A DNA stretch of 53,499 nucleotides from a virus (Duplodnaviria > Heunggongvirae > Uroviricota > Caudoviricetes): IMG/VR virus record IMGVR_UViG_3300042691_036629, positions 1 through 53,499 of that record; one strand, 5' to 3'. Numbering within the stretch: position 1 is the stretch's first letter; every line of letters begins with the position of its first letter. A model generated the notes under the pieces. That model was given only the letters and a program-made list of their open reading frames with translations. It was not told the origin of the DNA and did not search any database. Below are positions 1-53,499 of the stretch, piece after piece. A program made the translations under genes and the position numbers.

Positions 1-38
1 AAGAAATTAGAAAAAGAATTTAAAAACAAATAATAGTT

Positions 39-596
39 ATGGTTACAATAGAGAAAAAAACTAAAACAAATTGGTACGTAGTTAGAACAGCTACAAATAA
101 AGAAAAATCAGTTGCTGAGAAAATTCAAAAGCAATCTGAGACAGGTGATCTTATGAATAAGGTTAGTCAAGTTATTGTTCCAACCGAAACATCATTTTAT
201 CTTAAAAATGGTAAAAAGGTTAAACGTGAGAAGGTTAAATTCCCAGGTTATATCTTTGTTCAAACAAACGCAATTGGTGAGTTAAAATACTTCTTAAAAG
301 GTACAAATGGTGCTGGTGGGTTCTTAACCAACAGAGCGGGTGATGTAGTTCCTCTTTCAAATGCTGAAGTTAGTAGAATGATTGGTGAGTATGAAGAATC
401 TAAAATTGAGAAACCAGAAGAAATGAGTAAATATTTACCAGGAGAAGAAGTTACTATTTTAGATGGTCCTTTTTCTAACTTTAATGGTAAAGTTGAGTCA
501 GTTAAAGGTGATAAAGTTAAGGTTGAAGTTTCTATCTTTGGAAGAGTTAATCTAATTGAATTGGGTACACTTCAAATTGATAAAAAGAGAGATTAA
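39..596 (+). CDS. nusG: Transcription termination/antitermination factor NusG
   Basis: NGN domain (WYVVRT..KEKSV, FPGYIFV) plus C-terminal KOW (GEEVTILDGPFSNFNGKV...KVEVSIFGR). Confidence 0.93.
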   Translation: MVTIEKKTKTNWYVVRTATNKEKSVAEKIQKQSETGDLMNKVSQVIVPTETSFYLKNGKKVKREKVKFPGYIFVQTNAIGELKYFLKGTNGAGGFLTNRAGDVVPLSNAEVSRMIGEYEESKIEKPEEMSKYLPGEEVTILDGPFSNFNGKVESVKGDKVKVEVSIFGRVNLIELGTLQIDKKRD

Positions 597-937
597 TTAT
601 AAAGAAATTTTTCATATTTTTCTTCATCTTTTAAATTAATTTCCATTACAGTTTCTTTTAATGGTGTTGTGAAAGTTACTATAACATAAGTTAGGTAATC
701 TGTTTCAACACCATTTAATAATTCATCTAATAAAATATCTCTTTCGGAATCTTTATCTAATCTTTCACCAGTATCAATCCTTAAATTAATTTTCCAAGGT
801 AATCTTTTATTAACATAACTAATAACAGATGTTTTGTAAACATTTGGCTGTCTCATTTGTCTTTTAAATAAGAATAAAGAAAATATTACTATTCTAGTTA
901 TGTATTGGTGATAAACTTGATTAACATCTAATTTCAT
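593..937 (-). CDS. Hypothetical protein
   Basis: 114-aa ORF convergent with nusG and filling the gap; no recognisable motif. Confidence 0.6.
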   Translation of the reverse strand: MKLDVNQVYHQYITRIVIFSLFLFKRQMRQPNVYKTSVISYVNKRLPWKINLRIDTGERLDKDSERDILLDELLNGVETDYLTYVIVTFTTPLKETVMEINLKDEEKYEKFLYN

Positions 938-1121
938 AGCTTATTTATTAAACTATTTACCTTCTGTTTTATCAATTTTGATCAATTTGAAAAGTCTTGG
1001 ATAGTAAATATTTTGTTTTTAGTTTCATAATCAATAGTTTATATATTATCTAATAATAATAATTATTTCGGGAAGCTTTGATTTTACTAAAAAAATGGTT
1101 ATTATTGTAAAAATTTTTTTT

Positions 1122-1655
1122 ATGGCAAGAAGTTCGGAAAAATGGGAACACCAATTTATAATAGCAAAGACCCTATTAGAGTCAATGGAGCCTTATAAGG
1201 ATAATGATGATTTGATTAGATCTTTTTGTGTTGGGTTGAGAAATCCAATTGTTTTTGATAATCAAGTTACTGAAGCTTATCACTTTCTACCTTATAAATT
1301 AGAAGAATATGAAAATGTTAAAGGTCCTCTTACAGAAGATCATTTAATCGGTATTAGTAATATAGTTCTTTATATCTTTAAAAATGAAATCTATAAAAGA
1401 TGGAATACAGTTGAAGATTTTAAAAGAACTTTAAAAGCATTCCAAGTTTTACTTACAGTACCAAAGGCATTAAACGATAAAGGTTCTTATAAACATGGTT
1501 GGCAATTTAATGTTGATAATATTAACGAATGTATAAGTTGGGATGTTAAACTTAAAAATGAGAATATTAACTACCTAATTGATGAATCTGGTAATCAAGT
1601 CTCTGTTGATGATGTTTGGAATGAATGGTATCAACAATACTCTGACTTTTTGTAA
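1122..1655 (+). CDS. Hypothetical protein, weak His-Me-finger-like motif
   Basis: ORF track starts at 1095; ATG at 1122 (MARSSEKW) has the better A/T-rich context. TEDHL...LTVPKALN is only suggestive of an HNH-like fold. Confidence 0.6.
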   Translation: MARSSEKWEHQFIIAKTLLESMEPYKDNDDLIRSFCVGLRNPIVFDNQVTEAYHFLPYKLEEYENVKGPLTEDHLIGISNIVLYIFKNEIYKRWNTVEDFKRTLKAFQVLLTVPKALNDKGSYKHGWQFNVDNINECISWDVKLKNENINYLIDESGNQVSVDDVWNEWYQQYSDFL

Positions 1656-1685
1656 ACAAAACTAGTTTTTAGTTATAAAATAGAC

Positions 1686-1898
1686 ATGTATAAAGAAATA
1701 GATGTTGATTTCATAGAATTCTATGTTAAGAAAAAATATAATCAAAATTTAGACAAATATTTTGAAGTTTCTAGACCCGCTCTATCCGTTTGGAGAAAAA
1801 ATGGAATTCCACAAATTCGCGTAGATGAATTTATGAGAAGAGAAAAATCTTTTGATATTATTGAATTATTTTCAAGAATTTATAAAAGGGAGAGTTAA
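1686..1898 (+). CDS. Small Cro/Xre-like helix-turn-helix protein
   Basis: 70 aa; NLDKYFEVSRPALSVWRKNGIP fits the HTH pattern (VSxxAxxxWxxxGxP). Confidence 0.55.
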   Translation: MYKEIDVDFIEFYVKKKYNQNLDKYFEVSRPALSVWRKNGIPQIRVDEFMRREKSFDIIELFSRIYKRES

Positions 1899-1932
1899 CA
1901 ATTTTATATATAATTATAAAATTGTTAATCTT

Positions 1933-2712
1933 ATGAAAGTATGTAGTAAATGTGGATTAGAAAAAGATTTTAGTGAGTATCATAAATTTAAACATTCAAA
2001 AGATGGTTTAAAGTCACAATGTAAAGTTTGTATTCTTTTAAAAGAGAAAGAAAGAAGATCAACAGATGAATATAAATTAAATCAAAAAGAATATAATCAA
2101 TCAATTCCAAAAGAAATTAAAAAATCAAATAGAAGAAAACACTATTTAAAAAACATAGAAAAAATATCCGAACAAAATAAAAAATATAGAGAAGATAACA
2201 AGGAATATTTTATTGAATATAATAAAAAATATAGAGAGGATAACAAAGAAAAAATATCTGATAAAAGTAAAAAATATAGAGAGAATAACAAAGAATCTAT
2301 TAAAGTATGGAGGGAAAATAATCCTGATAAAATTAAAGGATATAGAGAAAAATATTCAAAATCGGAATCTTGTAAAGAGCACCGAAAAAATTGGTATAGA
2401 TCTATAAAAAAAAGAAGTCCACATGTTCTGGCTTGGCGTACAATATTAAATAATACATTAAAAAGATTTGGTAAACAAAAAGAAGATGAAACTATTAAAC
2501 TTCTTGGATATTCTGCTATACAATTAAAGGAATATATCGAAAGTTTATTTACAGAAGGTATGAGTTGGGACAATTATGGTGAGTGGCATATAGATCATAT
2601 AAAACCAGTTTCATCATATGACTCAGATACACCAGTTGATGTTGTAAATTCTCTTGAAAATTTACAACCCTTATGGGCTTTTGATAATCTAAGTAAAGGA
2701 AATAAAATATAA
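1933..2712 (+). CDS. Freestanding HNH endonuclease (copy 1)
   Basis: N-terminal CSKC...SKDG...CKVC Zn ribbon, 15-aa KKYRExNKE repeats, C-terminal WDNYGEWHIDHIKP...NSLENLQPL...N; ATG 1933 preferred by alignment with the other two copies. Confidence 0.85.
   Translation: MKVCSKCGLEKDFSEYHKFKHSKDGLKSQCKVCILLKEKERRSTDEYKLNQKEYNQSIPKEIKKSNRRKHYLKNIEKISEQNKKYREDNKEYFIEYNKKYREDNKEKISDKSKKYRENNKESIKVWRENNPDKIKGYREKYSKSESCKEHRKNWYRSIKKRSPHVLAWRTILNNTLKRFGKQKEDETIKLLGYSAIQLKEYIESLFTEGMSWDNYGEWHIDHIKPVSSYDSDTPVDVVNSLENLQPLWAFDNLSKGNKI
2176..2310 (+). repeat. Three 45-bp coding tandem repeats (xKKYRExNKExxxxx)
   Basis: aaaaaatatagaga..ataacaa.gaa recurs with a 45-bp period inside the HNH gene. Confidence 0.8.
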
Positions 2713-2730
2713 AAAATAATTCAAATAAAA

Positions 2731-3597
2731 ATGATTTCATACATGGGAGCCAAAGGCGGCGCAATGGGTAAGTGGATTGAAGAATTTATACCAAAAGATA
2801 TAAAAATATTTTCAGAACCATTTAGTGGTATGTTTAACGTATATTTAACAATGGATTTAGATAAATATACAAACTTAGAAAAAGTAATTTATAATGATTT
2901 TAATGTATTAAATGCCAATATATTTGCATGTGCTAGAAATTATAAAAAATTTTATTCATATTTAGAAAAACAAGAATGTCAACAAAAAAGAATTGATAAC
3001 TCTCCAACAGATTCAAAATTTAAGGAATGGTTTAATCAGTATCAAAAAGAGATATTTACTAATCAACCAAAATTAGATATGGATAATCCAGATTATGAGA
3101 GTGCTGTTAAATACTCGTATGTATTATCCCAAGTTTTTTCGGGTTCTAAACCAGAAACTAGTTCATTTATAGATTTAAAAGGTAAGTATAATTGTAAGTT
3201 TGAATCATTCAGAAAAAAAATGAATGGTACTAACCACGGAAAAAGTATATTAAAACATCTTGATGGTATTACAAATGTTGAAAGTATGGACTTTGAAGAT
3301 TTGATGTTAAAATATGATAGTCCAGAAACTTATTTTTATTTAGATCCTCCGTATTATAACTGTGAAACATATTATAGCAATCATGAATTTGGGTTGCAAA
3401 CACATAAGAGGTTAGCTGATTGTATTAAAAAGTTAAAGGCTAAATGGTCTCTATCTTATTACTACTTCCCAGAATTAGAAGAGTGGTTTCCAAAAGATAA
3501 GTACCGCTGGGAAGAAAAAGAATTTAATAAAATATCAGGTGCTAAAAAAGGTCAAGAAACCAAAAAGGGTACTGAACTTTTAATTATGAATTACTAA
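2731..3597 (+). CDS. DNA adenine methyltransferase, D12/Dam-like
   Basis: SYMGAK, EPFSG (motif I), YND, catalytic YLDPPY, C-terminal TELLIMNY. Confidence 0.9.
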   Translation: MISYMGAKGGAMGKWIEEFIPKDIKIFSEPFSGMFNVYLTMDLDKYTNLEKVIYNDFNVLNANIFACARNYKKFYSYLEKQECQQKRIDNSPTDSKFKEWFNQYQKEIFTNQPKLDMDNPDYESAVKYSYVLSQVFSGSKPETSSFIDLKGKYNCKFESFRKKMNGTNHGKSILKHLDGITNVESMDFEDLMLKYDSPETYFYLDPPYYNCETYYSNHEFGLQTHKRLADCIKKLKAKWSLSYYYFPELEEWFPKDKYRWEEKEFNKISGAKKGQETKKGTELLIMNY

Positions 3598-3791
3598 TGA
3601 GTTATCAAATTGATAGTGATGGATTTGTAATATACAAAGGTGTTAAGTTGAGTTTAACGGTTGAACAGTTAAGTGATACTCGAATAATAACTGGTATATC
3701 AAGTGAAAAGTTGATTGAATATCAATACAAAAGAGAGATTGTTGAGATAAGAGATAAGAAGATAGATGAAATAATAAAACCACTCGATTGA
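3597..3791 (+). CDS. Small hypothetical protein with C-terminal RDKKIDEII tag
   Basis: 64 aa, start overlaps the methylase stop (taatg), followed by a terminator. Confidence 0.7.
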   Translation: MSYQIDSDGFVIYKGVKLSLTVEQLSDTRIITGISSEKLIEYQYKREIVEIRDKKIDEIIKPLD

Positions 3792-3800
3792 GTGGTTTTA
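3775..3800. terminator. Bidirectional intrinsic terminator
   Basis: taaaaccactc-gatt-gagtggtttta perfect 11-bp inverted repeat between convergent genes. Confidence 0.8.
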
Positions 3801-3814
3801 TTTTAAGTTTAAAA

Positions 3815-5221
3815 TTAAATCCTCCTAATTCCAGGCACAAACCCATATTTAAAGTTTTTCTTTGCCCATTCATAATCATCTTTATTCAATGGATTATCAT
3901 CGTTGCAACTTCCAGCCCAATAATAACCTTTTACTTCTTTAGGACCTTCTTTTAATGATTTTATCCTATTTCTATCACAATTAAAATTACCTCCTATTGA
4001 TCTTGGTGATCCTTCTAAAGAAGTTAATATATTAAATGAACAATCAAAACTACCACTAACTTTTCCAAATTTAAGAGGAATTTTTTTCAAACCATTATTA
4101 CTAATATTTACCGTTCCATCAACATCAACTGTTCCATCTGAGTTAATTTTATAATTCTTAATACCGAGTTCTGAACAAATTCCATCAATACCAAGATCTT
4201 TTTCATCTAAATCAACAACATATTTATCTTCCTGATCATTATAAACTCTATTATTTAGACAGAAAGTTCCAATTGACTTATTAAAATATTCATTTAATAT
4301 ATTATCAACCGTTTTTTTAAATTCACTTCTATTAACACCATACATATGTTTACTCGTATATAAATTAGTTATATCACGATCTAAACCATCCTCGATGTAT
4401 AATCCCTCTTCTTCATATTTTCTCTCCATTTCAGGACTTATTTCTTTATGAGTAGCTACAACTTTACCTGATCTATCTTTAACAGTATAAAGAGTAGGAT
4501 GGTATGGTTTTATATTCAAAACACCCAATGGGTTATTAATGTTTTTATCATTTTTATTTATCAAATAAGATATTAGTGATCCTTCTTGAACTTCTTTAAT
4601 TAAATACTTGACATTAACACCATCACTTTTATATTTCATTATCTTATCGTTAATTTCTCTTATTTTCTTATCATCATTAGATTTCTTAGCACTTTCTAAT
4701 TCATCCATTAATTTAGTTAAACGATTAGATTTATCTGTTCCAATTGTCATACAATTTGTCCAATTTCTATCTGTATCGGATCCAGTAATATCATATGGGT
4801 GTCTTGATATAACAACTAAAAGATCTTCTTTTGAAGTAGATGTTAAGGCTTTTCTTTTCTCATCCTCGACAAACTTTTTATTTAAATCTTCATTTTTAAA
4901 TCTAGTTAACAACTTACCAATTGTGGTTTCGTTTTTAGAATTATTAAACTTAGCACTTCCTTTAACATAATCAACAATCTGACAATCATTTTCTTTTAGA
5001 AATTTATCAATCTCTTCATGAATTTTTGAGACATATCCTTTTATTTCCTCTTTAACTAAAGGTATATAAATACGATAGTAATTTTTATCATGCTCATACT
5101 TATCACCAAGTTTCTTAAAAATATCTAAATATCTTTCCCTATCAAATTCTTTAACATATTCCCTAAATTGACTAGGTTTTAAAGCTTCGTTAAAATTTTT
5201 AAAACTATTTAAATGTTTCAT
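3815..5221 (-). CDS. Putative virion-internal protein with C-terminal phage-type leucine-rich repeats
   Basis: N-terminal MKHLNSFKNFNEA tag; ISRHPYDITGSDTDRNWTNCM block; C-terminal LKKIPLKFGKVSGSFDCSFNILTSLEGSPRSIGGNFNCDRNRIKSLKEGPKEV repeats. Confidence 0.7.
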   Translation of the reverse strand: MKHLNSFKNFNEALKPSQFREYVKEFDRERYLDIFKKLGDKYEHDKNYYRIYIPLVKEEIKGYVSKIHEEIDKFLKENDCQIVDYVKGSAKFNNSKNETTIGKLLTRFKNEDLNKKFVEDEKRKALTSTSKEDLLVVISRHPYDITGSDTDRNWTNCMTIGTDKSNRLTKLMDELESAKKSNDDKKIREINDKIMKYKSDGVNVKYLIKEVQEGSLISYLINKNDKNINNPLGVLNIKPYHPTLYTVKDRSGKVVATHKEISPEMERKYEEEGLYIEDGLDRDITNLYTSKHMYGVNRSEFKKTVDNILNEYFNKSIGTFCLNNRVYNDQEDKYVVDLDEKDLGIDGICSELGIKNYKINSDGTVDVDGTVNISNNGLKKIPLKFGKVSGSFDCSFNILTSLEGSPRSIGGNFNCDRNRIKSLKEGPKEVKGYYWAGSCNDDNPLNKDDYEWAKKNFKYGFVPGIRRI

Positions 5222-5257
5222 ATTTTTATTTTTTTTTTATATTTTTATTTTTTTATA

Positions 5258-6100
5258 TTATAAACTAATTATAACTTTTTCACCTTCAGCTACTATATTT
5301 TCACTTGGTATATAATCTAAATGATCTCTTAAAAGATCAACAAATCTATCTAAGAATTCTTTAGATGCATCTTTTATATTTATTGAAATTCCAGATGTGT
5401 AAAGTTTATTATCTAATTCCAAACTTCCAAATAATTTAACTGAATTAAATAAAAGAAATGTATTATAACTAAAAGAATATCCTTCATCTTCAATAAGATA
5501 TGATATTGTGTTAATATCTTTTAATAAATCTTTAATTTCTTCATTATTTTTTTTGATATCCTCTTCACTTTTACCATCATTTATGTATTCTGATAATGAG
5601 AATAATTTATTTAAAAATTTACATTCTTTTTCATAATCATCTTTATCGATAACTTTCCATATATCCGAATTAGTTTCTACATATCCATTTGATTTCAAAA
5701 ATCCATGTATAAAAGTCTTAATTTCATTATCATAACCTTTGAATTTATTACAATTAACATCTCGACCCATCTGTATGTCACTTCTAGTTGTGATTTTTCT
5801 CCTAATTTTACTTCTAAGTGTGTTTCTATCAAGTCCTCTGTTATTTATCTCATTCAAAAGTTGATCCATAAGTTCACTCAACTGATTGAATGATGCTAAT
5901 ATTATTTTTGTGTATTGTTCATTAGTAAGATTTCTTCCTATATACTTACACTCATGTGTTATATCACTTACTCTAGGATCCCCAATGGTCCAGTATTTAT
6001 TGCTCTCACCTGCGTAATTAGCGCTAGTCAATTGAACTAAGAACTTATCGCTTATTACTGTTAAATCAGTTGCCTCATTAAAATTTTTTAAATATTTCAT
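5258..6100 (-). CDS. Hypothetical protein with MKYLKNFNEA N-terminal tag
   Basis: 280-aa ORF in a tandem minus-strand cluster sharing the tag. Confidence 0.75.
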   Translation of the reverse strand: MKYLKNFNEATDLTVISDKFLVQLTSANYAGESNKYWTIGDPRVSDITHECKYIGRNLTNEQYTKIILASFNQLSELMDQLLNEINNRGLDRNTLRSKIRRKITTRSDIQMGRDVNCNKFKGYDNEIKTFIHGFLKSNGYVETNSDIWKVIDKDDYEKECKFLNKLFSLSEYINDGKSEEDIKKNNEEIKDLLKDINTISYLIEDEGYSFSYNTFLLFNSVKLFGSLELDNKLYTSGISINIKDASKEFLDRFVDLLRDHLDYIPSENIVAEGEKVIISL

Positions 6101-6110
6101 ATTTTACTCT

Positions 6111-7073
6111 TTATTTCTTATAAAATTCTTCTATTTTATCAACTCTTATTAATAATACATTAGAGTCAGTCCAAATTTCATGTCCTGGAGTTGGTTCTTT
6201 TAAATCATAAATTTTTTCATCATCATTATATGTATTCCCTCTATATTCATATGATGGTAAATTTCCAAATGATTTTTTATATTCTAAATAACTCATTTTC
6301 TTAATACCCATAGATTCTGGTGAGAATAAAGTATTTAGAACATCAATAGTTAAAGGTTTTTTTGGATTTTCCGAGAAAACCCAACTATCACCGGATGTAT
6401 CAACTTTACTACAAAATTCTAAAACATCTTCCCAATCTTCAATGGAATCAGCAGCTCGATTGGTCGATGACCTCATCCATGATTCGAAATCAATAGGATC
6501 ATCCGGATACATTAATTCATCTTTTGATTTTGGAATCCTTATAATATTCAGTTTTGATATATTATTAATATCAATATTTTGATTTATTTTATTACCTATC
6601 AAAACATTTAATAATTTTGAAAACTCATGAGTCAACTCGACATTGTGCATATCAAAATTAGGAACTATTCCCCAATTAGATCCATTAAAAGGGATAACCC
6701 TATATAAGTTATTTCTATATTCCATAAAAGTTCTCATTGAAGTTGAGCATATTAATTGTCTTTTTGGATAAGAACTCCAAGAGTTTAAATGATTTATAAG
6801 AGGAGTGTGTAGATAATTTTTACCAGAAACTCCTTGCATACTTTTTCTATAAGTAACACCATCATGTTTATATGAATTCCTAGGACTCCAATATGATGAA
6901 TTTACATAAAGATATGAATCATTAGATGAAATTGATCTGTATATGGGTCTATCTTCCCATTTAAAATCAGAACATTTTTCTTTTAAAATTCTTTCGAATT
7001 CTTCTTTAGTTAAACTTTTATTTTCATTTAAATTGAAATTTTCATAAAGTTTCAAATATTTTAAATATCTCAT
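6111..7073 (-). CDS. Hypothetical protein with MRYLKYLKLYENFNLNE N-terminal tag
   Basis: 320-aa ORF; AATATATA motif upstream (7092-7099, minus strand). Confidence 0.75.
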   Translation of the reverse strand: MRYLKYLKLYENFNLNENKSLTKEEFERILKEKCSDFKWEDRPIYRSISSNDSYLYVNSSYWSPRNSYKHDGVTYRKSMQGVSGKNYLHTPLINHLNSWSSYPKRQLICSTSMRTFMEYRNNLYRVIPFNGSNWGIVPNFDMHNVELTHEFSKLLNVLIGNKINQNIDINNISKLNIIRIPKSKDELMYPDDPIDFESWMRSSTNRAADSIEDWEDVLEFCSKVDTSGDSWVFSENPKKPLTIDVLNTLFSPESMGIKKMSYLEYKKSFGNLPSYEYRGNTYNDDEKIYDLKEPTPGHEIWTDSNVLLIRVDKIEEFYKK

Positions 7074-7104
7074 ATTAAAATTTTATTTTTATATATATTT
7101 TTTT

Positions 7105-7461
7105 TCATTTATAAAATGAATAACTTGCTGAAGTTATTTTTTCTTCACCTTCATCCGTATCAGTACCAATCTCAAAATATGATAATTGGTATCCGTTAGA
7201 TTTCATATGACCAATTACTGATTTCATATGATAGTAAACCTTCTCTAAGTCTTTAAAATCATTAATAGGTATAATGATTTGAAAATCATTTTTATCAAAA
7301 TCGTCTATCTCATTATTATCAATAATATCTTGCATTGTTATTTCATCACCATCACCATGTAAATATATATCATAATGATCCATTAGATCTTGTAAATAAT
7401 CAACTAAATCAATTAGCTGAAACTCTTCTGAACTTTCGTTAAATTTTTTTAAATGTTTCAT
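7105..7461 (-). CDS. Acidic hypothetical protein with MKHLKKFNES tag
   Basis: 118 aa, start overlaps the stop of the upstream gene. Confidence 0.75.
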   Translation of the reverse strand: MKHLKKFNESSEEFQLIDLVDYLQDLMDHYDIYLHGDGDEITMQDIIDNNEIDDFDKNDFQIIIPINDFKDLEKVYYHMKSVIGHMKSNGYQLSYFEIGTDTDEGEEKITSASYSFYK

Positions 7462-7853
7462 AATTTATTTAATTTTATATTTATTTCCAAACTCGGTGAT
7501 TTTGTTAATGTCTTTTTTATTTCATATTCTGGGTATTCATCTAATAATCTATTAATACTACTATCAACTCTTTGTGATATTTTTAACCAATTTTCAAAAA
7601 ACTCAGTTATCTCAGTATCATTACTATTATATTGACTTGGGTTATAATACCATTGATTAAATGGTTTGTCTATATCAAAACCAATTGAACTTTTCAACCA
7701 AGTTGATATAACTAATCGATAATTAACACTCTTTTTATATGAATATTCACATCTGAAATTATCATCTTCTATTACTTCTCTGAAACAACTTTCGATATAC
7801 TCAATATCCAATTCGTTTTCACTACTTTCATTAAATTTCTTTAAATATTTCAT
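7458..7853 (-). CDS. Hypothetical protein with MKYLKKFNES tag
   Basis: 131 aa; AATATATA 5 bp upstream of the ATG. Confidence 0.75.
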   Translation of the reverse strand: MKYLKKFNESSENELDIEYIESCFREVIEDDNFRCEYSYKKSVNYRLVISTWLKSSIGFDIDKPFNQWYYNPSQYNSNDTEITEFFENWLKISQRVDSSINRLLDEYPEYEIKKTLTKSPSLEINIKLNKL

Positions 7854-7893
7854 AATTCTATATATTAATTCTCACTATTCAAAATTAATTTCC

Positions 7894-7901
7894 TATATTT
7901 G
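7894..7901 (+). promoter_or_regulatory. Bacteroidota-type -7 promoter element TATATTTG
   Basis: Matches TAnnTTTG, 13 bp upstream of ATG 7915; no clear -33 TTTG. Confidence 0.45.
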
Positions 7902-7914
7902 TAAAAAGTATTTT

Positions 7915-8322
7915 ATGTTAAGAGAAGATAATTCAGGATTTGTAATATTTCCAACAAGAACCTCCACGAGGTTTAAAAGATTAGAAGCAGGTAAAACACT
8001 TGTTTATTTCGTTGCATTTGATATTGAAGATATTAATAGAGGTAAATACTGCCTTTCAAATCTTAACTTAGAATTACCTGGTGAATTCGTCGCAGACGAT
8101 ATTTCAAAAAATAATATTTATTTTGATAAAGACGGTTTGTCAATTCAATTAACTACTTCTATTTGTGTTGGGTGGTCAAATTATTCTTATGAAGATAATG
8201 ATGGATCTGATTGGGTTGCTACTTTTGATAAGTTAAGTAATGAGGGTAAGAAACTTTATTACTCTTTAAGAAAGTTACACAATAACAAAGAAATAAGAAT
8301 TTTAACATTTAATAATTACTAA
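7915..8322 (+). CDS. Hypothetical protein
   Basis: 135-aa ORF starting a plus-strand block. Confidence 0.7.
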   Translation: MLREDNSGFVIFPTRTSTRFKRLEAGKTLVYFVAFDIEDINRGKYCLSNLNLELPGEFVADDISKNNIYFDKDGLSIQLTTSICVGWSNYSYEDNDGSDWVATFDKLSNEGKKLYYSLRKLHNNKEIRILTFNNY

Positions 8323-8325
8323 AAA

Positions 8326-8357
8326 TTTGGTGATTTAGAATAAACTTATTATATTTG
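8326..8357 (+). promoter_or_regulatory. Bacteroidota primary-sigma promoter
   Basis: TTTG (8326-8329), 20-bp spacer, TATATTTG (8350-8357): full match to the -33/-7 consensus, 24 bp upstream of ATG 8382. Confidence 0.7.
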
Positions 8358-8381
8358 TTAAACAAATAAAAAATAGAAACA

Positions 8382-8555
8382 ATGGGAGACGCAATTTTAA
8401 ACACTATAACATATATGATATTAATTATCTTTATGATTGGTTTTGGAGTTATTATAACTATTGGTCTTTATAAGTTTATTAATGAAGATTTATTGGGTAA
8501 CAAACCAAAGAAAGATTTTAAAGTTACTAAACCTAACAGAAGTATAAGAAAATAA
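8382..8555 (+). CDS. Small single-pass membrane protein (57 aa, missing from ORF track)
   Basis: Own translation: MGDAILNTITYMILIIFMIGFGVIITIGLYKFINEDLLGNKPKKDFKVTKPNRSIRK; directly downstream of the promoter. Confidence 0.7.
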   Translation: MGDAILNTITYMILIIFMIGFGVIITIGLYKFINEDLLGNKPKKDFKVTKPNRSIRK

Positions 8556-8576
8556 AAATTTAAATTTATATAAATT

Positions 8577-10145
8577 ATGTCACAAAAAATTTACATTTCT
8601 CCTGAGTTAAAAGAAGTTTTACTTGAAATTCAAGATTCAGTTGTTGCTAAACTTTTATTACAAGATGATCACTCTGATGAAGAATTGGCTACTGATTATG
8701 TAAACTTTATTTCTATTTCAAAGAAAGATGTAACTAAGATCTCTTATTTACCAAAAGAAAGATCTGAGGGTTTAACATTAGATGAATGTTGGGCTACAAC
8801 AAAACGAGTTATGGCTAAACCAGGTGGTTTTGTTTCTAAAGTGTTTGTTGGTATTTCTGAAAAAGAAGTTGAGAAATTCTCAACACTTTTTAGAAGTGAG
8901 GTAACTAAACCTAAATTGAACTTTAAAGTTGTTAGTGGTGATGATATCAAAAAATACTACCATTATTCAACTTACTGTGAGAAAAATGGTGGATCATTAC
9001 ACGCTTCTTGTATGAAGTATGATGGTTGTCAAAGATATTTAGATATCTATTCAAGAAATCCAGAGATTTGTAAAATGGTTGTTCTTTATGACAACGATGA
9101 TACAAGACGAATTGTTGGTAGAGCACTTCTTTGGGAGTTAGATGGTTATAAAATCATGGATCGTATTTATACAATTAGTGATGAAACTTACCAATTCTAT
9201 TTTAAACAATGGGCTACTAAAAATGATTACTTGTTTAAATCAGAACAAAACTGGTTTAATACCAAAAAGTTCGAGAATTTAAATGGTGTTAAGGTTAACT
9301 TAGACTTAACTGTTAAGTTACCAGGAGTTAATAACTTAGATTATACTCCATATATGGATACCTTTAAGTTTTTAGATTATGATGGTAACCTACATAACGC
9401 TCAACCTAAAGGTAGAGACTACTATACTTTAACTACAACAGATGGTAGAAAACACGGTTATGATTACCTTGTAACTGATGTCTTAGATGATGTTTTGAGA
9501 TATAGACACGACGCTTGTTACCTAAGATATTTAGAGGCTTGGACTTCACCAAACAACTGTAAATATTCTAACATTTTAGATACTTATATCTTGGATAGAG
9601 ATTGTGTTTATAATGATGAATTAAGAGACTATATCTTTAATGATGAGCACAAATCTCATAACAATGATGAAAGAATTAACTCTCAGTTAGAATATATCAG
9701 AGAAGAAAAAAGACAACGTGAAGAACGTGATGCTCGAAGAAGAGAAGAAAGACGATTGAGAGATGAACGCGAGGCTCAAGAAAGAGCTGAACGTGAAGCC
9801 AGAAGACAACAAATGATGAGTGAAGCTCAAGGTGACCAAGTTGAAGATATTCGATTATCCGATATTTATCCAAATGATTACCTTGGATTTGGTTTCGGTG
9901 GTGGTGATAGACTTGGTATGTTCGACGCTTATCGTGTTGTTATGGAAAGTATTGAGAGACTACCAGGTGACATAAACAGAGCTGAGTTTGCTCATACTGT
10001 TTTAGATAATTTCAATATGTTATCAAGAGATACTAGAACATTAGACGCATTAGAACACATTATGAACCGTTACATCAGAGGTGGTTATACTATCGAAAAC
10101 AACCGAGACCGTTACGGTTATTACTACGATAGACCAAGATACTAA
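8577..10145 (+). CDS. Large hypothetical phage protein with SCM / GRALLW / MDRIY motifs and charged coiled coil
   Basis: 522 aa; GSLHASCM...RIVGRALLW...IMDRIYT core; E/R-rich helix near aa 375-410. Confidence 0.75.
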   Translation: MSQKIYISPELKEVLLEIQDSVVAKLLLQDDHSDEELATDYVNFISISKKDVTKISYLPKERSEGLTLDECWATTKRVMAKPGGFVSKVFVGISEKEVEKFSTLFRSEVTKPKLNFKVVSGDDIKKYYHYSTYCEKNGGSLHASCMKYDGCQRYLDIYSRNPEICKMVVLYDNDDTRRIVGRALLWELDGYKIMDRIYTISDETYQFYFKQWATKNDYLFKSEQNWFNTKKFENLNGVKVNLDLTVKLPGVNNLDYTPYMDTFKFLDYDGNLHNAQPKGRDYYTLTTTDGRKHGYDYLVTDVLDDVLRYRHDACYLRYLEAWTSPNNCKYSNILDTYILDRDCVYNDELRDYIFNDEHKSHNNDERINSQLEYIREEKRQREERDARRREERRLRDEREAQERAEREARRQQMMSEAQGDQVEDIRLSDIYPNDYLGFGFGGGDRLGMFDAYRVVMESIERLPGDINRAEFAHTVLDNFNMLSRDTRTLDALEHIMNRYIRGGYTIENNRDRYGYYYDRPRY

Positions 10146-10190
10146 GATAGACCATACTAAACATTTAGATCTCTCATTTATATAAATTAA

Positions 10191-10937
10191 ATGAGAGATT
10201 TTTTTTTACAGAAATTAGAGTGCTTTAAAGATCCGGATTTTATATTTGACCCAGGTCTACACAAATATACCTATCATGGTGATGTATTTCAATCTGTTAC
10301 ACAATTCTTAGGTGAGTTTCACCTTCCATTTGACACCGAAGAGAAATCAAAAAAGAAAGCAGATGATACTGGTTTTGATCAAGAATGGATTAAAGCTGAG
10401 TGGAAAGAAACAAATAGGTATGCTAACGAAGTAGGAACTGCTACTCACGAATGGATTGAGAATTATTACAATAAGATTTGGCAACCACTTCCAGAAAATC
10501 CAGACATTATACATCGTATAAATAAATTCAATAAGATTTTTTGTAAACAACTCCACAAACTTGATGAAGTTAAGTTTGAGATAAAAGTCTTTTCTAAAAA
10601 ATGGAAAAAGGCTGGTACGATAGATGCTCTTTTCATGAAAGATGGTAAGTTATACATACTTGATTGGAAGACGAATAAGAAATTTACGGATGATGATCAT
10701 AAGGATGGTAAGTGGCAGAAGTTATTATGGCCCTTCCAGGACTTCTATAAAAATCATCATAATGAATATTCTATTCAGTTATCTATGTATGCTTGTATTT
10801 TGGAAGAGTGGGGTTTTGAGGTTGCTGGAGCTTACTTAGTTTATATCAGTCCTGGTGAGGAAGAAGCGAGGTTGATTAAATGTAAAGACATGAGAAAATA
10901 TATTAAACAATATTTTGATAGTGTTAATAAATATTAA
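10191..10937 (+). CDS. PD-(D/E)XK superfamily nuclease (RecB/Cas4-like exonuclease)
   Basis: GTATHEWIE, AGTIDAL...ILDWKT, YSIQLSMY motifs. Confidence 0.85.
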   Translation: MRDFFLQKLECFKDPDFIFDPGLHKYTYHGDVFQSVTQFLGEFHLPFDTEEKSKKKADDTGFDQEWIKAEWKETNRYANEVGTATHEWIENYYNKIWQPLPENPDIIHRINKFNKIFCKQLHKLDEVKFEIKVFSKKWKKAGTIDALFMKDGKLYILDWKTNKKFTDDDHKDGKWQKLLWPFQDFYKNHHNEYSIQLSMYACILEEWGFEVAGAYLVYISPGEEEARLIKCKDMRKYIKQYFDSVNKY

Positions 10938-10989
10938 AAGATGGTCATCCAAATAATATTAGATTAATTAATGAAATTTTATTATCTTT

Positions 10990-11979
10990 ATGAAAATAAA
11001 AAATAATATGCAATCAGAAAAAACCATACAATTCTTAAAAAAATTAAAAGAGAGTGGTAATTGGAATGATAATTATGATTACTCTGAAGTTAATTATATT
11101 TCAAACAGAGATAAAATAATTATAATTGATCAATATAATATAAAACATCTAATAACACCTTCAAATATACTTAAAGGTACTAATCTAAATATAACAAATT
11201 CATTAGATAAAAATCTATATCTGAAAAATAAATTTCAAGAAATACATAAGAATAAATATGATTACTCCAAAATTAATTACGTTAACAACGAGACTCTTGT
11301 TGAAATAATATGTCCTGAACATGGTGTTTTTGAGCAAACACCCAATACACACACTAGTGGAAGCGGTTGTCCAAAGTGTGGAATTATTAGAAATGGAGAT
11401 AGTAAAAGAAAAAATATTAATGATTTCATAAAAGAGTCAAATGTTTCTCATAACAATAAATATGATTACTCACTAGTGAAATATAAAAACTCAACAACTA
11501 AAGTTAAAATAATATGTCCGGAACATGGAGAATTTGAGCAAACTCCAAGTAAACATATAAATGGACAAGGTTGTGTTAGATGTTCTAAGATAAACAATAT
11601 TGAAGATTTTATAAAAAAATCAAATGATATACACCGTGGTAAATATAATTATTCACTTGTAGAATATAAAAACTCAACAACTAAAGTTAAAATAATATGT
11701 CCTGAACATGGTGAGTTTGAGCAGTCACCAAATACACATCATAATGGAGGTGGTTGTATTAAATGTTATGGTAATCAAAATACCACAATTGAAGAATTCA
11801 TTTCAAGGTCCAATAAAATACATCAAAGTAAATATAATTATTCTAAATCAGAATATAAAAATTCACACACAAAATTAACAATAATATGTCCAGAACATGG
11901 TGAGTTTGATTTGCTAGGAAATTGCCCCTCAATCACCAGCAAATCATTTAAGTGGGAAAGGATGTTATATATGCAATAA
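10990..11979 (+). CDS. Zn-ribbon repeat region (DUF723-like); 5' part of a frameshifted helicase-methyltransferase gene
   Basis: One degenerate plus four YxYSxxxY...ICPEHGxFxQxPxxHxxGxGCxxC repeats; the last repeat is completed only in the +1 frame from 11930. Confidence 0.8.
   Translation: MKIKNNMQSEKTIQFLKKLKESGNWNDNYDYSEVNYISNRDKIIIIDQYNIKHLITPSNILKGTNLNITNSLDKNLYLKNKFQEIHKNKYDYSKINYVNNETLVEIICPEHGVFEQTPNTHTSGSGCPKCGIIRNGDSKRKNINDFIKESNVSHNNKYDYSLVKYKNSTTKVKIICPEHGEFEQTPSKHINGQGCVRCSKINNIEDFIKKSNDIHRGKYNYSLVEYKNSTTKVKIICPEHGEFEQSPNTHHNGGGCIKCYGNQNTTIEEFISRSNKIHQSKYNYSKSEYKNSHTKLTIICPEHGEFDLLGNCPSITSKSFKWERMLYMQ
11480..11702 (+). repeat. 40-bp identical direct repeat, 183-bp period, inside the Zn-ribbon repeats
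   Basis: aatataaaaactcaacaactaaagttaaaataatatgtcc at 11480-11519 and 11663-11702. Confidence 0.85.
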
Positions 11980-12043
11980 GGGATATACTAATAAATTAAA
12001 ATTAAATTTATTAAATACGTTAAGTGAGTCAGATCTATTATCA

Positions 12044-14560
12044 ATGGAACCATTTGAATTATTTATTATTATTGGTCAAGGTAAACTACCAGATGATTTT
12101 AAATCAATTGCAAATACCGATGCTAACTCGGAAGAAAGACTTCTATCCATAAAAGAATTGAAAATGGAACTTGAAAGAGAAATTGAATTAGAAGATAATA
12201 ACCTAGTGGAAGTTGTAAATGAAAAATCTACAAATGATAATAATTCTCTTTTAACAAATGAAATCAATCAAATCGATGATATTGATGATGATATAATGAA
12301 TTCTAAAAATGAAGATAAAAAATTACCATCAATGGTTGGTATGAATGATTTTCACACACTAGATAATGATTACTATGCAAGAATGGATGAAGAAGCATTC
12401 AACTCATTAATTAATTTTAAAACTCAAAGAATGTGGAATGGAGTTTTGAATAAAATTTTAAATGTTGATGATATTAAAAATGAGAGTGGTGGGAAATATT
12501 TTACTATAATAAAAAATAACTTTATAAATGAGTATAATGATGTTATTAAAATTAAAGTACCCAATGATTATAAAAATCACACACCCAATTTAATGCAAAA
12601 ATTAACAATTCATAGACTATTAACATCAGATTCAAAATCTTTACTAAATCTATCCGGTACAGGAGCTGGTAAAACAATAGCTATGATTTTAGCTAGTAGA
12701 ATTATAAATTCTAAAATAAGTATTATAATTGCATTAAACTCAACAGTTGAACAAATATCAAATGAGATAGTAAAATCTTTTCCTAATAGTTTAGTATTTA
12801 CTGAACATGAGATCGGACGAGTTTATGATGTTAATGAACATAATTATTTAGTTTTAAATTATGAAAAATTTCAACAATCATATTCAGAAGAAGTTTATCA
12901 AGATTTGACAAATAAAAATATTATAGACTTTGTTGGTATTGATGAATTACAGAATGTTAAACAAAGAGGTGAAGATGAATCAGTAAGAAGAGGCGTTTTG
13001 AAGAAATTAATTGGTCGTGTTAGAGATAAAAATAAAAACTCATACATTTTAGGTATGTCAGCAACACCAGTTATAAATAATTTGAGTGAAGCTAAGTCTC
13101 TATTGGAGATTGTTACTTTAAAAGATTATAGTGACTTAAATACACATAAAAGTATATCAAATGCACTTAGAGTATATCAACAATTTTTATTAAATGGAAT
13201 TAGATATCTACCACAGTATGAGATTGAATTAGATAAAAAGTATATCGAAATTGATGGTTCTGACTTAATCGATGATATATTAAAACTACCAAAGAATGAT
13301 TTTATCTCGTTAGAAAAATTACTCTTACCAAAGAAATTAGAATCCGTTAGAGAATTTCTAAAAAAAGGAGTATGTATTTATACATACTATGTTGACGGAT
13401 TTAAGAACGAAATATATGATTTTGTGACAAAAAATGGATTTACTTGTGTTTGTTGCACTGGTGAAGAAAATGGAATTATAAATATAGATGGTGTTGAAAT
13501 GTCTATAAGAGAGTATAACTTAAAAAAGTTTATAAAAGGTGAAGTTGATATTATTATTGGTTCAAAACCAATAACAACCGGTGTTGATGGATTGCAAAAT
13601 GTTTGCAATACCTTGATAGAAATCACACAACCTTGGACAAACTCAGATGAAAAACAGTTACATGGTAGATTTATTAGACAAGGATCATCTTTTGATAAGG
13701 TAACTGTTATAATACCACAAGTTAAAATTGATATAGATGATAAAGTTTGGTCATGGGATAAACAGAGAACAAATTTAATAGAAAATAAAAGAACTTTAGC
13801 TGATTTAGCAGTTGATGGTAAAATACCTTCAAAAATATTACCAAGTAGAGAAACTATGTTCAATAAGTCTATTGAATCATTACAATCATGGAAAGACAGA
13901 GTTAACAAAGGTGATATAATTAATGGTGATAGAAGAAACATAAATATTAATTTATATCCAGAATTGGATGAAGAGAAAAGATTAATAAAAATTGAATCAG
14001 AATTATCTGAATTTAATAGAAGAGGGAAAATAACTCGTTCATCTACAATGAATAAAGAATTCAACAACAATCCAGATTCTTGGTTTAGATATCATTCTCT
14101 TAGAAGAGAAAGTATGAAAGATTGGACTGAGATACCATATGAGTATATTGCTACTAAAATTAAAAACAAAAATCATCGTGTTGTTGATTTTGGATGTGGT
14201 GAAAATTTATTCAAAAATTTTATACCAAATAATGAGGTAATATCATTTGATCATATAGCAATAGATGATAATGTTATTGCATGTGATATGAGTGATGTTA
14301 GTGAATATTTGAGTGATGAAAGTGTTGATGTTTGTGTTTTTAGTTTATCACTATGGGGTACAAATTATAAAGATTATATTAAAGAAGCTTATCGTGTTTT
14401 AAACTGGAATGGTAATATTTATATAGCAGAACCATCTAAAAATTATGAAACACAAGAGGATGAAAAGGAATTAATAGACTTAATAAAAGAATTTGGATTT
14501 GAAATTGTTGGTGGTATCGAAAAGAGAAGTAAGTTTATTTACATAAGAGGTATAAAATAA
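12044..14560 (+). CDS. SF2 helicase fused to an Rrp8/nucleomethylin-like SAM methyltransferase
   Basis: Walker A SGTGAGKT, motif II IDELQ, motif III SATP, motif VI QLHGRFIRQG; C-terminal NPDSWFRYH..., VVDFGCGE, SFDH, IACDM, DESVDVCVFSLSLWGTNY, EAYRVL...IYIAE. Frame is open back to 11930. Confidence 0.85.
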   Translation: MEPFELFIIIGQGKLPDDFKSIANTDANSEERLLSIKELKMELEREIELEDNNLVEVVNEKSTNDNNSLLTNEINQIDDIDDDIMNSKNEDKKLPSMVGMNDFHTLDNDYYARMDEEAFNSLINFKTQRMWNGVLNKILNVDDIKNESGGKYFTIIKNNFINEYNDVIKIKVPNDYKNHTPNLMQKLTIHRLLTSDSKSLLNLSGTGAGKTIAMILASRIINSKISIIIALNSTVEQISNEIVKSFPNSLVFTEHEIGRVYDVNEHNYLVLNYEKFQQSYSEEVYQDLTNKNIIDFVGIDELQNVKQRGEDESVRRGVLKKLIGRVRDKNKNSYILGMSATPVINNLSEAKSLLEIVTLKDYSDLNTHKSISNALRVYQQFLLNGIRYLPQYEIELDKKYIEIDGSDLIDDILKLPKNDFISLEKLLLPKKLESVREFLKKGVCIYTYYVDGFKNEIYDFVTKNGFTCVCCTGEENGIINIDGVEMSIREYNLKKFIKGEVDIIIGSKPITTGVDGLQNVCNTLIEITQPWTNSDEKQLHGRFIRQGSSFDKVTVIIPQVKIDIDDKVWSWDKQRTNLIENKRTLADLAVDGKIPSKILPSRETMFNKSIESLQSWKDRVNKGDIINGDRRNININLYPELDEEKRLIKIESELSEFNRRGKITRSSTMNKEFNNNPDSWFRYHSLRRESMKDWTEIPYEYIATKIKNKNHRVVDFGCGENLFKNFIPNNEVISFDHIAIDDNVIACDMSDVSEYLSDESVDVCVFSLSLWGTNYKDYIKEAYRVLNWNGNIYIAEPSKNYETQEDEKELIDLIKEFGFEIVGGIEKRSKFIYIRGIK

Positions 14561-14566
14561 AAAATT

Positions 14567-15286
14567 ATGAAAAAACAATATGTTTACATTGGTCAGTTCT
14601 ACCATATAAAAAATAAAGAACTACCACTTGATTATAAGTTTGGAGTTACTGATGATCTAGAACAAAGAGAATATTCGTTAGGTCGTACAAAATCACCTAT
14701 AAAGTATATGATTTTAAAAGCTTGGGAATTACCATTAAACGTCAAAAGAGAAAAGGTTGAAAAGATGATTGCCTTAATTTTTGATGAAAATAAGTATGAT
14801 GGTTGTGAGTGGTATGATGTTGATGGTGAAACTTTTCAAGGTAAAATAAAGGAGTTATTTGAAATAATATCAGATATGATTGATGACCTCAATTTCACTT
14901 TTGTTGAAGTAGATTTAGATAAAAATAGTGACGGTGATATTGTTGAAAAAGAAATTGAAAAAGAAATAAGAACTGGTAAAAAAGCACCTTGGACAAATTT
15001 GGAGGTTAATATAGAAGGTAACCTAATAAAACTTGATAGTGCTAAATCAACATATGGTAAATCAATTGAAGAAATTTTAAAAACTATTGATCCTGTACAG
15101 TTCTCTATTGATTTCCCAAGAATATTTAAATTGAATAAAAGTGATTATCCTGAGTATAAATGGTCTTCTCTTCTCAAAATTGGAGATTTTTATTTAGATA
15201 CATATACAAACACGGCTCAAAAGAAAAGAGATATTTGTAACGCTCTTACTAAATATAATATTAAAGGTGAAGTTCAAATTTATTAA
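14567..15286 (+). CDS. T5orf172/MUG113-type GIY-YIG nuclease-domain protein
   Basis: YVYIG...YKFGVT.DLEQR..SL..TKSP...VEKMI...EWY pattern; 6 bp after the helicase-MTase stop. Confidence 0.7.
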   Translation: MKKQYVYIGQFYHIKNKELPLDYKFGVTDDLEQREYSLGRTKSPIKYMILKAWELPLNVKREKVEKMIALIFDENKYDGCEWYDVDGETFQGKIKELFEIISDMIDDLNFTFVEVDLDKNSDGDIVEKEIEKEIRTGKKAPWTNLEVNIEGNLIKLDSAKSTYGKSIEEILKTIDPVQFSIDFPRIFKLNKSDYPEYKWSSLLKIGDFYLDTYTNTAQKKRDICNALTKYNIKGEVQIY

Positions 15287-15290
15287 AATA

Positions 15291-15319
15291 AAAAAAGAGA
15301 GACTAAGTCTCTCTTTTTT
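15291..15319. terminator. Bidirectional intrinsic terminator
   Basis: aaaaaagagagac-taa-gtctctctttttt. Confidence 0.85.
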
Positions 15320-15325
15320 AACTTC

Positions 15326-15427
15326 TTAAAATTCAGCAAATCTCCCCCAACCTATACTATAAGAAATATTTTTATCTAAAGTTCCATAAGTAGTTGTTAA
15401 ATAAGCTATATTAATGCTGGATTTAGC
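15326..15427 (-). pseudogene. Possible 3' gene remnant (...INIAYLTTTYGTLDKNISYSIGWGRFAEF*)
   Basis: 33-codon open frame without a start codon, ending just before the 15291 terminator. Confidence 0.3.
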
Positions 15428-15640
15428 TTATCAACATTAGGAACAATTTTATATGTTTCTCCGGTTATAACTAATTCTGAAATTGGTGGTAGCTCTGGTT
15501 CCATTGCTAATATATTTAGTTTTGGTTTAATTTTAGTTGGTTCGTTCTATATGGTGGAAAGTCATGTTCATGTTTATAGAGCTGGTATAATTCTAGATGA
15601 GAGAGGTGTTGGTTTATCTATACCAATAAATAAAAAATAA
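15401..15640 (+). pseudogene. Start-less 79-codon frame encoding a two-TM membrane protein C-terminus
   Basis: ISYINAGFSLSTLGTILYVSPV...IFSFGLILVGSFYMVESHVHVYRAGIILDERGVGLSIPINKK*, ending at a terminator; no ATG/GTG/TTG start for the full frame. Confidence 0.45.
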
Positions 15641-15667
15641 AAAAGAGAGTTAAAAACTCTCTTTTTT
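15639..15667. terminator. Bidirectional intrinsic terminator
   Basis: aaaaaagagagtt-aaa-aactctctttttt. Confidence 0.85.
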
Positions 15668-16155
15668 TATGCTTCTGTTGTTGTTTCTACTTTTACTGTT
15701 TCTGTTTCAACTTCAAAATAAAGTTCTTTTTCTTTAAGAACTGAAACAATATTTTCAGTGATTTCGAATTTGTCAACTAAATAAACAACTTCCATTTTAC
15801 CAATCACTAAGTCAATTCCGTTTGATTTAGAATATTCCTCAATGATTTCTGATAATTCATCAAAAGTCTTTTTATTTAAATCTTCGTGCATTTTTTTCAT
15901 CTCTACTTTAAATCTGTTATCAATTCCCATTGCTTGATCTTGTAGAGATCTAAATCTTTCTTCTTTTTCTTTTTGAGTTTTCTCGTCAATGATTAATCCA
16001 GAACTCATTTGAGAAATAATACTCTCCATTTCTTTTTTAACTGGATCTAAACTTTTAATAAATGAGTTTTTTTCCTCTTCAATTTTCTTAATACCTTCTT
16101 GATAATTCTTGTAATGTTTAGTTAGAATTTCAAAATCAACTACTCTAAATTCCAT
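15667..16155 (-). CDS. skp: Skp/OmpH-family chaperone lacking a signal peptide
   Basis: Starts at the first beta strand (FRVVDFEIL), long coiled coil, C-terminal IEEYSKSNGIDLVI...VVY...EITENIV. Confidence 0.75.
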   Translation of the reverse strand: MEFRVVDFEILTKHYKNYQEGIKKIEEEKNSFIKSLDPVKKEMESIISQMSSGLIIDEKTQKEKEERFRSLQDQAMGIDNRFKVEMKKMHEDLNKKTFDELSEIIEEYSKSNGIDLVIGKMEVVYLVDKFEITENIVSVLKEKELYFEVETETVKVETTTEA

Positions 16156-16199
16156 ATATAATAAATTTTTTATTATTATATATCAAAATACTTGTTTGT

Positions 16200-17513
16200 T
16201 TAGCTTATTAAATAGTTAACTGCGTTTCTATAACGATAGTATAAATTCATTTCTTCTGAAACATTAAAGTCAATACTCATAAACAAACTACTAACAGTAG
16301 ATCCTCTTTTAGTTGCTTTTAAGAATGTTCTTTTTTTACCAAGTTTACGTGCTAAATCTGAGTTTCTGTAATAGATATTTATATCCTCTTCGAGTTGTTT
16401 TATATCACCTAAGTAAAAATCTATTTTATATGTTTGAGTTTGTGCTGATGTTTCATCCACATTTACTGATTTAGCAGTTACTATGTAACTTGTTCCAAAC
16501 TCCGAGAAAGGATTTATAACAAGTGGTATTTTATACCCACCACCCATAAAATAACTATAAGTACCTGAATCTATTTGAGTGTAATATTCTAAATTAACAG
16601 GATTGCCATTGACATATTTAACCATTTGAAACTTTATGTCATATAAATATGGACCGGTTGCTCCAGTCACCAACGGATTATTAGTAAATTTCATAGCAAC
16701 AACATTATTATAATAACTAAATGATAAGTAAGATTGGGTAGCAGATTCTACTGGACCTGAGTAAGTCATTGAAATATATTGATAATAATCAGTTTCTCTA
16801 TCTGTTAATACATCAATCTCTTCAATTTTACCAATAAAATTATCTTTACTTAAATTGAATGAGTATGTTTCTTTAACATAAGGATCTCTTGCGTAAGTTG
16901 TTATTAAATAATCTGATCCATGATCAATTGGTATAGTTGTTTTGTATGATGATTGTGTTAAATAACTCCAAGTACCAGATGATATTGAATGGTAATCAAA
17001 GAGGTCTATTGGACTTCTAGTTCCATTTTGAGATTGCCACTCAACTCTTTTAAGATCTATATTATATGTATTTGGGTTATCTATATTTATATAAAGGTCA
17101 TTGCTATAAGTAAATGAAATCTGAGATTGTGATCCAGATAATGAATAAGTTGATGTCAATGGACCTGAAAAAGTTAATGATAAATATTTAGGATCATCTG
17201 AGTAAACATCAAATCCATTCTGATAGACATTTTTTTGTTTATAAAATATTTTTAACTTTTGTTGTAAGGGTGTTATTGTTTGAAAGCAAATTGACTCCCA
17301 AGTAGCATTTTTCATTTCATTAACAGTTCTATAATTAGATACTTCAATATGATATCTAAGTAGTAGAGTTATTTTGAAATAATTATAATCACCTTTAGCT
17401 ACTATTTCATCTACCAATTTTTTATATTCCATAAAATTATCTCTACCTCCAATTGCTAAGGCATTGATAGTTCTATATATCTTGAATATTTTATTTTTTT
17501 CGTTTTTAGTCAT
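16200..17513 (-). CDS. Hypothetical protein with internal domain duplication (possibly structural)
   Basis: 437 aa, S/T/Y-rich; two units YLSLTFSGP...SGTWSY...DYLIT and YISMTYSGP...SGTYSY...SYIVT. Confidence 0.75.
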   Translation of the reverse strand: MTKNEKNKIFKIYRTINALAIGGRDNFMEYKKLVDEIVAKGDYNYFKITLLLRYHIEVSNYRTVNEMKNATWESICFQTITPLQQKLKIFYKQKNVYQNGFDVYSDDPKYLSLTFSGPLTSTYSLSGSQSQISFTYSNDLYINIDNPNTYNIDLKRVEWQSQNGTRSPIDLFDYHSISSGTWSYLTQSSYKTTIPIDHGSDYLITTYARDPYVKETYSFNLSKDNFIGKIEEIDVLTDRETDYYQYISMTYSGPVESATQSYLSFSYYNNVVAMKFTNNPLVTGATGPYLYDIKFQMVKYVNGNPVNLEYYTQIDSGTYSYFMGGGYKIPLVINPFSEFGTSYIVTAKSVNVDETSAQTQTYKIDFYLGDIKQLEEDINIYYRNSDLARKLGKKRTFLKATKRGSTVSSLFMSIDFNVSEEMNLYYRYRNAVNYLIS

Positions 17514-17522
17514 TATAAACTA

Positions 17523-18614
17523 TTATTGTTCTGGTGTAATTATTTTATCAATTTCAGCTACTTTATCTTTGTTTTCTTCTTTACTTATGAAATCAACATA
17601 ACTAGCAACTTTCTTAATATCATCTGGTTTTTTAGCTTTCAACTCACCTAATTTTTTAACTAAGTCTTCTTGTCCTTGAGCTTTAGCCTCTTCAAATTTA
17701 TAAGAGTCAACTTCTTCACCTTTTTCGTTAACAATTCTTTCTAAGGCTCCAGTTTCGTATTCTTTCATCGGATCTGGTTGACCTTTTCTTAAAATCTCGG
17801 TTAATTTAACTTTGTCTCCTTTTTTAACTTCACCAGCAATTTTTGCTAAAACTTCTTCTCCTTCATCGACTACTAATTTTTTACTACCAGATTTAACAAC
17901 TTGTATATATCCTGGATGTTTAGTTAATAAATCACCTGTTAATTTCTTAATTTCAATTTCAACATCACCCCAATCTAAAACAATGTTACCACCTTCAGAT
18001 TCTTCACCACCTTCAATTTTCTTTTCTTCTTTATATTTTTTGATTTGTTCATCAATATACTTGTCATCAGTAACTTTCTTTTTGAAGTCATCAACAATTG
18101 CTTTAATCTCAGCTACACGAGCAGCTTTCTTACCAGCTAAATCTTTAGCCGCTGCCACTTTTTTATCAAACTCCATTTTAAGTTCTGCCGCTTTTTGTTT
18201 AACCATACCTAACATTACACGACCAGCAATCATACCATCTTTGATAGCACCTTCGAGAATTAAATTAACATTAGACTCTTTAACAGCTTGAATTTCTTTA
18301 TCAATCTCAACACATTTTTCGTCAAATTCTTTATGAAATTGATCTATTATTTGATTAAGTATTCCTTCGTCTTCAGCTTTGTTTATATTGTCTGTTGTGG
18401 TTTTTAAAAGACTATCCAACATAGTAGTTAGTTTTTTCTTTAACTCTTCTCTTTTTAATCCTTTTTTGAAATCATCTTTTAGTGATTTAAAAGGAGCTGC
18501 TATACCACTTAAAAAGTTTTTAAATGCTCCTTTAGCAGCCGCTAATAAAGAACCTAAAAACTCCTCATTTATTTGACTATCTTTAAATTGTTGATAATTG
18601 TTAATTCTCTTCAT
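17523..18614 (-). CDS. K/E-rich helical protein with N-terminal tag, putative ejection protein
   Basis: MKRINNYQQFKDSQINEE followed by amphipathic FLGSLLAAAKGAFKNFLSGIAAPF. Confidence 0.75.
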   Translation of the reverse strand: MKRINNYQQFKDSQINEEFLGSLLAAAKGAFKNFLSGIAAPFKSLKDDFKKGLKREELKKKLTTMLDSLLKTTTDNINKAEDEGILNQIIDQFHKEFDEKCVEIDKEIQAVKESNVNLILEGAIKDGMIAGRVMLGMVKQKAAELKMEFDKKVAAAKDLAGKKAARVAEIKAIVDDFKKKVTDDKYIDEQIKKYKEEKKIEGGEESEGGNIVLDWGDVEIEIKKLTGDLLTKHPGYIQVVKSGSKKLVVDEGEEVLAKIAGEVKKGDKVKLTEILRKGQPDPMKEYETGALERIVNEKGEEVDSYKFEEAKAQGQEDLVKKLGELKAKKPDDIKKVASYVDFISKEENKDKVAEIDKIITPEQ

Positions 18615-18677
18615 AATAAATTTTTTGTTTTATAAACTATATATAAAATTCCACATATAAAAAATAAAATTTTTATC

Positions 18678-19142
18678 ATGAGTAATTATTTAAAAGATGT
18701 ATCAGAGTTTCATAAAACATTTGGAGCACCAATCTTAGATACACCACAAATACCATCTAAAGAAAGATGTGAGTTAAGAGTATCTTTATTACAAGAAGAA
18801 CTAAATGAATTAAAAGAAGCAATTGAGAAAGGAGATGTAGTTGAGGTTGCTGACGCACTTGCTGATATTCAGTATGTTCTTTCTGGAGCTGTTTTAGAGT
18901 TTGGGTTAGGTGAAAAATTTGATACTTTATTTGATGAAGTACAAAGAAGTAATATGAGTAAGGCTTGTACATCTCAACAAGAAGCAATTGAAACATTACT
19001 ACATTATAAACAAAAGGATGGTACTGAAGGTTTCTATAAAGAAGTTGATGGAAAATGGTTAGTTTATAGAACTGTTGATAACAAAGTTCTTAAATCTATT
19101 AACTACTCACCAGCAAACCTTTCTGATATAATTAATGGATAA
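18678..19142 (+). CDS. MazG-like NTP pyrophosphohydrolase (PRA-PH/DR2231-like)
   Basis: VSEFHKTF, LLQEELNEL, EVADALADIQYV, FDEVQRSNMSK, KVLKSINY. Confidence 0.88.
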   Translation: MSNYLKDVSEFHKTFGAPILDTPQIPSKERCELRVSLLQEELNELKEAIEKGDVVEVADALADIQYVLSGAVLEFGLGEKFDTLFDEVQRSNMSKACTSQQEAIETLLHYKQKDGTEGFYKEVDGKWLVYRTVDNKVLKSINYSPANLSDIING

Positions 19143-19497
19143 AATTAATGGATATGTTATTCAAAAACTTAGAAATAAGTTAGAAATAATTAAAGAACAC
19201 GGTCAAGAATTGGATAATATAGATGAATTGATACAAAAAATAATTTATAATGAAGACTCAACTTATGGATTTAATGGATGGGGAACTTATGAGGTTATTT
19301 GGACCACGGACTATAAAAATCCAATTGCAATAAATAAAATGAGTGATGATTGTGTTATAGAAGAAACTAATTCTGGTTATATAGTAAAAGACCATCTTAA
19401 ATTCACAAAAATGTTATTTTGGTCACAGATAATTAGATTTGATATAGAAGAATGGAGAGAAGAAAGACTCAATTTAATATTAAATGAGAAAGTTTGA
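19135..19497 (+). CDS. Hypothetical protein with C-terminal REERLNLIL tag
   Basis: 120 aa, overlapping operon arrangement. Confidence 0.7.
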   Translation: MDKINGYVIQKLRNKLEIIKEHGQELDNIDELIQKIIYNEDSTYGFNGWGTYEVIWTTDYKNPIAINKMSDDCVIEETNSGYIVKDHLKFTKMLFWSQIIRFDIEEWREERLNLILNEKV

Positions 19498-19756
19498 TTA
19501 TAAAAATCTTTTGGAGAGAGAGGCATTTGAATTAGGTGATTATTATGTTACTGGTTTAGATAGATTTAATGAGGGTGATATAGTTAAGATATATCAACAT
19601 ACTTATGTTAGATTATTAACATTTGATAAAAATGATGAACTATATGTAGTTCATCAAAATCAAATACATAAAAACTTTATAACAAAAAAACATTGGAGGG
19701 ATGAGCAAATTAATAGAATTATTGAAAAAGATGACAACAAAGAAACCGGTAATTAA
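19484..19756 (+). CDS. Hypothetical protein with C-terminal RDEQINRII tag
   Basis: 90 aa, overlapping operon arrangement. Confidence 0.7.
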   Translation: MRKFDYKNLLEREAFELGDYYVTGLDRFNEGDIVKIYQHTYVRLLTFDKNDELYVVHQNQIHKNFITKKHWRDEQINRIIEKDDNKETGN

Positions 19757-20066
19757 TAAGTCTAAAATTGAAAAAGAATTCAAGTCTTTTAAAAATAAGT
19801 TTCATGGTCAAAATAAGATATGGTTTGATGCTCTCCCGGAAAAAAAACAATTAGATCTTCTTTATGATTGGAAAGAGTATAAATGGGCTAATAAGAATAA
19901 CATAAGACGCACCAAAATTATTTCTAATGGATATTCAACAGTTAAAATCAAATCTTATCCTCCAAGTTTTAAGTATTTTATAATTGGTTGTAAGTCAACT
20001 TGGAAGTATAGAGTTAAAAAAGAAGATATGAGAGATAAAACAATTGATTTCTTACTCGGTAGATAA
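19731..20066 (+). CDS. Hypothetical basic protein with C-terminal RDKTIDFLL tag
   Basis: ORF track starts at 19701; ATG 19731 (MTTKKPV) gives a smaller overlap. Confidence 0.65.
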   Translation: MTTKKPVINKSKIEKEFKSFKNKFHGQNKIWFDALPEKKQLDLLYDWKEYKWANKNNIRRTKIISNGYSTVKIKSYPPSFKYFIIGCKSTWKYRVKKEDMRDKTIDFLLGR

Positions 20067-20132
20067 TTCAAAATTTATAAAATATTATTATTACATGTAG
20101 TAGGAGGTTATGATATAAATAATATATAATTG

Positions 20133-21200
20133 ATGATATGTAAATTATGTAACAACTCTTTCGGTAGACAAGGAGGATCTTTTAACAAACATTTATTAAA
20201 AGATCATAATATTGATAATTATAAAGATTATATCTTATTGGTTGATTATAACAACATACACCCATTATGTGATTGTGGTTGTAATGAAGAAACAACATAC
20301 TTTAATAATGAGTTTAAAAAGTTCAAACATGGACATAATAATTTTGTTAAAAGTATAGAAATTGAAAAAAATAGACCAATAGATGAAATTATTGGTTTGT
20401 ACAATAGTGGTAAAACTGGTCAAGAAATATCGAATTTGTTAAATATAGAAAAGTCTTATATATTTAAAATCATTAAAAAGTATTCAAATACTAGGGATAA
20501 TAGTAAGTGTAAATTAAAATATAAAATAGACGATAGTGTTTTTGAAAAAATCGATAGTGAAGAAAGTGCATATTGGTTAGGATTTTTATATGCTGATGGA
20601 TATTTAAATAAAGATAAAAATTCAATAACACTTTCTTTATCGGATAAAGATATAAATATTTTAGAGAAATTTAAGATTTTTTTGAAAAGTGATAAAAATA
20701 TTAGAAGAAATAAAAATAAGTCAAGTAAATTTGTAATAGAAAATAAAAAGATAACTAATGACTTGATAGATAAAGGTTTATTTCAAGCAAAAACGCATAT
20801 TATAAAATTTCCAAATTTAGAAGACCATTTAAAAAGACATTTCATAAGAGGATATTTTGATGGAGATGGTTGTATAACATATGGTAAAGAAATTAATAAA
20901 AATGCAATAGTTAGCATTGTTTCAAACATAAACTTTTTAAATGAAATTGACAATAATATAGATGTTAAATTTTATTATACAAAGAGACATAAGTATAAAG
21001 ATGATAAAATATTAACAATTTCATCTGGTGGTATATGTAATATAATGAAAATATATAGTTATTTATATAAAGAATCAAGTATTTATATGGATAGAAAAAA
21101 AAATAAATTTGATAAATGGTTTGAATACTACTTCGATAATACCAATCTTAGTAATAAAACCTTAAAAATAAAAAATAGTTTAGGATTATGGGGAAAATAA
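20133..21200 (+). CDS. Freestanding double-motif LAGLIDADG homing endonuclease
   Basis: AYWLGFLYADGYL and HFIRGYFDGDGCI motifs; N-terminal C2H2 and CDCGC segments; AATATATA 4 bp before ATG 20133. Confidence 0.88.
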   Translation: MICKLCNNSFGRQGGSFNKHLLKDHNIDNYKDYILLVDYNNIHPLCDCGCNEETTYFNNEFKKFKHGHNNFVKSIEIEKNRPIDEIIGLYNSGKTGQEISNLLNIEKSYIFKIIKKYSNTRDNSKCKLKYKIDDSVFEKIDSEESAYWLGFLYADGYLNKDKNSITLSLSDKDINILEKFKIFLKSDKNIRRNKNKSSKFVIENKKITNDLIDKGLFQAKTHIIKFPNLEDHLKRHFIRGYFDGDGCITYGKEINKNAIVSIVSNINFLNEIDNNIDVKFYYTKRHKYKDDKILTISSGGICNIMKIYSYLYKESSIYMDRKKNKFDKWFEYYFDNTNLSNKTLKIKNSLGLWGK

Positions 21201-21553
21201 TTTTATGTGATATTGACGGAACTATATGCTTTCCGGATATTAAAAATGAAGATTCACATCTTTATCCAACCGCTGAGGTTATAAAAGGTTCTAGAGAACA
21301 GTTAAACAAATGGTATGATGAAGGTCATCACATTACATTTTTTACTGCTAGAGAAGTTAAAGATAGAGATGTTACCATAAAATGGTTAGATGATAATGGT
21401 TTTAAATACCACGGTTTGATAACTGATAAACCAAGATGTATAAATCAAGATGATGAATACTTCTGGATTGATAATAGAAAGGTAAGAGGAATTACTTATG
21501 TCGGAAATTGGGGACCTCTTGTAGAAACAGTTGCGACAATAAAAACAATGTAA
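21188..21553 (+). CDS. HAD-superfamily phosphatase (small, capless type)
   Basis: ILCDIDGTI motif I, FFTAR motif II, KP...WIDNR. Confidence 0.85.
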   Translation: MGKIILCDIDGTICFPDIKNEDSHLYPTAEVIKGSREQLNKWYDEGHHITFFTAREVKDRDVTIKWLDDNGFKYHGLITDKPRCINQDDEYFWIDNRKVRGITYVGNWGPLVETVATIKTM

Positions 21554-21557
21554 AATA

Positions 21558-23276
21558 ATGAAAGAATTAGTAGTCATATTATCACACGCTGACACAACAG
21601 ATAAAGTTGATGTTCTTAAAGAATGCTTAGTCGAAATAAAAAAACAAAACTATCCGGTTTTGATTTCATCTCATATTGAAATTCCAAATGAAGTTAAAAA
21701 TGAGATTGATTATTTTGTTTATGATAAAGAAAATCCGTTAATCTATCATTGGGAATATCCTAACTTATCACATGTTTATATATGGCAGACTTATCCTGGT
21801 TATAGTCAAACTTATGCTGTTGAATATAATCACTCGTATGCTGTATTAAGATTGATAAAAAATGCTTTAGGTGTGGCATTGGTTAATGGATATGAAAAGG
21901 TTCATTTTGTTAATTATGATTATGTTTTATATGATTCTTATATTTTACAAAATCATTCAAATAAATTAAACGACTATGATCTATTTTCATATTACTATGA
22001 TAAGTTTGAACAAAATAGAGAACATATAAATACCGGTTTATTTTCAGCCAGAACTGAGCCTTTGTTTAACATTTTTAAGAATGTGAATTCGAAAGAGGAT
22101 TTTTTAAGATCTAACCAAGGTGTGTTTGAAAAGTATATGTATTATGAAACTATTAATAATGGTTTAACTATGGATAGAGAAGATCAAGAAATTTTATTAG
22201 CAACTCATAATCACATGAATAGTAAGTCAACATTGAAAAATGTTATTGATGATAAAATTCATGTTTATTTAACAAAAGAGAATAATACTGATAACTATTA
22301 TCTTTACATTAATTCAACTAAAGGTGATGTAATCAATGCCGAACTCACATTTAATGGTGAATTAAGAAATTGGAAACCTATTCCATACAAAGTTAATCTT
22401 CTTAGGCTAGCAAATGATAAACTATCATCTGGTATTAAGTTATATATTCCAGAATATGATTTCACTGATTATTATAACTTAGAATCACACCCAGCTAAGT
22501 GTGATATATCAGATCCATCATTAATACAAGAATTTGAAGATTGTGAATCAATTAATAGAAATGAAGATTTGAATGAAAAAAGTGTTTTATTAAATACAAC
22601 AGAATTAGAAATAAAATCATTTAAAGAGTTAAGTGAATTATATGGAACAGATAAAGTAACATATCATGGATATCATTTCTTTTATCCTAAATTTTTAGAA
22701 TCATTAAGAAATGATGAATTTAATATGTTGGAAATTGGATGGGGTTCTGGTTCGTCTGTTAAGGTTTGGAATGATTATTTCCCAAAATCTAATATATTTG
22801 TTATGGATATAGACATTGAGTACGTAGATGGTCGTCAAAAAGTTATAAAAGGTGATCAATCAAAACAAGAAGACTTAATTAGAATAAAAGAAGAAATAAA
22901 ATCTGCTAAATTCATAATAGATGATGGTAGTCATAATCCAATACATCAATTTAATACATTTACATATCTATTTAAAAATTTATTAGAACCGGGTGGAATT
23001 TATATAATTGAAGATATTGAACTTAGCTATTGGAACCCCGAATCATCATTATATGGTTATGAATCTGGATATTTTAATCTAGTTAATGGTTTTAAAAGTT
23101 TTCAAGAGATGATTAACTCTGAGTTTACAGGAGTTTCAAACTTTTTAGACATCTCTACCATAAATTATGGTCAAAACTGTATTATAATAACTAAAAGAAC
23201 AGATGAGGAAAAATCTTACTTTGAAAGATCTTATAGATTTTCAAATTGTATATCTAATATAAATCACCATGGATAA
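21558..23276 (+). CDS. Glycosyltransferase-like domain fused to a class I SAM O-methyltransferase (MycE/TylE-like)
   Basis: N-terminal VVILSH..LISSH..VHFVNYD (GT-like, weaker); C-terminal YGTDK..HGY, MLEIGWG, MDID, KGDQS, IIDDGSH, PGGIYIIEDI. Confidence 0.75.
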   Translation: MKELVVILSHADTTDKVDVLKECLVEIKKQNYPVLISSHIEIPNEVKNEIDYFVYDKENPLIYHWEYPNLSHVYIWQTYPGYSQTYAVEYNHSYAVLRLIKNALGVALVNGYEKVHFVNYDYVLYDSYILQNHSNKLNDYDLFSYYYDKFEQNREHINTGLFSARTEPLFNIFKNVNSKEDFLRSNQGVFEKYMYYETINNGLTMDREDQEILLATHNHMNSKSTLKNVIDDKIHVYLTKENNTDNYYLYINSTKGDVINAELTFNGELRNWKPIPYKVNLLRLANDKLSSGIKLYIPEYDFTDYYNLESHPAKCDISDPSLIQEFEDCESINRNEDLNEKSVLLNTTELEIKSFKELSELYGTDKVTYHGYHFFYPKFLESLRNDEFNMLEIGWGSGSSVKVWNDYFPKSNIFVMDIDIEYVDGRQKVIKGDQSKQEDLIRIKEEIKSAKFIIDDGSHNPIHQFNTFTYLFKNLLEPGGIYIIEDIELSYWNPESSLYGYESGYFNLVNGFKSFQEMINSEFTGVSNFLDISTINYGQNCIIITKRTDEEKSYFERSYRFSNCISNINHHG

Positions 23277-24153
23277 ATTATACAAAATACTAGACGGTAG
23301 AAAAGTATCTGATATAATGTTATCAGATGTAAAAGAAAAAATAAATTGTTTGTGTGAAAACAACGCAATCTCAAGACCGAGTATAGCAATTGTTATTGTT
23401 GGTAATAATCCAGCTTCTGAAACTTACGTTAAGGCTAAAATGAAAGCTTGTGAAAAAGCTGGAATAACCTCTAAACTAATAAGATTTGATGATACAATAA
23501 CAAACTTTGATCTTTATAATGAGATTATTAGACTTAATAAATCGAGTTTAGATGGTTTTATTGTACAACTACCACTACCAGATCATATAGATAAAGATGC
23601 TATTATACACGCTATTTCTCCTGATAAAGATATAGATGGTTTTCATCCACTTAACTTTGGTAAAATGGCTATTGGTCAACCATCTATGAGACCAGCAACA
23701 CCATATGGAATACTTAAATTAATTCAATACTACAATATTGAAACTAAAGGTAAACACGTTGTTGTCATAGGTCGTTCTAACTTAGTTGGTAAACCAATTT
23801 CAATTATGTTAGGTAATGACTTTGGTATAGGACGATCTACCGTTACATCTTGTGATATAAACACACCAAAAGAATTATTAAAAACACAAACAAGAATGGC
23901 TGATATAATTATTGTTGCTGTTGGTAAACCAAATCTACTTACAGCTGATATGGTTAAAGAAGGATCGGTTATTATTGATGTTGGTATCAATAGAACAGAA
24001 GATGGTAAACTAGTCGGAGATGTTGACTTTGAAAATGTTAGTAAAGTTGCCGGTTATATATCACCGGTTCCTGGTGGGGTTGGTCCAATGACCGTAGCCG
24101 GTCTTATTTTAAATACATTTGAATCTTGGAAGAAAAGAAACCTGATAAATTAG
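23269..24153 (+). CDS. folD: Bifunctional methylenetetrahydrofolate dehydrogenase/cyclohydrolase
   Basis: ASETYVKAK, IVQLPLP, KDIDGFHP, PATPYGI, VVIGRSNLVGKP, IDVGINR, SPVPGGVGPMT. Confidence 0.96.
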   Translation: MDKLYKILDGRKVSDIMLSDVKEKINCLCENNAISRPSIAIVIVGNNPASETYVKAKMKACEKAGITSKLIRFDDTITNFDLYNEIIRLNKSSLDGFIVQLPLPDHIDKDAIIHAISPDKDIDGFHPLNFGKMAIGQPSMRPATPYGILKLIQYYNIETKGKHVVVIGRSNLVGKPISIMLGNDFGIGRSTVTSCDINTPKELLKTQTRMADIIIVAVGKPNLLTADMVKEGSVIIDVGINRTEDGKLVGDVDFENVSKVAGYISPVPGGVGPMTVAGLILNTFESWKKRNLIN

Positions 24154-24217
24154 TATGAACAATCACTTAACTAAAGAGGAATTGGAAAGATATAGAGAAA
24201 TACTTAAATAAATTAAA

Positions 24218-25198
24218 ATGAATATAAACGATTATATTAAAGACTTATCAATTAAAGATAAGAAAACATTATCACAGAAAACATTAAAACTTGTAGAAGA
24301 AGTTGGTGAATTAGCAAGAGTTATTTTACCATACGATTCCGCTCATGGAACTAATCACAGATTCACTGATAGAGATGCTATCTTAGAAGAGTTGGTTGAT
24401 GTTTACTTAACAAACATATCTATCTCACACTCACTAGGTTTTACGGATGAAGAGTTTAATGATATGTTGATTAAGAAAAGTGAGAAATGGGGCTCTCTTC
24501 AAGCGAAAGAAGAACAAGCGACCTTCCCTCTGCCATTTGAGATACACGTTACTATTGGTATTGATGAATCTGATAACCTTGATAAAGTAATTGAGATAGA
24601 AAACTTCAAAAGTAATTGTAAAGAAATAGGTGTCAAACCAATTGTAATAGATTTAGAAATAAACGATGGTTCTATACTTAAAGATGTTATGACTAGTTCT
24701 AAACACTTTGGTGATAATAGAACGGCTTATGAAGAATCTGAAAGAATTTGTCAAGAATTAAGAAATAAAGGATATAAAGTTGTAAGAAACAAGATCGAAA
24801 CTGTGCCTTGGCATCCAGCAGCTCCAGTAATTTCAACAGGGAAAGAAATTGAAAATGGTTGTTACTTTGAAGCTCATATCGGAGTTATTATAAATAATGA
24901 TGAGAAGAGATCTCTTAACCATTTTGTAAATGATTTTCTTATGAATGATGAGAATGTTGAATTGAGTGGAACTGCTAAACTATCACAAAACTTTTTCAAG
25001 AAATGTGATAATGGCAAGTTCGTGAATATGTTAACATACAGAAGTAACAATTGTGGTAAAATAAAATTCTTAACCGAAATTGAAACAATAAAATATTTAC
25101 TTGATGAGTATTGTTATGAATATGAAAAAGTAGAAACAGAGTATGCAGTTTATGATACAAATGTTACTCACGATTCAAAATGGATATCAGGCAAATAA
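24218..25198 (+). CDS. MazG-like domain fused to an unknown two-His-motif domain
   Basis: KLVEEVGELA...EELVDVY MazG motif in the first ~100 aa; then FEIHVT ... KIETVPWHP ... YFEAHI. Confidence 0.75.
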   Translation: MNINDYIKDLSIKDKKTLSQKTLKLVEEVGELARVILPYDSAHGTNHRFTDRDAILEELVDVYLTNISISHSLGFTDEEFNDMLIKKSEKWGSLQAKEEQATFPLPFEIHVTIGIDESDNLDKVIEIENFKSNCKEIGVKPIVIDLEINDGSILKDVMTSSKHFGDNRTAYEESERICQELRNKGYKVVRNKIETVPWHPAAPVISTGKEIENGCYFEAHIGVIINNDEKRSLNHFVNDFLMNDENVELSGTAKLSQNFFKKCDNGKFVNMLTYRSNNCGKIKFLTEIETIKYLLDEYCYEYEKVETEYAVYDTNVTHDSKWISGK

Positions 25199-25244
25199 AA
25201 CTTTATATTTATTTTAAATATAAAATAAAAAATAATATTATTTA

Positions 25245-26423
25245 ATGGGAAAATTAGCATTAAACTTCATCTGTAAAGATGAATCACACGTAATCGAAAC
25301 AATGCTTGAAAGTGCCAAAACAATAGTTGATTTAATTGTAGTTAATGATACAGGTTCAACTGATGGTACTCAACAAATTATAAAAAACTTTGGTGAAAAA
25401 TACGGAATTCCAACATACGTCTTTGAAAGACCATTTGATGACTTTGAGAAGAGTAGAACTTTTGCTATGGAAAAACTTAGAGAGGTTGTTAATGAGTTAG
25501 GGTGGGATCCTACAAAAGTACACGGATTTTGGTTTGACTGTGATGAAACATTAGTTATTGATTCTAAATTTGATAAAAATCAATTTAAACATGACCTTTA
25601 TATGATAAACACATATATTGGTAATATGAAATACACAAGAAATACTTTCTTTAGAGTTTCTTTACCATTTAGATGGTATGGTCCAGTTCACGAGTTCATC
25701 GTGTGTGACCAACAAAATATCACATCTGGTTTAGCTGAAAATATCCATGTTGATGTTAAAATGACGGGTTCTTCTTGGCAAGGTGATATTTCACAAAAAT
25801 ATTTAAGTCATGCTCATAAACTTGAAGCTTATATTTCAGCAAATCGTCAAGATCCGAGATGGATTTTCTATACAGCTCAGTCTTATCACGATTCAGCTTC
25901 AATGAAAGATAATAGAGAAGAGAATGATGAGAGATTGAGAAGAGCTTTAAAATATTATAAAGAGAGAACTCAAAGAAATGATGGTTATGCTGAGGAAATT
26001 TATTACTCTCAATATAGAGTTGGTGCTATTATGCGAATTCTAGAAGAACCTTGGGCTTTAACACATCAAGAACTTTTAAAAGCTTATGCTATGGATCCAC
26101 TAAGAGGTGAATCAATTAAAGTTATTATTGATTATTACTTACAGATGGGTGATTGGCATATGGGTTATCTTTATACTAAGTTTGCTAAAACAACATTCCA
26201 TGGTAAAAATCCTTATCCAACAAGATTATTATTTGTTGATGAGGCAACCTATAATTGGAAATTTTTAGAAGCACATGCAGCAGCTTGTTTCTATACTAAT
26301 AGATTAGATGAGGCGAAGTCTTGTTATCAAGAAATAGTAAAACTAACAAAAAGTCATCCTCAATATTTTACAGCAGAAGATCTTCAGAAAATTCAAATGA
26401 ATGGACAATTCTTCAATAAATAA
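25245..26423 (+). CDS. GT2-family glycosyltransferase with C-terminal TPR-like helices
   Basis: LNFICKDE, VNDTGSTDGT, WFDCDE (DxD), WYGPVHE; helical aromatic repeats at the C-terminus. Confidence 0.85.
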   Translation: MGKLALNFICKDESHVIETMLESAKTIVDLIVVNDTGSTDGTQQIIKNFGEKYGIPTYVFERPFDDFEKSRTFAMEKLREVVNELGWDPTKVHGFWFDCDETLVIDSKFDKNQFKHDLYMINTYIGNMKYTRNTFFRVSLPFRWYGPVHEFIVCDQQNITSGLAENIHVDVKMTGSSWQGDISQKYLSHAHKLEAYISANRQDPRWIFYTAQSYHDSASMKDNREENDERLRRALKYYKERTQRNDGYAEEIYYSQYRVGAIMRILEEPWALTHQELLKAYAMDPLRGESIKVIIDYYLQMGDWHMGYLYTKFAKTTFHGKNPYPTRLLFVDEATYNWKFLEAHAAACFYTNRLDEAKSCYQEIVKLTKSHPQYFTAEDLQKIQMNGQFFNK

Positions 26424-26452
26424 AAAAAACCAGTCAATGACTGGTTTTTTTT
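26422..26452. terminator. Bidirectional intrinsic terminator
   Basis: aaaaaaaaccagtc-aat-gactggtttttttt. Confidence 0.85.
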
Positions 26453-27152
26453 ATTTATAATCTAATTTATTTTTTTTTATATTTCTATTTATATACCCAC
26501 ATAAAGGTTGTAAATTTGTATAGTGATTTAGCTTTATAATCTGTTCTTCGTTTTCACCACTAGATATTGGTGTAATATGATCTATATCCCAACCGTAATT
26601 TAATTCACCATTATATAAACCATAATTATCCCAAGTCATCCAATTTTCGAATTTGGATTCTATATAAAGTCTAAACTCACTTATCGAGCATCCTAAAATT
26701 TCATTCGTCTTTGAAGTTTTTTTATATCCTTTGTATTTAATTGAATTTTTTATTAAACATTTTATATTACATTGAAATTTGTAGATATTATCATTTTTAA
26801 TTCTATTAAGATGATAATTAGATGAATATTTTATTAATTTTTCTCTATTTGTATTATAATAGTTCTTTTTATATTCTTTATATTTATCTTTATTACTATC
26901 TCTATATTCTTTACTTCTTTTTAGAACATCTTCTCTATTATCAACATAATACTTTCTTTTTCGATTCTTCTCATTTATTATATCATCTTCTGTATATACT
27001 CTATTTTTATATAAATCACTTTCTCTCCACTTTTTTGTAGATTTATTTCTACACTCTTTACAAACACCATGGTATCCGTCTTTTGAATCTTTTCTTTTTC
27101 CAAAATCCGTTATCAATTTATTTGATTTACATCTGCTACAAAACTTTTCCAT
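26451..27152 (-). CDS. Freestanding HNH endonuclease (copy 2)
   Basis: CSRC..SKDG..CKEC; WDNYG..GWDIDHITP..LNHYTNLQPLCGYIN; AATATATA 4 bp upstream. Confidence 0.85.
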   Translation of the reverse strand: MEKFCSRCKSNKLITDFGKRKDSKDGYHGVCKECRNKSTKKWRESDLYKNRVYTEDDIINEKNRKRKYYVDNREDVLKRSKEYRDSNKDKYKEYKKNYYNTNREKLIKYSSNYHLNRIKNDNIYKFQCNIKCLIKNSIKYKGYKKTSKTNEILGCSISEFRLYIESKFENWMTWDNYGLYNGELNYGWDIDHITPISSGENEEQIIKLNHYTNLQPLCGYINRNIKKNKLDYK

Positions 27153-27227
27153 GTTATATATATTATTTAATAAAAATGGAAATTTGACGGAAGCTCAACT
27201 TATTTATAATTATTTCATATAATTGAT

Positions 27228-27413
27228 ATGAATGAGGATGATTTAAAATATAAAACACCTGAAAAGATAGAAGAATATCATAAAGTTATTCAGAAATTAA
27301 AAGAAGCTCATGATATTTTTAGTAAGTGTCTTGATGGTAAAAATCGTAGAGGTATCTTAACTGATATCTCAAATACGATTTATAGAATAAAAAGAGAATA
27401 TCTAAATGATTAA
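27228..27413 (+). CDS. Small hypothetical protein
   Basis: 61 aa, overlaps the folA start. Confidence 0.6.
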   Translation: MNEDDLKYKTPEKIEEYHKVIQKLKEAHDIFSKCLDGKNRRGILTDISNTIYRIKREYLND

Positions 27414-27873
27414 GATTATTGTAGCAATGTCAAGAAATAGGGTTATTGGTAATGCCAATACCCTAATCTGGCATTTACCAGAAGATTTAAAAAGATTTAA
27501 AGAATTAACTACCGGTAACACAATAGTAATGGGTAGAAAAACTTACGAATCAATTGGAAGACCTTTGCCTAATAGAAGAAGTATTATCATAACAAGAGAT
27601 ACTAACTATCAAGTAGAAGGTTGTGAAGTTGTAAACTCTTTAGAAGAAGCTTTACTTTTATCAAATAATGATTGCTTTATTATAGGTGGTGGTGAGATTT
27701 ATAGACAAGCTTTAGATAAAGCTGATAGAATATACTTAACACTTATAGAAAAAAACTTTGAAGGTGATACAACATTTCCTGAAATAAAAGATTGGTACGA
27801 ATCAAACTGTGAGAATTTCAGTAATGAGCAGTTTAACTATTCATTTATACAATATGAGAGATTCGCATTTTAA
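27406..27873 (+). CDS. folA: Dihydrofolate reductase
   Basis: IVAMSRNRVIG, LIWHLPEDLKRFK, VMGRKTYESIGRPLPNR, IIGGGEIY, EGDTTFP. Confidence 0.97.
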   Translation: MIKIIVAMSRNRVIGNANTLIWHLPEDLKRFKELTTGNTIVMGRKTYESIGRPLPNRRSIIITRDTNYQVEGCEVVNSLEEALLLSNNDCFIIGGGEIYRQALDKADRIYLTLIEKNFEGDTTFPEIKDWYESNCENFSNEQFNYSFIQYERFAF

Positions 27874-28120
27874 TGAGTTTATACTTTTTATACAATCTAT
27901 TGGATTTGTCTATGATAAGTATTCTTTCAATAAAGAATATTATTTATTAGATCAGTATGAAATATATGTAACTATTAGTGGAATCTACTGTTTAACTGAG
28001 AAAGTACAACAAGGAGTTACTAGAACACTAACTACTGGTGCTGTTCAACATTTCAAAAATGATTTAAACTCATTTCGAAGTATAGTTAGAAATAAGAAAC
28101 TAAAAGATTTGGGAATATGA
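27854..28120 (+). CDS. Hypothetical protein with C-terminal RNKKLKDLGI tag
   Basis: ORF track starts at 27809; ATG 27854 (MRDSHF) overlaps the folA end. Confidence 0.6.
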   Translation: MRDSHFNEFILFIQSIGFVYDKYSFNKEYYLLDQYEIYVTISGIYCLTEKVQQGVTRTLTTGAVQHFKNDLNSFRSIVRNKKLKDLGI

Positions 28121-28158
28121 AAAAAAAACCTACTTTGATTAAAGAGTAGGTTTTTTTT
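28121..28158. terminator. Intrinsic terminator
   Basis: aaaaaaaacctact-10 nt-agtaggtttttttt. Confidence 0.75.
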
Positions 28159-28160
28159 AT

Positions 28161-28168
28161 TATATTTG
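28161..28168 (+). promoter_or_regulatory. Bacteroidota-type -7 element TATATTTG upstream of lemA
   Basis: TAnnTTTG match 26 bp before the ATG; a TTTG at 28134-28137 lies 23 bp upstream (slightly long spacer). Confidence 0.5.
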
Positions 28169-28194
28169 TATAAATAATTTTAAAAATAGTATAA

Positions 28195-28800
28195 ATGAAA
28201 GCAGTAAATGATTTTTTGAAAGCTTACAAAGGATTGATTTTCCTTGTAGTATTAGCATTAGTTGGTCTTAATGGTTGTTCGTCTTACAACACAATGGCTA
28301 AAATGAATGTAGATGTTGACGCTAAGTGGTCACAAGTTGAAAACGTTTATCAACGAAGATCTGACTTAATTCCAGCATTAGTTGAAACTGTTAAAGGTTA
28401 CGCTAAACATGAGAAAGGAACATTAACAGATGTTATCTCAGCAAGAGCGAAAGCAACATCAATCAACATTGACGCATCTAAATTAGACGCAAATACTTTA
28501 CAAAAGTTTGAACAAGCACAAGGTGGTTTAACACAAGCACTATCTAAATTGATGGTTGTATCAGAAAAATATCCTGAATTAAAATCAGATAAACACTTTA
28601 CTGAATTAATGACTGAGTTATCTGGAACTGAAAACCGAATTACTATTGAACGTATGAGGTTTAATGAATCGGTACAGTCTTATAATGAGAAAATTGTGGT
28701 GATGCCACGTAAACTATGGGCTAACGCATTCGGTTTCAACACAAGAGCGTTCTTCAAGGCTGATAAAGGAGCCAACAAAGCACCAAAATTTAAGTTCTAA
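28195..28800 (+). CDS. lemA: LemA family protein
   Basis: N-terminal TM/lipoprotein-like GCSSYN, WSQVENVYQRRSDLIPALVETVKGYA, EKYPELKS, ELSGTENRITIERMRFN. Confidence 0.95.
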   Translation: MKAVNDFLKAYKGLIFLVVLALVGLNGCSSYNTMAKMNVDVDAKWSQVENVYQRRSDLIPALVETVKGYAKHEKGTLTDVISARAKATSINIDASKLDANTLQKFEQAQGGLTQALSKLMVVSEKYPELKSDKHFTELMTELSGTENRITIERMRFNESVQSYNEKIVVMPRKLWANAFGFNTRAFFKADKGANKAPKFKF

Positions 28801-28803
28801 TAT

Positions 28804-28825
28804 AGGGGGTTTATCCCCCTTTTTT
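28804..28825 (+). terminator. Short GC hairpin with T-tract between lemA and the TPM gene
   Basis: aggggg-tttat-ccccct followed by a T run. Confidence 0.55.
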
Positions 28826-28858
28826 CCTTATATTAGCATATATAAATCAAATTAAATT

Positions 28859-30589
28859 ATGAGAGTATTATTTTTATTACTGTTGTTAGTACCAACAATT
28901 TTGTTTGGTGGTATAACACCAACTGGATTTGTAAATGATTACGCAAATCTTTTAACTACTGAACAAGTTTCTCAATTAGAAAGTAAAGTTTCTGATTTTG
29001 AAAAGAAAACTGACATCGAAATCGCTGTTGCTATTGTTACTTCATTAGATGGTAATGATATAGACACGTATAAAAACTCACTTTTCAGACAATGGGGAGT
29101 TGGTAAAGCCGGTAGAAACAATGGTTTATTAGTTGTTATCTCACCTAATGATAGAAAATGGGGTATTGAGATTGGTTATGGTTTAGAACCATATTTAACT
29201 GACTATACTTCATATGATATGGCTGAAACTCACTTAGTTCCTAATTTCAAAGCAGGTAACTATTACCAAGGTTTAGACGAGTTAATTTCAGTAATGACTA
29301 AACACTTAGGTACTTCTACTTGGAAAGATAGAGTTGCTTATACTAAAGCTCAAAAAGAAAAAGAACAAAGAGAACACGAAGAAAGTGTTAGAACTTTCTT
29401 TCAAGTCCTTTTATGGATTGTTGCTATAATTGGTTTAACCATTGCGTTTTTCTTTTTCAAAAGAAAACAAGAACGTGAGAAAGCGTTTAAGAAAAATCGT
29501 GAAGATAAAGCAAATAACTATAAAACAAAAGTATCCGAAGTTTCATCAGAACTTTATAAGTTAAGAGGTGAAAGTATTGAACTTGATAAGAATATGGTTA
29601 ATTTAATCAAATCTTCAACAGTTGAAAATCTTAATACAAATTATAATGTAGCTCTTGACTCTATTAGACCACAAGTTACATTAATTAATACTATTAATAA
29701 TATTAATGATAGTGTGTTCACTGCTATATCATTATTGAATGATATTACTAAACTTGAGAAAAAACATAATATTGAAAGTGGTAATAAATTAGATTTTGAT
29801 TTCAATCCTAAATCTGATATTCAAGAATTGGAAAACAGATTATATATTATAGATGGTATTAAATCTACATTTGAAACTAGAAAAAATAAGTTAGAAAGAT
29901 TTGACAACTTAGTATCATTACATCCACAAAGTTTGGTGAATGATATCGAAAGTTATAAATCAGAGTTTACTAATAAGTTTTATAAACCAAGTAACAATGA
30001 TTTGATCTCATTAGTTGAAAGATTGAATGACTCTATTAATGTTTTCAACCGTGTGGATGTTAGTTTTGGTAATCTATATAATTTAGAAAAATCACACAAT
30101 GATATTAAAAAGTGTAAACAAGATATATCTAATCACTTAGATATCATTAGAAGTAGAAATACTGAACACGAGAAAATGGTTAGTGTGTTAAATGGATCAA
30201 CTCAAAACTTATCATCAGTATCTTCTAAATTGAATAGTTATTTGAACAATAGCGATGTAAATAGTAGTACAAAAACAGCTATCAGAAGTATCTTACCTAC
30301 TTTATTAGCATTCTCTGTTACATCAAACATACTTGACTCATTCAATAATTATAACTCACTTGTTTCAAAAGCAAACTCTTTACTTAAAAAGGCTAAGAGT
30401 GAAGTAGAAGAAGCTGAAGAAGATAGAGCAAGAGAAAGACGTAGATTAGCAGCAGCCGCGGCAGCCGCAGCTTCAAGTTACTCAAGCTCAAGTTCGAGTT
30501 CATCTTGGGGTTCATCTGATAGTGATTCATCTTGGGGTGGATTTGGAGGTGGTGACTCTGGTGGTGGTGGTTCATCAGGTGATTGGTAA
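28859..30589 (+). CDS. TPM-domain (YgcG-like) membrane protein with long helical insert and Gly/Ser tail
   Basis: Signal peptide, VNDYANLL, EIAVAIV, WGVGK..NNGLLVV, IEIGYGLE, TM at ~aa 180-200, C-terminal SWGGFGGGDSGGGGSSGDW. Confidence 0.9.
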   Translation: MRVLFLLLLLVPTILFGGITPTGFVNDYANLLTTEQVSQLESKVSDFEKKTDIEIAVAIVTSLDGNDIDTYKNSLFRQWGVGKAGRNNGLLVVISPNDRKWGIEIGYGLEPYLTDYTSYDMAETHLVPNFKAGNYYQGLDELISVMTKHLGTSTWKDRVAYTKAQKEKEQREHEESVRTFFQVLLWIVAIIGLTIAFFFFKRKQEREKAFKKNREDKANNYKTKVSEVSSELYKLRGESIELDKNMVNLIKSSTVENLNTNYNVALDSIRPQVTLINTINNINDSVFTAISLLNDITKLEKKHNIESGNKLDFDFNPKSDIQELENRLYIIDGIKSTFETRKNKLERFDNLVSLHPQSLVNDIESYKSEFTNKFYKPSNNDLISLVERLNDSINVFNRVDVSFGNLYNLEKSHNDIKKCKQDISNHLDIIRSRNTEHEKMVSVLNGSTQNLSSVSSKLNSYLNNSDVNSSTKTAIRSILPTLLAFSVTSNILDSFNNYNSLVSKANSLLKKAKSEVEEAEEDRARERRRLAAAAAAAASSYSSSSSSSSWGSSDSDSSWGGFGGGDSGGGGSSGDW

Positions 30590-30592
30590 AAT

Positions 30593-30621
30593 AAAAAGTC
30601 ACGATTTCTCGTGACTTTTTT
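30593..30621. terminator. Intrinsic terminator (TPM gene)
   Basis: aaaaagtcacga-tttc-tcgtgacttttt. Confidence 0.85.
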
Positions 30622-30630
30622 TATTTCTAT

Positions 30631-30661
30631 AAAAAAGAAACCCAGAAATTTCTTTCTGGGT
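30631..30661 (-). terminator. Intrinsic terminator for the minus-strand block
   Basis: acccagaaa-tttc-tttctgggt with an A-tract on the left (T-tract on minus). Confidence 0.65.
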
Positions 30662-30694
30662 CAGTCTAAGAATACTCTTCTTAGAGTGGTAAAT

Positions 30695-31345
30695 TTATTT
30701 AGATAATAATTTAATTAAATCTTCTGTAATTTTAGTTATAAGTTTTTTACCATCAACTTCAACTGGAGTAATTCCTTTAATCATTGAGTATTTGTCATTA
30801 CCATCTACATTTAATTTAGAGATAGCTTCACAAATTGTATTATTTCCTTTATATTTTGCTAAATAATAAGTTTTTAAGTCTCCTACAAATTTAGATAAAT
30901 CAACACCTTCATTATAGTTATACTTAACCATTTGTAATTCGTTCTCATCTTTTTCGATCATTAAATACCAAATAGATTTTTTAGAAATCTTAACATTTTC
31001 TAAAAAATTATAAGCTCTAGATGCTTTAACATTTTTAGGGAATTTAGCAACCTTACCAATAGTTTCAACCTTTTCGTTTTTATTATCTTCAAAATCAATA
31101 TCATTTACAAATTCATCATTGTCTGTATTAACATCAATATTTTGATCTTTTGGTATAACATTCTTTCTTGAAGCAACTCTTTCACCTTTTTTAGTATCTT
31201 TTGGTAAATTAGGGTTCATTGGTAAAGATGAATCTGTATCAGGCATAATGTTTTCAGAAGGATTTACTTCTTCTAATTTATCACTCTTACTTTCATTTTT
31301 AAAGTCTGAAAACTTTTTAAATAATCTTTTTGAATTATCCGCCAT
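30695..31345 (-). CDS. Hypothetical protein with KRLFKKFSDFKNES tag variant
   Basis: ATG 31345 (MADNSK) preferred over track start 31441; AATATATA at 31369-31376. Confidence 0.7.
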   Translation of the reverse strand: MADNSKRLFKKFSDFKNESKSDKLEEVNPSENIMPDTDSSLPMNPNLPKDTKKGERVASRKNVIPKDQNIDVNTDNDEFVNDIDFEDNKNEKVETIGKVAKFPKNVKASRAYNFLENVKISKKSIWYLMIEKDENELQMVKYNYNEGVDLSKFVGDLKTYYLAKYKGNNTICEAISKLNVDGNDKYSMIKGITPVEVDGKKLITKITEDLIKLLSK

Positions 31346-31409
31346 TTTAATTTCTTTATGTTTTCTATTATATATTATTATTTTATAATGGTTTTTTAAT
31401 TTTAGGTAA

Positions 31410-31664
31410 TTATTTACTATATTTATAGTAATATTTATCAACTACTATATTTCTAAAGTTTCTTGCTATATTCATTTGATCGAATAATGAAGCAATAAGT
31501 GGTTGTAATCTTTTTAAAAATCCATTCATAATATCATTTTGATACATATATGGTGATAATGTTTTATCTAATATTTGCTTTTCATAATCAACAAAATCTT
31601 TATCATCATCATGTCGATGTTTCATGAAATAAATTTCTGGTAGTTCTTTATCTTCTATTAACAT
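31410..31664 (-). CDS. Small hypothetical protein downstream of the baseplate wedge gene
   Basis: 84 aa, 1 bp after the wedge gene stop. Confidence 0.6.
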   Translation of the reverse strand: MLIEDKELPEIYFMKHRHDDDKDFVDYEKQILDKTLSPYMYQNDIMNGFLKRLQPLIASLFDQMNIARNFRNIVVDKYYYKYSK

Positions 31665-31665
31665 A

Positions 31666-33378
31666 TTACATAGGTTTATTTTTTACGTCAACTGTTCCTC
31701 TTTTTATTATATTGACCGATTTCAATCCGCTTGATTTTATATCACTACTATAAAGAACGTCGTTTCTATTTGACCATCCACCTCTTATAATTGGTAATTC
31801 TGATGCGTCGTATATTATATCTCCAAGAATTGGATCTAATCCTAAAACAACACTAGAGTCATAATTTATAGGCGGCTTTGGTAAAGATGAACCGCCATTT
31901 ACTATTGTAGGTGTCATTTGATTTTGTAAATTAATAATAGCTTCTTTATGATAATCTTCATTCTTCTTTGAAATGAATTGCAAATCAACTGAGTGTATAT
32001 CACTTATATTTGAAAGAGCTTTTATCAAATCTAATTTTGGTATTCTATCTATTCTATTTAGATTTAGAAAGTAATCGGATATAACCTCATATATTTGATT
32101 GTTTAAAGAATCATCTGTAACATCAGAATATGGAATTACAAATATATTCATCACATAATATGATAAAGTTGGATTAACAATTGAAAAGTTTTTAGTTAAT
32201 TGTATATTACCACCTGTTCTCAAATACTTTCCTATTTTATCGATTTCATAATCATCAAGTGAGAAAGCTGCTATATCTATATCAAAATAATTATTATTTT
32301 GATTTTTAAATAAATTTATATTAGGAGTTACAGCAACAAAAACAGTTCCGTTTCTTTCATACGCATTTACATGTGAGAAAACACCTAACTTTTTAATCTC
32401 ATATGCGTATTGTTGGGGTAAAGCAAGTACATAGTTATTACTTACCATTGGTAATAAACTTCTTGTGAATAGTGAGGATTCTGCGTTTGCTCCAAAATTG
32501 ATGTCGGTGTGAATATCAATATCAAATAGTTTACCCATATCTAAAGTTCCTCCAAATCCATCAAATACATCATCTACGAAGTTCCAATCATTTGGGGTTC
32601 TTCTGAATATATTACCATCAGCACCATCAGTCTTTAGATAGTTTACGGTTATTATAGATCCTAATTCTGGAATTGCTCCAAATCCACCGTTACCAAATAT
32701 AATATCCAAACCTTCATCAAATCCACTTTTAGTAACAACAGCTTTTTCATCGGGTAGTAAATCATAAATATGTTTTTTAATACTCCAAATCTCACCATTG
32801 ACCAAAATCTCAACTCTAAAATTTTCAACATCTTTATTTCCACTTACATTAACATAAAGTGTTTGTAAAGGATCTCCGCTACCTGTATAAGTTTTAGTTT
32901 CCCATTTACCTTGAATAACAGGTATGAAAAAGTTATAGTTTTTTGATAGAATATGTGATACTCTATCTGTGCCTAAATCTAAACTATAATCAAGTGAGTT
33001 AGTTTTGTTACTCAGTGTTGTTTTATTTAAAAAAATAACTTTTCCACCAGGTATTTCTTTTTCAATATCAACAGCGGTTTTTAATGTGAATTTCAATGTT
33101 CCAGTAGCACTTATTGATCTAGTTGGATTATGTCCTGCAAATATAGCTGCATTTCTTATAATTCTCTTATTTGTTGAAGAAGCATTACTTAGATCAAATT
33201 GATTAAGTGTACTTTTTAAGTATAGTAATGAGAGTTGTTGTAAATTTTCAATAACACCTAAAATTTGACCATATGGTGAGGCATTACTAAAAAGAATACT
33301 AGCTTTATTGTACTCGGTTTTCAAGAAATCTTCAATTTCTTGTTTTATTCTATCAAAACTAATTTGTATAAATTTCAT
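31666..33378 (-). CDS. Baseplate wedge subunit (T4 gp6-like)
   Basis: N-terminal SFDRIKQEI..., IRNAAIFAGHNPTRSISATGTLKF, VNGEIW, ILFG-like IIFGNG..G.IP..G..ITVNYLKTDGADGN. Confidence 0.75.
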   Translation of the reverse strand: MKFIQISFDRIKQEIEDFLKTEYNKASILFSNASPYGQILGVIENLQQLSLLYLKSTLNQFDLSNASSTNKRIIRNAAIFAGHNPTRSISATGTLKFTLKTAVDIEKEIPGGKVIFLNKTTLSNKTNSLDYSLDLGTDRVSHILSKNYNFFIPVIQGKWETKTYTGSGDPLQTLYVNVSGNKDVENFRVEILVNGEIWSIKKHIYDLLPDEKAVVTKSGFDEGLDIIFGNGGFGAIPELGSIITVNYLKTDGADGNIFRRTPNDWNFVDDVFDGFGGTLDMGKLFDIDIHTDINFGANAESSLFTRSLLPMVSNNYVLALPQQYAYEIKKLGVFSHVNAYERNGTVFVAVTPNINLFKNQNNNYFDIDIAAFSLDDYEIDKIGKYLRTGGNIQLTKNFSIVNPTLSYYVMNIFVIPYSDVTDDSLNNQIYEVISDYFLNLNRIDRIPKLDLIKALSNISDIHSVDLQFISKKNEDYHKEAIINLQNQMTPTIVNGGSSLPKPPINYDSSVVLGLDPILGDIIYDASELPIIRGGWSNRNDVLYSSDIKSSGLKSVNIIKRGTVDVKNKPM

Positions 33379-33380
33379 AT

Positions 33381-33707
33381 TTAGTCAACTATTTTTAAAT
33401 ATTCTTCATCAAATCTATTTTTTTCAAAAATGTCTTTAATATCATTTGAAATATTTTCAATTGATGATTTTCTTTCAATTAAAAGAGATTTTTCATCTAA
33501 TGGATTTGAAAAATATTTCCATTCAAATACTTGATTCTCAATTTCTTTTTTAGTTAAAATAATTCTAACTTCTTTCCCTTCGTTAATACTTATTTCAAAG
33601 TAGTTACCGAATTCCATGCTTGATTTTTCGACAATTTTAACATCTGTAAAATCATTTAAAATTAAACCGTGTAATTTATTAATGTTATATTTCATTTCTG
33701 AGCTCAT
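33381..33707 (-). CDS. Hypothetical protein
   Basis: 108 aa, co-oriented just upstream of the wedge gene; AATATATA at 33728-33735. Confidence 0.7.
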   Translation of the reverse strand: MSSEMKYNINKLHGLILNDFTDVKIVEKSSMEFGNYFEISINEGKEVRIILTKKEIENQVFEWKYFSNPLDEKSLLIERKSSIENISNDIKDIFEKNRFDEEYLKIVD

Positions 33708-33797
33708 AAAATTTAATATTTTTTTATTATATATTAAAATATAATCACCACATCACATATTTTGTAAATATTAAAATTTCAAATTAATATATACATT

Positions 33798-34541
33798 ATG
33801 GAAGAAATTAAATATTTAGTTGAGATTTTTAAACAATATGGACTTATGGGTGTTATACTAGTTTCTATATTACTTTTAATAGTTAATTCTATTAAAAAAG
33901 ATTGGTTAAAAAAGTTATATTCAAAAACTCAGGAGTTTTTCATTTTTGTATTTCTTAAATCAAAGACTAAGGAAGTAACATCTAGTGATATATCCATAAC
34001 AGAATCGGATGTTATTAATCATGATATTTTCAACTATATTGATCTTTGGAGTTATTCAAAAGTTCCAACAATTCAGTTTTCAACTGAGTATCGAACTGTT
34101 GTTTTTAGAAGATACTTAATTATATTTTTAAAAAGTTATAAAACAAATATTAAAGAATTTATTCAAAATGAAGAATATAAGAAAATGGATAGTGCTCAAC
34201 TTTGGCGTTCATTTCTTACATTAATAACTGATATTGTTTATGATTATGAGAAAAGTATGGAAGAGCAAGGTATCCCTAAAATTATTATAGATAAAATGAA
34301 GGCTAAGAATAATGATACAATTAATCTTATTATTGATTTAATTGAAGGTATATGTAACTCTTCTTTTTACAACTCCGAAGGAAACTTCTTAAAAGTTTAT
34401 TCAATTTTAAACATAATACTTTCTGTTTTAGAAAACACAATTTCTCATTCAGAAGCAACTTGTAATTCAATAAATGGTCAATTAAAAGGTCTTTCGTTTA
34501 ATGATAATGGTAAAATCGTAACAGAACCATCAGTCCATTAG
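33798..34541 (+). CDS. Membrane-anchored hypothetical protein (N-terminal TM)
   Basis: YGLMGVILVSILLLIV hydrophobic segment then a soluble domain; AATATATA 4 bp upstream. Confidence 0.7.
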   Translation: MEEIKYLVEIFKQYGLMGVILVSILLLIVNSIKKDWLKKLYSKTQEFFIFVFLKSKTKEVTSSDISITESDVINHDIFNYIDLWSYSKVPTIQFSTEYRTVVFRRYLIIFLKSYKTNIKEFIQNEEYKKMDSAQLWRSFLTLITDIVYDYEKSMEEQGIPKIIIDKMKAKNNDTINLIIDLIEGICNSSFYNSEGNFLKVYSILNIILSVLENTISHSEATCNSINGQLKGLSFNDNGKIVTEPSVH

Positions 34542-35081
34542 TGAATAAACATCATCAGCAGTAAAGTCTGGATCAGTAACTCTTAAATCATAATCATTAA
34601 ATGATTTGAAGTCTTCTTCATCAGCGTCTAATCTTCGTTCTACTGAATCATTTTTATCACCACGACCTTGTATTCGTTTTTTACGAGTTTCTCTGTCTAT
34701 GTCTAAATAAACAACAAAACAACCTTTCCTAACTTCAGGTGTTATATTTTCAAATTCAGCTGGAGTCATTATCATTACTTGTGAATTTTGGAAGTCTTCG
34801 TTTGTTATTCCATAATACCAAGTTTCAGGATCTCTTCCCTCTGGAGTAACATTAAAAGTTTGATATGCTAAAAATTCTTGATTATTTATTGATTCAGTAA
34901 ATATATTATCATCAACGAAATTATATGTGATACCTTGTTTCTCGAACTTTCTCATTGGACGAGTTGTCCATTTAACACAAGGCTTTAAACCGATTTCTAC
35001 TAACTTTCTAACTAAGAAGTCTTTACCAGAACCGGACTTTCCCAACACTATTAGTTTTTCTTTTTTATCTGAAGCAGACAT
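34530..35081 (-). CDS. gmk: Guanylate kinase
   Basis: LIVLGKSGSGKD P-loop, WTTRPMRKFEKQGITYNFV, WYYG, RRLDADEEDF. Confidence 0.88.
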   Translation of the reverse strand: MSASDKKEKLIVLGKSGSGKDFLVRKLVEIGLKPCVKWTTRPMRKFEKQGITYNFVDDNIFTESINNQEFLAYQTFNVTPEGRDPETWYYGITNEDFQNSQVMIMTPAEFENITPEVRKGCFVVYLDIDRETRKKRIQGRGDKNDSVERRLDADEEDFKSFNDYDLRVTDPDFTADDVYSLMD

Positions 35082-35123
35082 AACTAAAGTTTTTCTTTTT
35101 ATATCATAGTGATAAATAAAAGT

Positions 35124-36257
35124 TTAATGTATTTTCTCAACAATAAATTGAATTTTATTTACTTTTATTTCAGATACACTGTTCATTGAGTATACCTTAT
35201 TAAATACTAAATCTTTATTATCAATCAACTTATTCATAAATTCCGTTGTCTTTTTAAATTCATAATCAGCCATATTAAGTCTATTAATGGAATAAAAAGA
35301 AGCTTCTTCTGAACCACATTTACCATAAGAAACTAATGATGTATTTTTATGAGGACTTTTATCTATCTTATTTAAAAGATCGGTACCTAAAATAGTAAAT
35401 AATCTTCTCGTTAATTCATAATTAATATTTCCAAGGTTTTTAAAATTCCTCAATAAATAGTACTCATTTTTATTATCAAATAGAAAATTAACTTTAGTTG
35501 TAAATTCGCCAAATCCTTCATCACTTAGATAACCAGATATTCTTTGAGCAACTCTATTAACTTTCTCTCCTAAATCTTTAGTATAATTTTCATCAATTGT
35601 GATTGTTACATAGAATTTATCTGATTGTTTATTTGATGTTATTTGTCTATCTGGGAAAAGATATTCCTCCCACTCATCAATTAAAATATCTTCGATATAA
35701 ACTTTAATATCTTCAGATTTCTCAACATTACTAAATTTAGCACAAACTATAATTGCTGGATTTTTAAGTAAAAAATCTTCTAAACTCTTTTTATCATCTT
35801 TAAAACTAGATAAATCATAAACATCATTATCATTTAATCTATCACCAGTAATATAATCACCAACATTAATTTCATCTTTAGTGATGTAAATAAAATCTCT
35901 TTTTGTTGGAGTTACTCTACTTGGATCATTACCACCTTCCTTTATATAAAAGTTCCATTTGTCTAACATTAAACCAAAACCTAGTTTACTTTTTGGAAAA
36001 TCTTCTTTAGTTATTTTTCTCCAAGGTTCTTTAACAATAGATCCATCTGATCCTGATGAAGATACAATAGATATAAATTTAGAATCATTAGTTTTCTTTT
36101 TAATTTCTTTATATCTATAATTAAGTAAAGGAAATAATTTGAATATCTTTTTAAGTAAAAATCCACCAATTAAAACCGGTGCGTGTAAAATCATTCTTTT
36201 CTCTTCAGGTCTTAACTCCTCATTTATGTAATTATCATATTTCTTTATGTGTTTCAT
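35124..36257 (-). CDS. Hypothetical protein with MKHIKKYDNYINEE tag
   Basis: 377 aa; hydrophobic/basic helix follows the tag. Confidence 0.75.
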   Translation of the reverse strand: MKHIKKYDNYINEELRPEEKRMILHAPVLIGGFLLKKIFKLFPLLNYRYKEIKKKTNDSKFISIVSSSGSDGSIVKEPWRKITKEDFPKSKLGFGLMLDKWNFYIKEGGNDPSRVTPTKRDFIYITKDEINVGDYITGDRLNDNDVYDLSSFKDDKKSLEDFLLKNPAIIVCAKFSNVEKSEDIKVYIEDILIDEWEEYLFPDRQITSNKQSDKFYVTITIDENYTKDLGEKVNRVAQRISGYLSDEGFGEFTTKVNFLFDNKNEYYLLRNFKNLGNINYELTRRLFTILGTDLLNKIDKSPHKNTSLVSYGKCGSEEASFYSINRLNMADYEFKKTTEFMNKLIDNKDLVFNKVYSMNSVSEIKVNKIQFIVEKIH

Positions 36258-36258
36258 A

Positions 36259-37164
36259 TTAAAAGTTTATTTTAGCTCCGATTGTATTAACACCGGTTAT
36301 TCTAGTGAAATTGAATTGAACATCATGTCCATATAAAGAAACTGTTTTGCTGTATGATAGATTAAGAATAGGCATTAAAATCGGTTGGTTATCAGTATCT
36401 AATCCTCTAACAAAAAAATAGTTTATATGTAATGGAAATTGTGGCTTAGATAATAAATCCAAGTCACTTAAAGATAATTCAGGTAAGTTTTTATTCTCTT
36501 TAAACGCTAAGAATTCATTCTCCAACAAAGAAACCGATAGAGTACTTTTACCAACTTCATCATTTGTGACAATATTTGGATATTTCTCTATAATAGTATC
36601 AGCAAACTCTTTTATAGAACCATCATTTGTTTGTTCCACTAATGTTGTTGTATCTTTTACAGGATCCTTAGTAATTACCTCTTTCGGCATTGTAGGCTTT
36701 AATAAAGAAGAAGCTGCTAAACCAATTGCACCAACAGTTGTTGCTATACCCTCATCTTTTTTAACAGTCATCATATCATCTTTAGCGAAGTTATCATAGC
36801 TCATAACTTTAGGTTGTTTAGTTTCACCTTCACCTTTTGTAAAATCTTGTCTTCTTCTAAAAAGAATATCTTTAAATGATTTTACTTTTTTATCTCTATT
36901 TGATCCGTGACTTCTGGATTTTCTCATCGGGACCTTTTGAAACACTCTATTAACACCACTTGGATTATAAGGAATTGCTATTTCATCTGGCTCAGAGCTT
37001 TTGGAACTTGCCCAATTTGTTCCAATAGTTTGACCAGCTAAACCAGAAGCAGCTGATCCATAACCCATACCACCACCGATAAAAGGTCCACCAGTTGCTG
37101 ATGTTTCATTGATATCATCGTTGTCAAACGATTCGAATGTTTCATAAGAGTTTAAATATTTCAT
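36259..37164 (-). CDS. Hypothetical protein with MKYLNSYETFES tag
   Basis: 301 aa, Gly/Ala-rich segments; AATATATA 4 bp upstream. Confidence 0.75.
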   Translation of the reverse strand: MKYLNSYETFESFDNDDINETSATGGPFIGGGMGYGSAASGLAGQTIGTNWASSKSSEPDEIAIPYNPSGVNRVFQKVPMRKSRSHGSNRDKKVKSFKDILFRRRQDFTKGEGETKQPKVMSYDNFAKDDMMTVKKDEGIATTVGAIGLAASSLLKPTMPKEVITKDPVKDTTTLVEQTNDGSIKEFADTIIEKYPNIVTNDEVGKSTLSVSLLENEFLAFKENKNLPELSLSDLDLLSKPQFPLHINYFFVRGLDTDNQPILMPILNLSYSKTVSLYGHDVQFNFTRITGVNTIGAKINF

Positions 37165-37174
37165 ATTTTATATA

Positions 37175-37429
37175 TTAAAAATTCTTGTCAACTATTTTAT
37201 AGTCGTATTTATTTTTTTCCGCCCATTGTATAACCTTTTCAATATTATCACCAATCTCGAAATTGATATCTAAATCTTTTATTTTAAGGTTATAAATCTT
37301 ACAAAAAATCACTCTTTTCTTTGGTGTGTAATAAACATAAAACTCAAACTTTTTCTTCCAAAAAAGAAAACGTCTTTTTTCGCCACTAATTAAAATTAAG
37401 TTTAAATATTTTCTAATATTAGTGTTCAT
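37175..37429 (-). CDS. Small basic hypothetical protein
   Basis: 84-aa ORF. Confidence 0.55.
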   Translation of the reverse strand: MNTNIRKYLNLILISGEKRRFLFWKKKFEFYVYYTPKKRVIFCKIYNLKIKDLDINFEIGDNIEKVIQWAEKNKYDYKIVDKNF

Positions 37430-37482
37430 TTTGTAAAACCAAAGAGTATTTTACTTATATATAAATAACCGGAAATAAAATT

Positions 37483-38076
37483 ATGAATAACCTAGAAAAA
37501 CTTGAAATTAAAAGGCTTCTAAAGGAGTTATATTTTATAGAGTCAGATTATGAATATAAAAACGAGTTGATAAATCAACTTGAACTTGAATTTATTGACT
37601 CGGTTAATAACTATTTAGATAATCATCCGACACTAAAAGAGGCTTTTGATGATAAAATTAATCAAAGATTTCAAGAAACTATAAATAAAAAAATAGAAGA
37701 ATCAAAAAAAGAAGTTGCTATTGTTGAAAAAGAAATAATAGAAGTTGATCCTAAGGTTAAGAAGCTTTATAGAGAAATAGTTAAGAAGACACACCCAGAT
37801 AAAGTAAAAGATAGTGACTTAAATGATCTTTATATAGAATCGACTAAATATTATGAGAAAGGTGATATTTTATCAATCTATAAGATATGTGACGAATTAA
37901 ACTTAGAATATGAGTTTGGTTTAGAAGAAAATGAGTTGATTAAAAATAAAATAACATCATATAAAGAAAAGATAGAACTTTTACAATCAACGTTTACTTG
38001 GAAATGGAGTTCTACTGAAGATAGTTCTAAAAATCAAATAATTGAGGATTATATAAAAATACAATTATTTAGATAA
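37483..38076 (+). CDS. J-domain (DnaJ-like) protein
   Basis: VKKLYREIVKKTHPDK with the HPD motif after an N-terminal coiled coil. Confidence 0.7.
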   Translation: MNNLEKLEIKRLLKELYFIESDYEYKNELINQLELEFIDSVNNYLDNHPTLKEAFDDKINQRFQETINKKIEESKKEVAIVEKEIIEVDPKVKKLYREIVKKTHPDKVKDSDLNDLYIESTKYYEKGDILSIYKICDELNLEYEFGLEENELIKNKITSYKEKIELLQSTFTWKWSSTEDSSKNQIIEDYIKIQLFR

Positions 38077-38698
38077 TATTTAGTTTAACTTTTCTATCAT
38101 CTAATAAAGTTTGTAGCTCTTCCTTTCTGAAATTTTTTTTATAAATATCATTTAACTTTAGAGGATTTTGAAGTTCCCAATCACTTCCGTTACTTGTTGT
38201 GTAAATATAATTCTCATCACCATCAACTATTTCAATTGTTTTTGATGAAAGTTTATCATAGAATCTTTTTACATCATTGTTAACTTTATATAACTTAGAA
38301 TCACCCCATCTATTCAATGATTCATTCCAAATTTGGAATATTATGTAAAGTGGATTCTCTAACTCATTTTGTTCTTGGCTAAAGATAAACATAAACTTAC
38401 ATGGTTTGTTTAAAAATGTTTGATAAGTTTCTGTATCTTCTAATTGAGATTTTTTAAGAGCTAAACTTGATAAAGAATTTATAAACTCAACATTATTAAA
38501 AAGAAAATCTAAATCTAGATTATCTTTAAGTTCTGTTGGTAATTTTAAAGTATCAAATATATCAACCTCTTCAGCGTTGATTGAATTTAAAAGAATATCA
38601 TGCCATATATTCAGCGATTCCATTAAGTCAACTGATTGAAAAGTAAGGTCAATAACTAATGACTCTTTATATTTTTTGTATGATTTTATCCACTTCAT
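38069..38698 (-). CDS. Hypothetical protein with MKWIKSYKKYKES tag
   Basis: 209-aa ORF. Confidence 0.75.
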   Translation of the reverse strand: MKWIKSYKKYKESLVIDLTFQSVDLMESLNIWHDILLNSINAEEVDIFDTLKLPTELKDNLDLDFLFNNVEFINSLSSLALKKSQLEDTETYQTFLNKPCKFMFIFSQEQNELENPLYIIFQIWNESLNRWGDSKLYKVNNDVKRFYDKLSSKTIEIVDGDENYIYTTSNGSDWELQNPLKLNDIYKKNFRKEELQTLLDDRKVKLNII

Positions 38699-38717
38699 TA
38701 AAATTGAATAAATATTT

Positions 38718-38733
38718 TTAATATATATATTAA
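38718..38733. promoter_or_regulatory. Palindromic ttaatatatatattaa giving AATATATA on both strands between divergent genes
   Basis: Centred in the 52-bp gap between 38698 (-) and 38751 (+). Confidence 0.45.
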
Positions 38734-38750
38734 AATTTTAATCTCAATAA

Positions 38751-39506
38751 ATGAAGGTTTGTTCTAAATGTAAGATATCAAAAGACTTTAGTAATTTTCA
38801 TAATTGTTCTAAATCTAAAGATGGTTTAAAATCAGCTTGTAAAGAGTGTCGTAACTTAGATAGTAAGATTCGAAGAAAAAGTGAGAACTGTAAAATAAAA
38901 GAAGAAGAATATAAAAAAAATAATATTGATAAAATAAAAAAATATAAAAAGGAATATTATTTAAAAAATAAGGAGGAAATTATAAAAAATAGTAAAAAAT
39001 ACTATACAGATAACAGAGATTATGTGAATAGTAGGAATAGTATTTATTATTCAAAAAATAAAGAAAATATTTCCAAATATCAAAAAGAGTATTATGTTAA
39101 TAACAAAGAAATATTAAACGAATATAAAAAAAATTGGTTCAATGAGAAATATAAATCTGATGAGATTTTTAAATTAAAGAATAGTATTAGAACTCTAATA
39201 AGAACATCTCTTAAAAAAAGTGGATTTGAAAAAAAATCAAAAAGTGTAGATATATTAGGATGTGATATAGAAGAATTTAAAATTTACTTAGAGAGTAAAT
39301 TTGAAGATTGGATGTCTTGGGATAATTATGGTAAATATAAGGGATATCCAAAATCAGGATGGGAGATAGATCATAAAATACCACTAGCTTCCGCTAAAAC
39401 AGAAGAAGATATTATTAATTTAAATCACTTCACCAATTTACAACCACTTTGTGGATATATAAATAGAAATATTAAAAAAGATAAAATATACTATGAAATG
39501 GATTAG
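38751..39506 (+). CDS. Freestanding HNH endonuclease (copy 3)
   Basis: CSKC..SKDG..CKEC; WDNYG..GWEIDHKIP..LNHFTNLQPLCGYIN. Confidence 0.85.
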   Translation: MKVCSKCKISKDFSNFHNCSKSKDGLKSACKECRNLDSKIRRKSENCKIKEEEYKKNNIDKIKKYKKEYYLKNKEEIIKNSKKYYTDNRDYVNSRNSIYYSKNKENISKYQKEYYVNNKEILNEYKKNWFNEKYKSDEIFKLKNSIRTLIRTSLKKSGFEKKSKSVDILGCDIEEFKIYLESKFEDWMSWDNYGKYKGYPKSGWEIDHKIPLASAKTEEDIINLNHFTNLQPLCGYINRNIKKDKIYYEMD

Positions 39507-40941
39507 AAATTATAAATTATTTAAGGAATCTAAAGATAATTCAAAATACAACCCGAAAAATATAGTACAAGAGATTTGTATTAGTATGATTTTATTAAAT
39601 AATGAATTTCTCGATCCTATACTGGATAGAGGTTTAAAAGCAAGATATTCAGAAGACTCAAGTGTCTTCTTAACAGATTTAAAAAACTTATTATTAGCAA
39701 AAAATAGACTTACTCTTGGTAGATTTGTTGATTCTAAAACTTGTGTAGAGGATGATGAGATTTCTAAAATAAATGGATTCTTTAATGAAGTTGACTTCAG
39801 TATAGATAAAGACTGGAATAAACTATCAGATAGTAGAACAACCGCTAGAAACTTAATGGATAAACTATTAGGTGATGAGAAATTAACTTCTGATAGAATT
39901 AGAAAAATTTATTGGATAGGACCTAATAAATCTAAAGATTTTAATGAAGATATTGTTATAGAAACAACTGAGGGTAAACAATTTTCTATTTTCTTAAATA
40001 AAAATCTATCATCACAAAAAACATCATCTTTTAATACATTTGGTGATGATTTAATCGGATCTAATATGGAGAAATTGTATTCAGAAGAATACATGGAGAA
40101 ATGGAATAAGTTAGTTCAAACTTGGGTTACTATAATTTATGAAAATGCTGACAAACCAATTCAAAGACATATTGAAAAGTTTATAGATCCACGAAGAGTT
40201 GAAACTATGGGTTACTTTGAGTATTTTGATATCAAACATCAAGATCCAAGATATAAACACTTAGGCGAATTCTTTAGAGAGTTTGATAAGAATATTTTAA
40301 AGTTTTCTGAATTATGTGATGAGATATGGAAGAATAAAGAAAACTGTTTTATGGATGTTGAAAGAGTTAAAAAAGAATGGTATGAAGCTAAGATTGTAAT
40401 TCTTAATTCTAAAATTCTTGAAAACTTATTAACAAATTCATTAAAAAGTGAATTCTCTGATGATATACAAAAGTTAGATAATGGAATGAAACGAGCTGAA
40501 GGTACAGTTAAAATGAAATTATTTAAAACTATTGTTGAAAAAATGGGTTGTTTGGAAAGAACACTTTATTATGTTTCAAATGGTGGTAATCAATTTAGTG
40601 TAATTCCAGCAAGAGATTTCTTTAGAAAGTATTACAATGATATTGATTTAAGCTTTGATTACCACGTTAAGTTTAATTATAATGAAGAAGATGAAGAATT
40701 AAATGATTTCAAAATCAGTTTGAATTTACAACTTGATGGTGAAAATTTAATTGATATGATCATATTCGTTAAATTTACTGGTGGTGAACTTTCTTCTAAA
40801 TTAAGTGCTAAATACAAATTTGAATTAGTTGATGACTTCAATTATCGAATTGCTAAGAAAAGACTTTCTGAATTTGAACCTAAAGAGGATCAAGGTGATG
40901 AAGAAGATTTTGAAGAATCGGAAGAAGATCAACTAAATTAA
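39493..40941 (+). CDS. Hypothetical protein with MKWIRNYKLFKES tag and acidic tail
   Basis: 482-aa ORF. Confidence 0.75.
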   Translation: MKWIRNYKLFKESKDNSKYNPKNIVQEICISMILLNNEFLDPILDRGLKARYSEDSSVFLTDLKNLLLAKNRLTLGRFVDSKTCVEDDEISKINGFFNEVDFSIDKDWNKLSDSRTTARNLMDKLLGDEKLTSDRIRKIYWIGPNKSKDFNEDIVIETTEGKQFSIFLNKNLSSQKTSSFNTFGDDLIGSNMEKLYSEEYMEKWNKLVQTWVTIIYENADKPIQRHIEKFIDPRRVETMGYFEYFDIKHQDPRYKHLGEFFREFDKNILKFSELCDEIWKNKENCFMDVERVKKEWYEAKIVILNSKILENLLTNSLKSEFSDDIQKLDNGMKRAEGTVKMKLFKTIVEKMGCLERTLYYVSNGGNQFSVIPARDFFRKYYNDIDLSFDYHVKFNYNEEDEELNDFKISLNLQLDGENLIDMIIFVKFTGGELSSKLSAKYKFELVDDFNYRIAKKRLSEFEPKEDQGDEEDFEESEEDQLN

Positions 40942-41011
40942 TCTTACATTTTAACGGCATGGAAAGTTGTATGTGTAATATATACAATTATAAAAAAACT
41001 TAAAAAGTTTT

Positions 41012-44000
41012 ATGCCATTAAGTGATTTCGTAGGTTTTCCATTATATAGAGACAATTTATTAACAGGTCCATCAAATGTTTCATTAGCAATACCGGGACT
41101 TGATAGTGTTATTTCAAAGTCAATTGGAATGACTAGTTCGGCCATGTTATTGGTTCCTAATCTTGATTTTTTATTAGAATTTGCTAAGGGTAACCTTGGT
41201 ATAAGTGATAACCTTTGGAAGTCTGTTATTTCAGCAAATATGAATTCTCCAATATCGGCTAACAGCGAAGGTGTATTTAAAAGTTTTGCTAAAGCAAATG
41301 ACTTACCATTAGATGATATTAACAAATATAAAAAGAATGGTAAATTTAAAATGCCAGTATCCGCAGTTGAACTAAGTTCAGCATTTGATGGTTCTGGATT
41401 AAAAGCATTTGAGAAAACAACAATACTATCAATCTTTGAAAGTCAAAAACCTTATATGGAAATAGCAAGAACTGTTGCCAGTTTATTTGTTGATATTGAA
41501 GATGTAGTTGCTAGAATAATGCCGTTGGTATCTCTTAATCCATTAACACATAAGTCTGCTATACCAAAGATGAATGGTGGTGGTGGAAAAAGACCAAAAG
41601 CTGTTGGTTTTAAAAATGGTGAAGAAATAAATGAAGCTTTGAAAAAACTTAAAGGAGCTTCAAGTAAAGGAGGTAAGATTAAAGTTGATAAAAATGGTGG
41701 TGTTACGAAAGAATCGACTGATATACAATCAACAGATTTAGGTGAGTATTTAGATCAAACTGTTAATCAGTTAAAAACTAAATATAAAATAATTAAAGTT
41801 CAATATTCAACTGGACAATTTGATCCAAATGAAGACTATATTTATACATTTATTGATTTACCGCCAGATTCAGGTGCTGAACCGGATAATTCCCCACCAG
41901 AAGATGATGAAGATCCATATGATAAATATAAACCAGAAAAAATAATATTAGGAATTTATAATTCAAAAGGTGTTCCTATTAATCCCAATGAATTTCTTAG
42001 AACAATAGGATATACTGGTAATCAAAAAACTGAATTAGATACAACATATAAAAGAGCTGAGTGGATAACTAAGTCTGAAAAATGGAAATTTAGAAATGGT
42101 GATTTCACATGGCCAACTTTAGGAACTCCTAATTATGTTTTTGAAAGAGGACTTTTAACACAGGTAGCTAAAACTGCTCCTGAAAAATACACTCTTAAAA
42201 AATATAAAAAAGATGATAAAAACATTTTAACTAATGAAACCGCTATAGAAGGTGATCCAGTTATTGATAGCTTTGATTTAACGGATTCCGATGTTTATAC
42301 TAGATTCTTTACGGAATACACCAATATACAAATAAACTTGGCTAAAGATTTAGAACCTGAAGATAAAGAAGAAGCTAGAAAAGAAGTTCTTAGTAGAATA
42401 AATGTTCCTTCTCATTTAGAAAACTTATCAAATTATAGTCAAAATAAGAAAACATATTATAAACCTATAAATGGTCAACCTGCTTTTCCGGAAACTTTAA
42501 AAACTATATTTAAACCATATCAGATATATTCAGCATCAGCTTCAGCAGACCCAAAACTTGCTGGATTAAATGGTTTAATTTGGATTGATCCAGAAGCTGA
42601 TTATGAAACTAAAGTTATAAGAGTTGATCCAGTTTTTAAAATAAAAACAGATAAAGTAAAAGATGAATCTAAATTAGAAACAACAATAAAATCATTTGTT
42701 AAGAATTTATATGAAATAAAGAAATCTGATAATTCGAGTTTTGGAATAGAAATTAAGAAAAATGGAACTCTATTGGAAAGTATAGAAAGTACAAAAGTTT
42801 ATAATTTAGATAACTGGAATTATCAAAATGGTCAAATAATTAATACCAATACTTTTACATTTAAAATGTGGTCTGATGAACCAATATATGAGTATAAAAC
42901 AGCAACTGTAAAAAATTGGGGTACAAAAACTCTTAAAAAAGAAACCAATGGATGGACATATACCGAAGGTTCTAGTAAAATAACAGGTGATAGATTATTA
43001 GGTGATAATAAAACATATATTTATGTAGAAGAAGGTATAGTAAAAAGATGGTATTATAAATATAATCAAGTACTATCTTCTGTACAAAATACAACAAATA
43101 CCACACAAACAATAACTATAACTGATAGTACATTTACATTACCTACCGATTTTGGTTCAAAGAAGTCAGTTACTTTAAATGTTTCGACTGGGAGTTGGAC
43201 TACATCACAGAGTAAAGTTCCTTTCTATTCTATAAAAGTAACAGACCTTAGTAATCCAGGAGGAACTATAATTGATCCATCAAAAGTAGATAATTTATTC
43301 TTATCTGGTAATGAACTATTTTCAAAAGGTAGATATGGTGTTGGTGATCCAAATGAAAGTCCTCAAGAGATTGATATTATAGAAAGATATCAAATGACTG
43401 ATTTAGATACTGAAAGTTATTATATAATAGAAGGTGTTAGATCGACTGCTAATAAAACTGGTCCTGTTGATGGTGAAACAAGTGCTGGTAAGAAATGGTA
43501 TAAGTTACCACAAGCAATCGGTGCTATAATGGTATTCATAAAAGTTCTTATAAAGATATTTACAAAATTAGTTCCAGCTATAACAAAATTAATAAAACTT
43601 TTGAAGAATCCAATTGAATTTATAACTGATATAATATCAGAGAAATTGGGTGAATCATTTGATTGGTTATCAAAAGATGCCTTTAAGGCTTTTTCGAGTT
43701 TAGTTGAGACAGTTAAAAAGAGAGAGGAGATATTAAAACAAGGTGGTTCTGCTTATGTTGATAAAGTAAAACAAATAGTTAAAAATTCTCCTTTAAAAGA
43801 TTATGTATTTGTTAATGGATTTGGTCAAAAGATTTCAAAACTTTCGTCAGCAGTTAATGATCTTACAAAGTCAGCAACACAGAATGCTACACAAGTTGGA
43901 AATACAATAACTAAAAATCTTGGTGGAGCGGCTGCTAATATAACAACATTTGGTAGTGGAGTTGATAATAATTTACAAAGTCAAACAAGTGCCATTGCTA

Positions 44001-46534
44001 ATAATTTACAAACACAAGGACAAAATTTATTAAATCAGGGTCAGAATGTTGTTAGTAACTTACAAAATCAAGCTGGTAATATTGCTAACAATTTACAAGC
44101 ACAAGGACAAAATTTATTAAATCAAGGACAAGGTGTTGTTAGTAATTTACAAACACAAGGACAAAATTTATTAAATCAAGGACAAGGTGTTGCTAATAAC
44201 TTACAAGGACAAGCTGGTAATATAATTAATAATATATCAACAACTGGATTATCATTTTTTGATAGTACTACTGGTCAAGTTAGTACAATAGTTGGTAATT
44301 TTTCACAAGCGGTCTCAAATAATTTAAGTGGTAAGACACAAGAAATTGCGTCTTTAGTCGAAAAAGCTGGTAAAGATACTAAATTCACAAAGGGTGTATT
44401 ATCAATTGCTGATCGAGCTATGAACGATTCATCTTTATTTGGTAATAAGAACATCGCTCCAATAATAAAACAATCACAAGGCTTAGGAGATTTTAAATTT
44501 CTTTTAGATGGTGTTGGTTTTATACCATTCTCTATATTTAATTTTGACTTATCTTTTGGAATGGAGTTAAATTTCTCAAACTTAATTTACAAAAAAGCTC
44601 CTATAAAATTGCTATTTGATAAATCAAAAAGAAATAGTAGTGATAAAAAAGATCCTTGTGCTAGTGATGAGAGTGATACTAATAGTGTTAGTAATGATAA
44701 GGCAGCTGGTAATAATTCAGATGCTAAAAATCCACAAGATGGATATCAAATAGTTTCAACTTGGTATTCAACTGGTCAATTTGTTGAAGGTGTTGATTAT
44801 AATTATTTTTATGTTACTCAACAAAACGAGGAGTTGCTAAATGAAGTAGATACATTAGAAAGTACTGGTAATCCAGATGATATGTATTTAGCGAAGGAGA
44901 AATTACAAGAGGCTATTAAGAAAAATCCATTTGATGAAACATTGAAAGAGAAGTTAAAAAGTTTGAAATTAAAACTTGTTGATTCTGCGACAGCAACTCA
45001 ACCTATATTAAAACTTATTATAAGTTTGGTTTCGTTACCATTAAAAATAATTGCTGATATTATTGAGTGGTTACTTTGTTTTTTTAAAGGATTAATAAAT
45101 CCACTTACTCTTCCAGCTAAATTAGCTGAGTTTTTTAGTTTTGAATGGTTACTTAAATTTGTAACTCCAGTTGGTATATTACAAACTCTTGGTATAAAGT
45201 TTAATCCACAATTATTATTAGGATGGATTGGTAAAGCAATTATGACTAATCCACCAATTGATGAGTTAGCCAATAAATTTTCGGATATTTCAAGTACACT
45301 TGGTGATAAAACACAAAAAACATTTGACAAGGCAACTAGCACTGCTAATAATACAATTAATAATGTACAAGGTCAGGCTGATAATTTAAAGAATAACTTA
45401 GTAGGTGGTGCTACTGAACAAGTTAAGAAAGTTAAGGGTTATTTATATTCAGATGACTTTGAACTAGCAAATTTAAGTGAATTCTTTAGTGCTCCATTTT
45501 TAGCACCGTTGCCAACTTTTACAGCTGGCAATTTAAGAGGTTTATTAAAAAATATTTCTAGTAAATATATAAGTGCTCTTCTTAAAAATGATTCATTTGA
45601 ACAAATTGATCAAAAAATCAACAAACTAAAAAGTGTTGTAACTGAAAATCAAAATGTATTGAGTACTTTAGTTGGTAAAAACTCACAAGTAACACAAAAC
45701 TTTAACAGTCAAGTTTTATTATCTATAACTAAACAAATAGAATCCGCTAATAATTCTTTTAATTTATTATCAGAAACTGGATCAACTCTTTTTAGTGGAT
45801 CTAATATAGCAAATAATCTAAGTGGTGGAAATAATTTAACAAATAATGTTGTTAATCAGATAACTGGTAATCTACAAAGTCAAACAGGTAATATTGTTAA
45901 TAATTTACAGGGTCAGGCTGGGAATATTATAGTAAATGTTCAAGGACAAGCTAGTAATGTAGTTAATAATCTTCAAGGACAAACAAGTAATATTGCTAAT
46001 CAAATTGCTAATAACTTACAAGGTCAAACCATAAATGTGACAAATAATTTAAACAATATTGGTGGTAGTATTGTTAATAATTTAGTAAACGTAAACTCAG
46101 CTATTCTAAACAATTTGACACAGAAGTCAGCTTTTATTGCCAATCAAATAAAACAGACAGCTAATCTTCTTTTAAAACAATTTTTTAAAATACCTTTCTT
46201 TAAAATAATATTTCCATCTCTTTGTTTTATTGAAAAGGTGGTAAACGGTTTTATTAACTTTATATGGTCTTTGTTAGGTATTGAAGTTATTATACCACCA
46301 CCACAAATAAAACTTTGTAAATCAGATAATCCACTTGATTTATTGAAGGTTTTAAAGAATGAGAAAGTTACCGAAGTTAATAGTACAATACCATATGAAG
46401 AACAGAAAGCTTCAGATTCTTTTATTTATGAAGTTAAATTATCTGATGGTGCGGTTAAATCATTTTTAGACAGAGAATCACTAGATGATTTTATTGCTGA
46501 GAATGCGGATATAAACTTTGATCTACAATTTTAA
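41012..46534 (+). CDS. Very large (1840 aa) putative virion/tail protein with N/Q-rich repeats and hydrophobic helices
   Basis: Two YSTGQF...DY blocks each followed later by amphipathic/hydrophobic helices; two NLQGQ repeat tracts; AATATATA at 40977-40984. Confidence 0.75.
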   Translation: MPLSDFVGFPLYRDNLLTGPSNVSLAIPGLDSVISKSIGMTSSAMLLVPNLDFLLEFAKGNLGISDNLWKSVISANMNSPISANSEGVFKSFAKANDLPLDDINKYKKNGKFKMPVSAVELSSAFDGSGLKAFEKTTILSIFESQKPYMEIARTVASLFVDIEDVVARIMPLVSLNPLTHKSAIPKMNGGGGKRPKAVGFKNGEEINEALKKLKGASSKGGKIKVDKNGGVTKESTDIQSTDLGEYLDQTVNQLKTKYKIIKVQYSTGQFDPNEDYIYTFIDLPPDSGAEPDNSPPEDDEDPYDKYKPEKIILGIYNSKGVPINPNEFLRTIGYTGNQKTELDTTYKRAEWITKSEKWKFRNGDFTWPTLGTPNYVFERGLLTQVAKTAPEKYTLKKYKKDDKNILTNETAIEGDPVIDSFDLTDSDVYTRFFTEYTNIQINLAKDLEPEDKEEARKEVLSRINVPSHLENLSNYSQNKKTYYKPINGQPAFPETLKTIFKPYQIYSASASADPKLAGLNGLIWIDPEADYETKVIRVDPVFKIKTDKVKDESKLETTIKSFVKNLYEIKKSDNSSFGIEIKKNGTLLESIESTKVYNLDNWNYQNGQIINTNTFTFKMWSDEPIYEYKTATVKNWGTKTLKKETNGWTYTEGSSKITGDRLLGDNKTYIYVEEGIVKRWYYKYNQVLSSVQNTTNTTQTITITDSTFTLPTDFGSKKSVTLNVSTGSWTTSQSKVPFYSIKVTDLSNPGGTIIDPSKVDNLFLSGNELFSKGRYGVGDPNESPQEIDIIERYQMTDLDTESYYIIEGVRSTANKTGPVDGETSAGKKWYKLPQAIGAIMVFIKVLIKIFTKLVPAITKLIKLLKNPIEFITDIISEKLGESFDWLSKDAFKAFSSLVETVKKREEILKQGGSAYVDKVKQIVKNSPLKDYVFVNGFGQKISKLSSAVNDLTKSATQNATQVGNTITKNLGGAAANITTFGSGVDNNLQSQTSAIANNLQTQGQNLLNQGQNVVSNLQNQAGNIANNLQAQGQNLLNQGQGVVSNLQTQGQNLLNQGQGVANNLQGQAGNIINNISTTGLSFFDSTTGQVSTIVGNFSQAVSNNLSGKTQEIASLVEKAGKDTKFTKGVLSIADRAMNDSSLFGNKNIAPIIKQSQGLGDFKFLLDGVGFIPFSIFNFDLSFGMELNFSNLIYKKAPIKLLFDKSKRNSSDKKDPCASDESDTNSVSNDKAAGNNSDAKNPQDGYQIVSTWYSTGQFVEGVDYNYFYVTQQNEELLNEVDTLESTGNPDDMYLAKEKLQEAIKKNPFDETLKEKLKSLKLKLVDSATATQPILKLIISLVSLPLKIIADIIEWLLCFFKGLINPLTLPAKLAEFFSFEWLLKFVTPVGILQTLGIKFNPQLLLGWIGKAIMTNPPIDELANKFSDISSTLGDKTQKTFDKATSTANNTINNVQGQADNLKNNLVGGATEQVKKVKGYLYSDDFELANLSEFFSAPFLAPLPTFTAGNLRGLLKNISSKYISALLKNDSFEQIDQKINKLKSVVTENQNVLSTLVGKNSQVTQNFNSQVLLSITKQIESANNSFNLLSETGSTLFSGSNIANNLSGGNNLTNNVVNQITGNLQSQTGNIVNNLQGQAGNIIVNVQGQASNVVNNLQGQTSNIANQIANNLQGQTINVTNNLNNIGGSIVNNLVNVNSAILNNLTQKSAFIANQIKQTANLLLKQFFKIPFFKIIFPSLCFIEKVVNGFINFIWSLLGIEVIIPPPQIKLCKSDNPLDLLKVLKNEKVTEVNSTIPYEEQKASDSFIYEVKLSDGAVKSFLDRESLDDFIAENADINFDLQF
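43966..44233 (+). repeat. Coding repeats of 33/54 bp (NNLQxQGQNLLNQGQxVV)
   Basis: 38-bp identical direct repeat at 44101-44138 and 44155-44192 plus degenerate copies. Confidence 0.85.
45850..46080 (+). repeat. Second 11-aa repeat tract (NNLQGQxxNIV)
   Basis: GNLQSQTGNIVNNLQGQAGNIIVNVQGQASNVVNNLQGQTSNIA... Confidence 0.75.
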
Positions 46535-46559
46535 TATAATCTAAAAAAATAGATTTATT

Positions 46560-46778
46560 ATGCCAAAGTCAAAACACAGAAAAAATCACAAGCAAAAAGT
46601 ACAAGCTAGAAGAAATAGATTGGCTAGTGAGAAAGCACACGCTCAAAAATTACAAAGAGAATTCATTATGAATTTAATTAAACAAGAGCAAGATAAAGGA
46701 ATGTTTGAAAACATGCCTACACTTGATACACAAGGACCAATTTTAGATGGACCAATCGTAGAAGGACCTTCTATCTAA
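46560..46778 (+). CDS. Small protein with highly basic N-terminus
   Basis: MPKSKHRKNHKQKVQARRNR, followed by a terminator. Confidence 0.7.
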   Translation: MPKSKHRKNHKQKVQARRNRLASEKAHAQKLQREFIMNLIKQEQDKGMFENMPTLDTQGPILDGPIVEGPSI

Positions 46779-46800
46779 ATTTTTCTATTTAATGATTTTG

Positions 46801-46831
46801 AAAAGTTCTTAGACTATGTTTAAGAACTTTT
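46801..46831. terminator. Bidirectional intrinsic terminator
   Basis: aaaagttctta-9 nt-taagaactttt. Confidence 0.7.
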
Positions 46832-46952
46832 TTATTTTGTGATTGAGAAATCTTTTTAAAATTTCAGTTTTATTACAAGAAGGCTGTTTCTTTTTACAAA
46901 CTGTAAAGTACCAATTTATCATTAATATTTTATCTACGTCTTCTTTACACAT
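46809..46952 (-). CDS. Possible 47-aa ORF (missing from track)
   Basis: Own translation MCKEDVDKILMINWYFTVCKKKQPSCNKTEILKRFLNHKIKKFLNIV; fills the gap and ends inside the terminator. Confidence 0.35.
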   Translation of the reverse strand: MCKEDVDKILMINWYFTVCKKKQPSCNKTEILKRFLNHKIKKFLNIV

Positions 46953-47009
46953 ATAATAAAAACTTTTCTACATCATATATATAAAAAATAAAAATCATTT
47001 TTTTAAATT

Positions 47010-48713
47010 ATGAAAAATAATAAAATAACAAGTGCTTTAATTTCTGTTTATGATAAAACTGGATTAGAGACAATTATAGAAAAACTAATCAATAGTGGTG
47101 TTATAATCTACTCTACTGGTGGTACTTATGACTTCATTAAAAGTTTAGGTTTTCAAGTAGTTTCAGTCGAATCTATAACAGAATATCCTGAGATACTTGG
47201 CGGTAGAGTTAAAACTTTACATCCTAAAATCTTTGGTGGGATTTTAAATCAAAGAGATCTTAAAAAAGATCAAAAAGATGTAAAAAAACATTCAATACCA
47301 CAAATTGACTTAGTTATTGTTGATCTTTATCCATTTGAAGAAACTGTAGCAAATGAAGAATCAACACATGAAGAAATCATCGAAAAGATTGATATTGGTG
47401 GTGTTTCATTAATAAGAGCGGCTGCTAAAAACCACAAAGATGTTGTTGTTATCTCTTCTAAAGAACAATATGATATTTTAGATAAAATAATTGATGATGG
47501 ATTAGAACCAACTTTAGAACAAAAGGAATACTTAGCTGTTGACGCATTTAACAAAACATCTAACTATGATGCTGAAATATTCAAATATCTATTAGATAGA
47601 GAAGAAGGTGTTGAAAGTGGTAATGAGTTTGATATAAGTTCTTTAATGGGAGAAGATTCTAAAAACAATTTAAACTTAAATATCACTAAAGACGACTTTG
47701 ATCTAAATGACTTCTTACTTTGTTGGAAAGAGTTTGGAGAAAGACCTAACCGTGTTTTAATTCATAACACTTACTCAACTAAGTTAGTAAACTCAGCAAT
47801 CGAAGAATTTATAAAAGAGAAGAATGTATTCACGGAAGTTACTCCAGATGAAGAAGGATTACTCATTAATGATAAAATGTTTGTTAAGTTAGATGATGGT
47901 TGTTATATGTCTTATATTGTAGCAGATAGACTATCAGAGGCTTCATTTATTGATACTATTACTTTTATCTATAAAAGAGGATATGAACAGATACAAGACT
48001 TTCTTGATTTATTGAATGAATGTGTGATGGATTTTGCTCATGAAGATTCTCACAAACTTAATACAGTAACTTTATCTCAAACTGGATTAGAAATAGAACC
48101 AATTAGTTTACATGATATTGATTTAGATAATATTGACTTATATTATAACTCAACAACATTTAAAAGAGTTGATAAAGCTATTAAACAAATAAAAAAGTCT
48201 GATAAAGGTTTGAGTATATTTTATGGTGAAAGAGGAACCGGGAAAACTTCAATAATTAATTACATCTCTTCTAAATTAGATAGAATTGTTATTTTTATTC
48301 CGAATAATATGATTGAACATACAATCAATAATCCTGAATTTAGAAAGTATCTTAAAAAATATGATAAACCAGTTTTAGTAATTGATGATTGTGAAGTAGC
48401 ATTTAGCGAAATCTATGGTAGAACTAATATGTTTAGTTCAAACTTATTACAAATGGTTGATGGTTTCTTAGCAGAATCAATGAATTGTAATATTGTTGCA
48501 ATTTTTAACTTAGATAATGAGGATGAAATTGATCATTCTTTATTAGAATGTAATAACTTAATTGATTGTATTGAGTTTGAATATTTAGATGCTGAAGATA
48601 GTGTTAATTTATCTAAACACGTAAGTAACAATAAAAAGTATAAAAACAAAACCAAAATGATTGATATAATTAAGAAACGTTCGAATAAAGAAGTATTTGA
48701 CATAGGTTTTTAA
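47010..48713 (+). CDS. PurH N-terminal IMP-cyclohydrolase (MGS-like) domain fused to a degenerate AAA+ ATPase
   Basis: ALISVYDKTG, STGGT, YPEILGGRVKTLHP, VDLYPF, KIDIGGVSLIRAAAKN in aa 1-195; GERGTGKT and LVIDDCE in the C-terminal third; no AICAR transformylase domain. Confidence 0.88.
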   Translation: MKNNKITSALISVYDKTGLETIIEKLINSGVIIYSTGGTYDFIKSLGFQVVSVESITEYPEILGGRVKTLHPKIFGGILNQRDLKKDQKDVKKHSIPQIDLVIVDLYPFEETVANEESTHEEIIEKIDIGGVSLIRAAAKNHKDVVVISSKEQYDILDKIIDDGLEPTLEQKEYLAVDAFNKTSNYDAEIFKYLLDREEGVESGNEFDISSLMGEDSKNNLNLNITKDDFDLNDFLLCWKEFGERPNRVLIHNTYSTKLVNSAIEEFIKEKNVFTEVTPDEEGLLINDKMFVKLDDGCYMSYIVADRLSEASFIDTITFIYKRGYEQIQDFLDLLNECVMDFAHEDSHKLNTVTLSQTGLEIEPISLHDIDLDNIDLYYNSTTFKRVDKAIKQIKKSDKGLSIFYGERGTGKTSIINYISSKLDRIVIFIPNNMIEHTINNPEFRKYLKKYDKPVLVIDDCEVAFSEIYGRTNMFSSNLLQMVDGFLAESMNCNIVAIFNLDNEDEIDHSLLECNNLIDCIEFEYLDAEDSVNLSKHVSNNKKYKNKTKMIDIIKKRSNKEVFDIGF

Positions 48714-48729
48714 AAATAATATATAGAAT

Positions 48730-49068
48730 ATGAAGATTAAAGAATTAAGTGATGAAGAGATTCTAAACTTTTTAATGACATCTGAATTTGAAGATAATTA
48801 TTCACCAGAAGAATTAAAATATCTCCTTTTAAAGTGGAGATATTTTTATCGTGTTTTTAATGGTAAACTTGAAAGACTAAAAGATGATAGTTTAAGTGAT
48901 ATAAACATGTTAAATGGTGAAATACAATCATTGAAAAATAATATTGTCGTTCTACAAACAAATGTTGCTAATAAAGAGAATTTAATTGATTCTATGAAAA
49001 ATAGAAAACTTACCTGGAAAGAAAGATTCACAGGAAAAATTATAACAAATGAAGATGAAGATAAATGA
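48730..49068 (+). CDS. Coiled-coil hypothetical protein
   Basis: 112 aa; AATATATA 4 bp upstream. Confidence 0.7.
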   Translation: MKIKELSDEEILNFLMTSEFEDNYSPEELKYLLLKWRYFYRVFNGKLERLKDDSLSDINMLNGEIQSLKNNIVVLQTNVANKENLIDSMKNRKLTWKERFTGKIITNEDEDK

Positions 49069-50197
49069 ATTTGAGAAATTAGAAAACAAAATTAATAACC
49101 AAAACTTTCATGAAAGTTACCGAACATTAAATCATGTTATGGTTGCTCTTTCTTATTTTGGTCATATTGCTTCTATATTTTTAGCATTCTTTATGTTATC
49201 AAACATATTACTTGGTGTTATGGAGAATAAACCAGTTGTTTATGTTGTAACTGTTATCATATTAAGTGCTATTGAATTGCTCAAGAGAGATATATTTCAC
49301 AAATTTAGTATTTTATATTTAAAGTTAAAAGCATTTACAAAAGATGTTTTACCTCTTTTCTTTTTAAGTGTTGCTATTATTGGTATTTCATTTTATTCAT
49401 CTATTAAAGGTGCGAGTGAGTATTCTTCTAAAAGTGATAAAATTGAACAAGATTATCAAAAAGTAAATAAACAATTTGAGGATAGTCTCACTAAAGTTTA
49501 TCAAGTTAAGATTGATCAAATTGAGAAACAAAGTGGTAGTAAAGAAGGAGCTTTAAATACTCTTTATAATCAACAAAATGAACTTAATAACTTAGCATTG
49601 AGTGGTGAGTTAACACCAGTTCAAAAGAAATTATTAAGAGCATTACCTTCTCAAATTAAGGCTTTAGAAGCTGAAAATAAACCTTTTATTGAGTCTAAGA
49701 AAGCTGAGATTGCTTCTATCGAAAAAGAACGTGATGATAAAATAAAGAAACATCATACTGATACTGAAAAAGAATCTAAGAAGAAGAAAGATGATAATTC
49801 TACAAATTCAGTAGCTTTTATTATATTTTCAACTCTTATTGAGATTTCAATTTTAGCTGGTGTTTACTTTAAAGATTATTATGATGTTCGTTCTTATAGA
49901 GAAAAGAAAGATCAAATTGAGAAAGATCCTAATTTCCAAAAATGGAGATTATATAAACAAATTTTGGAAATTATTTATACAGAAGATACAAAAATAAATC
50001 AAAAACTACCTTCAAATAAAGGTATAATTGAAGCTTGTAAAGTAAATGATATAATTATTTTACCTAAAGATGTTACTAACTTTTTAAAAACAATGTCTAG
50101 TTTAGGAATTATAAAAGTATCGGGAAGTAGTAGATACGTGAGTAAAGCGAGAGATATTTCATTTGAAAATCTTAACAAACATTTTAATATTGAGTAA
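49049..50197 (+). CDS. Multi-pass membrane protein with coiled-coil loop
   Basis: Three N-terminal hydrophobic segments, long coiled coil, a fourth TM (VAFIIFSTLIEISILAGVYF). Confidence 0.75.
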   Translation: MKMKINEFEKLENKINNQNFHESYRTLNHVMVALSYFGHIASIFLAFFMLSNILLGVMENKPVVYVVTVIILSAIELLKRDIFHKFSILYLKLKAFTKDVLPLFFLSVAIIGISFYSSIKGASEYSSKSDKIEQDYQKVNKQFEDSLTKVYQVKIDQIEKQSGSKEGALNTLYNQQNELNNLALSGELTPVQKKLLRALPSQIKALEAENKPFIESKKAEIASIEKERDDKIKKHHTDTEKESKKKKDDNSTNSVAFIIFSTLIEISILAGVYFKDYYDVRSYREKKDQIEKDPNFQKWRLYKQILEIIYTEDTKINQKLPSNKGIIEACKVNDIIILPKDVTNFLKTMSSLGIIKVSGSSRYVSKARDISFENLNKHFNIE

Positions 50198-50198
50198 T

Positions 50199-50453
50199 AT
50201 GTGTTATAAAGTTGGTGATGTATTGGTTTTTATTGGAAATAACACCAGTGATAACCATTACAATAATTTTGAGGTTGGTAAAAAATATACTGTAAAAAGT
50301 GTCGGTTTTTTATATGATTCGGATCAATACTCGGTAGATAGCTCTTATGTTACTTTTGAAGAAAATACTCACGGATCTTTAGTTTATAAAATAAAAAGAC
50401 ATTTTGTATCTCTAGATGATTATAGAAATATAAAAATTAATCAAGTATTATGA
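50199..50453 (+). CDS. Small hypothetical protein with C-terminal RNIKINQVL tag
   Basis: ATG 50199 (MCYKVGD) preferred over the TTG at 50163. Confidence 0.65.
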   Translation: MCYKVGDVLVFIGNNTSDNHYNNFEVGKKYTVKSVGFLYDSDQYSVDSSYVTFEENTHGSLVYKIKRHFVSLDDYRNIKINQVL

Positions 50454-51292
50454 TTGAAACACCATTTAATTACACAGGTTCTAAATATAAATTACTTGAA
50501 CAGATACTTCCGGAGTTTGACTATACGAAATCGACTTTTATTGATCTTTTTTGTGGAGGTGGTTCTGTTTATACAAATGTATTGGATAAATATGATACTG
50601 TTATAGCAAATGATATTATAAAAGATCTGATGGGTATTCACTCAGGTATTTTATATAGTGATGATATAATAGAAGAAACTAAAAAACTTTGTCCTGGTAA
50701 AGACAACCCAGAAGGTTATGGTAAACTAAGAGATAGTTTTAATGATTATAAAACTCCAGATAAACTTTGGGCTCTTATGTTGAGTTGTACCAATAATATG
50801 ATGAGGTTTAATAAACAGTTTAAGTTTAATCAAACTTATGGAAATAGAGGTTGGAACTCAAATACAGAAAAAAAAGTAGAAGCTTATAAAAATCATATAA
50901 GAAAATATTCTGATAAAATTAGATTTATGTCATCACAGTTTGAAGATGTTTCTGTTTTTGGTGATAACACAATGGTTTATATTGATCCACCTTATGGTAG
51001 AATAAAAACAGAAGATGGTTCACTGGGTAAGAAACAAATATCAGAAGCTGGTTACAATTGTTATTGGACAGAGAATGATGATTTTTTATTATACACTTAT
51101 ATTAAAGGTATAAACAATAGAAAATCTTCTTTTATGGTTTCTGGTGTTTTAGAACATGATGGTAAAGTTTGTTGGATGTTAGATAAATTAATATCTGATG
51201 GTTTTAACTACAAGGTGTTAGATTGTGATTATAATAAAGTTTCTAGAAAGGGTGATAAGAAAACAACTGAGGTTATCATAACAAACTATTAG
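50450..51292 (+). CDS. dam: T4 Dam-like DNA adenine methyltransferase
   Basis: NYTGSKYKLL, FIDLFCGGGSV, IANDI, FNQTYG, catalytic YIDPPY, TEVIITNY; target specificity not determinable. Confidence 0.88.
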   Translation: MIETPFNYTGSKYKLLEQILPEFDYTKSTFIDLFCGGGSVYTNVLDKYDTVIANDIIKDLMGIHSGILYSDDIIEETKKLCPGKDNPEGYGKLRDSFNDYKTPDKLWALMLSCTNNMMRFNKQFKFNQTYGNRGWNSNTEKKVEAYKNHIRKYSDKIRFMSSQFEDVSVFGDNTMVYIDPPYGRIKTEDGSLGKKQISEAGYNCYWTENDDFLLYTYIKGINNRKSSFMVSGVLEHDGKVCWMLDKLISDGFNYKVLDCDYNKVSRKGDKKTTEVIITNY

Positions 51293-51339
51293 AGGATAAT
51301 TTAGTTTTTATATATAACAAAAAAATTAAATTATTAAAT

Positions 51340-51555
51340 ATGGATTATTTAGATAAGTATGACGCTTTAGTTAAATTATTAACTGAAGAAGTTGAGATCG
51401 AAGGTAAGAAGTATGACTTAAAAGAAGATTTTGATAAATTCTTTGTTCGTTCAAATAAAACAGCGGGAACTAGAATCCGAAAAGTTATGCAAGAACTTAA
51501 AAAGTTAGCTCAAGAAGTCAGAGATGATGTTCAAGACTACAAAGGAAAAATTTAA
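51340..51555 (+). CDS. Histone H1-like (Hc1-family) small nucleoid protein
   Basis: EDFDKFF..SNKTAGTRIRKVMQELKKLAQEVR pattern. Confidence 0.75.
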   Translation: MDYLDKYDALVKLLTEEVEIEGKKYDLKEDFDKFFVRSNKTAGTRIRKVMQELKKLAQEVRDDVQDYKGKI

Positions 51556-51556
51556 T

Positions 51557-51585
51557 AAAAATCCCATCTAAAAGATGGGATTTTT
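51557..51585. terminator. Intrinsic terminator
   Basis: aaaaatcccatct-aaa-agatgggattttt. Confidence 0.85.
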
Positions 51586-51618
51586 ATTTTAATATATAAT
51601 AAAAAATAAAAACTTCTA

Positions 51619-52194
51619 ATGAAAAAATTTAGTACATCAATTGGTCAGAAAGTAAACGAAGAACCAAAAGTTGAAGTTAAGAAAATAAATGAAGAAGAAA
51701 TCTTCAAATCAAAAGTTATGAATTTAATGGATCAATTTTTATCAATCCAAACTTACGGTCCAGTAGATAGATATTTAAGAGCAGGTAATATCAAAATATC
51801 TGGTAAAGAAACATTCTTAGAAGCTTTAATGACTTTGATGAGTGATAAGTCACAAAAAGATACAAAAGCTGTTTTAGAGGGTTTAAAGGGTCAAATAAAA
51901 GATTGGGAAGCTTTAGATAATAAAATTGAAGAAATTTCTGTATCTGAGAATAAAATTGATGAGATAAAACACAAGAATAAAGTTCTTTCAATTTATAATA
52001 AATATGGATATGATAAAAAACTTTGTTTACAGATGTTTGAAAATCATATTTCTAAAATAGAAGATGGTGAAAATGCTTATATGAAGTATGTTGTTACTGA
52101 GAAACTTTCAAATACACATGATAATGGAGAGTTATTTAAACAAGTATCTGAAAAATATTTAGATAAATCTAAACAATTAGGTTTTAATAGATAA
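51619..52194 (+). CDS. Hypothetical protein (MKKFSTSIGQKVNEE tag variant)
   Basis: 191 aa; AATATATA at 51591-51598. Confidence 0.7.
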   Translation: MKKFSTSIGQKVNEEPKVEVKKINEEEIFKSKVMNLMDQFLSIQTYGPVDRYLRAGNIKISGKETFLEALMTLMSDKSQKDTKAVLEGLKGQIKDWEALDNKIEEISVSENKIDEIKHKNKVLSIYNKYGYDKKLCLQMFENHISKIEDGENAYMKYVVTEKLSNTHDNGELFKQVSEKYLDKSKQLGFNR

Positions 52195-52201
52195 AATTAA
52201 T

Positions 52202-52846
52202 ATGGAAAAAATATTAGGTGAAATGTTTGAAGAAGGTTTTTTTTCAAACATTTTTTTTGTAAATACAAATCCGGCTACTGTAAGTATAGAGAAGATAGGA
52301 AAACAAAATGGTGAAATAAAAAAAACCGTCATATCAAATACATATGAATTGACATCATTAACAGTTAGTGATGAAGATGATATAAAGTATTCACTTCTAC
52401 ATAATTTTTTTGTTACTCTAAATTATAATTCAAATAGAAAAGAATTAAAATATTTTGATAGAGGTTTGTTAAAAAACATATTCACTAAAAAAGATCCTAA
52501 CATTATTTTAGATGAGATTTTAGAATATGATTGGATAATAACATCTCCAAATATTATAAATGAAATTACATCTTCATCATTCATAACTACACAAGAGAGT
52601 GATGCTTTAGTTAAACTAAAAGGTTATTTCACATCTCAATTTAAAAATACTTTAGTATTTGAATTACCACCTGATAATATTAACTCTAATTTATATAAAC
52701 AATTTTCTAAAAATATAATTTATTGTGGTAAAAATAATTCAATAACACCAGTAATCAATAGAAATAAAAAAGATGATAAGGATGGAATAAGAGTTGAATA
52801 TATATTCAATACAAGTAATGATTTGAAAAAAATAATTATCATGTAA
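52202..52846 (+). CDS. Hypothetical protein
   Basis: 214-aa ORF. Confidence 0.7.
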   Translation: MEKILGEMFEEGFFSNIFFVNTNPATVSIEKIGKQNGEIKKTVISNTYELTSLTVSDEDDIKYSLLHNFFVTLNYNSNRKELKYFDRGLLKNIFTKKDPNIILDEILEYDWIITSPNIINEITSSSFITTQESDALVKLKGYFTSQFKNTLVFELPPDNINSNLYKQFSKNIIYCGKNNSITPVINRNKKDDKDGIRVEYIFNTSNDLKKIIIM

Positions 52847-53091
52847 TGAGTGATATTGAATTAACAGATGAGCAAATTAGTATTCTTTATGAAATGACTG
52901 AAATACATTTTGAATGTTTTGAGAAATATTATAAAGAATACCAAATTACTTATCAAAGTGTTTTAGAACTAAATCATAAAAAGATGGTTGATATTTTAAA
53001 AGTTTGTCATGACGAAAGAGCTTCTAAAATATTATTTAATGGCATGATTAAAGAATACTCAGATATGTTAAATAGAAAGAAAATAAATTAA
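52846..53091 (+). CDS. Small hypothetical protein
   Basis: 81 aa, stop/start overlap with the upstream gene. Confidence 0.6.
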   Translation: MSDIELTDEQISILYEMTEIHFECFEKYYKEYQITYQSVLELNHKKMVDILKVCHDERASKILFNGMIKEYSDMLNRKKIN

Positions 53092-53499
53092 TCCAACAAG
53101 TCTTTTAAAATATTATCTCTTCTTCTTGATATATCATCAAAATTCGAATAAGAAACTTTTCTACTATTCCCATTATCATCTATAATAACCACATCAATCT
53201 CACCACTTGTTGTGATAACACTATCAACACACTCATATAATTTACCAGCTGTCAATAACCTACTACCTGTTATTCTACTATTTATATCATTCTTAGATCT
53301 TAGCATGGTTCCTTTCTTTACAAGAATTAAATCTTTTAACTTTTTAAAAAGCATATCATTTAACTCATTAATATTGACACTTCTATAATCAATATCTTCT
53401 TGAGAATCGATAAATTGTGATATACGACTAAATAATTCATTTGTTTTATTACTAGACTCTGTTAAATGTTCATAGTTAGAAATCGTTAATTCATTAGTA
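53088..53499 (-). CDS. Hypothetical protein, 5'-truncated by the window edge, C-terminal RDNILKDLL tag
   Basis: Frame upstream of the track ATG (53354) has no stop up to 53498. Confidence 0.6.
   Translation of the reverse strand, partial: TNELTISNYEHLTESSNKTNELFSRISQFIDSQEDIDYRSVNINELNDMLFKKLKDLILVKKGTMLRSKNDINSRITGSRLLTAGKLYECVDSVITTSGEIDVVIIDDNGNSRKVSYSNFDDISRRRDNILKDLLD

Follow-up and report, generated by a model that had tools for sequence, protein, structure and literature searches.

Two adjacent open reading frames (ORFs) that in relatives form one would best be explained by a genuine 19-bp insertion, or a small complex rearrangement, that hit an accessory gene of a jumbo phage in its fourth zinc-ribbon repeat. 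With a probability of about 70%, we regard this as an ordinary, probably recent and lineage-specific insertion that split a dispensable gene. In relatives, the gene is one ORF of ~1,100-1,300 aa, in which a zinc-ribbon repeat array is followed by the SF2 helicase and the Rrp8-like methyltransferase. For annotation, this reading would make 10990-11979 and 12044-14560 the halves of one disrupted gene, and not two genes or a recoding site.

The window analysed comprises the first 53.5 kb (53,499 nucleotides) of a linear IMG/VR virus record of 171,766 bp. The record is metagenome-derived, has a GC content of 27.7% and a completeness estimate of 62%. The features that concern the split are as follows.

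10990..11979, + strand: upstream ORF, 329 aa, from ATG 10990
11911..11929, + strand: insert TTGCTAGGAAATTGCCCCT, 19 bp, 47% GC, single copy in the genome
11915..11917, + strand: TAG in the +1 frame, within the insert
11926..11929, + strand: candidate slip site CCC_T, at which re-pairing in the +1 frame is possible
11930..12043, + strand: start-less stretch of 38 codons in frame 2, comprising the remainder of repeat 4 and the conserved linker (QSPANHLSGKGCYICNKGYTNKLKLNLLNTLSESDLLS)
12044..14560, + strand: downstream ORF, 838 aa, SF2 helicase (ResIII/DEAD/Helicase_C) with a C-terminal Methyltransf_8 domain (Rrp8-like)

Reading frames and domains of the split gene

The 329-aa and 838-aa ORFs both lie on the + strand and differ by one frame. 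From ATG 10990, frame 1 runs through CPEHGEFD into LLGNCP and SITSKSFKWERMLYMQ and stops at 11977-11979, standard decoding predicting the peptide GEFDLLGNCPSITSK for the 329-aa product. The TAG at 11915-11917 in frame 2 is followed by EIAP QSPANHLSGKGCYIC, and this frame then stays open via ATG 12044 to 14560; frame 3 is closed. Because of the TAG, any +1 shift is confined to 11918-11976. The 42 codons of frame 2 leading to ATG 12044 (11918-12043) contain no stop codon and no ATG, GTG or TTG, and a start-less leader of this length ranks in the top ~5% genome-wide. When the whole genome was checked for long start-less leaders as a marker of further split genes, no pattern emerged. Judged by its sequence, the 38-codon stretch at 11930-12043 is homologous to the fused proteins of the family and would go untranslated unless the frame changes. 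The ATG at 12044 corresponds to an internal methionine that is conserved in the family (LL.MDPFEL). At the other end of the gene, the true start of the upstream ORF is probably ATG 11008, since homologs begin with MQSEKTI and not with MKIKNNMQSEK, as translated from ATG 10990.

The upstream ORF contains an N-terminal module, three intact zinc-ribbon repeats and the first knuckle of a fourth repeat, after which come six residues from the insert (LLGNCP) and, out of frame, a tail of 16 residues. The three complete units are ~63 aa each and end with CPEHG.FEQ.P..H..G.GC..C. They match the Pfam families DUF4379 ('treble clef zinc finger', 2.5e-11), DUF723 (1.6e-8) and CapR, and in PHROGs the same repeats are found in DNA-binding arrays of phage endonucleases. 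For the downstream ORF, Pfam matches were obtained with ResIII (5e-8), DEAD (3e-7), Helicase_C and, most strongly, Methyltransf_8 (3e-32).

The 19-bp insert

The insert sits inside the fourth zinc-ribbon repeat and changes the frame by +1. As a T is present on either flank, it can equally be placed at 11910-11928. In silico deletion of the 19 bases results in CPEHGEFDQSPANHLSGKGCYIC, a canonical fourth unit, colinear both with the three preceding repeats and with the repeat that ends the array in every homolog compared, and in one ORF of 1183 aa. With a GC content of 47% versus 26% for the gene, the insert belongs to the top 3.3% of the gene's 19-mers, a real but modest difference. The initial annotation, which had read a GC-richer 19-bp insert at exactly 11911-11929 and had stated that its removal restores a perfect repeat and a single ORF, was accurate on all these points.

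Relatives carry the gene unsplit and without the insert

A search of 5.8 billion proteins yielded 608 relatives. Apart from the gene's own 838-aa product, the closest ones are 1167-1292 aa long, show 69-72% identity in the core and combine repeats, helicase and methyltransferase in one chain. The 75 residues preceding IIGQGKLP were inspected in 120 listed proteins among the 608, and four close relatives were inspected in full. A zinc repeat is present there in ~85 of the 120 listed proteins, with constant knuckle spacing and a last repeat of fixed length (C..HG.F.Q.P..H..G.GC..C), and not one of these ~85 homologs has extra residues at the position of LLGNCP.

At the DNA level, 57 related loci from IMG/VR and from JGI/ENA metagenomes were compared. 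The repeat array lies directly 5' of the core in ~21 of them, in the same frame in every case, and the insert is absent from all ~21. The insert-free homologs that had been proposed as a check are thus available as ~85 proteins and ~21 DNA loci, all of them fused. The insert is therefore specific to this lineage, the closest fused relatives being only 70-72% identical. No near-identical insert-free genome able to date the event was found. A variable-gap junction pattern run against viral and metagenome contigs likewise gave no match to an insert-free or independent copy, a search from which the record itself and near-identical records may be excluded.

One relative on a short metagenome contig (L061:1491-2247) changes from frame 3 to frame 1 within the acidic linker, at core residues 86-114. 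This may be a second break or a sequencing error, at a site that differs from, and lies downstream of, the insert position.

An accessory gene of modular composition

The domain order of the family (DUF723/DUF4379 repeats, helicase motifs, Methyltransf_8) is present in the window, in a frame that is split at 11911-11929. The fused zinc-repeat/SF2 helicase/Methyltransf_8 proteins of large phages (e.g., P0003-P0010) have the same order and both halves align with them end-to-end (70-72% identity for the core), whereas the copy studied here is broken by the 19-bp insert. The fusion family as a whole has only a weak match (E 4e-6) in PHROGs, between its helicase C-terminal region and the DarB-like antirestriction family phrog_10089.

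Across phages, the N-terminal module that accompanies the core takes at least three unrelated forms (proteins P0048, P0053 and P0029) or is missing. The modules observed are zinc-ribbon repeats, WTLE.CK.DALKY repeats and a W-rich module with the pattern 'P.NP...Y...GW..W.DFLG', a variety that suggests an exchangeable targeting domain at the N-terminus. Natural relatives lacking zinc repeats are 858-879 aa long. Since relatives exist without repeats or with unrelated N-terminal modules, the repeat array can be considered an exchangeable, dispensable module. The natural short forms nevertheless retain a linker helix (K.KL.LLN.L..SDLL) that is absent from the 838-aa ORF, which misses the ~22 linker residues that they keep; without this helix, the 838-aa product may be impaired.

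A separate observation concerns the other end of the protein. On one IMG/VR contig (L003:4001-4348), only the C-terminal 116 residues of the methyltransferase are matched (71% identity) and no helicase precedes them; this may represent a recombinant or a free-standing Methyltransf_8 fragment.

Consequences of the insertion

Owing to the +1 shift, ribosomes that decode in the standard way meet a stop 16 codons after the insert, and their product is a repeat protein of 329 aa that ends in junk residues. The helicase-methyltransferase would then require fresh initiation at the internal methionine at 12044 or would not be made, and a product initiated there would lack the last half-repeat and the ~22 conserved linker residues. 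The event is probably recent, as the 38 stranded codons are still open and family-like. It was presumably tolerated because the gene is dispensable, the N-terminal module being swapped or absent in many natural relatives. A recent disruptive insertion, which the initial annotation had offered as one of three options, therefore gives the best fit: the listed relatives are fused and insert-free, and the 38 out-of-frame codons still resemble the family.

What is seen here agrees with a disrupted gene, namely a lineage-specific 19-bp indel that is not a multiple of three, followed 16 codons later by a stop codon (11977-79). With ordinary frameshift-split phage accessory genes, it shares the non-triplet indel, the early stop, a downstream ORF starting at an internal methionine and the restriction to one lineage. 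In contrast to such genes, the insert is neither a duplication of neighbouring sequence nor the result of a homopolymer slip; it is zinc-knuckle-like in frame and takes part in an inverted repeat.

Alternative explanations

Recoding of any kind is unlikely, including a programmed or compensatory +1 frameshift. According to the frameshift model, tRNA-Pro on CCC (11926-28) re-pairs with CCU (11927-29), so that CAA (11930) is read next and some ribosomes yield a 1189-aa fusion (313 + 876 aa), with six extra residues in repeat 4, beside the 329-aa product. This geometry, first laid out in the initial annotation, is borne out by the DNA, and the predicted junction peptide is GEFDLLGNCPQSPANHLSGK. 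UGC_CCC_UCA is the only plausible shift site within 11918-11976, and the move from CCC to CCU preserves tRNA-Pro pairing in the P site. CCC is the rarest Pro codon (28 of 970, or 2.9%; 0.73 per 1000 codons). Frame 2 is open and conserved throughout the unusually long start-less leader at 11918-12043, and the intact state of the 38 stranded codons fits ongoing frameshift translation equally well as recent mutation. A read-through product would also make biological sense, because the 838-aa ORF is without the ~22 linker residues kept by the short forms. Listeria phage PSA, whose host is similarly low in GC and seldom uses CCC, provides a precedent, as its tsh and cps genes shift by +1 at CCC_UGA and ACA_CCC_UCC, respectively, and 'corrective' or compensatory frameshifting across problem indels is a recognised class (PMC5009743).

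Most of the remaining features of the site argue against this model. In the A site, UCA is neither a stop nor a hungry codon but the Ser codon used most (24.9 per 1000). In-frame CCC_T is found 10 times in other long ORFs (10/28, 36% of CCC) and hence is not avoided. The 82 nt 3' of the site fold at -6.2 kcal/mol (z +0.44), no better than shuffled sequences, the sole local hairpin already starts upstream of the site with its 5' arm (z -0.22), and no Rfam match was obtained. Shine-Dalgarno-like stimulators of the prfB type are spaced at 3 nt, whereas the AGGA here lies 6 nt upstream; moreover, Shine-Dalgarno pairing is reportedly little used in the likely host group. The arrangement is found in none of the ~85 listed proteins and none of the ~21 loci, and the fusion would place six foreign residues in a zinc knuckle whose length is invariant among homologs. 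Like the +1 sites of Listeria phages PSA, A118 and A500, the site studied here combines a P-site CCC followed by U, low GC and rare CCC in a phage gene (PMC5009743). In the Listeria phages, on the other hand, a stop codon or a 3' pseudoknot comes after the shift site, which sits at the 3' end of a structural gene and recurs in related phages (PMC5009743), in contrast to an abundant next codon, no structure after the site, a non-structural gene and absence from relatives in the present case. The programmed frameshift as originally put forward is not supported: its basis is the CCC_U tetranucleotide, which has an abundant A-site codon next to it and neither stimulator nor conservation.

Low-level adventitious slipping at CCC_U may occur. 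It is quite unlikely, however, that the insert acts through such slipping as a 'savior' or dosage-reducing indel, in which a rare CCC followed by U permits a low level of +1 slip. We consider it just as doubtful that the gene then gives rise to mostly free zinc-repeat protein, little full-length fusion and perhaps a truncated core from 12044, although, if true, this would mean three products where relatives make one. Should CCC_U rescue some product, the site would add a small natural case of compensatory frameshifting, in a phage that infects AT-rich hosts, and no new mechanism.

With regard to decoding, ARAGORN predicted an 82-nt, Leu-like tRNA with the 4-base anticodon 'taag' outside the window, at genome positions 134795-134876. 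When introns were allowed, the same stretch was read as a tRNA-Ile(tat) with a 10-nt intron, its anticodon stem containing G-U and U-U pairs. As a quadruplet-decoding tRNA this candidate was rejected: the anticodon stem is poor, and the codon that it would read, CUUA, does not occur in the shift window.

An assembly or sequencing artefact, in which the 19 bases are absent from the phage DNA and the gene truly is one ORF of 1183 aa, is very unlikely, and the insert is probably real. The artefact had been listed as an option initially, and it would suit a record that is an incomplete (62%), metagenome-derived linear contig, a perfect ORF that returns upon removal of the insert and near-identical DNA repeats in the gene, which can confuse assemblers. 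Against it, 9 contigs from three sources (NCBI, JGI/IMG and ENA) encode exactly the 329-aa product, the final 22 residues of which exist only with the insert, and 8 contigs, including Logan's independent assemblies, encode exactly the 838-aa product, bearing in mind that some of these 8-9 contigs may be the same assembly deposited in several databases. Furthermore, since the 19-mer is unique and not part of a repeat, it does not derive from mis-joined repeats and must come from the reads.

Hopping of ribosomes over the insert (translational bypass), or loss of the 19 nt from the RNA by other means, with the exact ancestral protein as the outcome, is extremely unlikely. Hopping is known from T4 gene 60 and from the mitochondrial byp elements of Magnusiomyces. 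Byp elements are short and exceed their AT-rich surroundings in GC content (PMC5009743), as the insert does relative to its AT-rich gene, and the insert is contained in the local hairpin. The triplets 19 nt apart that would have to serve as take-off and landing sites are, however, mismatched (GAT/CCT, TTT/GCC and GAG/ATT), no frame-1 stop precedes 11977, and the hairpin folds no better than shuffled sequences (z -0.22). It is also the sole insert of its kind that was seen, with nothing similar elsewhere in the genome; it is far below the size of a self-splicing intron and has no Rfam match.

Two genes flank the split gene.

10191-10937: PD-(D/E)XK/Cas4-like nuclease
14567-15286: T5orf172/MUG113 protein

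The earlier suggestion that the insertion silences a toxic system is unsupported, because neither neighbour was found beside the gene in the 57 related loci and the helicase-methyltransferase gave no PADLOC match, on which grounds a conserved nuclease/helicase-methyltransferase/T5orf172 'system' was rejected.

Origin of the inserted bases

A search for the 19-mer elsewhere, as had been recommended, revealed its one copy in the 171,766-bp phage record and no donor in IMG/VR or in the 57 loci. Within the record, no stretch of the insert of 10 nt or longer recurs, and the 57 related loci gave no relevant match at up to 4 errors. The single IMG/VR match (L004) falls in a tail-fibre-like gene, unrelated to this one, of a phage with a higher GC content, and was taken as a chance match.

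The gene's own repeats were considered as a source at two levels. Gapped DNA alignment of the insert to these repeats scored no better than that of shuffled inserts (p 0.38). At the protein level, the in-frame reading L-L-G-N-C-P can be set beside the second-knuckle consensus H-L-x-G-x-G-C-P-x-C derived from 386 family repeats, and in one relative the second knuckle reads LLGNKC. Among shuffled inserts, a fraction of 5e-4 yields the pattern G.{1,2}CP, and L.G.{1,2}CP is found at 2 of 343,528 six-frame positions genome-wide, one of which is the insert; both tests were post hoc. The insert thus resembles a scrap of the gene's zinc repeat, a likeness confined to the protein motif.

A second feature is an inverted repeat that involves one edge of the insert.

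11907..11946: inverted repeat, perfect over 9 bp, with arms TGATTTGCT (11907-11915) and AGCAAATCA (11938-11946)

The left arm, TGATTTGCT, spans the 5' junction of the insert, consisting of the junction and the first five inserted bases, and its reverse complement, AGCAAATCA, follows without mismatch 22 nt downstream. Beyond these arms the pairing is imperfect, and CCCCT is left in the loop. An inverted repeat as good as this one was seen in 0.7-2.6% of trials with shuffled or random inserts (p of about 0.007-0.026), a modest and post hoc result. It would fit a template-switch mutation. Quasipalindrome or template-switch mutations are a known class that creates longer inverted repeats with nearby sequence. 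As in that class, the new sequence lengthens an inverted repeat, here with 9 perfect base pairs and an imperfect extension. Unlike a typical member, however, only part of the insert can be accounted for in this way: 11 of its first 14 bases fit the inverted downstream copy, and the last five (CCCCT) do not, and the statistical support is modest (p 0.007-0.05). With either feature, the event looks like illegitimate recombination or a replication error in a gene rich in repeats; the inserted bases themselves would most likely have come from such recombination, or from template switching, within the repeat array or close to it.
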